The translations under genes and the position numbers were made by a program. Positions 1 through 64,000 of a DNA stretch of 64,000 nt are shown here, piece by piece. The stretch's first letter is position 1, and the number at the start of each line of letters is the position of its first letter. The notes under the pieces are model-generated. The model ran no database searches and was not told the origin of the DNA. It saw only the letters and a list, made by a program, of their open reading frames with translations. The stretch comes from Coriobacteriia bacterium (lineage in GTDB: Bacteria > Actinomycetota > Coriobacteriia > WRKU01 > JAENWW01), in NCBI GenBank assembly GCA_016649875.1, contig JAENWW010000002.1:84851-148850 (forward strand). The letters run 5' to 3'.

Positions 1-354
1 CGCGTCTACGATTTTTCTGACAGTACTGAAATCAATGACCTTCTGTTTGTCGTCGACCTCATTATCTCCGACTATTCGTCGCTGGTTTTCGAGGCGTCGC
101 TGCTTGAAATCCCGATGATTTTCTATGTTTTCGATTACGTGAAGTACGTTCGCGAACGTGACTTCTACTTTGATCTGGATATTTACGCGCCGGGCAAATT
201 GGTGACGAAACAACACGACATCGTGACGGCCATCAAGAATAAGGATTTTGCCGTTGAGAAGATCAAGCCGTTTGCAGAGATGTTCTTTGATCGCCGTGAT
301 GGTAAATCAACGCAAGCCGTGGTCGATCTTATCTACAAGGCGTTGCATGAATAA
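1..354 (+). CDS. CDP-glycerol glycerophosphotransferase family protein (TagF/TagB-like), 5'-truncated by the window edge; C-terminal part only
   Basis: Frame-1 translation from nt 1 reads ...DYSSLVFEASLLEIPMIFYVFDY..., the typical C-terminal region of TagF-like glycerophosphotransferases. Stop TAA at 352-354. Confidence 0.6.
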   Translation, partial: RVYDFSDSTEINDLLFVVDLIISDYSSLVFEASLLEIPMIFYVFDYVKYVRERDFYFDLDIYAPGKLVTKQHDIVTAIKNKDFAVEKIKPFAEMFFDRRDGKSTQAVVDLIYKALHE

Positions 355-1507
355 GCCTGTCTTCATAGAAAAGCTCAAACGGCTCTGTCCGCCGGCGATT
401 TTCCGTCAGTTACAGCGCTTCGAGAACCGCCGTAACATCGCGTGTTATCGAAAGTTCTCGAAAGACGGTATTCGGGAAAACAAGGTTGTTTTTCTTTCGC
501 AAACGCGTGACGAGCTCGACGGCAATTTTCGCTTCATCAACAAGGCGCTTAAAAGCACATCGCTCAAGGCGACAGTCCTTCTCAAAAGCGACCATCGGGA
601 CATGGAAAACGTCATGCGGCAAGTGGCGCATGCCCACTATGTGATCGTTGACGATTTTGTCCGGTATATGTATACGTTGCCGCTTAATCCTCAGAGCAAA
701 TTCATCCAGGTGTGGCATTCAGCCGGCGCTTTTAAGCGCATGGGATTTGCCCGTATGGAGCATGAGGGCTCCACCATCAGAGGCTCGCTGACACATCGCA
801 ATTACACCGATGTCATTGTGAGCTCAGAGGGTGTTGTCGACAATTTCGCCGAGGCGTTCGGCATTGACCGTCAGCGTATACATCCAATCGGGGTTCCTCG
901 TACCGACATATTCTTTGATGAGAAGTACAAACAGCGAAAGCGTGATGAACTGCGCCAAAAGTGTGGCATAAAAGACGGCCGGAAAACCGTGTTGTTCGCG
1001 CCGACATATCGGGGAAACGATGTTAACTCGGCTTACTATCCGAACGGGTTCATTGATTTCAACGCTTTGGCACAGGCTCTCGGTTCTGACTACGTCATCG
1101 TGATCAAGTTCCACCCCTTTATCAAACAGGATGTACACATTCAGCAAGAAAATGAGCACAGGATAATCGATATGTCGGAAATTCGGGAGATCAACGATCT
1201 GCTCTTTATGGCCGACGTGCTTATAACGGATTACTCTTCGGTGATATTTGAATATGCGCTCTTAAACAAGCCGGTGATTTTTTATACTCCCGATAGGGAG
1301 GAATACACGCGCAAGCGAGACTTCTTCTATAATTTTTCAACATACTGTTATGGGCCAGTTGTCACTTCGCAAGAAGGGCTTGCCGAAGCGATTCTGAACC
1401 CTTCTTTTGATTTCGCTCTCAATATGGGGGGGTTCATCCAAAAGTTTTTAAGTGCGTGTGACGGACACAGTACCACACGTTTTGTCGACGAGATATTGGA
1501 AAGATAG
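347..1507 (+). CDS. CDP-glycerol glycerophosphotransferase family protein (TagF-like)
   Basis: The ORF contains FIQVWHSAGAFKRMGF and the C-terminal DYSSVIFEYALLNKPVIFY motifs of the TagF family. The likely start is ATG at 347 (MNKPVFIEKL), overlapping the upstream stop. Confidence 0.7.
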   Translation: MNKPVFIEKLKRLCPPAIFRQLQRFENRRNIACYRKFSKDGIRENKVVFLSQTRDELDGNFRFINKALKSTSLKATVLLKSDHRDMENVMRQVAHAHYVIVDDFVRYMYTLPLNPQSKFIQVWHSAGAFKRMGFARMEHEGSTIRGSLTHRNYTDVIVSSEGVVDNFAEAFGIDRQRIHPIGVPRTDIFFDEKYKQRKRDELRQKCGIKDGRKTVLFAPTYRGNDVNSAYYPNGFIDFNALAQALGSDYVIVIKFHPFIKQDVHIQQENEHRIIDMSEIREINDLLFMADVLITDYSSVIFEYALLNKPVIFYTPDREEYTRKRDFFYNFSTYCYGPVVTSQEGLAEAILNPSFDFALNMGGFIQKFLSACDGHSTTRFVDEILER

Positions 1508-1521
1508 GAATGCCAGACGCT

Positions 1522-2685
1522 TTACGTGCTTTGTTTCCTCTCACCGTCGGCGAGAGGAAACTCACTGAGAATCGCTTCGCATGTATGCCCCTTTGAATAA
1601 GTGCAAAAGCGCGCAGCGAATGCGCGGTATTCTGTCTGTGCCAGTTCGGGCATTCTTGTATTGATATGCGTCTCTTTGATGGCATCGCTCAGCTCGTCGG
1701 TGGTGCGGCAATTGGCGCCGGGAATATCGCGCAGGTAATCGATGTAGAATCCGTTCTGCTTAAGGTAGTCTTTCAGATCTCCGCAAATCTTGAAGAGCGG
1801 CATGCCGAGGAGCGCCGCTTCAAACAGCACCGAGCTGTAGTCGGTGATTAGTCCGTCAAACGCGGGAAGATACACGTTTAAATCATTTTTAGATGAGAGT
1901 ACGGCATCAAAATGTGTATCGGGTGATTCCTTTATCACGGTGTGCGGCTTGTATACGACGGCGTAATTTGAACCGAGAGCATTCTTCAGACTTTCGACAT
2001 TAAATGTCTGAGCTGCAGACTTATCCGCGCTGAATCCGCGAAAAGTCGGTGCGAAGAGCAATAAGATCTTTCCTGCCAATCCAGGGTGTTCGGTCAATAA
2101 GAGCGTGCGTGCCTTCTGTCGCGCATCGGGCGCGAGCAATGTGTCCGTCCGAGGGCTGCCGAGACCAAGAATCCTGTCTTCGCTTATTCCAAACGCCGTG
2201 GCATAAGCCTGGCGTGTAGGTTCCGAGTCGGCAATGACGAAGTCATAGCCCCTGTGCAGGAATCTGTTCTCAACCTTGCGTTCTTCGACGGGCGTGTCGA
2301 GCCCGAACTTCTTGAGCGCGCCGGTCGCGTGCCAGACCTGGATGACCTTCGTCTTCTTTCTATGGGGGATTACGTGAACAGGGAAGAGCGCGTTATCGAT
2401 AAAAAAGTAGTGCGCGGTTTTAAGGTGATACGTCGTTTTGACCAGCGAGAAAAGATACGAGATTTTTCCCCACAGTCCGTACGAATAGGTGCGAAACAGA
2501 ATGACGTTTTTGCCGTCGGGGTAGCGCTTTTTATAGGCGGTCAGCAGCGCCGCCAAGTTGCCCGTCGGCTTGTTATCACGCGCCGAGGCAAAGACGACCT
2601 TTTGTTCGTCAACGGGGAAAAGCGAGAAGAAGAGCCCGCAGACTGATAAAAATGTAATTGATAAATAATATTCAATGATGTTCAT
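1522..2685 (-). CDS. CDP-glycerol glycerophosphotransferase family protein (TagF-like), third paralog
   Basis: Minus-strand 387-aa ORF with an N-terminal TM segment, KVIQVWHATGALKKFG and C-terminal DYSSVLFEAALLGMPLF motifs. Divergent from typA. Confidence 0.7.
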   Translation of the reverse strand: MNIIEYYLSITFLSVCGLFFSLFPVDEQKVVFASARDNKPTGNLAALLTAYKKRYPDGKNVILFRTYSYGLWGKISYLFSLVKTTYHLKTAHYFFIDNALFPVHVIPHRKKTKVIQVWHATGALKKFGLDTPVEERKVENRFLHRGYDFVIADSEPTRQAYATAFGISEDRILGLGSPRTDTLLAPDARQKARTLLLTEHPGLAGKILLLFAPTFRGFSADKSAAQTFNVESLKNALGSNYAVVYKPHTVIKESPDTHFDAVLSSKNDLNVYLPAFDGLITDYSSVLFEAALLGMPLFKICGDLKDYLKQNGFYIDYLRDIPGANCRTTDELSDAIKETHINTRMPELAQTEYRAFAARFCTYSKGHTCEAILSEFPLADGERKQST

Positions 2686-2981
2686 AAGTAACTTTCAATC
2701 GGGTACCAGATAAGTCTATCCTACCGTATTTCTGAAGGCGAGAATCATACATGTATGGTTGCCGGCCCTCGCTCGGCATACGCCGCATCTTCGACCATCA
2801 CGATAAACGCCATCGGTGACATCGCGTTCACGGGCGGCAGCCGTGTTTAAGCCTTAACACGTAATATCGAGCCCGATTTAAGTTTTTACTCAAAGTCGAG
2901 TATGATGGTATGTCCGTGAAATTTGCGCAGATGTGATGCGCATCTTATTTTTCCCTATCGGTGAGAAGGTACTAGTTTTTT

Positions 2982-4802
2982 ATGAAGCAAAACGACATCA
3001 GAAATATTGCAATCATCGCGCACGTCGACCACGGAAAAACAACGCTGGTCGACCGTCTGCTGCAGGCCACGCACGTATTTCGCGAGAACCAAGAAGTGGC
3101 TGAACGTGTGCTCGACTCCAACGACCAAGAGCGCGAGCGCGGTATCACTATCCTCGCGAAGAACTTTTCGATTCGCTACAAAGACGTAAAGATAAATGTC
3201 ATCGATACCCCGGGTCACGCGGATTTCGGGGGAGAAGTCGAGCGTGTATTGAAGATGGCCGACGGCTGTCTCCTCATCGTGGATGCATTCGACGGACCGA
3301 TGCCACAAACACGGTTCGTGCTGAAAAAGGCTCTTGAGAACAAACTCAAGCCGATGGTCGTCATTAACAAAATCGATAGGCCGGGTGCTCGTCCCCATGA
3401 AGTTCTCGACGAGGTGTTCGAGCTCATGCTCGAACTCGGCGCTAACGATTCACAACTTGATTTTCCCGTGATTTACACAAGTGCGGTCAACGGGTATTCG
3501 CGCGTCGAACCCGACGACGGCAATATGGATATGGTTCCTTTGCTCGATGCGATTCTCGAGTACATCCCGGCACCGGATGTCGATATCAACGGTCCGCTCG
3601 CTTTGCAGGTGTGCAAAATCGATTATTCGAGTTATGTCGGACGTATCGGAATCGGACGTTTGTTCTCCGGCACGATTCACGACGGCGAAAAAGTGCTCGT
3701 CATCAAAAATGACGGTACCCGCTATGACGGAAATGTGAAGAAACTCTACACCTTCGAAGCGCTCGGCCGCGTCGAGGCGGAAGAGGCACATGCCGGCGAT
3801 ATCGTCGCCGTCGTCGGAGTCGAGGGAATCGACATCGGTGATATGTTCACTTCGAGTGAGCATCCGATTCAGCTCGACCCGATTCATGTCGAAGAGCCGA
3901 CGATGTCGGTCGTCTTCGAGCCCTCGACAAGCCCCCTTGTCGGACAAGAAGGTTCGATTGTCGGAGGTCGTCAGATAAAAGAGCGTCTCATGCACGAGGC
4001 CGAATCCAACATCTCCATGCGTATCACGGAGACCGAAGACAAAACCGGCATGGAAGTCGCCGGACGCGGCGTTTTGCATATCACCGTTTTAATGGAGACC
4101 ATGCGCCGCGAAGGTTATGAATTTCAGGTCGGACGTCCTCGCGTCATCATCAAACAGGATGAACACGGCAAGAAGATCGAACCGATTGAGCTCGCCGTCG
4201 TCGATGTACCGAGCGATTTGGCCGGTAAAGTCATCGAGATTTTCGGTGCGAAGGGTGGCGAGATGTTGGATATGGTGCAGCGTGATAATCAGGTTCACCT
4301 CGAGTTTAAAATCGCTTCCCGAGGCGTCATGGGGTTGCGAACCCGTATTCTCAACGCCACGCGCGGTGAGGCGACTCTGTTCCACCATTTTGCAGAGTAC
4401 GGTTCGTACCGAGGAGATCTCAGCGGTCGTATGAACGGCTCCCTCATCGCCATGTCGAATGAAAAGGCCGTTGCCTATGCGCTCGATTCTCTTCAACAGC
4501 GCGGTTCGATGTTCGTAAAACCGGGCGATGTCTGTTATGAAGGGATGATCGTCGGCGAGCACTCGAAGTCCGGCGATATGGTCGTAAACGTAGCGAAGGC
4601 AAAGCAACTGACCAACATGCGTACCTCCTCGGCCGATAAAGGAATCATTCTCGAGCCTCCGATGACCTTCACTTTGGAAGAGGCGCTCGAATATATTGAA
4701 GATGGCGAGCTTGTCGAAGTAACACCGAAGAGCATTCGTCTGCGCAAGCGACTTCTCAACGAGAAAGATCGCAAGAAAGGTCATGCGGGTATGGGCAGAT
4801 AA
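2982..4802 (+). CDS. typA: Translational GTPase TypA/BipA
   Basis: 606 aa. N-terminus [27 protein letters not shown] (G1 motif), DTPGHADFGGEVER, and an EF-G-like domain organisation. Confidence 0.9.
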   Translation: MKQNDIRNIAIIAHVDHGKTTLVDRLLQATHVFRENQEVAERVLDSNDQERERGITILAKNFSIRYKDVKINVIDTPGHADFGGEVERVLKMADGCLLIVDAFDGPMPQTRFVLKKALENKLKPMVVINKIDRPGARPHEVLDEVFELMLELGANDSQLDFPVIYTSAVNGYSRVEPDDGNMDMVPLLDAILEYIPAPDVDINGPLALQVCKIDYSSYVGRIGIGRLFSGTIHDGEKVLVIKNDGTRYDGNVKKLYTFEALGRVEAEEAHAGDIVAVVGVEGIDIGDMFTSSEHPIQLDPIHVEEPTMSVVFEPSTSPLVGQEGSIVGGRQIKERLMHEAESNISMRITETEDKTGMEVAGRGVLHITVLMETMRREGYEFQVGRPRVIIKQDEHGKKIEPIELAVVDVPSDLAGKVIEIFGAKGGEMLDMVQRDNQVHLEFKIASRGVMGLRTRILNATRGEATLFHHFAEYGSYRGDLSGRMNGSLIAMSNEKAVAYALDSLQQRGSMFVKPGDVCYEGMIVGEHSKSGDMVVNVAKAKQLTNMRTSSADKGIILEPPMTFTLEEALEYIEDGELVEVTPKSIRLRKRLLNEKDRKKGHAGMGR

Positions 4803-4937
4803 AAATATCGCCCGTTCTAGTCAGAACTTACGAATGCTTTTCGACATTCGTAAAGATTCGGTGAATTTGAGCAACCAAACGATGACAAAGCGTCCCGGTA
4901 ATTTAAGGGTCCCTTTTCTTGTGCGTACAATGAGGTC

Positions 4938-6821
4938 ATGAAGCGCAAAAAGACATTTTCATTCTTAATCGCCGCGGCCATATTGGCTCTGCTGTTCGTC
5001 GTCGTTTACTCAGTGCGCGATATCGTGCCGGAGAATCAACAGAAAGACGATCTCCTCGGAGTCGCGCGTTCTGCGGAGGCTACGCAATCCGATGCGGCCT
5101 CTTCGGTCGCATCCGCCGAGGCATCCTCCTCCGCGGCGAGTGATTCATCTAAAAGCACCGGGTTTATGACCACACTCGAAGAAAGTGACATCACTTCTGC
5201 GACGTTGTCTTCGGGTGACGGATTCTCCACGTGGATAGCACAGCCGACGACGGTGACGCTTCAGACACCGTCATGGGCGACGACGACGACATATCGTCTC
5301 GACGACGGCAACGATTCGAACTATGTGACACCGATTGCGTTCAACTCCGAAGGCAAACATTCGCTCTATTATCAATCGACGAGTGATCGACAAGTCGAAA
5401 CGCTTCAGGCGCAAGAGGTTTGGATTGATTTCACACCCCCGAGCATGCCGGGAAAAGTCGTTTTCAGCGAGCCTGCGAGTGATGGATTTTCATGTGCTTT
5501 CGGTGAGTCGACGGATGCAGTTTCAGGCATAAAAAGCTATGAAGTCACGGTCACTCCCGAAGGTGATGAGACCGCGGCAACCTTCAGCAAAGAATTCGAC
5601 GGCCCCAACGGCGTCGTGACCGGCCTGAAGGCGGGACGATATGTGCTCGGTATCACGGCGGTCGATTTTGCGGGAAATCGCTCCACGACGCAGACGATGC
5701 CGGTTGCAGTGGGGCTTCCCGCACCGATTCTTACTTGTAAGTTCGACGATTCGAATGTGGCAAACGATGTCGCGCTCGGTAAATGGATCACTTCGGATGC
5801 AGGTGTTCGTATGATTGTGTCGATCGAGTCGTCGGCTCCTGCGGTCACATTGAAAAATACGACGCTTGCGGGCTCGCTCGAGACAACGGAAGCGACTCAG
5901 ACTTCTTACGGTGCGATTCCGCTTGCTTTTATCGATGAGGGCAGCGGGAAAGTCGTGATTTCAGCGACGGACATGTACGGTAACGATTCAATAGAAACAA
6001 GTTTTACGCTCAATATCGATCACACCCCGCCCAGTCGAGTAAGTATCGTAAAGGCGAGCGTCGAACCTGCGGTATCCGATTCCTCTCAGAAAAATTTGAA
6101 GATTTCATGGCAAAGTTCGGGCGATGCGGTATCGGGCGTGAAAGGCTACCATATTCGTATTGTTCGGAAAGACTCGGGATTTTCGGGAACGCGCGAAATA
6201 TTCGTCATGGGCGCGAATTACACGGCGACGGATGTGGAAGACGGAACATATGCGGTGACCGTGACCGCCGAAGACAACGCAGGTCTCATCGGCACGGGGG
6301 TTACCGTCCAATCGAGCTTCGGTCGAAACGATGTTGCTGAAAACAGTTCAGGGGCATCCGCCGGTGCGAGCGCATCGAGCACAAAGAAAGATAGCAGTTC
6401 GGATTCTTCCGGCGGCGGTGCGAGCGCATCGAGCACAAAGAAAGATAGCAGTTCAGGGGCATCCGCCGGTGCGAGCGCATCGAGCACAAAGAAAGATAGC
6501 ATTTCGGATTCTTTCGGCGTCGGTACGAGCGCATCGAGCACAAAGAACGAGAGCAGTTCGGATTCTTCCGGCGGCGGTGCGAGCGCCTCTGCGAAAGCGA
6601 GCGCCGGCATCGCTGGACGGATTGCGACCACAACGCAGGCGATGATGAAAGCGATGTGGGACGCATTGCCCCAATCGCTTACAAAAGACTGGCGTCTGTG
6701 GATTATCGGTGCCCTCGGATTCTTATTGGCAGTCTCTTTGATGACGTATTATTTCGTGTCGAAACATCGATTTGCTCGTAAAGAAAAGCCTCAGCCGGTG
6801 TCTTCTTCCGTGTCGGCGTGA
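4938..6821 (+). CDS. Cell-surface protein with N-terminal signal/TM segment, Ig/fibronectin-like central region, Ser/Gly/Ala-rich tandem repeats and a C-terminal TM anchor
   Basis: N-terminus MKRKKTFSFLIAAAILALLFVVVYSV. Central beta-rich region. Repeats ASASSTKKDSSSDSSGGG x4-5. C-terminal WRLWIIGALGFLLAVSLMTYYFVSKHRFARKEK hydrophobic anchor plus a basic tail. No LPXTG motif seen. Confidence 0.6.
   Translation: MKRKKTFSFLIAAAILALLFVVVYSVRDIVPENQQKDDLLGVARSAEATQSDAASSVASAEASSSAASDSSKSTGFMTTLEESDITSATLSSGDGFSTWIAQPTTVTLQTPSWATTTTYRLDDGNDSNYVTPIAFNSEGKHSLYYQSTSDRQVETLQAQEVWIDFTPPSMPGKVVFSEPASDGFSCAFGESTDAVSGIKSYEVTVTPEGDETAATFSKEFDGPNGVVTGLKAGRYVLGITAVDFAGNRSTTQTMPVAVGLPAPILTCKFDDSNVANDVALGKWITSDAGVRMIVSIESSAPAVTLKNTTLAGSLETTEATQTSYGAIPLAFIDEGSGKVVISATDMYGNDSIETSFTLNIDHTPPSRVSIVKASVEPAVSDSSQKNLKISWQSSGDAVSGVKGYHIRIVRKDSGFSGTREIFVMGANYTATDVEDGTYAVTVTAEDNAGLIGTGVTVQSSFGRNDVAENSSGASAGASASSTKKDSSSDSSGGGASASSTKKDSSSGASAGASASSTKKDSISDSFGVGTSASSTKNESSSDSSGGGASASAKASAGIAGRIATTTQAMMKAMWDALPQSLTKDWRLWIIGALGFLLAVSLMTYYFVSKHRFARKEKPQPVSSSVSA
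6352..6596 (+). repeat. In-frame 54-nt tandem repeat array (4-5 imperfect copies) inside the surface-protein gene
   Basis: Direct repetition of gcgagcgcatcgagcacaaagaaagatagcagttcggattcttccggcggcggt with small variants. It produces many spurious antisense ORFs (6218..6674). Confidence 0.65.
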
Positions 6822-6854
6822 GGCTTTTCCTGAATATCTCAAAATAGATTGAGC

Positions 6855-8024
6855 TTAACTGCAACTTCCCTGGCAAGGAATCGCCTTGTCTGAATAGGCG
6901 GTCGGTATTTTACGTTCGCTTGGGTGAAGTATGCACGATATATCTTCTTCCATGGTGTCGCCTGTGCGCTGCCAGGCCTTGACGCGGCAGCCGCGGCAGA
7001 TGCGACTGTATTCGCACTTCTCGGGGGCGCACTGCCCCTTGGATTCTTGGGTATCGATTTCAAAGAGGCGAGAGGTCGCTTCGGCAAAAGAAATCTCTCG
7101 GATATTTCCAACGGTCCAATCTTGGGCGAACTGACAGGCCATGACTCCGCCCTCGGAATTGATGGTCATATGTCCTTTTCCGACGGGGCACGCGGAGAAG
7201 ATTTGGAGACGTTCGAGTCCCTTATGGACATCGATTCCTTGTTCGATGAATTTTTCCGCGATGTAGGGGATGACCGAGGGGATGGCGCCGATGTCATAAT
7301 CCAAATCGTTGCCGGGCTTTTGGATGTCTTCGACGATGAAATCGCACAATTCGCGCCACTGTTCAGTGGTCACACGCATGTCCTCTTCGCCCTCCGAACG
7401 CCCCGACGTGATGAGGTCACAGATGTAAATCATGCCGCAATCGAGATCTTTGCACATCTGGATGATATCGAAAATATAGTTCCATGTTTCCTTGGTGAGC
7501 GCGGTCTTGAGTACGACGCCGACATCGTTTTTCCGAAGAGTCTTGATGGCGCTCATTACTCTTGCGTGCGTTCCCGGCACGCCGACCATGTCATCATGGA
7601 ATTTTTCCGGACCGTACATCGAAGTCGCCACCCAACGTACCCCGTTTTCCTTGAGTCGTTTGGCGCTTTTCTCGTCGATGAAGGTACAGTTCGTCGAAAT
7701 GGTGGGACGGACACCGGTGGCTGCGACCGCCTCGAGAATCTCCCAAAAGTTTTCGCGCATCATCGGCTCGCCGCCGCTCAAAAACGCGACCGGGACCTTC
7801 GCCTCGCTCATACGCTTCACGAGGTCTATGCATTCGGCGTCGGTTAGCTGGTCGGGAAGCGTGTGGGCATCGGCGGCCATATAGCAGTGATTGCATTTGA
7901 GATTGCAGCGATTGGTGATGTTCCAAATCAAACTGCTGGGACGGCCGAGCTTGACCGCCTGAAGCGCCTTGTTTTCCGATTCGGACGCGGCACCTTCAAA
8001 AAATAATGAGCGAACGTGAGCCAT
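6855..8024 (-). CDS. Radical SAM enzyme with C-terminal SPASM-like Cys-rich domain (peptide/protein maturase-like)
   Basis: CNLKCNHCY matches the CxxxCxxC radical SAM cluster motif, followed by a GGEP motif. The C-terminus carries multiple Cys clusters (CQFAQDW...CAPEKCEYSRICRGCRVK...C..C), typical of SPASM/twitch domains. The likely start is ATG at 8024 (MAHVRSL), preceded by AGGAGG. Confidence 0.7.
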   Translation of the reverse strand: MAHVRSLFFEGAASESENKALQAVKLGRPSSLIWNITNRCNLKCNHCYMAADAHTLPDQLTDAECIDLVKRMSEAKVPVAFLSGGEPMMRENFWEILEAVAATGVRPTISTNCTFIDEKSAKRLKENGVRWVATSMYGPEKFHDDMVGVPGTHARVMSAIKTLRKNDVGVVLKTALTKETWNYIFDIIQMCKDLDCGMIYICDLITSGRSEGEEDMRVTTEQWRELCDFIVEDIQKPGNDLDYDIGAIPSVIPYIAEKFIEQGIDVHKGLERLQIFSACPVGKGHMTINSEGGVMACQFAQDWTVGNIREISFAEATSRLFEIDTQESKGQCAPEKCEYSRICRGCRVKAWQRTGDTMEEDISCILHPSERKIPTAYSDKAIPCQGSCS

Positions 8025-8170
8025 GGCTCCTCCTAAACGATTCAAAACATATATGAGATAAGTGTACATGCATCGTCTGAAATGGTGGAGCTCTTGTAAC
8101 AACTGTGTTTGAAAGTACTTACCTTGTACCTTGTATTTTTGGTATTATTACAAGGTAGGAGGAAATAAAA

Positions 8171-10420
8171 TTGCTTCATGGACTCGATATACGGCATCTA
8201 GTGCCCAAGTTGGTTGGGTTCGGTGTTGCTGTATTGTTGGTGTCCGTTGCCGGGATTGCATTTTGTGGTCACGAAATTAGAACGGTGCTTGAAAACGACA
8301 CGGTTCAAAAACTTGATTTCACGGCGCGGTCCGTCGCTTCTACTCTCGATAATCAAATAACGCTCATGCAATCGAAATTGAATACGCTCCAAATCTCTGC
8401 AAAGCTTGCGGATCCTTTTCGACCGTTGAATGAGAAAATGTCTGCGTTGGCATATTTCGGAGAACAGAATAACCTCGTTCGCGGGGGTATCGTCGATATC
8501 AACGGCAGTGCCCGCACCTATGCCGGTGCGATATTCGACGCGTCGAACAGTGATTGGTTCAAGGGGTCCAAAGACGGGAATGCGACCATATCGAACTCGG
8601 CGATAGCCGATGCATCCTCCGGAAAAGACATCGTCACCATAGCCCAACCGTTGTATTGGAATGGCACAATAGTCGGAGTCTCGTTCATTTCACAATACAC
8701 GGCGGAATATTTATCTTCTCCGGTGGCATCGCTTACCGACGGAGAATACAAAGTGAATGTCGTGGACGAAAATAGGCGCTTTCTTTTGAAAGACCGTGGG
8801 AATGTCGATTTTTTGCAGCAAGTAAAAAGAGAAACGCCTCCGAGAGATTATCAAAAGCTCGTCGATGACTTGACCAATCAACAAGCGGGAGTCGCCTCGG
8901 TCGTGATTAAGTCGCAGGGGTATGAAGTCGCGTATCACCCCCTTATGAAACAGAATGGGTGGTCAATCGTCGCTATCACTCAGACGCGAAATGCAAACTC
9001 ATATGTCGAGGATATTTTTACCTACCTCGATATCTTCGGCGGAGTAATCGCCGTGCTGTTGTTCGTCCTTGTGGAGACGCTCGTCATCGAGGTGGAGAGG
9101 AAACATATGAAAGAGGCGGAAAGTCTTCCTTTCGATGTCGAGACCGAAGAAAATCTTCGAGCCGCCGTCCCGCAAAATGAACGAGGCGTTTTGGAGAGGA
9201 TAGAGTGCATCAAGAGGGGTTTAGCTGCCGATGAATTAGCGGTGATAGGGATACTGGAAATAGAGTCGCTTTCGAAATTTCCTCAGGTATATAGTCGACG
9301 AATTGCTGGAAAAGTGGTGGTGGCGCTCTCCGAGAAGCTCGCTTCTTTCGATGATGGCAAATGCGCTATCACCTCTTTCGATCGAACTTTCTTTGTTATC
9401 AGTTGCGCAGGCTTCCACTCCCGGAGAGAGTGCCGTGAATATATTCAGGATATCGAAGAACTGGTGAACGAGCCCATCAGAATCGACGAGCTCGTGCTCA
9501 CTGTAACCATGCATATGGGCGCACATATTTATCATAAGAATCCGGAAAATGGGAAAGATGCACAAGGGCTTCTCGATGTCGCGAAGCGCGCGCTCGACGA
9601 GGCTCGTTCCACCCGGAAAGGCCTTGTGTTTTATAGTCAGGCAATGGAAAAAAGTGAGGAAAAAAGTAATTTCATTCAAAATAATCTTCCCTTTGCGATT
9701 GCGCATGATGAATTGCAGTTGGTTTATCAACCTCAATTCGATTTGCGCACACAAAAGATGACGGGGGTCGAAGCGTTGTTGCGATGGCACAGTGCAGAGT
9801 ATGGCGTTCTTTTGCCGAGAGAGTTCCTGCCCATTGCCGAAAGCGAAGGCCATATTCTCGAAATCGGTCGGTGGGTTGTCGACGAAGTATTCAAAGATGC
9901 CGCTGCTCACGCAGATAGAGATTTGGTGTTTTCGTTTAACGCATCCCCGCTCGAACTTTTCAATCCGGGTTACGTGTCATATGTCATTGAAAAATTCACC
10001 CACTATGGACTCAAACAGGGTTCGGTTGCAATCGAATTCAGCGAGGAAGGCATAGTCGATATCTTGGAGCAAGTTTTTCCGGCGCTTGAGACGCTGCGAG
10101 CGGCGGGTCTCTTGGTATACATCGATCAGTTCGGCTCTCAAATTGAGGCTCTTGTACGTTTTGCAAACGCACCTCTCGATGCGATAAAAATCGAAGGTCG
10201 GTATTATGAGTCCATGGAGCTGGACATACGCCGACGGATGCTTGTGGAATGCAGTGTGGACTTTGGAAATAAATTAGGTATCCATGTAATGGCGCAAGAT
10301 GTCATGACCGATGCGCAAGAACAGTCGCTCATTAACAAAGGATGCGAAAAAGGGCAGGGATACCTGCTGTCTCGACCGCTTCCCCTAGATGTGCTCATGC
10401 AGCTTCCGCTGGTATCATGA
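8171..10420 (+). CDS. Membrane sensor c-di-GMP phosphodiesterase: TM, periplasmic Cache-like domain, degenerate GGDEF and EAL domain
   Basis: N-terminal TM, ~250-aa extracytoplasmic region, second TM. Degenerate GGDEF region. EAL-domain motifs ELQLVYQPQ, EALLRW, and a conserved EAL-like loop. TTG start at 8171 with AGGAGG 8 nt upstream. Confidence 0.75.
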   Translation: MLHGLDIRHLVPKLVGFGVAVLLVSVAGIAFCGHEIRTVLENDTVQKLDFTARSVASTLDNQITLMQSKLNTLQISAKLADPFRPLNEKMSALAYFGEQNNLVRGGIVDINGSARTYAGAIFDASNSDWFKGSKDGNATISNSAIADASSGKDIVTIAQPLYWNGTIVGVSFISQYTAEYLSSPVASLTDGEYKVNVVDENRRFLLKDRGNVDFLQQVKRETPPRDYQKLVDDLTNQQAGVASVVIKSQGYEVAYHPLMKQNGWSIVAITQTRNANSYVEDIFTYLDIFGGVIAVLLFVLVETLVIEVERKHMKEAESLPFDVETEENLRAAVPQNERGVLERIECIKRGLAADELAVIGILEIESLSKFPQVYSRRIAGKVVVALSEKLASFDDGKCAITSFDRTFFVISCAGFHSRRECREYIQDIEELVNEPIRIDELVLTVTMHMGAHIYHKNPENGKDAQGLLDVAKRALDEARSTRKGLVFYSQAMEKSEEKSNFIQNNLPFAIAHDELQLVYQPQFDLRTQKMTGVEALLRWHSAEYGVLLPREFLPIAESEGHILEIGRWVVDEVFKDAAAHADRDLVFSFNASPLELFNPGYVSYVIEKFTHYGLKQGSVAIEFSEEGIVDILEQVFPALETLRAAGLLVYIDQFGSQIEALVRFANAPLDAIKIEGRYYESMELDIRRRMLVECSVDFGNKLGIHVMAQDVMTDAQEQSLINKGCEKGQGYLLSRPLPLDVLMQLPLVS

Positions 10421-10455
10421 ATACCGATACGCACCTGTAGAGGGACGAGAGGTTT

Positions 10456-12480
10456 GTGCTAAGAAATCGAATCAGATATGGCTTTTTGGCCTTTGCATTG
10501 ATTCCGTTGCTCATAGTGGGCTCGGTCGCAGCTTCGGTGATGTACGGCATAGTGTATCGTTCCGAATACAGCAAAGCCACCAGTCTTGTGGATGCGACGG
10601 CTTTTTCCGTCGACACGTATTTTGCCGATGTGATCACGAATCAAAAAATTCTCGCTCGATCGCCTTCGGTTGAAAATGCATTTGCAGAGGGGAACGACTC
10701 TGCGCAAGGCGATGTTTTGAAAAGCTTCAAAGAAAGTTCAGACGATTTTGACTGTTTCATGGTGATCGATGAACAAAATAAAGTGAGAGCCTCATCGCTT
10801 CCGCAATATGTCGGATGTGTTTTCACCCAAGACAGTTCGAGCGTTCAATACAATAACGAAGACCAGTACGTTTCGTCGGTTGTCTCATCACAGGTTTTTT
10901 CCGGTCTGCCGTGGGCTCATGACGAAATGTTCATCAGTACTCCTTGTTTTAAGAACGGGGAATACAAGGGGAGAATCATCGCTTTTCTCAATCTCGGGTA
11001 TTTTGAACGTCTCATGATGACGACTCAAAAAAGCAGTATGGTAGCAGTGGCGATTTTCGATTCCGAAGGTAACGGGGCGGTCGGCAATCCACGTATTTTA
11101 TCCGAGGAGCAGAGAACATCGTCACAAAATGAGGAGTTTCAAGGAATTGTTTACGGGGAAGCCGTTCGTGGTACGGGCGAACCGAAGAAGTTTTCCACCG
11201 AGATAGGTAAAGACAGGTTTCTTGCCGCGGCGCAGGTGGCGACCGGATCTCGGTGGGTGGTGGTGGGGTTTGTAAAAGCGAGCGCGCTTTACGAACCGGT
11301 CGTCACGCCGGCGCTTATCGTCGGACTTGTGATTTTCCTCATATTGATACTGGCTAATTTTGTCGCCGATATGCATGCCCGGCGATTGATCGATCCGTTT
11401 GAAAAGGATTTTTTGCCGGCGATTCACGCGATTGCCGCCGGAGACCGACATACGAAAATAAAGTACGACAAAGACGATGAAATCGGGATGGTCTCTCGAG
11501 CATTCAATGATTTGGTTGAAGATATCGATGAGCGCGAGAGGGAGCTACGGGTCAGCGAGGTACGCTATCGTATGATGGTCGAAGAAAATCGCTATATAGT
11601 ATTCGAATGGAGTGCCGGTACCGACACGATGGAGATGGCTCCGTTGTTCAACCAGAGGTTCGGGTTCAATCCGAGTCTGGAAAACGTGTCGAACACATTC
11701 TCGAAACTCGAAATCGTGTTTCCCGACGACGTTGCCGAGTTCAAGCGATTCTGTGACGATATTTTCATTCGACATTGTAACTCCAGGGCTTCTGTCCGTC
11801 TCAAAAGCGCATCGGGAGAGTATACGTGGTTCGAGGTTCGTACCGTTGCGCTTTACAATCTGTCGCAAGAATACTACGGAGCTTTCGGAACCTTTTCCGA
11901 TATCGATGCCGTCAAACGCGAGGAGATTCGCCTTAGAGAGCAGAATCGTACGGATGATCTTTCTCGCGTCTTGAATAGTCGAGCCTTCAACGATGCGACC
12001 GACGAGATGTTGGAGGACTCGAAAGGGTCTGACAAGACGGTGACCCTGTTTTTCATCGATATCGATGATTTCAAGATGTTCAATACCGATCACGGGCACG
12101 CGTTCGGCGATCGTGTCATTCGCTTTTTTGGAGTGGTATTACGTACGGCGGCGGACGGTTACGGGGTCATCGGTCGTGTCGGTGGAGATGAATTCGCGAT
12201 GTGCTTGGAGCTTCGGGATTCGGACCCGAGCCCCGAGCAAATCTCTCGGCAGATATCTTCTGCGCTCGCTCGTGGTCTGCAAGTGCGCGATGGCGGGGGC
12301 CCTCTTCCCATTCGTGCCAGTATAGGAATCGCGCAATACCCGCTCGACGGGCAGAACTACAGCGAACTCATGCATGCCGCCGACCAGAAGATGTACTTCA
12401 TCAAACAGGAGTCGAAAAAGGACCGCCAAATGGCCACATTCCGAAAACTCGAAGACGAGGGCGCCGATCTTCCGACTTAG
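10456..12480 (+). CDS. Membrane sensor diguanylate cyclase: TM, Cache-like, HAMP, PAS and GGDEF domains
   Basis: N-terminal TM plus extracytoplasmic domain. HAMP-like segment (VSRAFNDLVEDIDERE). PAS-like region. GGDEF active site RVGGDEFAM with upstream DxD. GTG start at 10456. Confidence 0.75.
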   Translation: MLRNRIRYGFLAFALIPLLIVGSVAASVMYGIVYRSEYSKATSLVDATAFSVDTYFADVITNQKILARSPSVENAFAEGNDSAQGDVLKSFKESSDDFDCFMVIDEQNKVRASSLPQYVGCVFTQDSSSVQYNNEDQYVSSVVSSQVFSGLPWAHDEMFISTPCFKNGEYKGRIIAFLNLGYFERLMMTTQKSSMVAVAIFDSEGNGAVGNPRILSEEQRTSSQNEEFQGIVYGEAVRGTGEPKKFSTEIGKDRFLAAAQVATGSRWVVVGFVKASALYEPVVTPALIVGLVIFLILILANFVADMHARRLIDPFEKDFLPAIHAIAAGDRHTKIKYDKDDEIGMVSRAFNDLVEDIDERERELRVSEVRYRMMVEENRYIVFEWSAGTDTMEMAPLFNQRFGFNPSLENVSNTFSKLEIVFPDDVAEFKRFCDDIFIRHCNSRASVRLKSASGEYTWFEVRTVALYNLSQEYYGAFGTFSDIDAVKREEIRLREQNRTDDLSRVLNSRAFNDATDEMLEDSKGSDKTVTLFFIDIDDFKMFNTDHGHAFGDRVIRFFGVVLRTAADGYGVIGRVGGDEFAMCLELRDSDPSPEQISRQISSALARGLQVRDGGGPLPIRASIGIAQYPLDGQNYSELMHAADQKMYFIKQESKKDRQMATFRKLEDEGADLPT

Positions 12481-12578
12481 TCGGCGCGTCCTGATCTCGA
12501 TGGTTCGTGCGATATACTATAAAGACACAACGGCAAACGATAAGTATGTGTGGCTACGTAGAGCACCTACTGCGGGAG

Positions 12579-13448
12579 ATGTTTATGGGCGTATCGGTCG
12601 TTACTGATTCAACTACCTGTATTCCGGCTGAATTATTGAAAACTTACGGCATTCGAGTAGTCTCACTCTCTATTCACGACGGCGATACCTGCAGCCGAGA
12701 AATCGACATGGATTCCGCGGCTTTTTATGAACGTCTGAAGGACATGCGCGTGCTCCCCACATCTTCACAACCTTCTCCCGAGGAATTCGGAAGGGTTTTT
12801 TCCGAAATCATCGATGGGGGAGACGATGTTCTCGCGGTCTTTCTTTCCAGCGAAATGAGCGGTACATGTGAAACGGCGAAAATGGTCGCCGAGATGATTG
12901 CAAAAGAAAAACCACACGCTAAAATCTCTATCGTGGACAGCGAGACGAACAGCATGCAAGAAGGCTATGCAGTGCTGTCAGCGGCTGAATGCGCTGCTCA
13001 GGGGGGCACTCTCGATGAGTGCGAACGTGCCGCGCGCGATACCATGGCGAGAAGCCGGTTCTTGTTCGCTCCGCAATCCCTCGAGTATCTCATGCGAGGC
13101 GGTCGCATCGGACGTGCGTCGGCTTTATTCGGTTCCCTACTCAAACTCGTGCCCGTGCTGACTGTGGAAAACGCGGTCACTACGACTTACGCTAAAGTCA
13201 GAACATACCCCAAGGCGTTTGCAGTCATGCGCGATAAACTTGCCGAAGATATCCAAAAAGCCGGTGGTTTGAAAAATATTTGCATTCACATGATAGTGGA
13301 GCGTGAACCGGCCGAAAAGTTCAAAAGGGAATATATCGAGCCGTTCGTCGGACGAGACGTGGAAATAATTCCTCTTCGGCCGGTCATCGGCACGCATGTC
13401 GGTGCCGCGGTCGGCGTCGTTTATGAGACAGTGAACCCTCTTCGCTAG
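12579..13448 (+). CDS. DegV family fatty-acid-binding protein
   Basis: MGVSVVTDSTTCIPAELLKTYGIRVVSLSI is the typical DegV N-terminus. Length is about 290 aa. Start chosen at ATG 12579 (MFMGVSVV); the track ORF extends upstream to 12507. Confidence 0.7.
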   Translation: MFMGVSVVTDSTTCIPAELLKTYGIRVVSLSIHDGDTCSREIDMDSAAFYERLKDMRVLPTSSQPSPEEFGRVFSEIIDGGDDVLAVFLSSEMSGTCETAKMVAEMIAKEKPHAKISIVDSETNSMQEGYAVLSAAECAAQGGTLDECERAARDTMARSRFLFAPQSLEYLMRGGRIGRASALFGSLLKLVPVLTVENAVTTTYAKVRTYPKAFAVMRDKLAEDIQKAGGLKNICIHMIVEREPAEKFKREYIEPFVGRDVEIIPLRPVIGTHVGAAVGVVYETVNPLR

Positions 13449-13460
13449 AAAGGTCAGGCA

Positions 13461-14780
13461 ATGATCCCTCGTTATTCCTATCCCGAAATGGCAAAAATTT
13501 GGGAACTAGAGAACAAATTCGGCATTTGGAAAGAAATCGAAGTGCTCGCCTGTGAGGCTCAGGCACAACTCACCGATGCCGATATCACGCCCGAAGAGGC
13601 TGCGACGATTCGAGCGACTGCGCAGTTCGAAGTCGAGCGTATCGATGAACTTGAGGCGACGCTCAATCATGATGTCATCGCTTTCCTCACCAACATGGCG
13701 GAACACATCGGCGAACCCAGTAAGTGGGTTCATTACGGAATGACCAGTTCCGATCTCGGCGATACGGCGCTTTGCTACCAAATGACTCAGGCGATCGACA
13801 TCATCATCGACGATGTCAGGCGTGTCGGCGCCATTGCGCAACGCCGTGCGTTTGAGACGCAAGATATGCTGTGCGTCGGTCGTACGCACGGCGTTCACGC
13901 CGAGCCGATGACGATGGGCATGAAGTTCGGGCGTTGGGCGCATGCGATGAACCGTGCCATCGAGCGTCTCGAGTTTTGCCGCAAACAAGTTGCAGTGGGC
14001 GCCATTTCGGGCGCCGTCGGTTCCTATAGCAATATCGACCCGAAAGTCGAAGCCTACGTGTGCGAGAATCTCGGTCTTACTCCCGACCCTCTTTCCACTC
14101 AAGTCATCGCGCGCGATAGGCATGCGTTTTTCCTCAGCGTGTTGGCGACGATCGCGACTTCTGCAGAAGAGATTGCAACAGAAGTGCGCGCTCTTCAGAA
14201 GTCCGATACGCTGGAGGCGGAGGAGCCCTTCAAAAAGGGACAAAAAGGCTCGAGTGCCATGCCCCATAAGCGAAATCCCATCACCGCCGAACGTATTTGC
14301 GGGCTCTCTCGTGTCATAAAGGCCAATGCGCAGGTCGGGTTTGACAATGTGGCGCTTTGGCATGAGCGTGATATTTCTCATTCGTCGGCCGAACGCGTCG
14401 TGCTCGCGGACTCGACGATTGCGCTCGACTATATTTTGCGTAAACTCGAGTGGATTCTCGACGGTATGGTGTTGTATCCGAAAAACATGCTCGCGAACTT
14501 GAACAAAACGCGCGGGCTGATTTATTCCTCACGTGTTTTACTCGTGCTTGTCGATACCGGCATGCTTCGCGAAGACGCCTATGCCGTCGTTCAAGAAAAT
14601 GCAATGAAAGTATGGGACGATCTTCAACAGGCTCGCGCGGGCAAAACGTTTCGTGAGCTTTTGGAAGAGGATGAACGGTGTCCGCTCGATGGCGGTTCTC
14701 TCGATATCATTTTCAATCCATGGGAGTTTCTCGGTCGTAAAGATGTCTTGTTCGATCGCTTGAAGGGTCTTGAGTTTTAG
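13461..14780 (+). CDS. purB: Adenylosuccinate lyase
   Basis: 439 aa. MIPRYSYPEMAKIWELENKF, the fumarate-lyase signature region GSSAMPHKRNP, and a PurB C-terminus. Confidence 0.9.
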   Translation: MIPRYSYPEMAKIWELENKFGIWKEIEVLACEAQAQLTDADITPEEAATIRATAQFEVERIDELEATLNHDVIAFLTNMAEHIGEPSKWVHYGMTSSDLGDTALCYQMTQAIDIIIDDVRRVGAIAQRRAFETQDMLCVGRTHGVHAEPMTMGMKFGRWAHAMNRAIERLEFCRKQVAVGAISGAVGSYSNIDPKVEAYVCENLGLTPDPLSTQVIARDRHAFFLSVLATIATSAEEIATEVRALQKSDTLEAEEPFKKGQKGSSAMPHKRNPITAERICGLSRVIKANAQVGFDNVALWHERDISHSSAERVVLADSTIALDYILRKLEWILDGMVLYPKNMLANLNKTRGLIYSSRVLLVLVDTGMLREDAYAVVQENAMKVWDDLQQARAGKTFRELLEEDERCPLDGGSLDIIFNPWEFLGRKDVLFDRLKGLEF

Positions 14781-15460
14781 CCGATGGTCGTGACGCTTTT
14801 TTTCGGGCAGATGTCTGAAAGAAAGCATGCGGTGCATTGAGGTTTTTTCGCATCACAGATTCGTCGCCCCATGTTAATCATCCAGAAGTTGACCATGCGC
14901 CATTGCGTTTGCGGGAACACCGCGCACAAATCCCCTTCGGTTTTCTCCGGAGTGGTGGCATTCGAAAGCCCGAGTCGATGGGAAACTCTGAACACATGCG
15001 TGTCGACTGCGATTCCCGCCGTCACATGAAAACTTTCCGATAGTACGAGGTTTGCCGTTTTTCGGCCGACGCCCGAAAGGGTGACCAGCTCCTCCATCGT
15101 CTCGGGGATCTCTCCTCCGAAGTCGGACTGGACTTTTTGTGCGAGCGCGATGATATTTTTTGCTTTGTCGTGATAAAAACCGAGGGAATGAATGATGGTT
15201 TCCACATCCCCCTGAGATGCCTGAGCCAACTTTTCTGTGTCGGGATACCTTTCAAACAACAGCGGAGTCACCTTGTTCACGTTGGCATCGGTTGTTTGCG
15301 CGGACAATGAGATGGAGACGACGCACTGATAGGGATTTGCGAAATGCAATGCCGGAGTCGGATCTTGTGGGAAGTATTCGGAAAAGCGCACAATGACAGC
15401 CTCTGCACGTTTGCGCATTTCCGAGGTTATCCGGCTGGTCGGTTGAGGATAGTTCGTCAT
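14777..15460 (-). CDS. nth: Endonuclease III (DNA glycosylase/AP lyase)
   Basis: HhH-GPD motifs LVTLSGVGRKTANLVL and a C-terminal [4Fe-4S] Cys cluster CDAKKPQCTACFLSDIC. The real start is ATG at 15460 (MTNYPQP) with an AAGGAAAAG RBS. The 515-aa track ORF is an upstream read-through. Confidence 0.85.
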   Translation of the reverse strand: MTNYPQPTSRITSEMRKRAEAVIVRFSEYFPQDPTPALHFANPYQCVVSISLSAQTTDANVNKVTPLLFERYPDTEKLAQASQGDVETIIHSLGFYHDKAKNIIALAQKVQSDFGGEIPETMEELVTLSGVGRKTANLVLSESFHVTAGIAVDTHVFRVSHRLGLSNATTPEKTEGDLCAVFPQTQWRMVNFWMINMGRRICDAKKPQCTACFLSDICPKKSVTTIG

Positions 15461-15523
15461 CTTTTCCTTTCGCACGTACGCACAGTTTATACTATTACAG
15501 AGGTACGCATTTGAAAGGTCTGT

Positions 15524-18500
15524 ATGAGTTATAACAAGCAATTGGCCAATACCGTTGTCGCCGCTTTGAGCGGTTTGCCCGAATTCAAAGAGACCGAGAA
15601 TGAACTTGCGGCCGGCAACGATATTTCTCTCGCCACCCCGACGATAATTCGGGCGGCGTACATTTTCACGCAATTTCGGATGCGCCCGCGCACGATTTTG
15701 GTCGTTACCGAAAGCGAAGAGGCCGCCGATACCATGCTCGGAAGCCTCGCGGCGTACTTCGACGGTGATGAGCTGGCCCACTTGGCTCTGCGCGATGATT
15801 TCCCTTGGCAAGATAAAGCGCCTAAGCTCGGTCTCGTCACTCGTCGTGTCCGGGCGCTTCATTTCCTCTCGACCGATCGCGAGGCGGTCGTCGTGGCGTC
15901 GGTGCAAGCGCTCATGAGATCCGTTCCGCTCGACCATCCCGAGTTCTTCGCTCCTCTCGAGCTTTCCGTCGGTCTTGAAATCGATATCCTCGAAGTTGTG
16001 GCACGACTCGTCGAAATGGGCTATACCCGTGCAGACTATGCGACGGATGAAGGAATGTTCGCGTTGCGCGGAGATGTTCTCGATATACATCCGGCCATCG
16101 GTACCCAAAGCGTCCGTGTCGAGTTTTTCGGAGATGTGCTCGAGTCGGTGAAGCGACTGGTGCCGGGTTCGGGCCAAACGCTCGGCTCGACCGGCGACGT
16201 CGTGCTGTATCCCCTGCGCGAGATTTCCCTCACCGGTGAGGTGATCGCGGAGGCGACCATGGCACTCGAAAAGGCGGCGTTTCTCAATCCGATGGTCGCT
16301 TACCATCGAGACCTGATCGCACAACGCATCGCCTTCAATGAAATGGAAGGATATTTGCCGCTGCTCGTGAAAAGGGTGGGCTCGGCCGCCGAGTATTTAC
16401 CTGCGCAAGCAAGCGTCGCAGTCTTGGAGCCGCGTATCCTTTTCGATGTCTCCATGCGGGCCTATGAGGAATATAACGCTCTTGCGATGAAAGCGAATTT
16501 CAAAAACGCTTTCGAATCAAAGCAACTCTTGTCGGGATTGTTCTTGGGGCCGGCGGAACTGAATTTCGGTTCTTGCGGGCGCCTCACATGGATGTCCACA
16601 CTCAACACGATGCATGCCGACGTATCTCTTCTCGCCAAACGTCCCGATGTCGCCGGAAGCGATGCACGGCTCGTGACCGCCGTTCGAAATTACCTGCAGT
16701 CGGGTTATTCGGTGACGCTCTGTCTGCCGAATCGCCGTATTCGCGAACGCGTGGGGGAGCTGCTGGTGTTCGAAGGGATTCCCGTCGGTGACAAAGCCCG
16801 TTCGGTGAAGCTCATCGATCACGATGCCGTGGTGGGGTTCATCGTGCCGGATGCCGGAATCGCCGTCATAGCCCAAAGTGATGCGTTTCCGCGTGCGGTT
16901 AAAAAAATACAGAAACGACAAGATATCGATATCACCAAGCTCACGTTCCCTTTCAAGCCGGGCGATTACATCGTTCATTCTTCATACGGCATTGCATTGT
17001 TCAAAGAAGTAACCAGGCGCATCGTCGACGGCGTCGAACGTGATTATCTTCATTTGCAGTATGCGGGTGGAGATACGCTCTACACACCGATCGACCAGAT
17101 CGATCGTGTCACAAAATACGTCGGATCCGACGGGGGCACCCCGAAAGTCACGCGACTCGGCACGAAGTCGTGGACGAAGGCAACCGCCCGCGCCCGCGCA
17201 GCCGCCAAGAAGCTCGCCATCGATCTCGTGGACCTCTACGCGAGAAGAAGCCAGGTCGAAGGGTACGCATTCAGCGAGGATACCGTATGGCAGGCGGAGA
17301 TGGAGGCGCTGTTTCCTTACGAGGAGACCCCCGACCAGCTCGAGGCGATAGCCGATGTCAAGGCGGATATGGAGTCGAGCAAGCCGATGGATCGTCTGGT
17401 GTGCGGCGATGTCGGTTACGGTAAGACCGAGGTTGCGATTCGCGCTACGTTCAAAGCGGTTCAAGACGGCAAGCAGGTGATGATTTTATGTCCGACCACC
17501 ATTTTGGCCCAGCAACATTACACGACCTTTTCGGAGCGTTTCGCTCCCTTCGGGATCGAGGTGGAGGTACTTTCGAGATTTCGTTCTTCGGCCCAGCAGC
17601 GCGTCGCCGTCGAAAAGTTCGCCGAAGGCACCGTCAAAGTGCTGGTCGGTACGCATCGCCTCCTTTCAAAAGATATCAGTCCTTACGACCTCGGGCTCCT
17701 CATCATAGATGAGGAACAGCGCTTCGGAGTCGAACACAAGGAGAAGTTGAAAAACATGCGGGCGAACATCGATGTGTTCGCCATGAGTGCGACGCCGATT
17801 CCGCGCACGTTGCAGATGTCGCTATCCGGTGTGCGCGATATGAGTGTCATCGACACTCCTCCGGCGAATCGGTATCCGGTGAAGGTGCACGTGGGAGAGT
17901 GGGATGAAGACGTCGTTTCACACGCCATTCGAAATGAACTTTCCCGCAACGGACAAGTCTATTACGTTTCGAACCGTGTCAAAACAATCGAGGCGGCAGT
18001 CGAGCGCGTGAGGAAGGCGGCTCCCGAGGCCCGTATCGGCGTCGCCCACGGGCAGATGTCTGAACACCAACTCGAAGAAGTGATGGAACAATTCGCCGCC
18101 AATGAGATCGACGTGCTCATAGCCACCACCATCGTCGAATCGGGAATCGATAACCCACACTCGAATACGCTCGTTATCGAAAACGCCCACATGCTCGGTC
18201 TCTCGCAGCTGTACCAGCTTAAAGGACGTGTCGGCAGAAGCCATGTGCATGCTTTCGCCTATTTTTTGTATCCTCTGGGAGTCGAAATGAGCCAAACGGC
18301 AATCGAGAGGCTCATGGCAATAGCAGAAAACGACGGGCTCGGAAGTGGTATCAGAATCGCCATGCGGGATTTGGAAATTCGCGGTGCCGGCTCGATTATC
18401 GGCGCCGAACAATCCGGCCAGCTCAGTGCCGTCGGTTTCGATTTGTTCGCCGGTATGATATCTGAGGCGGTGGCCGCGGCTCGCGGCGAAGCTGCCCCGG

Positions 18501-18934
18501 TGTTTTCGGAGATTCGCGTCGATTTGCCCGAAGCGGCGTTTATCCCCGAGGAATACATCGAAGATGTCTTCGAGCGCGTCGTTTTGTACAGACGCATTGC
18601 AGGTTTGGCGACGAAAGAAGGTATCGACAAACTTTACCAGGCGATGGTCGATGCACACGGAACACCTCCTGTCGAAACGCAAAATTTGTTCGATATGACG
18701 CGTATCAAAGTGATTTGTGCGGAAATCAAAGCGGACGCGGTGACGGTGGTCGGACCGCATATTCAGGTGCGTATGCCAAAACCGGACGAAAATGTCTTGG
18801 CTGAATTGCGTTCCATCGGTGCGCTCTACGATGATAGGCGAAAGATGTTTCGATGGAAGATTCCTTATGGAGAGAGTGTGGTAAAGGCAACGCGCATGCT
18901 GGTAGGTGCTATATTATTTGATGCTTCGAACTGA
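15524..18934 (+). CDS. mfd: Transcription-repair coupling factor
   Basis: 1136 aa. Superfamily 2 helicase motifs (LVCGDVGYGKTEVA, DEEQRFG), a UvrB-interaction-like N-terminus and a TRCF C-terminal domain. Confidence 0.9.
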   Translation: MSYNKQLANTVVAALSGLPEFKETENELAAGNDISLATPTIIRAAYIFTQFRMRPRTILVVTESEEAADTMLGSLAAYFDGDELAHLALRDDFPWQDKAPKLGLVTRRVRALHFLSTDREAVVVASVQALMRSVPLDHPEFFAPLELSVGLEIDILEVVARLVEMGYTRADYATDEGMFALRGDVLDIHPAIGTQSVRVEFFGDVLESVKRLVPGSGQTLGSTGDVVLYPLREISLTGEVIAEATMALEKAAFLNPMVAYHRDLIAQRIAFNEMEGYLPLLVKRVGSAAEYLPAQASVAVLEPRILFDVSMRAYEEYNALAMKANFKNAFESKQLLSGLFLGPAELNFGSCGRLTWMSTLNTMHADVSLLAKRPDVAGSDARLVTAVRNYLQSGYSVTLCLPNRRIRERVGELLVFEGIPVGDKARSVKLIDHDAVVGFIVPDAGIAVIAQSDAFPRAVKKIQKRQDIDITKLTFPFKPGDYIVHSSYGIALFKEVTRRIVDGVERDYLHLQYAGGDTLYTPIDQIDRVTKYVGSDGGTPKVTRLGTKSWTKATARARAAAKKLAIDLVDLYARRSQVEGYAFSEDTVWQAEMEALFPYEETPDQLEAIADVKADMESSKPMDRLVCGDVGYGKTEVAIRATFKAVQDGKQVMILCPTTILAQQHYTTFSERFAPFGIEVEVLSRFRSSAQQRVAVEKFAEGTVKVLVGTHRLLSKDISPYDLGLLIIDEEQRFGVEHKEKLKNMRANIDVFAMSATPIPRTLQMSLSGVRDMSVIDTPPANRYPVKVHVGEWDEDVVSHAIRNELSRNGQVYYVSNRVKTIEAAVERVRKAAPEARIGVAHGQMSEHQLEEVMEQFAANEIDVLIATTIVESGIDNPHSNTLVIENAHMLGLSQLYQLKGRVGRSHVHAFAYFLYPLGVEMSQTAIERLMAIAENDGLGSGIRIAMRDLEIRGAGSIIGAEQSGQLSAVGFDLFAGMISEAVAAARGEAAPVFSEIRVDLPEAAFIPEEYIEDVFERVVLYRRIAGLATKEGIDKLYQAMVDAHGTPPVETQNLFDMTRIKVICAEIKADAVTVVGPHIQVRMPKPDENVLAELRSIGALYDDRRKMFRWKIPYGESVVKATRMLVGAILFDASN

Positions 18935-19004
18935 TTATATTTTGCGATGCGATTCGCCGTTTTATTTCATTCGGTATAATTTTGAATTGCTTTAGGGAGA
19001 GTTA

Positions 19005-20018
19005 ATGCAAAAAAACGGACCGACTTCACATGTGCTAGTTGCCGTTCTCTGTGTCACCTTGCTTTCCGGTGTGTTGGTCGGGTGTTCGGATTCCGGCAAG
19101 AACGCCGCGAAAGTCAACGGCACGCCGATTACCACGGTGGCGCTCGATGCCGAAGTGGCAAAACTCAAAATTCAACAACCTTCGATTTTCAAATCGGGCT
19201 CGGGCACGAGTGAAGGGACGATTCGTTCCACACTTCTTGATGAGTTGGTCGACCAAGAGTTGCTCACGGAAGAGGCGAAGAAACAAAATATCACCGTCAC
19301 CGATGCCGTGGTGGCGCAAAATCTCGCAAGTTTGAAAGCGGGCTATAGCGATGATGCGCAGTTCGAGGCAGCGCTGAAAAGTGCCGGATACACGCTCGAT
19401 ACGATTCAGGCTGAAGTAAAGTGGGAGCTCATGTCGAACGCGATTCTTGCCAAACTCGTTCCGGTGTCCTCTGTCACCGATAAAGAGGCGCTCGCCTATT
19501 ACAACAGCAATAAAACCAAGTTCAAAGTCGATGCGGCAAAGCGTTCGTCGCATATTCTATTCGCCGCCAAAGACGAAGCGACCGCGAAGAAAGTACTCGA
19601 GCAGCTTCAGGAAGGTGCGAATTTCGCCGCCATGGCCAAGGAGTATTCGACCGATACCGCAAGTGCGCAAAACGGCGGAGATCTCGGTTGGCCGACGCAG
19701 TCATACGCGACTGAATTTCAAAATGCCGTCGACAAGCTCGGGAAAGGCGAAATGTCGGGGCTTGTGAAGAGCTCCTTCGGATGGCACATAATCAAAGTGA
19801 CCGATACCCGTAAAGCCGGGCAAGAAAGCTTCAAGGCCGCAAAAGAAACCGTTGTACAAACGCTTCTCTCCTCCAAACGCCAATCAGCGAACAGTACGCT
19901 CGTTAAAAAGTTGAGATCTTCGGCAAAAATCGAGATTCTCGACCCCGTGGCGAAAAAAGCGAAATCTGCTGCCTCCACAAGCGGCAGTGCAAGTGCCGCT
20001 ACACTGTCGACCAAGTAA
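19005..20018 (+). CDS. Lipoprotein parvulin-type peptidyl-prolyl cis-trans isomerase (PrsA/SurA-like)
   Basis: Signal peptide with lipobox LLSGVLVGC. SurA_N-like chaperone region. PpiC domain SSHILF...GGDLGW...FGWHIIKV. Confidence 0.7.
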   Translation: MQKNGPTSHVLVAVLCVTLLSGVLVGCSDSGKNAAKVNGTPITTVALDAEVAKLKIQQPSIFKSGSGTSEGTIRSTLLDELVDQELLTEEAKKQNITVTDAVVAQNLASLKAGYSDDAQFEAALKSAGYTLDTIQAEVKWELMSNAILAKLVPVSSVTDKEALAYYNSNKTKFKVDAAKRSSHILFAAKDEATAKKVLEQLQEGANFAAMAKEYSTDTASAQNGGDLGWPTQSYATEFQNAVDKLGKGEMSGLVKSSFGWHIIKVTDTRKAGQESFKAAKETVVQTLLSSKRQSANSTLVKKLRSSAKIEILDPVAKKAKSAASTSGSASAATLSTK

Positions 20019-20019
20019 A

Positions 20020-22193
<2,174 letters not shown>

Positions 22194-22214
22194 AGAACCA
22201 GCGAGGACATTCCT

Positions 22215-23081
22215 ATGAAATTCCTGACCCCTGATGCTCGTTTCGGTGCAACGCTCGAATCGTTACTCGATCGGCGTGAACGTGCGGCGATTCACGAGGG
22301 GTCGGCTTTCGGCGAACACGTGTTGTCTCGAAAGCTCATCTCGGGCCTTGCTCCTTATGTACACGCAGGTATCGAAGTGCTCGAGGTCGACCCTGGCCCC
22401 GGGCATCTGACGAAAGGGTTGCTCAAATGCGGTGCGCGAATCACCGCACTCGAGCCGTCTCCTCTGTTCGTCAGTGATTTGCAGGCGCTCGGTGACGGCG
22501 AGAACTTGACGATTTTCGAGGGATTTACCGAAAATCTTCCCGGGGATGCTCACTTCGATGTCGCTTTAGTGTCCTTTCCCGCACGGCGGGGGGCGGGGTT
22601 GCTTGCGCTCGTCAACGAAATCGCTCCTCTCGTAGCCGGAAAGGTACTCGTCGTTTTACCGGATGACGGCTCGCTTGATTGGGCGTATCTTTCGCGCGCC
22701 TGTGCTATCGAGGGTTTCCAAGTCCGCACCGAGTTTTACATCGAAAGTGAAAAGATATCGATTCATGATATGAAACGAGCCGTATTGTTGGTGATTGAAA
22801 AAGTCGGTCCTTATCGCGACTTGCGTCTCGACGGTGTGTGGGAACTCGAAGCTCGCACGATCCACGTTCCCTATCCCGTTCCTCGGGGGGCGGCGACTCG
22901 GCTTGTGCGCTACTTCGTCGCCGGAGGAGACAGGGCGGTACTCATCGCCACCGAACCGCTCGGGCTCAATCGCCTCTATGGTAATCTCCGCACCGCTGCG
23001 CATCGAATCGCGCGAGATGAAGTAACCGTTCGCAGAGTCGACGATGGAGTACAACTCATGCTTATTCCGAAGACGGATTGA
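22215..23081 (+). CDS. Hypothetical protein with N-terminal class I SAM-methyltransferase-like fold (putative)
   Basis: VLEVDPGPGHLTKGLL resembles SAM-binding motif I. ARITALEPSP and FDVALVSFP resemble post-I and motif II. The C-terminal ~130 aa has no recognisable motif. The gene sits between eno and ftsB. Confidence 0.4.
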   Translation: MKFLTPDARFGATLESLLDRRERAAIHEGSAFGEHVLSRKLISGLAPYVHAGIEVLEVDPGPGHLTKGLLKCGARITALEPSPLFVSDLQALGDGENLTIFEGFTENLPGDAHFDVALVSFPARRGAGLLALVNEIAPLVAGKVLVVLPDDGSLDWAYLSRACAIEGFQVRTEFYIESEKISIHDMKRAVLLVIEKVGPYRDLRLDGVWELEARTIHVPYPVPRGAATRLVRYFVAGGDRAVLIATEPLGLNRLYGNLRTAAHRIARDEVTVRRVDDGVQLMLIPKTD

Positions 23082-23084
23082 TCG

Positions 23085-23546
23085 ATGTCGGATACACCGC
23101 GTCGACGCGGTAAAACTAAAGCGGATTCAACTGCGCAAAAAGCGGGCATTTCATTTTTCGCGCGTAAACGCGTTTTGATTCCTTTGGCGAGCTTGGCGAT
23201 TCTTGCTGCAATCGGCTTCATGTATTATGCCCCTCTCAAAATTTTGTATCGGGAGGCTCGCCAGGAGCGTGTTTTGCGCGAGCAACTCGTGGCAGTTCAG
23301 CAGTATAACGTGACCGTAAAACAAGAAATTGTCTCGCTTGAAACCACGGAGGGCACAGAGGATTACGCCCGTAGCCAACTCGGACTGGTAAAAAAAGGCG
23401 ATCATATGGTGGTGGTTCTTCAGGGTGGGAAAAGAGTGACCGTTTCGGAACAATCACGCGAGAAGCAAATACAAGAACTTGAAGTTACGGCAAAACCCTT
23501 CGGCATATGGACTCCGTTTTTAGATGCACTCTTCCAGATTAAATAG
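23085..23546 (+). CDS. Septum formation initiator family protein (FtsB/DivIC-like)
   Basis: Basic N-terminus, a single TM (LIPLASLAILAAIGFMYYA), and a coiled-coil REQLVAVQQYNVTVKQEIVSLETTEG...ARSQLGLVKKGDHMVVV typical of DivIC/FtsB. Conserved position after eno. Confidence 0.6.
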   Translation: MSDTPRRRGKTKADSTAQKAGISFFARKRVLIPLASLAILAAIGFMYYAPLKILYREARQERVLREQLVAVQQYNVTVKQEIVSLETTEGTEDYARSQLGLVKKGDHMVVVLQGGKRVTVSEQSREKQIQELEVTAKPFGIWTPFLDALFQIK

Positions 23547-24033
23547 TATTGTTTCACGCCAACTCGGACGGTCGCCGCGATTGCCGTGGCGTGTCGTGAA
23601 GACCTGCCGTTTCGAGTTTCCCCAAGTAATCGTTTCCCCCTCGTTGCTCGATGACGGAGACAGATTTCCGAACTGGGCGTATTTGTCCTGTCCCCATTTG
23701 GTTCGAAAAATCTCTCGAATCGAGGCGGAGGGCGGAGTTTCCCGGTGGGCTGCTCGCGTTTCGAGTGAGGAGAATCTTCGCAGCTGTCTCGAGCGACTCG
23801 ATACGGAAGTTCGAGAAGTGCGTCTTCTTGAATGCCGCAGCTCAGGTCAAGACGATGATGTGTGCGAAGATGTCGGTTTGGCCGGGCAACGCAATATCTA
23901 CGGCGTGAAATGTCTGCACATCCATGTGGCCTATGCCTTGGCGGGTCTCCATGATCCTATCGGAAATGAAATTCTTGAAGAATTGCGCTTCGAAGGGAAC
24001 GAATCATGCAAAGGGGGAGAACCATGCGCATAG
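23524..24033 (+). CDS. DUF501 domain protein
   Basis: VSRQLGRSPRL...FPNWAYLSCPHL...KCLHIHVAYALAG matches the DUF501 family found between ftsB and ppx in Actinobacteria. The start is uncertain; the ORF overlaps the ftsB-like 3' end. Confidence 0.6.
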   Translation: MHSSRLNSIVSRQLGRSPRLPWRVVKTCRFEFPQVIVSPSLLDDGDRFPNWAYLSCPHLVRKISRIEAEGGVSRWAARVSSEENLRSCLERLDTEVREVRLLECRSSGQDDDVCEDVGLAGQRNIYGVKCLHIHVAYALAGLHDPIGNEILEELRFEGNESCKGGEPCA

Positions 24034-24932
24034 CTGCAATCGATATCGGCACCGTTACGGCGCGTCTGCTCATCGCCGATGTGTATGAGGGCGTGATCGG
24101 CGAGGTCGTTCGCGATATCGAAATCACACAACTCGGCTCACGCCTATCTCAGAGTGGGGCGTTAAGTGATACCGGTATGCAAAACGTGTATGAAGCAGTG
24201 CGGCGTTTTGTGGTGAAAATTTCAGAGAGCAAAGTCGACAAGATCATCTGCACCGCCACGAGTGCGGCTCGCGACGCACATAACGGCGAGGCGTTCAAAG
24301 TCGGCTTGCGCGCCTGCGGCATCGAGCCTCATATCATTTCCGGACAAACGGAGGCGAGACTCTCCTTTCGCGGTGCGACCTACCGGAGACGGGGCGACGA
24401 TCTCCTCGTCATCGATCCCGGCGGAGGTTCGACTGAATTCATTTTTCGAGCCGGTGAAAACGATGCCGTCATCGCACAGTCGATGGATATCGGCTCCCGT
24501 CGTCTCACCGATATGTTCATCCGTCATGACCCGGTATCACCGGAAGAACTTGCAGACATTCGGACTTACATCAAAAAAATCGCCGGTGAATATTTCTTGA
24601 AGTTGCCTCATGCTCCGCGCGAGCTCGTCGCGGTGGCGGGGACTGCGACCACGTTGGTGACCATGAAATATGAGATGGCGGACTATGATCCTCTTTTCGT
24701 TCACGGGAAGGTCATAACGCGCGAGGATTTATCGCATAGTATCGAGCAACTTTGCGCAAAAACGCAAAAAGAGCGCGAAGCTATGCCGGGGCTCGAACCG
24801 AAAAGAGCTTCGGTGATATTGGCCGGATGTCTGATAATAGAACAGGTATTGGAGATTTCGCGCCTTTCGATGCTTACCATTAGCGATTACGACATTCTCT
24901 ATGGCATAATTTTGAGTGTTGATTTATTCTAG
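24024..24932 (+). CDS. ppx: Exopolyphosphatase / guanosine pentaphosphate phosphohydrolase family (Ppx/GppA)
   Basis: MRIAAIDIGTVTARLLIADV (ASKHA fold N-terminus), then DPGGGSTEF and AGTATTL motifs. Start ATG at 24024 with an AAGGGGGAGA RBS. Confidence 0.8.
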   Translation: MRIAAIDIGTVTARLLIADVYEGVIGEVVRDIEITQLGSRLSQSGALSDTGMQNVYEAVRRFVVKISESKVDKIICTATSAARDAHNGEAFKVGLRACGIEPHIISGQTEARLSFRGATYRRRGDDLLVIDPGGGSTEFIFRAGENDAVIAQSMDIGSRRLTDMFIRHDPVSPEELADIRTYIKKIAGEYFLKLPHAPRELVAVAGTATTLVTMKYEMADYDPLFVHGKVITREDLSHSIEQLCAKTQKEREAMPGLEPKRASVILAGCLIIEQVLEISRLSMLTISDYDILYGIILSVDLF

Positions 24933-24992
24933 AAAAGTGTGAATTGCGTGGCGTGTGTGCGGATTGTCGTCCGCACGTCATGAAAACTGCAT

Positions 24993-25068
24993 GGGGGTGT
25001 ATTCCAACGGCAGAGAAAGAGGACTTAAAATCCTTACAGTGTGGGTTCGAATCCCACCACCCCTACCA
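24993..25068 (+). tRNA. tRNA with anticodon UAA (formally Leu-UUA-decoding) but class I geometry: 76 nt, 5-nt variable loop, CCA encoded
   Basis: Manual fold gives acceptor GGGGGTG/CACCCCT (G1-U72), U8, and a D-arm with GG. Anticodon stem GAGGA/TCCTT with loop CTTAAAA (anticodon TAA at 25026-25028). Variable loop ACAGT. T-arm GTGGG-TTCGAAT-CCCAC. A73 then CCA. Confidence 0.6.
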
Positions 25069-25153
25069 CTGCAAAACCACGTCGCTTGATCTTTTCGAGA
25101 TTGAGCGGCTGTTTTTCGAATCGATACCGTGAATTGCGGATATAATCAAAATC

Positions 25154-26218
25154 ATGGATGAAGCAAAAAAAATACGCCTGACTCAAATGTCGAGCAAAGC
25201 CGGTTGAGCAGCGAAGTGGGGTCCGGCGGATCTCAAAGCGGTGCTGGATAAAATCGATCCCGGACAGAGCGACAATCTCATGCTCGGGTTCGAAACAAGC
25301 GACGATGCGGCTGTCTACAAGCTAACCGACGACATCGCCGGCTTGATGACGATTGACTTTTTCACGCCGATTGTCGATGACCCCTATGACTTCGGCCGCA
25401 TCACCGCGGCCAACGCGCTTTCGGACATATACGCCATGGGAGGCAAACCGCTCACCGCGTTGAACATGATTGCGTTTCCGTGTTCTTTGGGTCCCGACAT
25501 CGTCGGCGAAGTGGTGCGGGGCGGCGCCGAGAAAGTCGCGGAAGCCGGTGCAGTCGTCGTCGGCGGACACACGATAGACGATAAAGAACCGAAGTACGGT
25601 CTCTCGGTCTTCGGAGTCGTGAATCCTCTCAAGGTGCTTCGTAACAAGGGAGCGCGTGAGGCTGACGCAATCGTCGTCACCAAGGCGCTTGGCACCGGTC
25701 TATGGGGAACAGCCATTAAGCGCGGTGTGGCCGACGAGACAACCGCCCACGAGGCAATCGAATCCATGGCCAAACTCAATAAATACGCATGCGAGGCTCT
25801 CGAGGGAGTCGATGTCCATGCCCTTACCGACATCACCGGGTTCGGACTCGCCGGTCATCTGCACGAAATGGCGGAGGCGAGCGGTGTGGCCGCCCACATT
25901 GAGACGGAGTGCATACCTCTACTCGAGCAGGTCTATGAACTTTCAACCGGGAATGTGGTTCCGGGTCGCACGGCGGATATCATCGCTTGGACCCGAGAGT
26001 TTTTATCCTGGTCGGCCGAAAGTTATTCTCAGGAGGAGCGCCGCACGTGGATGCAAATTCTCTGTGATCCTCAAACAAGCGGCGGGCTTATGATTGCAAT
26101 GCCTCAAAACCAGGTTGAAACGTATTACGACAATCTCATCCGTATCGATTCGGATGCGATATGCGCAGTCGTCGGAACGTTCGAGCACGGAACTCCGGGC
26201 AAAATCACCATTAATTAG
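25154..26218 (+). CDS. selD: Selenide, water dikinase SelD, selenocysteine-containing (in-frame TGA)
   Basis: The 25241..26218 ORF has SelD motifs (DDAAVYKL, FFTPIVDDPYDFGRITAANALSDIYAMGGKP). Reading upstream in frame gives MDEAKKIRLTQMSSKAG-TGA-AAKWGPADLKAVL. This matches the E. coli N-terminus [30 protein letters not shown], with Sec at the catalytic Cys17 position. The TGA is at about 25205-25207 and the ATG at about 25154 (+/-1 nt counting uncertainty). A hairpin GGGGTCC-GGC-GGATCTC begins 11 nt after the TGA. Confidence 0.85.
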
Positions 26219-26285
26219 CTCGAAATATTTCTCAAATATCAATTATTATTATAATAACTATCAGCACTTTCAAAAAGGAGGCGGT

Positions 26286-26624
26286 ATGAAAAAATTCATG
26301 GTGCTTGCAACAGACGCAATCGGCAAGGGGAACGATGAGCTCGGCGCGATTCTCACACGTGTTTTTTTGACTTGTTTGGGGCAGGGGGAAGAGGTGCCCG
26401 AAGTTCTCGCTCTCATGAATGCAGGCGTTAAGTTGGCGTGTGAGGGCTCCGAAGTCCTCGATGAGCTCAGGGCCGTTGAAGCGCGAGGCGTGAAGATAAA
26501 AGCCTGTGGAACGTGTCTCGACTTTTTCGGAATCCGTGAGCAACTGATGGTCGGTGAGGCGGGAAAGATGCCCGATACCGTCGCAGCGCTCATGACGGCC
26601 GAGGACTCGATTGTAATCTCTTAA
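26286..26624 (+). CDS. Small DsrE/DsrF-like (YedF C-terminal-domain-like) protein, putative sulfur/selenium relay protein
   Basis: 112 aa, MKKFMVLATDAIGKGNDELG...KACGTCLDFFGI. Good RBS AAAGGAGG 6 nt upstream of ATG 26286. Located between selD and selA. The 176-aa track ORF is an artefactual 5' extension through an AT-rich promoter region. Confidence 0.5.
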   Translation: MKKFMVLATDAIGKGNDELGAILTRVFLTCLGQGEEVPEVLALMNAGVKLACEGSEVLDELRAVEARGVKIKACGTCLDFFGIREQLMVGEAGKMPDTVAALMTAEDSIVIS

Positions 26625-26698
26625 AAGAGCGCCTCGTTTCGGGTCCGTTTGTTGAAGCCGCAGGCGCGATTCAGGGATACATACGCTACAATGCAAGT

Positions 26699-28126
26699 AT
26701 GAAAACAAACATCACCACACAAGACCTTTTCAGATCATTGCCCAAGGTCGATGAAGTTCTCTCCGCGGAACAAGTCGCCGCGCTGCTACCGGCGGTTCCG
26801 CGCTCGGTGGTGCTTACTTCGGCACGTACTGCGATAGAAAATATGCGATCTGCCATCGCCACCGGGTCGCGAGCAGAACCGGTGTCACTTGCCGAAGTGG
26901 TGGCGGATACCATCTCAAGTGCACATATTCGTATGCAACCTTCGTTGCGAAGAGTCATCAATGCAACGGGTATAATCATTCACACGAATTTGGGACGGAG
27001 CATTTTGGCCGATTCGGCCGCCGAAGCGGTGCAAGAGGTAGCCTCGCATTATTCGACATTGGAATACAACTATGAAAGAGGCGTCCGCGGCTCACGCCAT
27101 GATCATGTAGAGTCTCTTCTTTGCGAGCTCACCGGAGCTGAGGCGGCTCTTGCGGTCAACAACAATGCGGCGGCGGTCATGATGTGTATCGCTTGTTTTT
27201 CACGTGGCCGGGAGGCAATCGTTTCTCGGGGGCAACTCGTCGAAATCGGCGGTTCGTTTCGTGTTCCCGACATCATGGCGGAGTCCGGTGCGCACATGGT
27301 GGAAGTGGGAGCGACGAACAAAACGCATCTTAAAGACTACGAAAATGCGACCAATGAGAAAACAGGTTTGTATCTCAAGGTCCATTCGTCCAATTACCGC
27401 GTGATCGGATTCACTTCGGAAGTCGAACTCGCCGAGCTTGTGGACCTCGGTGCGAAACATGACATTCCGGTTATGGAGGACCAAGGGTCCGGTGTTTTGC
27501 TCGATTTGAGAAAGTACGGTTTGCCCTATGAACCGACGGTTTCCGAATCGGTGAAAGCAGGGGCGAGCATCGTGACTTTTTCGGGAGATAAGCTTCTCGG
27601 GGGTCCCCAGGCAGGTATCATCGTCGGCAAATCTGAGGCGATTGCCCGGTTGAAAGCCCACCCTCTCGCCCGCGTGCTTCGTCTCGATAAGATGACCTTG
27701 GCCGCGCTGGAAGCCACGTTGATGATTTATCGCGATGAAGACAGGGCGGTTGAAGAAATTCCCACGCTTCACGCTTTGACGATGGATCTCGAAGAGTGCA
27801 AGACACGTGCGAACGGACTCGCCGAGTCTCTCCTCGAAGCTTTGAGAAAAGAAGGTCTACTCGGCACTGTGGATATTTCCGTCGATGTCGATATCGCTCG
27901 CGCCGGCGGAGGGTCGCTGCCTTTGGCCGACATTCCGACCGCTGTACTCTCGTTGAGATTCGAAGACGTTTCCGCCACTGAAGTCGAGCGTCTCTTGCGT
28001 ATCGATTCGCCGGTTCCCATCGTCGCGCGTATAAACGATGAGAGATTGCTCATCGATCCGCGTACGTTCGTGTCTGATGATGCATCTGTCGTCGTGGAGC
28101 AACTATGCAAAATACTGCGCCGCTGA
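26699..28126 (+). CDS. selA: L-seryl-tRNA(Sec) selenium transferase (selenocysteine synthase)
   Basis: 475 aa. SLPKVDEVL N-terminal motif. RVINATGIIIHTNLGRSILADSAAEAV (compare E. coli INATGTVLHTNLGRA). PLP-lysine region FSGDKLLGGPQAGII. Confidence 0.9.
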   Translation: MKTNITTQDLFRSLPKVDEVLSAEQVAALLPAVPRSVVLTSARTAIENMRSAIATGSRAEPVSLAEVVADTISSAHIRMQPSLRRVINATGIIIHTNLGRSILADSAAEAVQEVASHYSTLEYNYERGVRGSRHDHVESLLCELTGAEAALAVNNNAAAVMMCIACFSRGREAIVSRGQLVEIGGSFRVPDIMAESGAHMVEVGATNKTHLKDYENATNEKTGLYLKVHSSNYRVIGFTSEVELAELVDLGAKHDIPVMEDQGSGVLLDLRKYGLPYEPTVSESVKAGASIVTFSGDKLLGGPQAGIIVGKSEAIARLKAHPLARVLRLDKMTLAALEATLMIYRDEDRAVEEIPTLHALTMDLEECKTRANGLAESLLEALRKEGLLGTVDISVDVDIARAGGGSLPLADIPTAVLSLRFEDVSATEVERLLRIDSPVPIVARINDERLLIDPRTFVSDDASVVVEQLCKILRR

Positions 28127-30039
28127 TTCTGGGCACCGCCGGTCATATCGACCACGGAAAATCAACTTTGATAAAGGCTTTGACGGGCGTGGACCCCGAT
28201 CGCCTCGCCGAAGAAAAAGAGCGAGGCATCACCATCGAACTCGGTTTCGCCGAGTTGGTGACACCGAAAGGTGTGCACTTCGGCGTCGTCGATGTTCCCG
28301 GACATGAGAAGTTCGTGCGCCACATGGTTTCCGGTGCCGCCGGAATCGATGTCGCATTGCTGGTAATCGCTGCCGATGACGGAATCATGGTGCAAACGCG
28401 TGAGCATGCGGCCATTCTCAATTTGCTCGGTGTGGAACATGCGGTCGTCGCATTGACTAAAATCGATAGGGTCGAGGCGGACTGGGCCGATCTCGTCGAA
28501 ATGGATATAGAAACCCTTTTAGAGGGAACTCTTCTCGAAGGGTCGCCCGTCGTTCGCGTTTCATCGACGACCGGACGCGGCATCGAGGCGTTGCTAAGCG
28601 CACTCGACGACACTGCCGAAAAGATTGCTGAGCGGGGACGGACAAACAATACGTCCGTCGCTCGGCTTCCGATCGATCGCGTTTTCACCATCTCGGGGGC
28701 CGGGACGGTCGTGACGGGCACGTTATGGTCGGGGGCGATAGTGCTCGGCGATGAGCTGGAAGAGGTGTCCGCACACAAGAAAGTCCGCGTGCGCGGTATC
28801 CAAGTCCATAACGTCGATGTAGAACAAGCGTTGGCCGGAATGCGTGTCGCACTCAATCTATCGAATATCGATAAGTCCGAGGTATCTCGGGGCGACATGC
28901 TTGCCACGCGGGGTGCGCTTCGCGAAACGAATATCTTCAACGCAATCTTTACCTACATCGGCTCCGAGTCCTCGGAAAGCGACACCAAGCCGTTGAAGAG
29001 CGGGACTCGTGTTCACGTCCATCATGGAACCGTCGCAACTGTCGGCCAGATTTTTTTCTTCGACGAAAAGTCGATCCGGCCGAACCGGAGCGTCTTCGCT
29101 CAGATACGTTTGGAAAAACCGATAGCTCCCGTTTATCTCGACCATTTCATCATTCGAAGCTTTTCACCGGTTTTCACCATCGGAGGAGGCGTCGTCCTCG
29201 ATGCGTCTCCTGCAAAGCGTACGCGAATCTCTGCCGATGAGCACGACTTGCTCGAGGCGCTTGCGAGTCGAGATTACGAAAAGGCCGCATGCGAACTCCT
29301 CGTCGTCAAAAAGGAACCCCTGAGCAGTGCGATGATTGCCGGGCTGCTCGGATGCGAGCGGAGCCGCGTTGCAACTGCGCTCAATACTTCGAACGCAGCG
29401 CGCATCAAAGTCGCCAAAGAGACGCTGTTCGTCGATCCTCTCGTATACGACCATGTCGCCGCAGCGATAAAGACCGAGCTTCTCGCGCTCTACGACAGGT
29501 ATCCTTCTGAGCATGCTTTCTCCCTTCCGATGCTCAAAGACCGAGTCGATACGCGGATGACACCGGAGGTTTTTGCGGCATTCGCCGAAATCGCCGCCGA
29601 AGCGCCGGAAATCGAACTTGTCGCCGGTCGAATCAGCCATTCCGGGGCCGCGTCGAATATCCATGCGCTCGAAGATGAGATTGCACGACAGGCGCTCGCT
29701 CGTATCGGGCACCGGGGGTTGGAAGTCGAAACGACCGCTGAACTGGCGAGAGCGCTGGGGGCGGATTCAAAGTTCGTCGGTCGCATTCTCGGACGAATCG
29801 CCTCCGAAGGGGGACTCATCCGCCTCGCGGGGGATTTGCATTTTTTGCCCGGAGATGTCTCAAAAGCTGAAGAAATCGTGAAGAAGGCACTGCGAGATGC
29901 GACTGCCGAGGCACCCGTATCTGCCTCGGAATTGTGCGCTGCAATGGGTTTGAGCAGGAAGTATGCCATTCCGCTTCTCGAGTACTTCGATTCGCAGGGT
30001 GTTACGCGTCGAATCGGCAATGGGAGAATTCTCGTTTGA
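28105..30039 (+). CDS. selB: Selenocysteine-specific translation elongation factor SelB
   Basis: 644 aa. GTPase N-terminus ILGTAGHIDHGKSTLIKALTG, DVPGHEKF, NKID. Long C-terminal winged-helix extension as in SelB. Overlaps selA by 22 nt. Confidence 0.9.
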   Translation: MQNTAPLILGTAGHIDHGKSTLIKALTGVDPDRLAEEKERGITIELGFAELVTPKGVHFGVVDVPGHEKFVRHMVSGAAGIDVALLVIAADDGIMVQTREHAAILNLLGVEHAVVALTKIDRVEADWADLVEMDIETLLEGTLLEGSPVVRVSSTTGRGIEALLSALDDTAEKIAERGRTNNTSVARLPIDRVFTISGAGTVVTGTLWSGAIVLGDELEEVSAHKKVRVRGIQVHNVDVEQALAGMRVALNLSNIDKSEVSRGDMLATRGALRETNIFNAIFTYIGSESSESDTKPLKSGTRVHVHHGTVATVGQIFFFDEKSIRPNRSVFAQIRLEKPIAPVYLDHFIIRSFSPVFTIGGGVVLDASPAKRTRISADEHDLLEALASRDYEKAACELLVVKKEPLSSAMIAGLLGCERSRVATALNTSNAARIKVAKETLFVDPLVYDHVAAAIKTELLALYDRYPSEHAFSLPMLKDRVDTRMTPEVFAAFAEIAAEAPEIELVAGRISHSGAASNIHALEDEIARQALARIGHRGLEVETTAELARALGADSKFVGRILGRIASEGGLIRLAGDLHFLPGDVSKAEEIVKKALRDATAEAPVSASELCAAMGLSRKYAIPLLEYFDSQGVTRRIGNGRILV

Positions 30040-30082
30040 CAATGGGCGTGATTATTCCCACAATGGTAAAGCTTGTAAACTC

Positions 30083-30179
30083 GGAGCCGGATTCGTCCTG
30101 GTGGGCGACGCGGCCTTCAAAGCCGTCGTGAGGGGTGAAGAACTTCTCGGGTGTGTTCGATTCGCACACGGTTCCGCCA
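30083..30179 (+). tRNA. selC: tRNA-Sec (anticodon UCA)
   Basis: 97 nt, GGAGCCGGATTCGTCCTGGTGGGCGACGCGGCCTTCAAAGCCGT...TGTGTTCGATTCGCACACGGTTCCGCCA. 6-bp D-stem TCGTCC/GGGCGA with a 4-nt D-loop TGGT (the Sec hallmark). Anticodon loop CTTCAAA. Long variable arm. T-loop TTCGATT. G73 then CCA. Lies 44 nt after the selB stop. Confidence 0.8.
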
Positions 30180-30202
30180 CCATCTTTATGCACTACCCCT
30201 AG

Positions 30203-30676
30203 GTGTCATTATTCGGAGCAAACGTGAAGCGTAGATATGTGGTCGTTCTTGTGTGTATCGTGTTGATGGGCACAGGCACTGCGGTGCTGAGCGGATGTTC
30301 CGCGAAAAAAAGCACTGCGAATGCGGCGGACGCTTCACAGGTGGCTGAGGTCGGAGCGACCGTCAACGGAGAGATGAAAGCAGGCTATCCGGAAAGCCTC
30401 CCCCTTTGGAGCGGTGCGACGGTCGTCAGTTCGAAGCATACCGACAAAGGGCAGTTCAATGTATATGAACTCAATATGACGACCACGGCGAGCTACAGCA
30501 AAGTCGTGTACGGCTACGGAAAAGGACTGCAAAACGCCGGTTGGGATGCCAGAAGTCTCGGAGGAGACGGAACATCGACGGCAATCTCGGCGACTAAAGG
30601 CTCCCTCGAAGCCGCCATTACCATCTCAAAAGATAAGAGCGGACTGACATCGATAGTGATATCGGTTCAGATGTAA
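30203..30676 (+). CDS. Putative lipoprotein of unknown function
   Basis: Signal peptide with lipobox AVLSGCSA. Low-complexity Thr/Ser-containing mature region. The start (ATG 30203 or GTG 30224) is uncertain. Confidence 0.5.
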   Translation: MSLFGANVKRRYVVVLVCIVLMGTGTAVLSGCSAKKSTANAADASQVAEVGATVNGEMKAGYPESLPLWSGATVVSSKHTDKGQFNVYELNMTTTASYSKVVYGYGKGLQNAGWDARSLGGDGTSTAISATKGSLEAAITISKDKSGLTSIVISVQM

Positions 30677-30681
30677 CGAGA

Positions 30682-31413
30682 GTGATGTTTCAAGTCGAGC
30701 ACATAACAGTCGAGTTGGTCGGTGACGAGGGTACGTTTCTCGCCGTCGACGATGTCTCCCTTACGCTTGAAAGTTCACAAATAGTCGATATCGTCGGACC
30801 GAGTGGCGCCGGAAAGTCCACCTTTTTGCATGCCCTTGCTCTTCTCGTCCCCTATCGTAGCGGAGACCTTATCCTCGACGGGCGACGAGTCTCTTCATTT
30901 GCGCCGACTGAGTGGCGCAGCCTCGTCGCTCTCGTTCAGCAAAAGCCTACCTTGATCGAGGGGTCGGTACAAACGAATTTATTGCTCCCTTGGACGTTGA
31001 AAGTACGAAGAGAGCACAAGCAACCTTCCTTTGAAGAAATGCGAGAATTACTCGACCGAGCCGATTTGTGCGATATATCGCTCGAGCGATCGGTTTTTAA
31101 GCTATCCGTCGGTCAACAAGCGCGTATTGCATTCATCCGTACCTTGCTCACCTCTCCTAAAGTCCTTTTGCTCGATGAGGTCGACGCCGCTCTGGATGTC
31201 GACTCGACGCGGGCGATAGGCGGACTGGTCACTGCATTTTCTCGGCAAGGCGGAGCGGTGTTGCGGGTTCGACATAAAATCGATGATGGGCGCGCATCGT
31301 ATCGTTGTACGTTCGAAGACGGATGCGCCGGCGTTCTCGAGAGCGTGTCTTCGCCCGGGAATGTAGCGTATGCAGACGATATTTCTTGCAGTGAGACAGT
31401 ACCCCATGAATAG
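30682..31413 (+). CDS. ABC transporter ATP-binding protein (FetA/YbbL-like)
   Basis: Walker A GPSGAGKST, signature LSVGQQARIAF, Walker B LLLDEVDAALD. Confidence 0.75.
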   Translation: MMFQVEHITVELVGDEGTFLAVDDVSLTLESSQIVDIVGPSGAGKSTFLHALALLVPYRSGDLILDGRRVSSFAPTEWRSLVALVQQKPTLIEGSVQTNLLLPWTLKVRREHKQPSFEEMRELLDRADLCDISLERSVFKLSVGQQARIAFIRTLLTSPKVLLLDEVDAALDVDSTRAIGGLVTAFSRQGGAVLRVRHKIDDGRASYRCTFEDGCAGVLESVSSPGNVAYADDISCSETVPHE

Positions 31414-32215
31414 TTCGGGAATCATTCATATCGCTCCATGGCAACTCGGCCTTGCCTCGGTGTTCATCGTTGCTTCGATTGTGGTCATTTGGGTTATGAG
31501 ATTCGGGCTGGGCAAGCGACTGGCATGGGCGGCGGTCAGAAGCTATGTGCAAGTGCTCCTTCTCGGCTATGTGCTGTCATGGCTGTTTCATCTCGATAGC
31601 GGACTCATGGTCATCGCGGTGCTGCTCATTATGTCCGGTGTCGCAGCCGTCACCGTGTCGAGGCGCGTCGGCGAGGTGCCGGGCAAAATCATGCGCGCGA
31701 CGTTCGCGGTGCTTTTCGGCGTGTGCGTACTCATCACCTTCACCGTCACCGGTCTTATCGTGCAAGTGCATCCGTGGTATTTGCCGAGGTATGTTATCCC
31801 TGTGGCCGGCATGGTTCTCGGCAACTCGATGGCGAGTGTCGCCATTGCGCTCGAGCGGGTGTTTCGTGATCTCGATGCACGTAACGATGAGATTCGCGGG
31901 CTCGTGGCATTGGGGGCCACTCCGCGCGAGGCGGCCGATGCGTCGATTCGATCCTCTCTCATCGCCGGTTTGATTCCGAGCATAAACACTCTTGCAACTG
32001 CCGGGGTCGTGTTCATCCCGGGAATGATGTCGGGGCAGATTCTCGCGGGAACGGCGCCTGGCGTTGCCGCTCCGTACCAAATAATCATCCTTTTCATGGT
32101 CACCGCCGCATCGCTGTTCAGTTCGACGGCAGCGATATTGCTCGTATATAAGCATCGTTTCAATAAGCTCGGTGCCTATATCGATAAAGGTGTTCGGGAG
32201 CTTTCCGGAACTTAA
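31406..32215 (+). CDS. ABC transporter permease, YbbM/FetB (UPF0014) family
   Basis: About 270 aa and polytopic. Start ATG at 31406 (MNSSGIIHIAPWQLGL) overlapping the ATPase stop (ATGAATAG). Hydrophobic profile and length fit FetB-type permeases paired with the upstream ATPase. Confidence 0.65.
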   Translation: MNSSGIIHIAPWQLGLASVFIVASIVVIWVMRFGLGKRLAWAAVRSYVQVLLLGYVLSWLFHLDSGLMVIAVLLIMSGVAAVTVSRRVGEVPGKIMRATFAVLFGVCVLITFTVTGLIVQVHPWYLPRYVIPVAGMVLGNSMASVAIALERVFRDLDARNDEIRGLVALGATPREAADASIRSSLIAGLIPSINTLATAGVVFIPGMMSGQILAGTAPGVAAPYQIIILFMVTAASLFSSTAAILLVYKHRFNKLGAYIDKGVRELSGT

Positions 32216-32369
32216 GGTTCAAAAGGGTGCCGGGAGGCGGAACCGAACGCCTTATCGCCACTCGCTAAAGGGTGGCTGTCTGTTACCATTAGGAAGTATT
32301 TCTGCAGAGATTTAATCGTCGACATGCAGGTGGGTGCTGTGATGTCGAGGAACAAAAGGAGTAGGTCAG

Positions 32370-33371
32370 ATGGCGAGCTTCGAGCGCTTTTTAAAAACCA
32401 ATCACAAGCGGGTCGATCAGCATATCGCGACGTACTTCACCAATCGGCCCAATGCCGACATGAACCGCTATCTTTACGGTCCGCTGGCAGAATATAGTGC
32501 CAATTCAGGTAAGCGTCATCGCCCGCTCATCTGTCAGCTCGCATGCGAGGCCGTCGGCGGAAACCCCGTCAATGCTCAGCGTTCCGGTGCTGCAATCGAG
32601 CATTTCCATACCGCTGCTCTCATCCATGACGATATCGAAGACGACGCTCTCACGCGCAGAGGCGAACCGTGTTTGCACATAAAAGAGGGCGAAGCGCTCG
32701 CGATAAATGCGGGGGACTTGGCCCTTTCGTTGGTCACAGGCTCGGTCCTTTCCGATGAGCGGCTCGATAATGAGACGAAACTGCGGGTGCTTCAAGAACT
32801 CATAGATATGACGACTCGTACCATCGAGGGACAAGCTCTCGATATCGGGTGGGGTCGTGACAACCGTTTCGACTTGTCGGTCGAAGATTATCTGCTCATG
32901 GCACGTCATAAGACGGCGAGCTACTCGGGCGCCATACCTTTGGCGGTGGGTGCGATAATCGGTGGTGCGGATGAGGAAACCATCGAGTCTTTGCGAACTT
33001 TCGGGATGGCTGCCGGTCTCGCATTCCAAATCCAAGATGATTTGATCAATCTGATCGGTTCCGATAAGAGCAAAGATTTTCGCCTCGACATCACCGAGGG
33101 GAAGCGAACGCTTATAGCGATTCATGCGCTTGAGCACTCCGAACGAAGTGATCGCCTGTTGACGATTCTCGAGACGCGCACCAAAGATACCGTTCTTCAG
33201 GCCGAAGCAGTCGAAATCATGCGTGATGCCGGTTCGCTCGCATATGCAGACGATTACGCCCATAAGCTTGTCACCGATGCAAAAGCAGAGCTTGAAATCG
33301 CGCTGCCGGAATCAAAGGCAAAGGGCATCTTGTTTTCGATGGCCGATTATTTCATCGAACGAAAAAAATAG
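32370..33371 (+). CDS. Polyprenyl synthetase family protein (geranylgeranyl/farnesyl diphosphate synthase-like)
   Basis: First aspartate-rich motif LIHDDIEDD and second motif FQIQDDLINL. Confidence 0.8.
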   Translation: MASFERFLKTNHKRVDQHIATYFTNRPNADMNRYLYGPLAEYSANSGKRHRPLICQLACEAVGGNPVNAQRSGAAIEHFHTAALIHDDIEDDALTRRGEPCLHIKEGEALAINAGDLALSLVTGSVLSDERLDNETKLRVLQELIDMTTRTIEGQALDIGWGRDNRFDLSVEDYLLMARHKTASYSGAIPLAVGAIIGGADEETIESLRTFGMAAGLAFQIQDDLINLIGSDKSKDFRLDITEGKRTLIAIHALEHSERSDRLLTILETRTKDTVLQAEAVEIMRDAGSLAYADDYAHKLVTDAKAELEIALPESKAKGILFSMADYFIERKK

Positions 33372-33378
33372 AAGTGGC

Positions 33379-34266
33379 TTATTCTTTCGGAAAGTGTTTC
33401 ACAAGCTCTTCCACTGCTTGAGGAATCGTCAAAGGCACTGAAAAAGGTGTCTTTGTTCGCCGTGAAAGCTCGGTGAACATTTCCGCCAATATAGGGGGAT
33501 GGATATGGGATTCCCGCAGTATATCCACGTGTTCGAAAATCTCGTCGGGGGTACCTGCAAGTACGATTTCCCCGCCTGACGCGAGTACATAACAATAGTC
33601 GGCTATTTCTCCGATCGAGTCGATGTCATGAGTCGACATAACCATACTGACGCCTTGATTCTTGAGTTTGCACAAAACATCGACGACGGTTTTTCGCACA
33701 ACTGAGTCGAGACCTTCGAAAGGCTCGTCGAGTATCAGCAGCTCAGGTCCGATTGCGAGTGCCCCGGCCAGTGCCACCCGACGCTTTTCACCTCCGGACA
33801 AACTTTGGGGCGTTCGGTGCAACAGCGCTTCGACCCCCAATAATTTCGCAACGCGTTGCACGGCCGGATCGATCGTGTCTTGAGGTCGATGATATTGGCG
33901 AAGCGAAAAAGCGATGTCATCGTAGACGGTCGGCATAATGAGCTGTTGGTCGACATTTTGTAAAACGACACCGATTCGCTCACGAATTTCGGGCCACTGT
34001 CTCGTCGGATCGAGACCGAATACTCGAACCGTTCCTTCTTGCGGTCGCAAGAGCCCGAGAAGGTGTTCGAGTAAGGTCGACTTTCCGGCTCCGTTGGGTC
34101 CGAGCAACACCGTCCGTTCACCTTTGTGCGCGCAAAAGTCCAGGCCACACATTTCAACCGATGCTCCGTCTTCATAAAAATGTTTTATGCAACTGACGTA
34201 GGCGACGTCGTTTGGGTGCGGACCGCCTCGAAGTGCGTGCGCATGTTTTTGTGGGGAACTTTCCAT
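33379..34266 (-). CDS. cbiO: Energy-coupling factor (ECF) transporter ATPase, CbiO-type
   Basis: GPNGAGKSTLLEHL, LSGGEKRRVALAGALA, LILDEPFEGLD. Start ATG at 34266 (MESSPQ) with an AAGGAAG RBS. The track ORF extends to 34314. Confidence 0.8.
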   Translation of the reverse strand: MESSPQKHAHALRGGPHPNDVAYVSCIKHFYEDGASVEMCGLDFCAHKGERTVLLGPNGAGKSTLLEHLLGLLRPQEGTVRVFGLDPTRQWPEIRERIGVVLQNVDQQLIMPTVYDDIAFSLRQYHRPQDTIDPAVQRVAKLLGVEALLHRTPQSLSGGEKRRVALAGALAIGPELLILDEPFEGLDSVVRKTVVDVLCKLKNQGVSMVMSTHDIDSIGEIADYCYVLASGGEIVLAGTPDEIFEHVDILRESHIHPPILAEMFTELSRRTKTPFSVPLTIPQAVEELVKHFPKE

Positions 34267-34270
34267 GGAT

Positions 34271-34948
34271 TTATTCTTCCTTTCGATTACCGGACGCTGC
34301 GGTCGACCTCGCATCGGATGGTGGGGTTTCTCCCAGCACTATGTGACCGTCATATCCGCGCATGTACAAAATATCGTAGTCGGCTTCGGCGAGCGAGACC
34401 GAAAAGAGCATCAGATTTCCGAGAGCGGATGCCAAAGTCTGCAAAGCTTCGAGGGGGTGCCTCCAGCCGAGCACACCGCGCAGTCGGATTGCGCGCATGA
34501 GATTGCTGAGCTCATCGCCTAAGATGAAGAGAGTGCGATAGGTCAACAGCAATGCATCGTTCGCCAAACGGGGAAGAATGTGTCGCGTCATCGAGAAGAT
34601 GACCGGATAGGGTGTGGTCAGGGTGAGCAGAATGCAAGCACATGCCGCGGTCGTGCCTTTGAGCATGATTGAAATCGAAGCAGAAGATCCGAGCTCTGTG
34701 GTCAGTGCGAGCAAAACTGTGAAGATGAGCGGGTAGGCGGAAAGTGTCAATACGAGCTTGAGAGGGAGTTTTGCCGTCACGGCGATGAGTATGAGAGCGA
34801 GAAATATGCAGCCCAAAGCCACGGGGTTCCATAACAGTACAACCGCCGTGATCACACAGACGAGTCCTAGCGCTTTCAGCGGCGGGGCAAGTCTATGCAA
34901 AAAGCTGTCTTTTGAGGTCGCCCAGTAATCAATCGTTGTGATTTTCAT
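34271..34948 (-). CDS. cbiQ: ECF transporter transmembrane (T) component CbiQ
   Basis: 225-aa polytopic membrane protein starting MKITTIDYWATSKDSFLHRL (the CbiQ family start pattern). Strong RBS AAGAGGGAGG. Confidence 0.75.
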   Translation of the reverse strand: MKITTIDYWATSKDSFLHRLAPPLKALGLVCVITAVVLLWNPVALGCIFLALILIAVTAKLPLKLVLTLSAYPLIFTVLLALTTELGSSASISIMLKGTTAACACILLTLTTPYPVIFSMTRHILPRLANDALLLTYRTLFILGDELSNLMRAIRLRGVLGWRHPLEALQTLASALGNLMLFSVSLAEADYDILYMRGYDGHIVLGETPPSDARSTAASGNRKEE

Positions 34949-35618
34949 GTCGGCCTCCCTCTTTGGTCATGATTCCGGTGAGCAAGTTGGGTCGGACGGA
35001 CGCGATATAGCGCAGAATGAATCCGGTCAATGTCGCCTCGATGAGCCAGCCTATCGGACCGAGCACGTAAACTGTTCTGGCAAATACTTTCAACGAGACC
35101 ACTCCGCCCGCATGACTCGGGATACTCCCGGATATCGTCGAAACGACGCCGAGCATCAGAGTGGTTGAAATTGCGAGGGTGATCACGGTGACGATTCCGC
35201 CGATGAGCCCGATGTGTTTCGTGCCGAACAGTTTGACGAATGCACGAAAAAGAAGCGAACCGATGGTCATTTCCAGTGCGCCGAGCACGAGATTGATGCC
35301 GGCGACGGTTATGCCTCCATGCCCCACGAAAGCCAACACGATTTCGATGATGAGAGCGGCAATCGGAGACAGGAGCGGGCCGATGAGTGTGCCCGCCAAT
35401 ACGCTTAAGTTGACATGATAGGCCAGTGGGACGATTTCCAAGCTCATGGCGACGAGCATGAACGCCGATACCACGGCGAGCAGCGGAAGTTTTCTCAATA
35501 TGTCCGGTTTCGATGATGCGATTCTGTTCGCGATGAAAATCCACGCGAGCGCGATAATCCATCCCGTTACCCAGACCCAAACCGGCAGTATGCCGTCCGG
35601 CAAATGTATGTGTGACAT
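34929..35618 (-). CDS. cbiM: ECF transporter substrate-specific component CbiM (Co/Ni uptake)
   Basis: MSHIHLPDGILP N-terminus, a hallmark of CbiM/NikM (the N-terminal His is metal-coordinating). 7 predicted TMs. Overlaps cbiQ by 20 nt. Confidence 0.75.
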   Translation of the reverse strand: MSHIHLPDGILPVWVWVTGWIIALAWIFIANRIASSKPDILRKLPLLAVVSAFMLVAMSLEIVPLAYHVNLSVLAGTLIGPLLSPIAALIIEIVLAFVGHGGITVAGINLVLGALEMTIGSLLFRAFVKLFGTKHIGLIGGIVTVITLAISTTLMLGVVSTISGSIPSHAGGVVSLKVFARTVYVLGPIGWLIEATLTGFILRYIASVRPNLLTGIMTKEGGRHENHND

Positions 35619-35801
35619 TCATGCTCCGTAGCGAAGATAGGTACCGAGAATATAGTTCAGTATAAAGCTTTCGCGTAACAATCCGATAGTTTCGAACCTC
35701 TGTAAGTATAACAAGGCCAAACACGATCATTAGATTACACTTATACTATTGAATACTATTGAAATAACTTATCGTCGGTTTTCTCACTGAAAGTTTTTCT
35801 T

Positions 35802-36692
35802 ATGAATATACAACAGCTTAAAACATTCATAACCGTCGTCGATGCGGGATCGTTTTCCGCGGCCGCCCGCGTGCTCGGTGTTTCCCAACCGGCGGTGACG
35901 ATGCAAGTGCAAAATCTCGAATCGGATATCAACCAGTCACTTCTCGACAGACGTTATCGACGAATCGAGTTGACGGAAGCCGGGAGAGTCCTCGTTCCTT
36001 ACGCACGGGAAATGTTGTCGGAATCGCAAGCTGCGCGTGCAGAGATCAATGCGCTTTCCGGTGAGGTTTCGGGCCCTCTGCACATCGCTTTGAGCACAAC
36101 GCCCGGTGATTATATAATTCCGAACCTCCTCGGCGAGTTTTTGCGTGAGTATCCCGATGTCACCGTACGGCTGACGGTGACGAATACCAATGAAGTGGTC
36201 GAGCACATCGAGGATAGAGATGCCGATATCGGCATGGTCGGAGCACTGTCGAAAAGCAGCTCGGTGAAATTCAAACAGATGGGATCGGACGAGTTGATTC
36301 TCATCACCGGTCCGGATACGCCGTTGGCAAAGCAGGACGGCGAAGTGGGTCTCAAAGAGTTGTCTTCATACCCCTGGGTCGCTCGAAGTGCCGATTCGGG
36401 GACCCAGCAAGTGGTGAAAGCTCTGTTCGTCAAAAAATCAATCGACTACGGAGCATTGCATTTCCTCGTCGAACTCGGAACGGGCGAGGCGGTCGTCAAT
36501 GCTGTCGAAGGTGGACTCGGGATTGCCATCGTCAGCCGTTATGTAGCCGCAAACGCACTTGCATTGCGAACGATCGTCGAGATCGAGTGCGAGGAGCTCC
36601 CTTTGCCGCGACCCTTTTATTTAGTGACGCCGAAGAGAACACTCGCCCGTGCGGCAAGCGCGTTCGTAGACTTTTTGGCGACAAAGTTATAA
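35802..36692 (+). CDS. LysR family transcriptional regulator
   Basis: N-terminal HTH MNIQQLKTFITVVDAGSFSAAARVLGVSQPAVTMQVQNLE and a LysR substrate-binding domain. Divergent from cbiM. Confidence 0.85.
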   Translation: MNIQQLKTFITVVDAGSFSAAARVLGVSQPAVTMQVQNLESDINQSLLDRRYRRIELTEAGRVLVPYAREMLSESQAARAEINALSGEVSGPLHIALSTTPGDYIIPNLLGEFLREYPDVTVRLTVTNTNEVVEHIEDRDADIGMVGALSKSSSVKFKQMGSDELILITGPDTPLAKQDGEVGLKELSSYPWVARSADSGTQQVVKALFVKKSIDYGALHFLVELGTGEAVVNAVEGGLGIAIVSRYVAANALALRTIVEIECEELPLPRPFYLVTPKRTLARAASAFVDFLATKL

Positions 36693-36763
36693 CGTTTTCA
36701 TCATATGATCCAACTTGAGACTCGAGCATGATACACTGACGCCTGCAAAAGGAGATTTTGTGT

Positions 36764-37741
36764 ATGAATGTAATTAAACACGGCTCACGCGGGTCGGCGG
36801 TTGAAGACATACAACGTAGGCTGATATACGTGGGATATTCGCTCGATACAACAGGCGTCGACGGTGTTTTCTTAAATGACACCGAGAAGACGCTCATGAA
36901 ATTTCAGCTTGCAATGGGTCTCGAAGCGACGGGCGAAGTCGATTCGTGCACATGGTCGATGCTCGTCGATTCGACATTTGCATTCGGGGATCGCATGTTG
37001 TATCTGCGCTATCCTTTGTTTCACGGACGGGATGTCGAAATTCTTCAAGTCGCGCTTAACAGTCTCGGCTTTACGTGCGGAGATGTCGACGGCATATTCG
37101 GAACCTATACCGAACGGGCGGTCATAGAGTTGCAATCCAACATGGGCCTTCCCGCCGACGGCGTCGTGGGGCGTGAGACATTTTCCACGCTCAACAGCCT
37201 TAAGCATATGTGGGAAGGCAAGAAGGTCGTATCCCATTCATCGGCGCAGGCGACATCGACTCATCGAAATAAAGTTTTAGCGCATCTGGCGCTCGTCATC
37301 ACGGCACAGGACCCGATGTCGTATCAAGTCGCTCGACGGATTAAAAACCTCGCGCAAGCGTCCTATGAGGATGCGAGTGTCACGACGATATGGGGAGAGT
37401 CGGTATCCTCAATCGGACCTGCGAAAGAGACGTACGAAAACCACGTCGCTTTCACCTTATATGAAGAGGACTCATCGCAGCCGACGACGGCCATTTCTTC
37501 GGTTGTACAGACCGGTTCTTCGGTCAAACTCGATTTGCAACTGGTGGAACTCGGGGAGCGAGAAGATGCCCTTATGGCATCGATTACCCCTCTAGTTGAA
37601 AAAGACCCATGTGGAAGTTTTGTGATTAAAATTCCTGCGAATACACTCGGTCATGGCTCTAAGCAGGGCTTTCAAAATATCGCCGTCTTGATACTGGACG
37701 CGGTGTGTGGCGCGTACGGTGATATTGACCGTGCAATTTGA
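36764..37741 (+). CDS. Peptidoglycan-binding domain protein (two PG_binding_1 repeats) with C-terminal domain of unknown function
   Basis: Two repeats of the ...GSRGSAVEDIQRRL...DGVFLNDTEKTLMKFQLAMGL... pattern, typical of putative peptidoglycan-binding domains. ATG at 36764 with an AAAAGGAG RBS 9 nt upstream. Confidence 0.6.
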   Translation: MNVIKHGSRGSAVEDIQRRLIYVGYSLDTTGVDGVFLNDTEKTLMKFQLAMGLEATGEVDSCTWSMLVDSTFAFGDRMLYLRYPLFHGRDVEILQVALNSLGFTCGDVDGIFGTYTERAVIELQSNMGLPADGVVGRETFSTLNSLKHMWEGKKVVSHSSAQATSTHRNKVLAHLALVITAQDPMSYQVARRIKNLAQASYEDASVTTIWGESVSSIGPAKETYENHVAFTLYEEDSSQPTTAISSVVQTGSSVKLDLQLVELGEREDALMASITPLVEKDPCGSFVIKIPANTLGHGSKQGFQNIAVLILDAVCGAYGDIDRAI

Positions 37742-37813
37742 TACAATGTAAAAGCCGGCTCGGTTCTTGGGGCTACGGTGGAAATTAACCTATGTCAGGA
37801 GCTTATTCTGAAT

Positions 37814-38860
37814 ATGAAAAAGGTCATATCATTTATCGGAGCGTGTGCCATCGGTGTCCTGGCGTTCGGTGCCATGGGAACGAGTCTTTCCGGGGCGATT
37901 CCGGCCACCAAACTCCAAGAGGTCAAAGTCATCAAGGCACAAGTGGATGCGCTTGATACGAGGGTTGAAATTGCTTCCGAAAATTATAACGCAGCATCGG
38001 TTAATTACAATAAAGCCGTCGCGAAGCGTGTAACGGCCCAGGCCAAGCTCACCAAAACCAAAAAACGTCTCGATGTCGTCCAAGTCCATCTCGACGACCG
38101 GGCAAAATCCATGTACCGCCAAGGATCGGCGGGATTTGTCGAGGTGCTGTTCGGTGCCGAGAGTTTCGATGATTTCGCTTCCGTTTGGGGTATCTTGAAC
38201 AACATGAACGAGGATGACGCCAAGTCGGCACAGGAGCTCAAGCAACTCAAAGCGGAAATGGTCTCTTTGACCGATCAGCTCAAGGCGGAGGAAAAAACTG
38301 CTGCGGCCGCTCAGGCGACCATGAAAAATAATAAAGACAGCATCGAGGCACAACTCGCTGAGCGTACGTCGATGCTCAAAGGTGTCCAAGCCGAGGTCGA
38401 CGCGCTGGATCAAGCTGAAGCGGCGGCGGCGCTAAGCGCTGCTGCGGCCTCAGAAAGTTCCGGCGGCGGTTCTTCGGGTGGGGGCAGAACGTTCCCGTCT
38501 CCCACGAGAGCACCGAGAAGCCAAGTCGTCGCCATCGCAAAACGCTACCTGGGAGCTCCTTATAAATGGGGGGAGGACGGTTCGAATTCATTCGATTGCT
38601 CAGGATTGACGAGTTTCGTGTATCGTCAAGTGGGAGTGTCGTTGCCGCATAGCTCACGTGCGCAAATCAACGCACGTGGCACTCAGCGAGTGAGCCGTGC
38701 CGATCTTGCACCGGGTGACCTCGTGTTCTTCCACAGCCCGATCAGCCATGTGGGAATTTACATCGGTGGGGGACGCATGATTGAAGCACCGCATCACGGT
38801 GCCCGTGTGAGAATCGCATCGATAAGCGGTCGTGGTTACGTCGGAGCCTGTCGTCCATAA
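37814..38860 (+). CDS. NlpC/P60 family peptidoglycan endopeptidase with N-terminal signal peptide and long coiled-coil (RipA/PcsB-like)
   Basis: Signal MKKVISFIGACAIGVLAFGAMG. About 200 aa of coiled coil. C-terminal NlpC/P60 catalytic motifs DCSGLTSFVY (Cys) and HVGIYIGGGRMIEAPHHG (His). Confidence 0.75.
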   Translation: MKKVISFIGACAIGVLAFGAMGTSLSGAIPATKLQEVKVIKAQVDALDTRVEIASENYNAASVNYNKAVAKRVTAQAKLTKTKKRLDVVQVHLDDRAKSMYRQGSAGFVEVLFGAESFDDFASVWGILNNMNEDDAKSAQELKQLKAEMVSLTDQLKAEEKTAAAAQATMKNNKDSIEAQLAERTSMLKGVQAEVDALDQAEAAAALSAAAASESSGGGSSGGGRTFPSPTRAPRSQVVAIAKRYLGAPYKWGEDGSNSFDCSGLTSFVYRQVGVSLPHSSRAQINARGTQRVSRADLAPGDLVFFHSPISHVGIYIGGGRMIEAPHHGARVRIASISGRGYVGACRP

Positions 38861-38903
38861 TTGTTGAACTAGCTGTAGGGGTTAAGCCGCGGAAAGGGAG
38901 AAC

Positions 38904-41771
38904 GTGAAGCGCACGAAAGCGTTGGTTTCTGTTGCGTTGAGCGCGCTATGTTTCGGAACTCTGGCCGTGTTGACGCCGATGGCGTACGCCGCGCATGTGG
39001 AGCCTTTGCCTCTACTCGCGTGGCGTTTTTTCATCGCCGCGCTTGTCATCGGATTTTTGGCCTACCGGCGCAATAAGCATGCGTTCAAAGTGCCCAAGCG
39101 CGATTTGGCACGCTATTTCGCTCTTTCGCTATTTGGGTACGGAGCTTCCTCGCTCGCTTTTTTCATTGCGCTTAAGCACGCCGGTTCCGCGGTGGTATCG
39201 GCTCTTCTGTATGCTTATCCCGCTATCGTGGCGCTTGCCGCTGTGGTTTTCTTCAAAGAGAAGTTGAATCGCAACAAAATAATCGCCATTATCGCGGTCG
39301 CCGTGGGATGCTCACTTGTCGTCGGTCTTTTCGGAGGGAAAGCATCCGCCGAGCCGCTCGGCATCATTCTTGCTCTCATGGCGGCATTTTGCTATGCCGC
39401 GTTCAATCTCATGTCGCAAAGGTGGCTTCCCGGACGGTCGTCGATGACGATGATGTCGTTCACGTTCGGATTTTCCGCCGTACTTTTCGTGATACTGTCA
39501 TTGATCAGCGGTGGGCCGGCACTGCTCTTCAGTGCCATCGGTTGGTCGACTCGGGCGTGGGTACTCATGATACTCATCATCATTTTCCCCACGGTGGTAG
39601 CGATTTTGCTGTACTTGCGCGGCGTCAGACAACTCGGTGCTTCCGAGGCGGCTATCGTATCGACGCTCGAGCCTTTGTTCACCGTACTGTTCGCATGGCT
39701 TGCACTCGGACAAGTGCTCGGGTCCGTTCAGCTTTTAGGTGTGCTGCTGATCGTCGGAGGTATCGCCGCAAGCTCCATAGTCGGTAAAACGGCTGAACCG
39801 CCACCGACCGTTCCGTTGACGACCGATGAAATCCAACAAAATCAACAGCCTGAAAAACCGCCTTTGTCGAAGGGGGAAAGGCGTGGCAAAAAAATCTTCA
39901 TTGCAGTTTTAAGTGTCATCGCCGTCCTCATACTCATTCAAGTCATTGTGATATCCGGTGTTGTGTGGCTGCTCAATCAACCCGCCCCCGACATTTCTTC
40001 GCACAACATTTCGGAGCGGTCTTCTCAAGATTCCATCGTCTACGGCGCCGACGGTAGCGTGCTCGCTACGTGGAAGGGCGATGAAGATCGGGCTATCGTT
40101 GCGTATGCAGCGATACCCCAATGCGTGAAAAATTCGACGGTCGCCATTGAAGACAAACGATTTTACGAGCATGGAGGGGTCGACGTAATCTCAATCGCCA
40201 GGGCGTTGAAGAGAAACACCGAAGCCGGGGTCATCAAACAAGGGGGAAGTACCATCACCCAGCAGCTGATTAAGATGCTCTATACCGGAGATAAACGTAC
40301 GCTTTCACGCAAACTCCGAGAAGCCATCATGGCGACGCGTGTCGAGATGGTCTATGACAAAGATCGTGTTTTGGAGGGCTATCTCAACATGGCTTATTAC
40401 GGGCAAGGTGCGTACGGAATCCAAAGTGCGGCAACCAAATATTTCAGCAAGGATGTGCAGAGACTCAATATTCAAGAAGCCGCCATGCTCGCCGGCCTCG
40501 TGCGGTCGCCGAGTGCCTATAATGCTTTCAAAAATCCGGGGCCCGTCAAGAAACGACGAGATTTAGTGCTCAGGGCGATGAACGAGCAGGGGATGATCAC
40601 GGCGGCACAGTATGAGCTTGCGAAAAATTCTCCGCTCGGTCTTGTGCCTCCCAACTCAGTCTCGCAACAAGTGAAATATCCTTTCTTCGTTGATTACGTT
40701 CGGCGCGACCTCATAAGTAAGCTCGGTGAGGAGGCTGTCAATCACGGTGGACTCGCGGTGCGTACGACGTTCGATCCCGCTCTTCAAAATGCGGCGGAAG
40801 CGACAGCGAAGAAATTCAACAAAAATACCGACCCTGAAGTTTCCATCGTCACCGTCCGACAATCCGACGGAGCGGTATTGGCGATGGTCGGGGGACGCGA
40901 TTGGGGACAGAACCAATATAACTTGGCCACACAGGGCAGAAGGCAGCCGGGATCTGCATTCAAGCCGTTTACGCTTATCACGGCACTCGAAAACGGAGTG
41001 TCACTCAGCAAAACGTATTCCACGGCGTCCTATTCGACTCCTGTCAAAGATGGGGTGTGGAAGGTTTCGAACTTCTCAGAGAGCATGACTTCGAGTTCGA
41101 TGACACTTCGTCAGGCAACCGTGTGGTCGGTCAACACCGTATATGCGCGATTGATAATGCAGGTGGGGGCGAAAAAGGTCGCCGCTACGGCGAAAAAGAT
41201 GGGGTTTTCAAGCGAGATCAATCCCGACCCGGCAATTGCGCTCGGTGGCTTGAAATACGGGGTATCTCCTCTTGAGATGGCATCGGCATATGCGACAATC
41301 GCCGATAATGGGCAACGGACACCGACGACGGGAATCGTTTCCGTCGTCGACCGTGACGGAAAAACGCTCTATAAGCCATCCTTGAAAAAGACGCGCATAT
41401 ATTCTGAAAAGACGGGAGTGCAAGTCGCATCCGTTCTGCACGAGGTGGTGGCAGACGGTACGGGGCAGGCCTCACGTATTTCTGAAAGTTCCGCCGGTAA
41501 AACCGGTACGACGCAATCGTATCGCGATGCATGGTTCGTCGGTTGGGCGCACGGTGTTTCGACCGCCGTGTGGATGGGGCATCCCGAAGCCCAAGTGGAA
41601 ATGACTCATGTCAGGGGAAAAGCGGTCACGGGTGGAAGTTTCCCTGCGCAGATGTGGGCCCGATACATGCAAAGCGCCATCGAAATCCGTCCCCTTCAAG
41701 GTTGCCTTATGTCTGCGCACCAGCAAACGGTGACAGGCGGGCAAGGGGTCGATGTGGTGGCTGAGCCCTGA
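38904..41771 (+). CDS. Fusion ORF: N-terminal EamA/DMT-type 10-TM transporter domain (~300 aa) + class A penicillin-binding protein (TM anchor, GT51 transglycosylase, transpeptidase)
   Basis: Continuous 955-aa ORF with a GTG start at 38904 and a GAAAGGGAG RBS. Residues 1-300 are 10 hydrophobic helices with a tandem EamA pattern. Then comes a Pro/Gln linker and a TM KKIFIAVLSVIAVLILIQVIVISGVV. Then GT51 motifs EDKRFYEHGGVD and GGSTITQQL. Then the transpeptidase region (SAFKPF for SxxK, SxN, KTGT). Confidence 0.7.
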   Translation: MKRTKALVSVALSALCFGTLAVLTPMAYAAHVEPLPLLAWRFFIAALVIGFLAYRRNKHAFKVPKRDLARYFALSLFGYGASSLAFFIALKHAGSAVVSALLYAYPAIVALAAVVFFKEKLNRNKIIAIIAVAVGCSLVVGLFGGKASAEPLGIILALMAAFCYAAFNLMSQRWLPGRSSMTMMSFTFGFSAVLFVILSLISGGPALLFSAIGWSTRAWVLMILIIIFPTVVAILLYLRGVRQLGASEAAIVSTLEPLFTVLFAWLALGQVLGSVQLLGVLLIVGGIAASSIVGKTAEPPPTVPLTTDEIQQNQQPEKPPLSKGERRGKKIFIAVLSVIAVLILIQVIVISGVVWLLNQPAPDISSHNISERSSQDSIVYGADGSVLATWKGDEDRAIVAYAAIPQCVKNSTVAIEDKRFYEHGGVDVISIARALKRNTEAGVIKQGGSTITQQLIKMLYTGDKRTLSRKLREAIMATRVEMVYDKDRVLEGYLNMAYYGQGAYGIQSAATKYFSKDVQRLNIQEAAMLAGLVRSPSAYNAFKNPGPVKKRRDLVLRAMNEQGMITAAQYELAKNSPLGLVPPNSVSQQVKYPFFVDYVRRDLISKLGEEAVNHGGLAVRTTFDPALQNAAEATAKKFNKNTDPEVSIVTVRQSDGAVLAMVGGRDWGQNQYNLATQGRRQPGSAFKPFTLITALENGVSLSKTYSTASYSTPVKDGVWKVSNFSESMTSSSMTLRQATVWSVNTVYARLIMQVGAKKVAATAKKMGFSSEINPDPAIALGGLKYGVSPLEMASAYATIADNGQRTPTTGIVSVVDRDGKTLYKPSLKKTRIYSEKTGVQVASVLHEVVADGTGQASRISESSAGKTGTTQSYRDAWFVGWAHGVSTAVWMGHPEAQVEMTHVRGKAVTGGSFPAQMWARYMQSAIEIRPLQGCLMSAHQQTVTGGQGVDVVAEP

Positions 41772-41785
41772 AAGACGTGCGGAGC

Positions 41786-42157
41786 TTAAGACCAGTTACT
41801 TTCGGGCGCATCGGCGAGGCGGGCGAGGCGGCTTTGCTCCTCCTCGATTGCACTTATGACTTTCGGCAGAGTAATCAAACCATCGTAAAAAATTGTTTCG
41901 TTGACCGTGGAAATCGGCCAAAACAAACTGCGCTCCTGTATTTCATGGATGAGTTTTTCACTGAGAAGAGACGGGTTTTCATTGACATCGACATACTCGA
42001 CGTCGACATCGGGGTATCGGCGTTCGACTTCATCGCCGACCATTGCGGTGATCTCAGACTGAGACCATGAAGGGCCTCAACCGCCTGAAAAGCAGTTCGC
42101 TTCTTCGGGACGGTCGTACACTCTGATATGGATGGTTTTTACATTGGGAATCGACAT
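41786..42157 (-). CDS. Candidate selenoprotein: small thioredoxin-fold-like protein with in-frame TGA (Sec) in a C-x4-U-G-P-S motif
   Basis: Minus strand, ATG at 42157. MSIPNVKTIHIRVYDRPEEANCFSGG-TGA(42079..42077)-GPSWSQSEITA runs in frame into the 85-aa track ORF MVGDEVERRY...FWPISTVNETIFYDGLITLPK. A 6-bp hairpin GGTCTC-AGTCT-GAGATC starts 11 nt after the TGA. A complete sel gene set is present in the same window. Confidence 0.45.
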
Positions 42158-42388
42158 GGGCTCAACTTTCTCATTAAAAGTATTTAGATTTTTCAATATA
42201 AAACATTTACGAACGAAATGAAAGGGCTTTGGGAAAATAGGGATATTCCTCATTTTTCAGTTCGAAAAAACAGCTCCGTATTATTGTGTTTAGCTGTGAC
42301 TTCATATAAAGTTTATACTATATGGAATTTATGAGGAGATGCGTTTTCGAATACTCTTCATTTGTGGTTTGAGAAGGAGAAGATACGT

Positions 42389-43327
42389 ATGGCTTGTCAC
42401 CCAATAGCTGCGTTTAAAAACCCAGTGACTCGGCCGCGCGCAATCATTTGGACGGGAACGATTCTTGCATCGTTGTGCATGCTCGTGTTCGTCATGTTTG
42501 CAGCGACCACATCGTATTGGTTCTGCGCCGGCATTTGTCACAGCGTACAAGATGACACTATCGGTTCCTACCAGCGGTCCGCGCACAGCAATGTGTCTTG
42601 TATCGCATGTCACCTTCCCGCTAATGCGAATCCGCTCGTTTACGCAATCCACAAGGTGGAGGCTCTCCCCGAATTGCCGATGGCCATATTCGGCAACTAC
42701 ACTCTTCCGCTCAACGCCGAGAGTGAAGTCTCGATGAGCAAAAAGCTGTTCCCCGACACGCAGTGTACCCAGTGCCATGATTTGAGCACTCGTGAAGTCA
42801 CGCCAAGTAGCGGAATCATCATCGATCACACGGCGCATGCCGATGAAGGCGTTCGTTGTACGATGTGCCACAACCGCGTAGCGCACAACGAATCCGGCGA
42901 TTGGTCTCCGACCGGCGTCAACCCGAAAACTAAAGAGCCGAGCGCAAAGCATGCCGACTTCTTGACGATGACGGCGTGCTATCGTTGCCACGGTCTCGAA
43001 AAAGGTTCGCCTGCGCCCGGAACATGTTTGACATGCCATCCAAAGACTTTCAATTTCAAGCCGAGTGATCACGCGACCGCAGACTTCATGAAAAACCACG
43101 GTAAACTCGCCAAGGCTGAAGTCGAGAAGGTCGCCGAAGCGACCAAGGAAACGGGAGTCCCCTCGCCGACCGCGGATGAAAAATTTGCTTCAGTCGAAAA
43201 ACTGGCTGCTCAAAAGAATGATAAGTCTTCCAAGGATGACGCGACGCTTGCTCCCGTCGGGACGATTGATCGCTGTTATAGCTGTCACGATAAGGCGACG
43301 TTCTGCGACAAGTGTCACGGCAAGTAG
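42389..43327 (+). CDS. Membrane-anchored multiheme c-type cytochrome (NapC/NirT/NrfH-like N-terminus; 7 CXXCH + 1 CX3CH)
   Basis: N-terminal TM AIIWTGTILASLCMLVFVMFAA. Heme-binding motifs CIACH, CTQCH, CTMCH, CYRCH, CLTCH, CYSCH, CDKCH, plus CAGICH. ATG at 42389 with a GAGAAGGAGAAG RBS. Confidence 0.8.
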   Translation: MACHPIAAFKNPVTRPRAIIWTGTILASLCMLVFVMFAATTSYWFCAGICHSVQDDTIGSYQRSAHSNVSCIACHLPANANPLVYAIHKVEALPELPMAIFGNYTLPLNAESEVSMSKKLFPDTQCTQCHDLSTREVTPSSGIIIDHTAHADEGVRCTMCHNRVAHNESGDWSPTGVNPKTKEPSAKHADFLTMTACYRCHGLEKGSPAPGTCLTCHPKTFNFKPSDHATADFMKNHGKLAKAEVEKVAEATKETGVPSPTADEKFASVEKLAAQKNDKSSKDDATLAPVGTIDRCYSCHDKATFCDKCHGK

Positions 43328-43400
43328 ATTCTTCACTCGGAAGAGTTGCGATTCTTGCCACCGCAAGGATTGATAGCGAGAAAGAACGGTCTTGATGAAA

Positions 43401-43429
43401 GAGCCCCGATTTTTCGGGACTCTTTTTTT
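43401..43429 (+). terminator. Rho-independent terminator after the cytochrome c gene
   Basis: GAGCCCCGA-TTTTT-CGGGACTC stem-loop followed by TTTTTTT. Confidence 0.5.
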
Positions 43430-43479
43430 GTTGGATTCGAGATTTGAGTGTTATTCTAGAAAAGCGAGAAAAATAGCGT

Positions 43480-43556
<77 letters not shown>

Positions 43557-43621
43557 TCTTTTTTGCAGGGAACGTTATATTCGGAGTCCGGCTGTGGCCG
43601 GGCTCTCTTTTTATATCGAAA

Positions 43622-44395
43622 TCATTTTGCAAACGCGGATAAGATCGCGCGCCTCCAACTTCCCGGTATACGTGTCGCTATGCCGACGAGCAAGGCGAAC
43701 TGTGTGCCGGGGATGATGACGGGTTTCTTGTTCATCAGTGCCTGGTATCCTTCGCGCGCGACTTGTCCGGGGTTGTATCCGTATTTTTCAAATGCATCGG
43801 TGGTGCGCACGGTATGCGCTCGCTTGGCAAATCCGGTTTTCGCCGGTCCCGGGCAGATGGCCGTCGCGCTGAGATCCCCCTTATGTGCAATCTCGATGTT
43901 GAGCGTTTCGGTGAAAGAGAGTACGAATGCTTTCGTTGCCGAATAAACACCGAGGTAGGGTGTGGGGAGAAATCCGGCAATCGAGCTGACGTTGGCTATG
44001 CGTCCGTACCTGCGGACTGCCATATCTCGGGCGAATAAGTATGTCAATGAGGTGAGTGTTGTGATATTGAGTGAAATCATGTTGAGCTGATCTTCGAGAC
44101 GGAGTTCGAGAAATTCTCCCTCGAGTCCGTATCCGGCGTTGTTGACGAGAAAATCAACGGTGGTGTGCGTAGCGGCCAGCTCGTTATAAATCTCTTCTGC
44201 TGCGTCCGGTCTTGAGAGGTCTTTGACAATCACCGTGGTTTTCACGTCGGCGAACTCGGCAGCCACAGATTCGAGCTTCTCTCTGTTCTGTGCAACGAGT
44301 ACGAGGTCGTATCCGTCCGCCGCAAAAAGGCGTGCGAATTCATGGCCGAATCCTCCGCTTGCGCCGGTGATGAGTGCGGTTTTTCGATTATCCAT
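43622..44395 (-). CDS. SDR family NAD(P)-dependent oxidoreductase
   Basis: TALITGASGGFG (Rossmann TGxxxGxG), NNAG, and a YxxxK catalytic dyad region (YSATKAF). Confidence 0.85.
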   Translation of the reverse strand: MDNRKTALITGASGGFGHEFARLFAADGYDLVLVAQNREKLESVAAEFADVKTTVIVKDLSRPDAAEEIYNELAATHTTVDFLVNNAGYGLEGEFLELRLEDQLNMISLNITTLTSLTYLFARDMAVRRYGRIANVSSIAGFLPTPYLGVYSATKAFVLSFTETLNIEIAHKGDLSATAICPGPAKTGFAKRAHTVRTTDAFEKYGYNPGQVAREGYQALMNKKPVIIPGTQFALLVGIATRIPGSWRRAILSAFAK

Positions 44396-44475
44396 AATCG
44401 CTCCTTGTTATTGAGTGCGGTGGTAAGATTCACTGTAGTCTTAAAGAGATAAAAACAGGAGGAATCGGAAATTTC

Positions 44476-45174
44476 ATGCATGCATTTCTCAATTATATCT
44501 TTTTGGTCGGTTCGGGATTATGCCACCAAATACCTGCGCGCTCGTTATTTTTCAATGGCGTGCAGCTGCCGCTTTGCGCACGTTGCACAGGGATCTATGT
44601 CGGCTTCATCGTAGCATTCCTCATTTTGGCATTTGCGTACCGTTCCGCGAATCGGCGCGGAGGCTTATCCTGGTTCTATTATCCGGTCGGCGTGGTGTTG
44701 ATTCTTCCCATGATTTATGACGGGTTTTCTTCTTACCTGGGCTTTCGTTCGACGACCAACGGACTTCGACTCGTCACGGGCGCCGCGTTCGGAGCGGCAC
44801 TGGCTCCGATCATCTATGCCCTCATCGCGGATGCGCTCATGGCGAGAGGCGAGGAGACCGAGGTACTCGGGGATGTTTCGGGCAGAGTACTTTATTTGTG
44901 TGCCGTTCCCTTGACGGTCATGGGTGTACATGTCGTCGGGGATATTTCGGTCTTTGTTTTGTATTTCCTGGTGGCACTGAGCGTACTCTCGCTCTTTACG
45001 TTGACGGCGCTGGCGGTCGTTGCGACATTGCCCCCGTATTATCGCACGGTTTCAAACGTGCGCACGGCCCTTCTGCCGTGCGCCATCGCGTTGATTCTCG
45101 GTGTCGCGATTTTATTCGGAACATGGCAACTGCAAACCGAAATTCATAGAATGATCGGTTATTCGTCGGTGTAG
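44476..45174 (+). CDS. DUF2085-like integral membrane protein
   Basis: CHQIPARSLFFNGVQLPLCARCTGIY N-terminal Cys motif typical of DUF2085, followed by multiple TMs. Confidence 0.5.
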   Translation: MHAFLNYIFLVGSGLCHQIPARSLFFNGVQLPLCARCTGIYVGFIVAFLILAFAYRSANRRGGLSWFYYPVGVVLILPMIYDGFSSYLGFRSTTNGLRLVTGAAFGAALAPIIYALIADALMARGEETEVLGDVSGRVLYLCAVPLTVMGVHVVGDISVFVLYFLVALSVLSLFTLTALAVVATLPPYYRTVSNVRTALLPCAIALILGVAILFGTWQLQTEIHRMIGYSSV

Positions 45175-45268
45175 GCATGCCTCAATTTATAAAGACGTGT
45201 ATAAAGACGTGTACTATAATGGGACGTAAAAGATATGTTGCGTCGACACGCAGGTTGAAAGGAATCTC

Positions 45269-46069
45269 ATGTTCAACGATGTACCGCAGATTGATATCGG
45301 AGTTTTCGGCGGCAGTGGTTTTTACGATTTGTTGGATTCTGCACAAGAGTATAAAGTCCATACCCCCTATGGCGCCCCTTCTTCGACGGTCATGGTCGGT
45401 GAAATCGGTGGGAAAAAAGTCGGGTTCATCCCTCGCCACAACAAGGAGCACGGCATTCCTCCGCACTTGATCAACTACAGAGCGAATATGTATGCCATGC
45501 ATCTCATGGGGGCGAAACGCGTTCTCGGACCGAGTGCCAGCGGTTCGCTGCAGGCCCATGTCAAGCCGGGCGATTTTGTCATCGTCGACCAATTCGTCGA
45601 TCGCACGTGTTGCCGCGCAGATACGTTTTATGAGTCTCAACGGGTGACGCATGTGTCCTCGGCTGATCCGTACTGCCCCGAACTCAGGCGAATCGCAATC
45701 GACAATTGTAAAAAGCTCGACATTCCCGTGCATGAAACCGGAACGGTCGTCGTCGTCAACGGTCCGCGTTTTTCGACACGCGCCGAGTCGAAATGGTTTG
45801 CAAATCAGGGGTGGGAAGTGATCAACATGACTCAGTATCCCGAGGGTTATCTTGCCCGAGAGCTTGAGATTTGTTATGTCAACATTGCGTTGATAACCGA
45901 CTACGACGCGGGTGTCGACAGCGCCGACGCAGTGGTCAACTCCGATGTCGCTCGTGTATTCGCGGATAACCTCGATAAACTCAAGAACTTGCTTGATGCG
46001 ATGATTCCCGAGATTCCCGTCGAGCGCACTTGCATTTGTTCGACGGCGCTCGAGTTCGCCGAGATGTAG
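45269..46069 (+). CDS. mtnP: S-methyl-5'-thioadenosine phosphorylase (purine nucleoside phosphorylase family)
   Basis: IGVFGGSGFYDL, PRHNKEHGIPPHLINYRANMYAMHLMGAKRVLGPSASGSL, typical of MTAP. Confidence 0.8.
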   Translation: MFNDVPQIDIGVFGGSGFYDLLDSAQEYKVHTPYGAPSSTVMVGEIGGKKVGFIPRHNKEHGIPPHLINYRANMYAMHLMGAKRVLGPSASGSLQAHVKPGDFVIVDQFVDRTCCRADTFYESQRVTHVSSADPYCPELRRIAIDNCKKLDIPVHETGTVVVVNGPRFSTRAESKWFANQGWEVINMTQYPEGYLARELEICYVNIALITDYDAGVDSADAVVNSDVARVFADNLDKLKNLLDAMIPEIPVERTCICSTALEFAEM

Positions 46070-46194
46070 GTTTTGAATTACCGCTTAAGAGGGAAAACCG
46101 ACTCGTCGGGTGGTGTTCGGACGGTTTTTAAGGTATTCTTCGTAGTCGTACAAAGTTGTGCAAGTATTCGTTTCGTTTTGATGGAGGTATTCAT

Positions 46195-46440
46195 ATGCCA
46201 TTTACTGGTGGAATAGGCGCACCTGAACTTATTATCATTCTAGTGGTCGTCCTGGTTCTCTTCGGGCCGAAACAGCTTCCTAAGCTCGGTAAGATGTTTG
46301 GAAAAACTGTGAAAGAGGCTCGTAAGGGAATGGATTCTTTTAACGATGAAATGAAGACCGAAGAAACCGCTGAGGTCGAAGATACGCCCGCCGCGGCGAA
46401 GGAAGCCGATACTTCGGATTCTTCCAAGGAAGCCAAGTAG
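46195..46440 (+). CDS. tatA: Twin-arginine translocase subunit TatA/E
   Basis: [37 protein letters not shown] (TM plus amphipathic helix). GGAGG RBS. Confidence 0.8.
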
Positions 46441-46654
46441 CTGATTTTCGCGTGGAAACGGCATTATGCATGATTTCGCACGAGGTCAAGTGATTTTATA
46501 AACTATTCGGCACTTTTATTGATGAGTTGCTATAATGAGTGGAACTTTATGAATGAAAAGCGGGCTGTCCATACAGGGCGGCCCGCACAGTTGCACAATG
46601 AGGAACTTTGCCGATGCGGCGCATCAAGCTTTGCGTATAGGGGTGTAAAAGAAT

Positions 46655-47134
46655 ATGACTCAAGATTTCATACTTACTGCTGAAGGAAAGAAAAAGCTCG
46701 AAGATGAGCTTTCGAATCTTGTGAATGTCGTGCGCGGTGAAGTAATCGAGCGCATCAAAGAGGCCAAAAGTTTCGGGGATCTTTCCGAAAATTCAGAATA
46801 TGACGAGGCGAAAAAAGCCCAGGGGATGAGCGAAGGTCGCATACAAGAGATTACCCAGATTCTTGAAAACGCTTCGATCGTCGAAGTGCCGAAGCGTATC
46901 ACACGCGTGTCTGTGGGCACCGAAGCGGTTATCGAAGATGTGGACGGTAAAGCCACCATCACCGTCAAAATAGTCGGAACCGCCGAGTGCAATCCGGCGG
47001 ATATGGAAATCAGCAACGAATCTCCCATAGGCTCGGCACTCATCGGCTTGAAAAAGGACGAAATCGCGGAGGTCGACACCCCTGCGGGCCATAAGAGCTA
47101 TAAGGTAGTATCCATTAAAGCAATCAAGAGGTAG
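46655..47134 (+). CDS. greA: Transcription elongation factor GreA
   Basis: LTAEGKKKLEDEL...FGDLSENSEYDEAK is the GreA N-terminal coiled-coil signature. Confidence 0.9.
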   Translation: MTQDFILTAEGKKKLEDELSNLVNVVRGEVIERIKEAKSFGDLSENSEYDEAKKAQGMSEGRIQEITQILENASIVEVPKRITRVSVGTEAVIEDVDGKATITVKIVGTAECNPADMEISNESPIGSALIGLKKDEIAEVDTPAGHKSYKVVSIKAIKR

Positions 47135-47143
47135 TGACACATA

Positions 47144-48649
47144 ATGCCAGAAGATAGAGTTGATTCGCGACAGGCACCCGATTGCGAGGACCCTATGACG
47201 GTTCGTAAGAATAAAGTCGGAGAGTTGCGAGAAGCAGGAATCCAACCTTATGCGAGCGGATACATCCCCGATTCGCGCTCTGGCGATCTCAATGAGAAAT
47301 ACGTCGATTTGGAAAACGATGTCGAAACTCCCGATATCGTCACCGTCGCGGGACGTCTTGTGGCAAAAAGGAACCAAGGTAAAATGGGCTTCTATGTCAT
47401 CCGTGACGCGCAAGGTGATTTGCAACTGTTCGTTCGGAAGAACATTCTCGGTGATGAAGAATACGAAGAGGCCAAGAATCTCGATCTCGGTGATTGGATT
47501 TTTGCGCGCGGCAACGTCGTTCGCAGCCGCCGCGGTGAGCTTTCGATTCAGCCGACGGAAATCGTTTTGCTGTCGAAGTCCTTGCGACCGCTCCCCGAGA
47601 AATTCCACGGTCTTACCGATAGGGAAACCCGCTATCGTCAACGCTATATCGATTTGATCGCAAATCCCGAAGTCCACACCACTTTCGTCACGCGCTTCAG
47701 AATCATTTCGGCAATCAGAGAATTCATGAATGCGAGAGGCTATCTCGAGGTCGAGACACCTATGCTGCAGCCGATTCCCGGCGGAGCGACCGCCCGTCCT
47801 TTCGTAACCCATCACAATGCGCTCAATATGCCCTTGTATTTGCGTATCGCACCTGAGCTCTATCTCAAGCGCCTTCTCGTCGGCGGTTTCGAGAAGGTTT
47901 ACGAAATCAACCGATCATTTAGAAATGAAGGAATGTCTGTACGCCACAATCCGGAATTCACCATGATCGAGGCATACCAGGCGTTCGGCAATATGGAATC
48001 CATGATGGAGCTCGTCGAGTCTCTCATCGTTCATGCGGCGCAAACGGTACTCGGGATCACCGAAGTCGAGTACCAAGGAATGCACGTGTCACTCAGCGGG
48101 CCTTGGCGTCGCGCGAAGCTGGCCGATTTGGTGAGTGAAAAGGTCGGTCACGCCATCGATGTGCATACGCCTCGCGAGGAGTTGGTGGCGCTCTGCGAGA
48201 AGTTCGATGTCTTCTTCGAGGACTCATACGGAGCCGGCAAGCTTCTTCTCGAACTTTTCGAAAAGCTCGTCGAGGCGACGATTATCGAACCGACGTTCGT
48301 CTACGAGTATCCCGCCGAAGTGTCTCCGCTTTCCCGTCGCAACGACGCGGATCCCGATGTGGTCGATCGATTCGAACTCTTTATAACCGGTCGTGAATTC
48401 GCCAACGCATTCTCCGAGCTCAACGATCCCATCGATCAGCGCGAGCGTTTCGAAGCCCAAGCCGCCGCCAAAGATGCCGGCGATGAAGAGGCCATGTGGG
48501 TGGATGAAGATTATCTGCGCGCGCAAGAGTACGGCATGCCTCCCGCCGGAGGAATGGGCATCGGTATCGACCGCCTCGTCATGTTGTTGACGGACTCTCC
48601 CTCCATTCGCGATGTTTTACTCTTTCCTCACATGCGACCGGAAGCATAA
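47144..48649 (+). CDS. lysS: Lysine--tRNA ligase (class II)
   Basis: OB-fold N-domain, class II motifs FRNEGMSVRHNPEFTMIEAY and GGMGIGIDRLVMLL. The start is uncertain (ATG 47144 or 47196). Confidence 0.9.
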   Translation: MPEDRVDSRQAPDCEDPMTVRKNKVGELREAGIQPYASGYIPDSRSGDLNEKYVDLENDVETPDIVTVAGRLVAKRNQGKMGFYVIRDAQGDLQLFVRKNILGDEEYEEAKNLDLGDWIFARGNVVRSRRGELSIQPTEIVLLSKSLRPLPEKFHGLTDRETRYRQRYIDLIANPEVHTTFVTRFRIISAIREFMNARGYLEVETPMLQPIPGGATARPFVTHHNALNMPLYLRIAPELYLKRLLVGGFEKVYEINRSFRNEGMSVRHNPEFTMIEAYQAFGNMESMMELVESLIVHAAQTVLGITEVEYQGMHVSLSGPWRRAKLADLVSEKVGHAIDVHTPREELVALCEKFDVFFEDSYGAGKLLLELFEKLVEATIIEPTFVYEYPAEVSPLSRRNDADPDVVDRFELFITGREFANAFSELNDPIDQRERFEAQAAAKDAGDEEAMWVDEDYLRAQEYGMPPAGGMGIGIDRLVMLLTDSPSIRDVLLFPHMRPEA

Positions 48650-48820
48650 CGCTTTATCCATACGGTGGCATTTCACGATGTGTGACCTTACCATGGGCGG
48701 ACTTCAAGTGTCCTCCGGTAAGGGTATACTTATTTCTACCAATCGTTTTAACGTCGGCGTACCTTGTCGCAAGCTTTCGGCGGGCGCGGGGATACGCTCT
48801 GAATAAAAGTAGGTGAGCCC

Positions 48821-51361
<2,541 letters not shown>

Positions 51362-52675
51362 ATGGCGCATAAGACGCGGAGCATATGGCGTTGCCAGAAC
51401 TGCGGTGCCATGTCTCCGCGTTGGGTCGGTCGGTGCTCTGAGTGCGGCGAGTTCGGCACCATAGTCGAAGAAGCCGAAGAAGTTTCCGGTGAGCAGAAAA
51501 AGTCCGCCCATAAAGGCGGACGGGTTGTTGCGCTTACGGATGCAACGAGCAAGAATTCTCAGCGTATGCAGACCGGCATCAATGAGTTCGACCGTGTGTT
51601 GGGCGGCGGACTTGTAAAAGGTTCTCTGACGTTGTTGAGCGGGTATCCCGGTGTCGGGAAATCGACTCTTCTTTTGCAGATGGCCGGTAAAATCGCTCAA
51701 GCCGGAAAGAATGTCTTATATGCGTGCGGCGAAGAATCCGTCGAGCAAGTGGGGTTGCGGGCGCACAGGCTCGGCCTCAAAGATGAGCCCATAGGGCTTC
51801 TCGCCGAAGTCGATGTGGACACAATCATTGCAACTGCGCTTTCACAACGTCCCGATATCTTGATTGTCGATTCGATTCAAACGGCGTTTACCGCCGAGCT
51901 ATCGGGAGCCCCCGGCAGTGTCGGACAAGTCCGGGCCTGCGCGTCCGCGTTGATGCGTCTTGCCAAGGAACATGCTATTACGACGATTCTCGTCGGGCAT
52001 GTCACGAAGGACGGGTCGATTGCCGGCCCGCGCGTGCTCGAACATATGGTCGATACCGTTTTGAACTTCGAGGGAGATAAAGACAATCTCTATCGTATAG
52101 TCCGCGCCGGAAAGAATCGTTTCGCCTCGACCAGCGAAATCGGCATTTTCGAGATGACGGGGGAAGGCCTTCTTCCCGTGCAGTCGCCCTCTCAAGCGTT
52201 TATCGAACGGCATGATGAGCCCATATCGGGTTCGGTGTATTTTGCGAGTTGCGAAGGAACGCGACCGTTGATCGTCGAGGTGCAAGCGCTCGTCACGAAA
52301 AGTTATCTTCCCGTTCCGCGCAGGCTGGCAAACGGTATCGATACCAGTCGGCTTTTGCAGGTGATAGCCGTGCTCGAACGTCGATCGGGCGTATCTTTTG
52401 CCAATAGGGACGTGATCGTATCGATTGCCGGCGGAGTGAGAATTTCTGAGCCCGCCGTCGATCTCGCTTTGGCACTGGCGCTTATTTCGGCGCAAAAAGA
52501 CAGTGCGCTCGAGATAGACGCCGTCGCTTTCGGCGAAATATCTTTGACAGGTAAAATTCGTCGTGCCCCGTTGGCCGCTTCGCGCGAAAAAGAAGCACAG
52601 AGCATCGGATTTTCGACAATCTATTCCAGCAAACGAATTGATTCTGTCTCAGACTGCGCAAAGCTATTCAAGTAG
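51362..52675 (+). CDS. radA: DNA repair protein RadA (Sms)
   Basis: N-terminal zinc finger WRCQNCGAMSPRWVGRCSECGEFGT, Walker A GYPGVGKST, KNRF motif, Lon-like C-terminal domain. Confidence 0.9.
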   Translation: MAHKTRSIWRCQNCGAMSPRWVGRCSECGEFGTIVEEAEEVSGEQKKSAHKGGRVVALTDATSKNSQRMQTGINEFDRVLGGGLVKGSLTLLSGYPGVGKSTLLLQMAGKIAQAGKNVLYACGEESVEQVGLRAHRLGLKDEPIGLLAEVDVDTIIATALSQRPDILIVDSIQTAFTAELSGAPGSVGQVRACASALMRLAKEHAITTILVGHVTKDGSIAGPRVLEHMVDTVLNFEGDKDNLYRIVRAGKNRFASTSEIGIFEMTGEGLLPVQSPSQAFIERHDEPISGSVYFASCEGTRPLIVEVQALVTKSYLPVPRRLANGIDTSRLLQVIAVLERRSGVSFANRDVIVSIAGGVRISEPAVDLALALALISAQKDSALEIDAVAFGEISLTGKIRRAPLAASREKEAQSIGFSTIYSSKRIDSVSDCAKLFK

Positions 52676-52686
52676 AATCGAGCACC

Positions 52687-53421
52687 ATGGGCGGAGACAA
52701 TCGACATAACAAACGTGATACCGTCGCGATTATAGCGGCCGGAGGCAATGGCACCCGACTGGACGCGTCCGGAGGCAAGCAACTCCTCGAAGTTGCCGGT
52801 AAGCCCGTGCTTTCATGGACCGTCGATGCGATTGCAGCGGCGGAGTCAGTCGATGAGGTTATCATCGCATGCGATCCGAAGCGCGTTGCCGAGTACGCCT
52901 CGGCTGTTTCTCGGTCGGTATCGACCCGAAAGAGAATAAGCTTCGTACCGGGTGGGCTGACAAGGCAGATGTCGGTTTACAGCGCGCTGCTTGAGGTTAA
53001 GTCGCATAGTATCGTCATAATTCACGATGGTGCGCGTCCGCTCATCGAACCTGAAGTCGTTGAAGAAGCCATTGAAACTTTGCGCGAGGGAAAAGCAGAC
53101 GCCCTATCGGGCGTGGTCGTCGGGTACCCGACGATTGATACGATAAAAGCAGTCGACGAGAGTCTCATCATAACAAGCACTCCGGACAGGGCGACATTAT
53201 GGAATGCCCAAACGCCCCAAGTGTTTTGGACGGATGAACTTTATGACGCATATGAGTATGCCCGAACGCACGGTGTAAAGGGAACTGACGACGCAAGCCT
53301 CATGGAGCAATTCGGTAAAAAAGTGGTCATGATCAAAGGTCCGCGTGATAATATCAAAATCACGCTTGAAGAAGACATAGCTTTCGCGCAAGGTATACTG
53401 GCTTTACGCGTACGAGAATAG
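52687..53421 (+). CDS. ispD: 2-C-methyl-D-erythritol 4-phosphate cytidylyltransferase
   Basis: VAIIAAGGNGTRL matches the cytidylyltransferase N-terminus. Length is about 244 aa. Confidence 0.85.
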   Translation: MGGDNRHNKRDTVAIIAAGGNGTRLDASGGKQLLEVAGKPVLSWTVDAIAAAESVDEVIIACDPKRVAEYASAVSRSVSTRKRISFVPGGLTRQMSVYSALLEVKSHSIVIIHDGARPLIEPEVVEEAIETLREGKADALSGVVVGYPTIDTIKAVDESLIITSTPDRATLWNAQTPQVFWTDELYDAYEYARTHGVKGTDDASLMEQFGKKVVMIKGPRDNIKITLEEDIAFAQGILALRVRE

Positions 53422-53433
53422 GAAGCGGAGTTT

Positions 53434-53913
53434 ATGTTGCGCATTGGACTTGGGTATGACGTTCATGCCTTTGCAAAGGGGAGAAAGCTTATTCTCGGGG
53501 GCGTGGAAATCGAGCACACACGTGGTCTGCTCGGGCACTCCGATGCGGATGTGCTCGCCCACGCGCTCGCTGATGCGATTCTCGGCGGTCTGCGCCAAGG
53601 GGACATCGGTAAACTTTTTCCCGATACCGACCCGCGGTATGAAAACGCGGATTCTTTGGTGTTACTTGCCCGTGTCGGGGGCCTCATGCGCGAGCTGGGG
53701 TTCGAGCTTGTCGATGCCGATTGCGTCGTCGTCGCGGAGGAGCCGAAACTGGCACCTTATCGAGAGGCGATGAGAGATAAGCTGAGTTGCGCCTTAGGTG
53801 TAAGCGTCGATAGGGTGGGGGTCAAGGCGACAACGACTGAAAAACTCGGTTTTGAAGGTCGGCAAGAAGGAATGGCTGCGCAAGCGGTCGTCTTGTTGAA
53901 TAAGAATGACTAG
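53434..53913 (+). CDS. ispF: 2-C-methyl-D-erythritol 2,4-cyclodiphosphate synthase
   Basis: MLRIGLGYDVHAF...HSDADVLAHALADAILGG. Confidence 0.9.
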   Translation: MLRIGLGYDVHAFAKGRKLILGGVEIEHTRGLLGHSDADVLAHALADAILGGLRQGDIGKLFPDTDPRYENADSLVLLARVGGLMRELGFELVDADCVVVAEEPKLAPYREAMRDKLSCALGVSVDRVGVKATTTEKLGFEGRQEGMAAQAVVLLNKND

Positions 53914-53928
53914 AGAGCGGCTATTCGG

Positions 53929-54654
53929 ATGATGTTGAAGACATTGCGCGAAGATATAGATGCGGTAAAACGACGCGACCCGGCGCATGCGAGCACATTT
54001 TCAATTATTCTCAATTATCCGGGGCTCCATGCTTTATGGGCCCATCGCATCAATCATGCAATACACACCGCCGGCTTGCATACTCTTGCTCGTTTCGGCT
54101 CGCAGTGCGTCCGGTTTTTCACCGGGATAGAAATCCACCCGGGTGCAACCATCGGAAAGAGATTGTTCATCGATCACGGTATGGGCGTCGTCATCGGAGA
54201 AACCACAATCATCGGGGACGATGTCACTCTCTACCAAGGGGTGACCCTGGGCGGAACGGGAAAAGAAACGGGGAAGCGTCATCCCACGCTCGGCGACAAC
54301 GTCATCGTCGGAGTCGGAGCGGCCGTTCTCGGAGCGATAACCATCGGGGAAAGTAGCAAGGTCGGCGGTGGGGCGGTCGTCATCGATGATGTGCCGCCGA
54401 ATTGCACCGTCGTCGGTGTACCGGGAAGAATTATCGTCTCCGACGGGCAACGTGTCGCCGAGGGTGCGGCGAAACGTCATGAGTCCCTGCCCGACCCGGT
54501 TGTCGAGATGATGCGCTGCATGAGTCAGCGTATCGAACATCTTGAAAAATATATCGCACATATGCGCAGCCTTGAGGTCGATGCGCTCGATCCGGAACCG
54601 TTTGTACCGATTGAGCCGTGCAAAGATGCCTTCGATGAAGAGGAGCAGCCGTAA
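53929..54654 (+). CDS. cysE: Serine O-acetyltransferase
   Basis: N-terminal SATase helical domain (DPAHASTFSIILNYPGLHALWAHRINHA) and left-handed beta-helix hexapeptide repeats (GIEIHPGATIG...). Confidence 0.85.
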   Translation: MMLKTLREDIDAVKRRDPAHASTFSIILNYPGLHALWAHRINHAIHTAGLHTLARFGSQCVRFFTGIEIHPGATIGKRLFIDHGMGVVIGETTIIGDDVTLYQGVTLGGTGKETGKRHPTLGDNVIVGVGAAVLGAITIGESSKVGGGAVVIDDVPPNCTVVGVPGRIIVSDGQRVAEGAAKRHESLPDPVVEMMRCMSQRIEHLEKYIAHMRSLEVDALDPEPFVPIEPCKDAFDEEEQP

Positions 54655-54658
54655 ACCC

Positions 54659-56149
54659 ATGAGACTTTACAACACGCTGAGCCGCAAAAAGGAAGAGTTC
54701 ATTCCGCGTGAAACCGGCAAGGTCGCGATGTATGTATGCGGTCCGACGGTCTATAACCACATACATTTGGGCAACGCGCGTACTTTCCTTTCGTTTGATA
54801 CCATCCGTCGGTATCTTTTGTGGAAGGGGTACGATGTGACATTCATCCAAAATATCACCGATGTCGATGACAAAATAATCAAACGGTCGCAAGAAGAACA
54901 TCGTTCTTTCGATGAGGTCGCCTCCGAATATGCGCAAGCATTCGTAGACATTATGGACGAGATCAACGTATTGCCTCCTACGCGTCGTCCGAAAGCAACC
55001 GAGACGATTCCGTCCATGATCGGTTTGATCGAGCGTCTCATCGAGTCCGATCACGCTTATACAATCGACGGCGACGTCTACTTTTCAGTCAGAAGTTTTC
55101 CGGCGTATGGCAAGCTCAGCGGACGCGATGTTAATGACATGCGCACCGGTACACGCATAGAAGTGGATGAACGTAAAGCGGATTCGCTGGATTTCGCGTT
55201 GTGGAAGAGCGCGAAGCCGGGGGAGCCGAGTTGGGAAAGCCCCTGGGGAAAAGGCCGTCCCGGTTGGCATATCGAGTGTTCGACAATGAGCGAGGCGGAA
55301 CTCGGTTTGCCCCTCGACATTCACGGCGGCGGTGTCGATTTGGTTTTTCCCCATCATGAAAATGAAATCGCGCAGTCCGAAGCGGCCACCGGTAAACGGT
55401 TTTCCACCTACTGGATGCACGGGGGCATGCTTCAAGTCAATTCGGAAAAAATGAGCAAATCACTCAACAACTTTTTTCTTCTCAAAGATGTACTGAAAGA
55501 TTATCCCACACCGGTTATTCGTCTTTTCATGCTGCAGACGCACTACAGAAGTCCCCTCGATTTCTCCGATGCTCGTCTCGAGGAGGCGAAAACGGCACTT
55601 GAGCGACTTGAGACTTTCGTGCGCAACGCGCAGTGGCTGGCCGCAAAGGAGCCCGTCGAAAGTGGCGCTCCGCAAGATGAGAAGACCACATTTGAAAAAG
55701 AGATTGCGAATGCGGTTGCTAAGTTCGAAACAGAAATGGATGATGATTTCAACACGGCGGGTGCACTCGGTGCGATTTTCGAACTTATGAAAGCGGGCAA
55801 TACCTACATTGCCGATTATGAGCAGCGGATGGATAACCGCGATCGGTCGCTCATTGAAAATGCTGCAGCGCGGGCGGTCGATTTGCTCGATGTCCTCGGT
55901 GTCGAGATCGAAGTTCCGCACCCAAACGAAAGTGAGTATCCCCTCGAGGTCGTCTCGCTTGCGCGAGACAGCGGTGGGTATGTCGGAGACGATGCGGAAG
56001 AGGCAATCGAGAGTTTGCTCGCTACGCGCGCAACGGCACGAAGTGAGAAAGACTGGGCGGTGGCCGATGGAGTCCGAGACGGGTTGAGCGCTTTGGGGTT
56101 CACCATAGAAGATACGGCGGCCGGCGCTCGCGTCATATACAACGGCTGA
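54659..56149 (+). CDS. cysS: Cysteine--tRNA ligase
   Basis: MRLYNTLSRKKEEF start, HIGH motif (NHIHLGNAR), KMSKS motif, zinc ligands. The track ORF begins upstream at 54542 but ATG 54659 matches family N-termini. Confidence 0.9.
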   Translation: MRLYNTLSRKKEEFIPRETGKVAMYVCGPTVYNHIHLGNARTFLSFDTIRRYLLWKGYDVTFIQNITDVDDKIIKRSQEEHRSFDEVASEYAQAFVDIMDEINVLPPTRRPKATETIPSMIGLIERLIESDHAYTIDGDVYFSVRSFPAYGKLSGRDVNDMRTGTRIEVDERKADSLDFALWKSAKPGEPSWESPWGKGRPGWHIECSTMSEAELGLPLDIHGGGVDLVFPHHENEIAQSEAATGKRFSTYWMHGGMLQVNSEKMSKSLNNFFLLKDVLKDYPTPVIRLFMLQTHYRSPLDFSDARLEEAKTALERLETFVRNAQWLAAKEPVESGAPQDEKTTFEKEIANAVAKFETEMDDDFNTAGALGAIFELMKAGNTYIADYEQRMDNRDRSLIENAAARAVDLLDVLGVEIEVPHPNESEYPLEVVSLARDSGGYVGDDAEEAIESLLATRATARSEKDWAVADGVRDGLSALGFTIEDTAAGARVIYNG

Positions 56150-56223
56150 CGTCGGAGCAGAAGTTTCGTCTCGACGAACAAGCCCATCCCTTTCCGTAAG
56201 GTACAAGATTAAGGATTCTACTT

Positions 56224-56976
56224 GTGAACATTGAAGGACGTAACGCCGTCTACGAGGCTCTTCGCGCGCATATGACGATGGAAAAAATATTGATTGCGCA
56301 AGGGACGAAGCCGGACAAAACGCTCGATGACATCAAAAAGCGTGCGAACAAACTTCAGATCTCAATGAAAGAAGTTCGGAAGCAAGAACTGGATGCAATG
56401 AGTGACCACGGGGCGCACCAAGGCGTCATCGCGCTTGCCGCGCCGTTCAGATTCACCGCAATCGAAGAAATAATAAAGAGGACGAAAGATGCCCCCGATT
56501 CACTTGTGATAGTTCTCGACCACATCACCGACCCTGGAAATCTCGGAGCGATTGTGCGATCGGCCGAAGTGATCGGTGCTGCGGGAGTTGTCATTCCGAA
56601 ACGTCGCATGGCTGCGATTTCTCCGGTTGCGTGGAAAGCCTCCGCCGGGGCATTCGCCCACGTAGCCGTCGCCCAAGAGACGAATGTCGCACGGGCATTG
56701 ATCAAACTCAAAGACGGAGGATTCTGGGTGGCCGGCGCATCAGAGCACGCAACGCAGGATGTATGGCGGGCTCCGTTGAATGGCAAAATCGCTCTCGTCA
56801 TGGGCTCCGAAGGTGAAGGCCTCGCTCGGCTCACACAGCAAACGTGCGATTTTCTCGTGAAATTGCCGCAGGTCGGAAATGTCGGATCGCTCAATGTCGC
56901 GCAGGCCACGACGGCGATTTCTTATGAGTGGCTGAGGCGTATTCAACTGAAGGCCGGGCAAAATGTCGGCGAGTAG
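56224..56976 (+). CDS. rlmB: 23S rRNA (guanosine-2'-O)-methyltransferase RlmB (SpoU/TrmH family)
   Basis: SpoU substrate-binding N-domain plus the SPOUT methylase region (IVLDHITDPGNLGAIVRSA, LVMGSEGEGL). GTG start. Confidence 0.8.
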   Translation: MNIEGRNAVYEALRAHMTMEKILIAQGTKPDKTLDDIKKRANKLQISMKEVRKQELDAMSDHGAHQGVIALAAPFRFTAIEEIIKRTKDAPDSLVIVLDHITDPGNLGAIVRSAEVIGAAGVVIPKRRMAAISPVAWKASAGAFAHVAVAQETNVARALIKLKDGGFWVAGASEHATQDVWRAPLNGKIALVMGSEGEGLARLTQQTCDFLVKLPQVGNVGSLNVAQATTAISYEWLRRIQLKAGQNVGE

Positions 56977-57016
56977 GTAACAGGCAGATTTTTATTTTTT
57001 GAAAAGAGGTGGCTTC

Positions 57017-57529
57017 GTGAGACAACTCATCATCGATGGATATAATGTCATTTTGCAGGCCACGCCTTATTCTAAACTCGCCGAACGTGGCGATTTCGAA
57101 CTCGCATGTGAGGCGCTGATTTCCGATGCGACCTCATTCGTCGGTCCGCAGTACAGGGTTACGGTCGTTTATGACGGTACGAATAACAAGTTCTCTACCG
57201 GTGAGCCTCAAAAAATCGGGGGGGTAACCGTCATCTATTCACCTTACGGACAAACGGCCGATACCGTCATCGAGAGACTTGCTCACGAGTATCGCGACAG
57301 GGGCGACGATGTCGAAGTCGTCACAAGCGACGAGCAGACCCAGCGAGCGGTCATGGGTGAGAGGATTGTGAGACGATCTTCACGCGAATTCATCGAGGAG
57401 CTCGGGGTGGGTTATTCCGAGTTTGCCGAGAACAAGGAGAGCTCACCGTATTCTAAGGTGACGCTTGGCCAAAGGATCAGTGCCGATGCCGTCGAGCTAT
57501 TGAGAAAAATTCGCGATGGCGAAGTATAA
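57017..57529 (+). CDS. NYN-domain RNA-binding protein YacP-like
   Basis: LIIDGYNVI...VVYDG matches the YacP/NYN pattern. Conserved position between rlmB and sigH. GTG at 57017 with a GAAAAGAGGTGG RBS. Confidence 0.7.
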   Translation: MRQLIIDGYNVILQATPYSKLAERGDFELACEALISDATSFVGPQYRVTVVYDGTNNKFSTGEPQKIGGVTVIYSPYGQTADTVIERLAHEYRDRGDDVEVVTSDEQTQRAVMGERIVRRSSREFIEELGVGYSEFAENKESSPYSKVTLGQRISADAVELLRKIRDGEV

Positions 57530-58076
57530 GTATACCGATGAAGAACTTGCGATCGGTTCGCAAGGCGGAAATGAGAACTTTCGAAAGTTGCTCATCGCAC
57601 GGTACAAGAAGGTAGTTCTTTGGCTCGTTTCACGTCATGTGCACGATGATTTTCTTCGCGAGGACATGTGCCAGGAAGCGCTTCTCGGGTTCATGCGCGC
57701 AATCGACACGTTCTCGTCAACGGTAGGAACGCAGTTCAACACTTACGCAACCGTCTGTGTCGACAATGCTCTCAAGTCTGCGCTTCGAAAACAGAAACAA
57801 TATTTCCGAGAGCGATCCTATGAAGATAAAGACGTTCTCGACATGGATGAGATGGCGATTCCGGGTGGGGAGGATGCACTGTTTTCAACTTCGGTCGCTC
57901 AAGATATCCGCGAAGTCTTGGCGCAACGATTGAGCGAACTGGAATACGACGCTCTTTTTTATCGCGCCGAAGGGTATTCATATAAGGAAATCGCCGAGAT
58001 GCTCGGGTGCGACGTGCGCGCGGTGGGCAACGCATTGACGCGCGCGAATAAAAAGGCGCGTGCCATCTTATCGTAA
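57516..58076 (+). CDS. sigH: RNA polymerase sigma factor, SigH-like (sigma-70 region 2 and 4)
   Basis: Region 2 FNTYATVCVDNAL. Region 4 HTH YKEIAEMLGCDVRAVGNALTRA. Conserved cysS-rlmB-yacP-sigH synteny. Confidence 0.75.
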   Translation: MAKYKYTDEELAIGSQGGNENFRKLLIARYKKVVLWLVSRHVHDDFLREDMCQEALLGFMRAIDTFSSTVGTQFNTYATVCVDNALKSALRKQKQYFRERSYEDKDVLDMDEMAIPGGEDALFSTSVAQDIREVLAQRLSELEYDALFYRAEGYSYKEIAEMLGCDVRAVGNALTRANKKARAILS

Positions 58077-58148
58077 TGTGCTTAAAACCGCTCGCGGGGT
58101 TGTCGCGCGGTGCTCTTTTCCGCTATACTTTTAACTCGCTTTGAAAAA

Positions 58149-58224
58149 GCCAACGTGGCGCAATTGGTAGCGCAACTGACTTGTAATCAGTAGGTTAGGG
58201 GTTCGAGTCCCCTCGTTGGCTCCA
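58149..58224 (+). tRNA. tRNA-Thr (anticodon UGU)
   Basis: Acceptor GCCAACG/CGTTGGC. Anticodon stem ACTGA/TCAGT with loop CTTGTAA. T-loop TTCGAGT. CCA encoded. Confidence 0.85.
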
Positions 58225-58237
58225 TTTTAAGAAGTGA

Positions 58238-58270
58238 TAGACCCGAACCGCTGAGGTACGGGTCTATTTT
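58238..58270 (+). terminator. Stem-loop plus T-tract after tRNA-Thr(UGU)
   Basis: TAGACCCG...CGGGTCTA followed by TTTT. Confidence 0.4.
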
Positions 58271-58378
58271 AATTTTCGAATTCGCGCATTCTTCACAGCT
58301 ATTTTCACGGCGTAATCGTAAAGGAAGAAAGATCACGAGCACGCCGTGATATAGATACGCTCGGCACCGTGTGAAGTG

Positions 58379-58407
58379 TTGACATGCGTACATGTGTGCA
58401 GTAAACT
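58379..58407 (+). promoter_or_regulatory. Sigma-70-type promoter for the downstream tRNA-Tyr/Thr/Met cluster
   Basis: TTGACA, a 17-nt spacer, then TAAACT. Located about 90 nt upstream of tRNA-Tyr. Confidence 0.45.
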
Positions 58408-58497
58408 TTGTTCCTGCTTGTGCCATATGGCGTGGTTTTTTACTCCTATGAAACAAGCGACGTACCTTGACAAGTGCACATATCAGGTTCTCTACAT

Positions 58498-58582
58498 GGG
58501 GGTGTGCCCGAGTGGCTAAAGGGGACGGGCTGTAAACCCGTTGACTATGTCTTCGATGGTTCGAATCCATCCGCCCCCACCA
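58498..58582 (+). tRNA. tRNA-Tyr (anticodon GUA), class II with long variable arm
   Basis: Acceptor GGGGGTG/CGCCCCC. Anticodon loop CTGTAAA. Long variable arm. T-loop TTCGAAT. A73 then CCA. 85 nt. Confidence 0.85.
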
Positions 58583-58585
58583 TGT

Positions 58586-58661
<76 letters not shown>

Positions 58662-58694
58662 TTGATCTGTATTCGCGTATCTGCGATTGCACTT

Positions 58695-58772
58695 GGCGGT
58701 GTAGCTCAGCTGGTTTAGAGCGCACGGTTCATACCCGTGAGGTCGCTGGTTCGAACCCAGCCACCGCTACCA
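58695..58772 (+). tRNA. tRNA-Met (anticodon CAU), elongator type; tRNA-Ile2 (lysidine) not excluded
   Basis: Acceptor GGCGGTG/CACCGCT. Anticodon stem CACGG/CCGTG with loop TTCATAC. T-loop TTCGAAC. CCA encoded. Confidence 0.8.
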
Positions 58773-58867
58773 GAAGTTAACGTCGAACAGGCGTTGAATA
58801 GATATTGAAGAGTAATTTTTATGAGAGGCGGCCTTGAGTCGCTAAGTCCCTTAAAGGAGGAGACACA

Positions 58868-60052
58868 ATGGCAAAAAAGAAGTTCGAGCGTACTAAGCCG
58901 CACGTAAACATCGGTACAATCGGTCACGTTGACCACGGTAAGACCACTCTTACCGCAGCAATTACCAAGCGTCAGGCTGAAAAGGGATTAGCAGAGGCAA
59001 CCCCCTTCGATCAAATCGATAAGGCGCCTGAAGAGCGCGAGCGCGGTATCACCATCTCAATCGCTCACGTCGAGTATGAGACCGAGACCCGTCACTACGC
59101 GCACGTCGACTGCCCGGGCCACGCCGACTATGTAAAGAACATGATTACCGGTGCTGCTCAGATGGACGGCGCGATTCTCGTAATCGCAGCGACAGACGGT
59201 CCTATGGCCCAGACTCGCGAGCATATCCTACTTGCTCGTCAAGTCGGCGTACCTCACATCGTCGTGTTCTTGAACAAGTGCGACATGGTGGACGACGAAG
59301 AGCTCATCGAGCTCGTCGAGATGGAAGTTCGCGAGCTCCTCGACCTCAATGGGTTCCCCGGTGACGACACTCCGATCATCCGCGGTTCCGCACTCAAGGC
59401 ACTCGAAGGCGATCCCGAGTGGGAGAAGAAGATCGACGATCTCCTCGATGCAGTCGATACCTTCATTCCGCTACCTGAGCGCGATATCGAGAAGCCTTTC
59501 TTGATGGCTATCGAAGACGTATTCACCATCACCGGACGCGGTACCGTTGCAACCGGTCGTGTCGAGCGCGGCATCGTCAAAGTCGGAGAGGAAGTCGAAA
59601 TCGTCGGAATCATGGACACTCAAAAGACCATCGTCACCGGTCTCGAGATGTTCCGCAAGCTCCTCGATCGTGCAGAGGCCGGCGACAACGTAGGTGTTCT
59701 TCTCCGCGGCACCAAGCGTGAGGACATCGAGCGCGGGCAGATTCTTTGCAAGCCGGGTTCAGTTACTCCTCACACCGTGTTCGAGGGCCAGGTTTACGTA
59801 TTGACGAAGGAGGAAGGCGGACGTCACACTCCGTTCTTCGACGGATATCGTCCTCAGTTCTACTTCCGTACGACTGACATCACCGGTATCGCCCACCTTC
59901 CCGAGGGAACCGAAATGGTTATGCCCGGCGACAACGTTCTCGTTCGCGGCGAGCTCATTCACCCCATCGCCATGGAGGAAGGTCTCAAGTTCGCTATTCG
60001 CGAAGGCGGTCGTACCGTCGGTTCAGGTCGAGTGACGAAGATCATCAAATAG
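58868..60052 (+). CDS. tuf: Elongation factor Tu
   Basis: [58 protein letters not shown], 394 aa. Confidence 0.95.
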
Positions 60053-60076
60053 CAACCTAAGTACACTTGATTTATC

Positions 60077-60116
60077 GGGGTCCGGTCACTTCGATCTTGG
60101 CCGGACCCCTCTTTTG
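60077..60116 (+). terminator. Rho-independent terminator after tuf
   Basis: GGGGTCCGG-tcacttcgatcttgg-CCGGACCCC followed by TCTTTTG. Confidence 0.6.
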
Positions 60117-60218
60117 CCCCTCTCGAGCAGTTTGACAGTGCATGACTTTAAGGCTAATCTAGCCTTCCGCGTTAAAATGAGCACACGGTGAATTTTACGC
60201 GGTCCTTTAGGAGGACCA

Positions 60219-60368
60219 ATGAGAACTTTGGTGACACTTGCTTGCGCGGATTGCAAGCGAAGAAATTACACCACTAAGAAGAATAAGCAGAACAATCCTG
60301 AGCGCATCGAGTTCAAGAAGTACTGCAAGTGGTGTCAGGGTCATACGGTACATAAAGAGACCCGCTAA
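60219..60368 (+). CDS. rpmG: 50S ribosomal protein L33
   Basis: 49 aa, [23 protein letters not shown]...[15 protein letters not shown], zinc-ribbon L33. GGAGGA RBS. Not in the ORF track (below its length cutoff). Confidence 0.85.
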
Positions 60369-60384
60369 CTCGAAAAAGAGTCAC

Positions 60385-60461
60385 AGGCCAGTAGCTCCAA
60401 TTGGTAGAGCGCCGGTCTCCAAAACCGGATGCTGGGGGTTCGAGTCCCTCCTGGCCTGCCA
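60385..60461 (+). tRNA. tRNA-Trp (anticodon CCA)
   Basis: Acceptor AGGCCAG/CTGGCCT. Anticodon stem CCGGT/ACCGG with loop CTCCAAA. T-loop TTCGAGT. G73 then CCA. Confidence 0.85.
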
Positions 60462-60528
60462 TCCTTTCGATGTATAATCTTCGAAGTGGTTAACCCGTAC
60501 TAAGCGTTTTTATTTGATCGGAAGTATC

Positions 60529-60804
60529 ATGGCAAAAAGTGCAGCGGCTGCAACCGCACCTGCAAAAAAAGGTAATGCGAAAAACACAGGCAAGAATCCT
60601 CAACCGGGTATCGGTGCTCGTTTCGTCGCTTACCTTAAAGGTGTACGCACGGAGCTCAAGCGTGTTATATGGCCTTCACGTGAAGAGGTCGTCAACTCGA
60701 GCATCGTTGTAGTGGTTACCTTGATATTTTTTGCGACATTCGCATTCCTAGTGGACTTTGTGGCCTCTAAGGCCATTTTGGGTCTGCGCGGTATAGTAGG
60801 GTAA
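60529..60804 (+). CDS. secE: Preprotein translocase subunit SecE
   Basis: C-terminal single TM (VVVVTLIFFATFAFLVDFV) and YLKGVRTELKRVIWPSREEV, a SecE signature. Located before nusG. Confidence 0.8.
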   Translation: MAKSAAAATAPAKKGNAKNTGKNPQPGIGARFVAYLKGVRTELKRVIWPSREEVVNSSIVVVVTLIFFATFAFLVDFVASKAILGLRGIVG

Positions 60805-60809
60805 TTTAA

Positions 60810-61331
60810 ATGAAAAAGTGGTACGTAGTACATACTTATTCAGGGTATGAAAAGAAAGTGAAGGCAGGCCTCGAGCATCGCATCGAGAGTCTCAGCATGT
60901 CCGATAAGATTTTTAAAGTCGAGATTCCGACCGAGCAAGTCGTCAACAAAGATGACGGAAAGCTCGTCGAGAAGAATCTTTATCCCGGTTACATCCTCGT
61001 GCAGATGGATTTCGATGAGAGCTCTTGGTACGTCGTTCGCAACACGGACGGAGTGACCGGATTCGTCGGCTCGCGTCATAAACCGACTCCGCTTACCCGC
61101 GATGAATATTATCGTATGGTCGGTCACTCGAAGAAGACCGAGCCTGTCGCCGTCACAAGTTTTGCATCAGGCGAAATGGTCCGCATCAAACAAGGCCCGT
61201 TCGCCGACTACAACGCGCGTATCCAAGAGGTCAACGTCGAAAAGGGCACTTTGCGTTGCACGGTCACCCTCTTCGGCCGTGAAACTCCCGTTGAGTTCGA
61301 GTTCAACGACGTGGAGCTTGTGTATTCTTAA
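60810..61331 (+). CDS. nusG: Transcription termination/antitermination factor NusG
   Basis: MKKWYVVHTYSGYEKKVK NGN domain and C-terminal KOW motif (GEMVRIKQGPFADYNARI). Confidence 0.9.
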   Translation: MKKWYVVHTYSGYEKKVKAGLEHRIESLSMSDKIFKVEIPTEQVVNKDDGKLVEKNLYPGYILVQMDFDESSWYVVRNTDGVTGFVGSRHKPTPLTRDEYYRMVGHSKKTEPVAVTSFASGEMVRIKQGPFADYNARIQEVNVEKGTLRCTVTLFGRETPVEFEFNDVELVYS

Positions 61332-61437
61332 ATTGGTAACGCCGGCGCAGAAGCCGTGTCATGCGGAGCTTCTCTTGTGCGCTGTACGTATAGAAAAGTA
61401 ACCGGCCTTTCGGCCCTTTGGTAGTAAGGATAGAGTA

Positions 61438-61863
61438 ATGGCTAAGAAACAAATTGGTTTCGTCAAGCTGCAAATACCGGGAGCGCAAGCAAACCCCGCA
61501 CCTCCGGTCGGACCTGCACTCGGTGCGCAGCAAGTTAACATCATGCAGTTCTGCCAAGCATTCAACGCAGAAACCGCCGATCGTCCCGGCATGATTCTCC
61601 CTGTCGAAATCACCGTATATGAAGATCGCTCGTATACGTTCATTATCAAGACTCCTCCGGCGGCCGTTCTTCTTCGTCTCGCCGCAGGTGTTGAAAAAGG
61701 TTCCGCAGAGCCGAACAAGACGAAAGTTGCAACCGTGACTTCTGCCCAGGTTCGCGAAATCGCCGAGACCAAGATGCCCGACCTCAACGCACATGATATC
61801 GATGCAGCAATGAGCATCATCGCCGGTACCGCTCGTTCGATTGGCTTTCTCATCGAGGGTTAG
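61438..61863 (+). CDS. rplK: 50S ribosomal protein L11
   Basis: [29 protein letters not shown]. Confidence 0.95.
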
Positions 61864-61958
61864 TTCGTGATGAACGGATGTTTAACTTATAAGTGTGATG
61901 AATTCGCATCACACGTGGGAGGGCCACTCAAAGCCCGTCTAACCACTTGGAGGTTTTT

Positions 61959-62663
61959 ATGACTAAAGTAGGTAAGAAATACGCTGCGGGTGCAGCGAAA
62001 ATCGAGGCTGACAAGCTGTACGCCCCACTGGAGGCGGCAACTATCGTCAAATCGAACGCCACGTCGAAATTCGATGAAACCATCGAAGTGCACTTTCGTC
62101 TGGCCATCGACACTCGTCAAGCCGATCAGCAGCTTCGTGGATCGATTTCGTTGCCGAACGGTAGCGGTAAAGTGGTTCGTATCGCCGTTTTCGCCGAAGG
62201 CGACAAGGCACGTGAGGCTGAGGCTGCCGGCGCAGACTTCGTCGGTTCCGATGAGCTCGTCACAAAGATTCAAGGCGGCTTTTTCGACTTCGACGCCGCT
62301 GTCGCAACTCCCGATATGATGGCGAAGGTCGGTCGCTTGGGTAAGCTTCTCGGCCCTCGTAATCTCATGCCGAACCCGAAACTCGGAACCGTGACTCCCG
62401 ATGTCGCTCGAATCATCGGGGAACTCAAAGCGGGTCGTGTGGAATATCGTGCCGATAAGTTCGGCATTTGCCATATCATCGTCGGCAAAGCATCGTTTAG
62501 TGCCGCGGATTTGGCTGCGAACTACTCAGCTCTCTTCAGTGAGATTTTGCGCGTCAAGCCGGCCTCCGCAAAAGGAAAATATGTCAAGTCGATTACCTTG
62601 ACTTCGACGATGGGACCCGGTGTCCGCGTGGATCCGTCGATCGTTCGCGGTATCCTCGACTAG
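61959..62663 (+). CDS. rplA: 50S ribosomal protein L1
   Basis: [21 protein letters not shown]. Start ATG at 61959 with a GGAGG RBS. The track ORF starts 12 nt earlier. Confidence 0.9.
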
Positions 62664-62987
62664 GAAGATTTCTTCTCGAGTTCTATCGGCCTTTGTCGGC
62701 AACGGGCAAATGGGCTATACTAATCGTTGCTTGAAAAATAAATACGTGTGCTTGCTGCCAGAGACAGTCGGTGCTTTTTAAAAAAAGCTTAAACGAAACG
62801 AGATAATACGTTTCGGCCTGCCGAGGTAATCGCCGGTAATTCATTACCGAACACATTTCGAATTCGAACTGTAGCGACCCTCTTGCCTCACATGGCATGG
62901 GGGTCGTTTTCATTTCTTTTATGATGGGCGGCTCGCTGCAACTACTGCAGGCAGCTGACCATGCGTAAAAGAAAGGAGGTTACTTTT
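62664..62987 (+). promoter_or_regulatory. Long 5' leader of the rplJ-rplL operon (L10 leader-like autoregulatory region)
   Basis: A 324-nt untranslated, structured, GC-mixed region between rplA and rplJ at the conserved position of the L10(L12) leader. Contains several hairpins, e.g. CCGGTAATTCATTACCG. Confidence 0.4.
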
Positions 62988-63506
62988 ATGACTACTAAGA
63001 ATAAGAAAGACGTGCTCGAGGAGATTAAGACTCGCTTCAGCGAGTCCGACTCGGTTATCCTCGTCGATTATCGCGGACTTACGGTCAAGCTCGTGTCCGA
63101 ACTTCGCAAGAATCTTCGTGACGCCGATGCTTCCATGACCGTCTACAAGAACTCGTTGACCGAGCTTGCGATTCGCGAGTTGGCTCTTCCTTCTTTGGAC
63201 GAGTATCTCGAGGGTCCGACGGCTTTCGTCTTCATTTCAGGCGATCCGGTTGCTCCCGCGAAAGTCCTTTCGACGTTCGCTGAGAAAAACAAGGTGCTTG
63301 AAATCAAAGGTGCGCTTGTCGGAAATTCAGTTCTCAGCAATGAGAGAGTAGAGGCACTTGCAAAGCTTCCTTCACGCGAGGAGCTTCTTGCAAAACTTCT
63401 TGGAACGCTTCAAAATCCGATGCGCGGTTTCGTTACCGTTGCTGCCGGACCGGCACGTGGTCTCGTCACCGCTCTCAAGGCGGTTGCGGATCAAAAAGCC
63501 GCGTAA
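62988..63506 (+). CDS. rplJ: 50S ribosomal protein L10
   Basis: MTTKNKKDVLEEIKTRFSESDSVILVDYRGLTV. ATG at 62988 with a GAAAGGAGG RBS. Confidence 0.9.
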   Translation: MTTKNKKDVLEEIKTRFSESDSVILVDYRGLTVKLVSELRKNLRDADASMTVYKNSLTELAIRELALPSLDEYLEGPTAFVFISGDPVAPAKVLSTFAEKNKVLEIKGALVGNSVLSNERVEALAKLPSREELLAKLLGTLQNPMRGFVTVAAGPARGLVTALKAVADQKAA

Positions 63507-63668
63507 TCGAGTTTTTGCAGCTTTGTGCTGCAGAGAAATGTGCGCTACCCGCGTAGTGGTGAGCACAGGTTGATGAAAATGCGATATCCCTCACAGAGGT
63601 GCAATCGCTACAAAAATATTGATATTGATGACTGAATGATACGGTCACCGACGAAAAGGAGAAAGATT

Positions 63669-64000
63669 ATGGCTGTAAGCCGCGAAGAAATCGTAGAGGC
63701 TCTCAAAGAGATGCCGGCACTCGAGCTTTCAGAGCTCGTTAAGGAACTGGAAGAAGTATTCGGAGTATCTGCAGCTGCACCTATGATGGCTGCAGGAGCA
63801 GCTGCCGGCGCAGGCGCCGCAGAGGTTGAAGAAGAGCAGGTCAACTTCGATGTAGTCCTTGAAGGCTTCGGCGACAACAAAATCGCTGTCATCAAGATCG
63901 TTCGTGAGCTAACCGGTCTCGGTCTGAAAGACGCCAAGGATCTCGTCGAGTCAGCTCCCAAGGCTATTCTCGAAGGCGTTGCAAAGGATAAGGCAGAAGA
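63669..64000 (+). CDS. rplL: 50S ribosomal protein L7/L12, 3'-truncated by the window edge
   Basis: [38 protein letters not shown]...[24 protein letters not shown]. Confidence 0.9.

What the first reader, a model, noticed from the sequence alone, without database searches (positions are those of the whole stretch)
41786..42157. Probable unannotated selenoprotein: small thioredoxin-fold-like protein with a C-x4-U-G-P-S motif, divergent from a multiheme cytochrome c
The 85-aa track ORF (41786..42043, minus) continues upstream in frame through a TGA (42079..42077) to ATG 42157. This gives a 123-residue product, MSIPNVKTIHIRVYDRPEEANCFSGG-U-GPSWSQSEITAMVGDEV... The Sec follows a beta-strand-like segment and sits in a U-G-P-S context resembling the Trx CGPC / monothiol CGPS active site. 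A Cys lies 5 residues upstream, and a cis-Pro-like WPIS...FYDG segment follows. A 6-bp hairpin GGUCUC-AGUCU-GAGAUC starts 11 nt after the UGA, the same spacing as in selD of this window. The Sec machinery is encoded 12 kb away. The gene shares a promoter region with a hepta/octa-heme cytochrome, suggesting a redox partner role.
Basis: partly seen in the sequence, partly recalled or inferred. Interest (0 to 1): 0.7.

Follow-up and report, generated by a model that had tools for sequence, protein, structure and literature searches.

The report
Uncatalogued selenoprotein family, mis-annotated as truncated
The 85-residue "DUF1462 family protein" annotated here is really a 123-residue thioredoxin-fold selenoprotein whose UGA codon is read as selenocysteine; it belongs to a family of at least 130 distinct sequences that public databases truncate at that codon and that I could not find in any selenoprotein catalogue I checked.

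Summary
The ORF 42157..41786 (-) runs through an in-frame TGA (42079..42077).

The same `C-F-S-G-G-TGA-G-P-x-W-S` context, with a conserved N-terminal beta-strand before it, occurs in 68 species genomes and 77 metagenome contigs (130 distinct sequences). Most are environmental Coriobacteriia, with a few Chloroflexota. When TGA, TGC or TGT was allowed at that codon, 77 of 77 family members had TGA.

A small nested clade has Cys at the aligned position, but only with a remodelled, Cys-enriched loop (`CCSSGCCGP`).

An 8-bp hairpin with a G-initiated triloop lies at nt 13-31 from the UGA. It is 99% base-paired across 75 sequences, has one compensatory pair, and uses a UCU Ser codon in 74 of 74 cases. 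Its geometry matches the selD SECIS of this window. Only these two of the window's 2,187 TGAs have it. selD, selA, selB and tRNA-Sec lie 12-17 kb away.

The protein belongs to DUF1462/YuzD (PF07315) and has a thioredoxin fold. Its Cys-x4-Sec loop aligns with ArsD Cys12 and Cys18.

Function is inferred, not shown. A Cys/Sec redox centre is most likely, with an ArsD-like metal(loid)-binding site as the rival. A redox partnership with the neighbouring cytochrome is not established. The family is absent from the reviews I checked and from NCBIfam.

The parts
41786..42157 (-). Full coding sequence of the selenoprotein: 123 codons plus stop. Product: MSIPNVKTIHIRVYDRPEEANCFSGG-U-GPSWSQSEITAMVGDEV...ESNWS
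   Evidence: The start at 42157 is the one conserved in relatives; further upstream the relatives have stop codons.
42080..42157 (-). N-terminal 26 codons missing from the public annotation. They encode beta-strand 1 (TIHIRVYD) and the loop carrying Cys22.
   Evidence: Synonymous changes with the amino acids conserved. The motif [VI]x[VI]xV[FY]DxP is conserved in 130 distinct sequences with no stop in the 16 codons upstream. Beta-1 is part of the central sheet in the model of the Cys form.
42077..42079 (-). UGA codon 27, read as selenocysteine
   Evidence: TGA is conserved in 68 species genomes and 77 metagenome contigs. With TGC and TGT also allowed, 77 of 77 family members had TGA. Cys is at the aligned position in P0010 and P0014-18.
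42049..42067 (-). SECIS hairpin: 8-bp stem U-GGUCUCA / UGAGAUC-A with triloop GUC, at nt 13-31 from the U of UGA
   Evidence: 99.2% of 600 cells paired across 75 sequences, against 38-69% in slid controls. The closing pair is C-G in 67 sequences and A-U in 6. Ser codon UCU in 74 of 74 and Glu GAG in 77 of 77 inside the stem. Same geometry as the selD hairpin. Only 2 of 2,187 TGAs in the window have it.
41786..42043 (-). The 85-aa ORF as currently annotated (GenBank MBK5211025.1): the C-terminal 69% of the real protein, starting at Met39
   Evidence: Met39 is not conserved as an internal start across the family.
42181..42196 (-). Conserved non-coding motif TTGAAAAATCTAAATA, 25-45 nt upstream of the start codon (candidate promoter or operator)
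   Evidence: Conserved in the window clade and intermediate clades. No sigma-70 consensus was found. Function not tested.
42362..43327 (+). Divergently transcribed NapC/NirT-type multihaem cytochrome c (321 aa; N-terminal membrane anchor; 8 haem motifs). A conserved neighbour, not shown to be a partner.
   Evidence: Pfam Cytochrom_NNT 7.7e-14. Orthologues are adjacent in the window clade and within three genes in 32 loci overall.
25154..26218 (+). selD (selenophosphate synthetase), itself a selenoprotein with UGA at 25205-25207 and a SECIS hairpin of the same geometry
26699..30039 (+). selA (26699-28126) and selB (28105-30039)
   Evidence: Pfam SelA 3.8e-149; SelB-specific domains SelB-wing_3 and Beta-barrel_SelB
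30083..30179 (+). tRNA-Sec (selC), anticodon TCA
   Evidence: ARAGORN; Rfam RF01852, 68 bits

Best explanation
**Identity (shown, about 0.9).** The gene at 42157..41786 (-) encodes a 123-residue cytoplasmic selenoprotein of the DUF1462/YuzD branch of the thioredoxin-fold superfamily.
- UGA codon 27 is decoded as selenocysteine by the selA/selB/selC/selD system encoded 12-17 kb away.
- Decoding is directed by an 8-bp hairpin with a G-initiated triloop. The loop lies at nt 21-23 counted from the U of UGA, the same geometry as the SECIS in this organism's own selD.
- The 85-aa public annotation is a truncation artefact. It lacks beta-strand 1 and the whole active-site loop.

**Mechanism (inferred, about 0.5).** Cys22 and Sec27 sit on the beta1-alpha1 loop, opposite the invariant cis-Pro-type proline (Pro81). 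This is where DUF1462 has its C-x-x-C and ArsD its Cys12/13/18 site. I propose they form a redox-active selenenylsulfide/selenol-thiol couple, so that the protein acts as a small reductase or disulfide-exchange protein for a specific client. In the main clade it is co-transcribed with a small 4Fe-4S ferredoxin and a DUF362+4Fe-4S protein, which are the likely electron source or client. The window's clade has lost those two genes and keeps only the divergent multihaem cytochrome as a neighbour.
For: **Conservation of the UGA and both flanks**
- The in-frame TGA with conserved coding sequence on both sides is present in close relatives and in divergent relatives at 36-54% identity.
- It is present in 68 of 69 genome hits to a motif pattern for which I estimated about one chance match.
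- It is present in 77 metagenome contigs.
- Across 130 distinct sequences there are no stops in the 16 codons upstream, and the N-terminal strand lying outside the searched pattern is conserved.

**Sec/Cys pairing**
- Full-length Cys forms P0010 and P0014-18 align Cys at the U position.
- They nest within the Sec clade, at 59-69% identity to Sec-form neighbours.
- The Cys-form gene keeps a degenerate hairpin.

**SECIS**
- Pair counts and slid controls support the helix.
- Codon bias is confined to the stem.
- Synonymous sites are suppressed: 2 of 19 third positions vary against about 0.6 elsewhere.
- The geometry matches selD, and only 2 of 2,187 TGAs in the window have it.

**Sec machinery:**

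**Family and fold**
- PF07315 scores 32.3 bits against a cut-off of 25, and 9 of 9 members match.
- PDB 1xg8 matches at E 7e-9, with C22 and U27 aligned to its C-A-S-C.
- The AlphaFold model of the Cys form has a thioredoxin fold at pLDDT 81.

**Operon partners:** ferredoxin immediately upstream in 20 loci and DUF362+Fer4 immediately downstream in 24.
Against: - There is no experimental evidence of selenium incorporation.
- Covariation in the hairpin is limited: one truly compensatory pair. The stem overlaps conserved codons (W-S-P/Q-x-E-I), so part of its conservation is protein-level.
- Single-sequence folding of the region is not significant (z -0.6 to -1.5), and the MFE prefers an alternative pairing that includes the UGA.
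- bSECISearch could not be run.
- For the redox mechanism, the Cys-x4-Sec spacing is unlike the CxxU/UxxC of known redox selenoproteins.
- The Cys forms add two extra cysteines (`CCSSGCCGP`) and reproduce ArsD's metalloid-binding motif, which fits a metal(loid) ligand site at least as well.
- The active-site loop is the low-confidence part of the model.
- The window's own gene lacks the ferredoxin and DUF362 partners.
Confidence: 0.85

Rival explanations
1. The selenoprotein identity is the same, but the Cys22/Sec27 loop is a soft-metal or metalloid binding and transfer site, as in the arsenic metallochaperone ArsD, rather than a redox couple. The Sec selenolate and Cys thiolate would bind a metal or metalloid, or possibly an Fe-S cluster, and hand it to a partner.
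For: - hhalign of the family profile against verified ArsD R773 aligns C22 with C12, F23 with C13 and U27 with C18 over 80 columns (E 2.3e-4).
- The Pfam ArsD model matches 4 of 9 members (3.1e-5) and NCBIfam chaperon_ArsD matches 2 of 9.
- The Cys forms carry `CC-SS-G-C-C-G`, which is ArsD's `CC-ST-G-V-C-G` plus one more Cys. Haft interprets a similar Cys overload in the Cys versions of other selenoproteins as a sign of metal binding (bioRxiv 10.1101/2022.07.06.499078).
- The site is a flexible loop, as in the low-confidence region of the model.
Against: - The window protein itself does not reach any ArsD model. hhalign probability is only 44%.
- The Sec forms have only two chalcogen ligands, because ArsD's Cys13 is Phe.
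- No arsA, arsB, acr3 or other metal-resistance gene family recurred among the neighbours in about 80 loci.
- The recurrent partners are Fe-S electron-transfer proteins.
- The cultured Anaerosomatales do not respire arsenate, selenate or selenite (PMC9686372).
Confidence: 0.3
2. The public annotation is right: the TGA is a true stop. The real products are an 85-aa protein starting at Met39, possibly with a separate 26-aa peptide, or the locus is a pseudogene.
For: Every gene caller and GenBank annotate only the short form. Single-sequence RNA folding is not significant.
Against: - A pseudogene would not keep an intact frame on both sides of the TGA in 130 distinct sequences across two or three phyla.
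- The internal Met is not conserved: codon +12 is Ile or Leu in most sequences, and the first Met falls at variable positions.
- The short form would lack beta-strand 1 and the only conserved Cys/Sec loop of a thioredoxin fold.
- Full-length Cys forms exist.
Confidence: 0.03
3. The UGA is read through, but not as selenocysteine: for example as Trp, Cys or Gly by near-cognate suppression or a reassigned code.
For: One JGI gene call (P0019) shows Trp at this position.
Against: - P0019's nearest genomic relative (L049) has TGA there, so the Trp most likely comes from a TGA=Trp gene-calling table (inference).
- TGA is used as an ordinary stop elsewhere in these loci.
- The window encodes a complete Sec system.
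- The hairpin has the geometry of the selD SECIS.
- The only natural replacement found is Cys, the hallmark of Sec sites.
Confidence: 0.03

Closest known systems
DUF1462 / YuzD family (Pfam PF07315; structure 1xg8, S. aureus SA0798; named 'disulfide oxidoreductase YuzD' by some pipelines)
   Different: - The classical family has C-x-x-C. Here the loop is two residues longer (C-F-S-G-G-U) and the second Cys is selenocysteine.
- The Pfam model aligns only from residue 31 onward, so the active-site region lies outside the model match.
- Taxonomy differs: Coriobacteriia and Chloroflexota MAGs here, against S. aureus and Bacillus examples for the classical family (the Bacillus attribution is from memory).
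- YuzD itself has no experimentally defined function in the papers I could search.
ArsD arsenic metallochaperone (Pfam PF06953, NCBIfam NF033727; structures 3mwh, 3kgk, 3ktb)
   Different: The window protein does not match the ArsD models. ArsD's Cys13 is Phe in all Sec forms. There is no ars operon context. ArsD is not known as a selenoprotein; no relevant paper links ArsD and selenocysteine.
Known thioredoxin-fold selenoproteins of bacteria (thioredoxin-like Sec.1/Sec.2 PF13192, SaoT NF040730, Grx-like UXX-star NF041114, DsbA-like, Prx-like and others)
   Same: A small thioredoxin-fold protein with Sec in the active-site region. Cys homologs exist, a bacterial SECIS lies directly after the UGA, and the gene is routinely truncated in databases.
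   Different: No NCBIfam selenoprotein model matches (best is NF041114 at E 0.083 for one of nine members). The motif C-x4-U-G-P is not among the motifs listed in the 2022 and 2026 catalogues. Cys never replaces Sec without remodelling of the loop.
Thioredoxin proper (WCGPC)
   Same: The fold. `U-G-P` can be laid over `C-G-P` of the thioredoxin motif.
   Different: The alignment is not significant (E 0.18-0.2). There is no resolving Cys at +3 (Ser instead). The partner Cys lies 5 residues upstream. The loop between beta-1 and the Sec is about 6 residues longer.

Membership tests
Bacterial selenoprotein gene (SelB/SECIS-dependent UGA recoding) | In-frame UGA conserved among orthologues, with conserved coding sequence on both sides | tested here: met
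   130 distinct sequences, no stops in the 16 codons upstream, 1 of 130 with a stop in the next 70 codons.
Bacterial selenoprotein gene (SelB/SECIS-dependent UGA recoding) | Homologs with Cys aligned at the Sec position | tested here: met
   P0010 and P0014-P0018. L014 carries TGC where its relative L015 carries TGA.
Bacterial selenoprotein gene (SelB/SECIS-dependent UGA recoding) | Stem-loop immediately downstream of the UGA, with a G in the apical loop at a fixed distance | tested here: met
   8-bp stem at nt 13-20/24-31, triloop G-N-N in nearly all sequences. 99.2% paired; one compensatory pair; codon bias UCU 74 of 74. Same geometry as selD. bSECISearch itself was not available.
Bacterial selenoprotein gene (SelB/SECIS-dependent UGA recoding) | selA, selB, selC and selD in the same genome | tested here: met
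   All four are in the window at 25154-30179. Not checked for the other 68 genomes.
Bacterial selenoprotein gene (SelB/SECIS-dependent UGA recoding) | Selenium physically present in the protein | not testable with these tools
   Needs 75Se labelling or mass spectrometry.
DUF1462 / YuzD (PF07315) | Score above the Pfam gathering threshold | tested here: met
   32.3 bits against 25 for the window protein; 9 of 9 members match, best E 2.5e-11.
DUF1462 / YuzD (PF07315) | Thioredoxin fold as in 1xg8 | tested here: met
DUF1462 / YuzD (PF07315) | C-x-x-C on the beta1-alpha1 loop | tested here: not met
   Replaced by C-x4-U. The alignment to 1xg8 needs a 2-residue insertion. This is a distinct subfamily rather than a typical member.
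ArsD metallochaperone (PF06953 / NF033727) | Match to the family models | tested here: not met
   No hit for the window protein. Weak hits for 4 of 9 (Pfam) and 2 of 9 (NCBIfam) members, mainly Cys forms. hhalign E 2.3e-4, probability 44%.
ArsD metallochaperone (PF06953 / NF033727) | Cys12-Cys13-Cys18 triad | tested here: not met
   The window has Cys22 (=C12), Phe23 (=C13) and Sec27 (=C18). The triad is complete only in the Cys forms.
ArsD metallochaperone (PF06953 / NF033727) | Linkage to arsA or an ars operon | tested here: not met
   No ars-type family recurred among the neighbours clustered from about 80 loci.
Thioredoxin (WCGPC) | CGPC dithiol motif and a significant sequence match | tested here: not met
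   UGPS with no Cys at +3. Thioredoxin chains match only at E 0.011-1.2, without the active site in the best one.

The most novel reading that the evidence does not exclude
This would be the first selenoprotein built on the ArsD/DUF1462 loop architecture. A Cys-x4-Sec site would act as a selenium-based ligand for a soft metal, a metalloid or an Fe-S/cofactor intermediate, not as a classical redox couple.

The supporting observations are that Sec is obligatory (0 of 77 Cys substitutions with the flanks intact), and that the only Cys versions compensate by adding two more cysteines.

In the main clade the protein would work in a three-gene module with a small ferredoxin and a DUF362+4Fe-4S protein. 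DUF362 belongs to the same Pfam clan as the nickel-pincer enzyme LarA. The role could be cofactor or metal-centre assembly in anaerobic, cytochrome-rich Coriobacteriia.
Probability: 0.25. Interest if true: 0.7.

Novelty: new member of a known kind. Interest (0 to 1): 0.58.

Why it matters
**Annotation.** At least 130 distinct genes, in 68 or more species genomes, are deposited as 59-88-aa fragments ("DUF1462 family protein", "disulfide oxidoreductase YuzD"). These fragments lack the active site. A curated model flagged for Sec would repair them, and it would add a family to the roughly 111 catalogued bacterial selenoprotein families (BSepDB count).

**Biology.** The family gives DUF1462/YuzD, a domain of unknown function, a clear functional residue. 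It also supplies a sequence bridge between DUF1462 and ArsD.

**Why Sec.** The family is an unusually clean case of obligate selenocysteine. Cys never substitutes unless the loop gains two extra cysteines. That makes it a natural experiment on what Sec provides that Cys cannot.

**Recoding signal.** The minimal 8-bp/triloop SECIS shared with selD defines what this lineage's SelB recognises. That can be used to search for further selenoproteins in Coriobacteriia, a class for which I found no selenoproteome study in the papers I searched.

Tried and rejected
- **Exhaustive HMMER input.** I used a profile of the four 85-aa calls instead.
- **First word-indexed search.** It found only four close relatives and gave the false impression of a tiny family. 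The profile search later found 512.
- **Rfam.** At gathering thresholds it found only tRNAs and no SECIS family.
- **Single-sequence folding.** It was not significant around the UGA, and the MFE structure pairs the UGA itself. The evidence for the hairpin is comparative, not thermodynamic.
- **Promoter and terminator scans.** The sigma-70 and terminator scans of 41650-42450 found nothing.
- **PDB profile search.** It did not list ArsD at E up to 10. The ArsD link appears only through Pfam/NCBIfam hits to some members and through hhalign.
- **Chloroflexota neighbourhoods.** They gave no recurring partner, only noisy high-GC ORFs.
- **Look-up of sequences containing U.** The tool rejected them, so I could not check directly whether any database already stores a corrected Sec form.
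- **Multihaem selenoenzyme MccSep (PMC13510729).** I considered it as a link to the neighbouring cytochrome and dropped it. It is a pentahaem Geobacter enzyme that I judged unrelated to the NapC/NirT-type neighbour, from its abstract only.
- **BSepDB family table.** It is not held as text, so absence from that table could not be verified. I relied on the 2022 and 2026 review tables, the deep-Sep paper, Haft's preprint and NCBIfam.
Full report
**1. The observation**

On the minus strand, an ATG at 42157 opens a frame that runs through a TGA at 42079..42077 to a TAA at 41788..41786. The 123-codon product is MSIPNVKTIHIRVYDRPEEANCFSGG*GPSWSQSEITAMVGDEV...ESNWS.

The mechanical ORF list contains only the 85-aa piece from Met39 (41786..42043) and a 58-aa piece ending at the TGA. 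GenBank holds the 85-aa piece as MBK5211025.1, 'DUF1462 family protein', from a Coriobacteriia MAG.

The window also carries selD, selA, selB and tRNA-Sec:
- selD at 25154-26218, itself with an in-frame UGA at 25205
- selA at 26699-28126
- selB at 28105-30039
- tRNA-Sec at 30083-30179

The divergent gene at 42362..43327 is a membrane-anchored NapC/NirT-type multihaem cytochrome. Only the hairpin description needed refining.

**2. Is the UGA conserved, and are both sides coding?**

Close relatives at about 80% identity (L001-L006) keep the TGA, the flanking CFSGG/GPSWSQSEITAM, and an N-terminal extension that differs mostly by synonymous or conservative changes.

An exhaustive HMMER search with the 85-aa profile gave a few more distant hits. 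For the five short ones, the DNA upstream again reads ...CFSGG-TGA-GP[SA]WS..., preceded by a beta-strand-like [VI]x[VI]xV[FY]DxP segment and a start codon.

A DNA pattern encoding C-F-S-G-G-TGA-G-P-x-W was then scanned over one genome per species (596 Gb). I estimated about one chance match. It matched in 69 genomes:
- 68 encode full family members.
- The 69th (L052) has no ORF and is the expected chance hit.

The carriers are mostly environmental Coriobacteriia and other Actinomycetota MAGs. They include Anaerosomatales, a Slackia MAG and 'Coriobacteriaceae bacterium EMTCatB1'. There are also MAGs labelled Eubacteriales and four Chloroflexota.

A second scan over metagenome contigs allowed TGA, TGC or TGT at the critical codon. 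It returned 77 family members, all with TGA, and 9 TGC/TGT matches that are unrelated sequences.

Pooling everything gives 130 distinct Sec-form segments:
- None has a stop in the 16 codons before the UGA.
- One has a stop in the 70 codons after it.
- The N-terminal strand, which was not part of the pattern, is conserved (Val at -14 in 124 of 130, Asp at -12 in 121 of 130, Pro at -10 in 107 of 130).
- There is no conserved internal Met.

A pseudogene or a true stop cannot explain this.

**3. Cys homologs**

A profile search with nine hand-assembled full-length sequences (U written as C; alignment A3) returned 512 proteins. Among the 120 listed, seven are 121-130 aa long and the rest are 66-88-aa fragments covering only the C-terminal 31-69% of the query.

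Six of the full-length ones (P0010, P0014-18) have Cys at the Sec column. Their loop is remodelled to CCSSGCCGP or CSSGCCCGP, with four cysteines where the Sec forms have Cys...Sec. They are 59-69% identical to Sec-form neighbours, so they form a small derived clade. The one Cys-form gene I could read (L014) retains a degenerate copy of the hairpin.

The seventh, P0019, shows Trp at the Sec column. Its genomic relative L049 has TGA there, so this is most likely a gene call made with a TGA=Trp table (inference).

**4. The recoding signal**

In every lineage, nucleotides 13-31 counted from the U of UGA form an 8-bp stem closing a 3-nt loop:
- UGGUCUCC-GGA-GGAGAUCA in the main clade
- UGGUCUCA-GUC-UGAGAUCA in the window's clade
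- UGGUCUUC-GGA-GGAGACCA in Chloroflexota

On 75 distinct sequences, 99.2% of 600 cells form standard pairs, against 38-69% when the 3' partners are slid by one to three columns. The loop-closing pair is C-G in 67 sequences and A-U in 6, a compensatory change that marks the window's clade. Five other pairs vary only through G-U wobble.

Because the stem overlaps the conserved codons W-S-[PQ]-x-E-I, I also looked at synonymous choice:
- The Ser inside the stem is UCU in 74 of 74 cases.
- The two other conserved Ser codons nearby use UCU in 4 of 77 and 6 of 69 cases.
- The Glu in the stem is GAG in 77 of 77 cases.
- Among the close relatives, third positions vary at 2 of 19 codons around the hairpin, against about 60% elsewhere.

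The selD gene of this window has a hairpin of identical geometry: stem at nt 13-20/24-31, loop GGC at nt 21-23, z = -3.8. A scan of all 2,187 TGA triplets of the window for a perfect helix of that geometry with a G-initiated triloop finds exactly two, selD and this gene.

Thermodynamic folding of the single sequence is not significant and prefers an alternative pairing. The case therefore rests on comparative evidence.

**5. What protein is it?**

- **Pfam.** It places the window protein in DUF1462 (PF07315; 32.3 bits, cut-off 25), as it does all nine full-length members. Four of the nine also weakly match ArsD.
- **Solved structures.** The family profile matches 1xg8 (S. aureus SA0798, DUF1462) at E 7e-9. 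Cys22 and Sec27 align to its C-A-S-C, with a two-residue insertion in our family. Thioredoxins match only weakly.
- **Model.** An AlphaFold model of the Cys form P0010 gives a beta-alpha-beta-alpha-beta-beta-alpha thioredoxin fold (pLDDT 81). Only the Cys-rich beta1-alpha1 loop is poorly defined. Sequences containing Sec cannot be submitted, so the window protein itself was not modelled.
- **ArsD alignment.** Against a verified ArsD sequence, hhalign aligns 80 columns (E 2.3e-4, probability 44%). It puts Cys22 on ArsD Cys12, Phe23 on Cys13 and Sec27 on Cys18. The Cys forms reproduce ArsD's CC-S[ST]-G-x-C-G motif.

The invariant Pro81 precedes beta-3, at the place of the thioredoxin cis-proline. 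The protein has no N-terminal signal or membrane segment, so it is presumably cytoplasmic. This is my reading of the sequence; no predictor was run.

**6. Surroundings**

I clustered neighbouring ORFs from about 80 loci.

| Neighbour | Position | Loci |
|---|---|---|
| EamA transporter gene (fused to a class A PBP in the window's clade) | convergent, downstream | 58 |
| Methyl-accepting-type signalling protein | divergent, upstream | 37 |
| ~690-aa multihaem cytochrome | divergent, upstream | 32 |
| Small 4Fe-4S ferredoxin | same strand, immediately upstream | 20 |
| DUF362 + 4Fe-4S protein | same strand, immediately downstream | 24 |

The last two look like operon partners in the main clade. 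The window's clade (window, L001-7, L080, and the intermediates L008, L010, L012) lacks both. There the cytochrome is the immediate divergent neighbour.

The Chloroflexota loci share none of these genes. The block may therefore be inherited synteny within Coriobacteriia rather than a functional module.

NapC/NirT cytochromes expose their haems outside the membrane (established knowledge). A cytoplasmic selenoprotein is therefore an unlikely direct partner.

**7. Mechanism**

*Shown:* the elements needed for Sec insertion are present, and the protein is a thioredoxin-fold DUF1462 relative with Cys22 and Sec27 on the active-site loop.

*Inferred:* the most likely chemistry is a selenenylsulfide/selenol-thiol redox cycle, fed by or acting on Fe-S proteins. 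I put this at about 0.5.

The main rival is an ArsD-like ligand site for a soft metal, a metalloid or a cluster, at about 0.3. In its favour are the motif correspondence and the Cys overload of the Cys forms. Against it are the missing third ligand and the absence of any ars or metal-resistance context.

**8. Novelty**

I found no mention of this family in any of the following:
- DUF1462, YuzD, PF07315, PF06953 and a C-x4-U motif are absent from the 2026 catalogue of prokaryotic selenoproteins (PMC13188914).
- DUF1462, YuzD and ArsD are absent from the 2022 review table (PMC9312934), the deep-Sep paper, the BSepDB main text and Haft's preprint on eight new families.
- NCBIfam release 20 has no model that matches.
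- The motif strings occur in no held paper.

The BSepDB supplementary table and subscription-only literature could not be checked.

I therefore rate it as a new member of a known kind: a thioredoxin-fold bacterial selenoprotein with a standard SelB/SECIS mechanism. It has an unusual Cys-x4-Sec loop and strictly obligate Sec.

**9. Verdict**

Confidence in the selenoprotein identity is about 0.9 and in the redox mechanism about 0.5. Interest is moderate to high for selenium biology and genome annotation. It is not a new principle.

Noticed in passing
window 42181-42196 (-) and about 42301-42314 (-): Two short AT-rich non-coding motifs lie in the 204-bp region between the selenoprotein gene and the divergent cytochrome: TTGAAAAATCTAAATA and (G/A)AACTTTATATGAA. 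They are conserved across the window's clade and the more distant L007, L080, L010, L012 and L008. No sigma-70 consensus was found. They could be promoter elements or a shared operator.
   Followed up: partly
window 42362-43327 (+); L001, L010, L080: The window's cytochrome is 321 aa, with 7 CxxCH motifs and a first motif of the form CX3CH. The orthologues next to the same gene in relatives are 685-713 aa. The C-terminal half is missing here, and tRNA-Pro follows at 43480.
   Followed up: no
window 25154-26218 (+), UGA at 25205-25207: selD is itself a selenoprotein (...SSKAG-U-AAKWGPADL). Its SECIS hairpin has exactly the geometry found in the DUF1462 gene (stem nt 13-20/24-31, loop GGC; z = -3.8).
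   Followed up: yes
window 26094-26624 (+): An ORF between selD and selA has a borderline DsrE/DsrF Pfam hit (22.5 bits, cut-off 22.7). DsrE-like proteins are a known selenoprotein family and are often linked to selenium metabolism. No in-frame TGA or SECIS was looked for in detail.
   Followed up: no
window 38904-41771 (+); L001, L008, L010: The convergent downstream gene is an unusual fusion: an EamA-type transporter (two EamA domains) joined to a class A penicillin-binding protein (transglycosylase plus transpeptidase), 955-988 aa. The fusion is conserved in the window's clade. In the main clade the EamA gene appears to be separate.
   Followed up: no
L031, L061, L051, L068, L077, L082 and others (main clade loci): There is a probable three-gene operon: small 4Fe-4S ferredoxin, Sec-DUF1462, then DUF362+4Fe-4S protein. 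The gaps run from about -10 to +45 nt. DUF362 is in the same Pfam clan as the LarA nickel-pincer racemases (PMC11770544). Its function is unknown.
   Followed up: partly
L014:505-870 (Cys-form gene, P0010): The Cys form keeps a degenerate copy of the hairpin (UGGUCUU-CUGAA-GAGAUCA) after its TGC codon, a 'fossil SECIS'. This is consistent with a recent Sec-to-Cys conversion accompanied by the gain of two extra cysteines.
   Followed up: partly
P0019 (JGI contig, 130 aa) versus L049: One public gene call reads the Sec codon as Trp (CFSGG-W-GPSWS). This is probably because the contig was called with a TGA=Trp genetic code. It gives the only full-length 'Sec-form' protein in the database, with the wrong residue.
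   Followed up: partly
window 44476-45174 (+) and 12 other loci: A DUF2085 membrane protein recurs two to three genes upstream of the selenoprotein gene in Coriobacteriia loci, and also on the JGI contig that carries the Cys form P0010.
   Followed up: no
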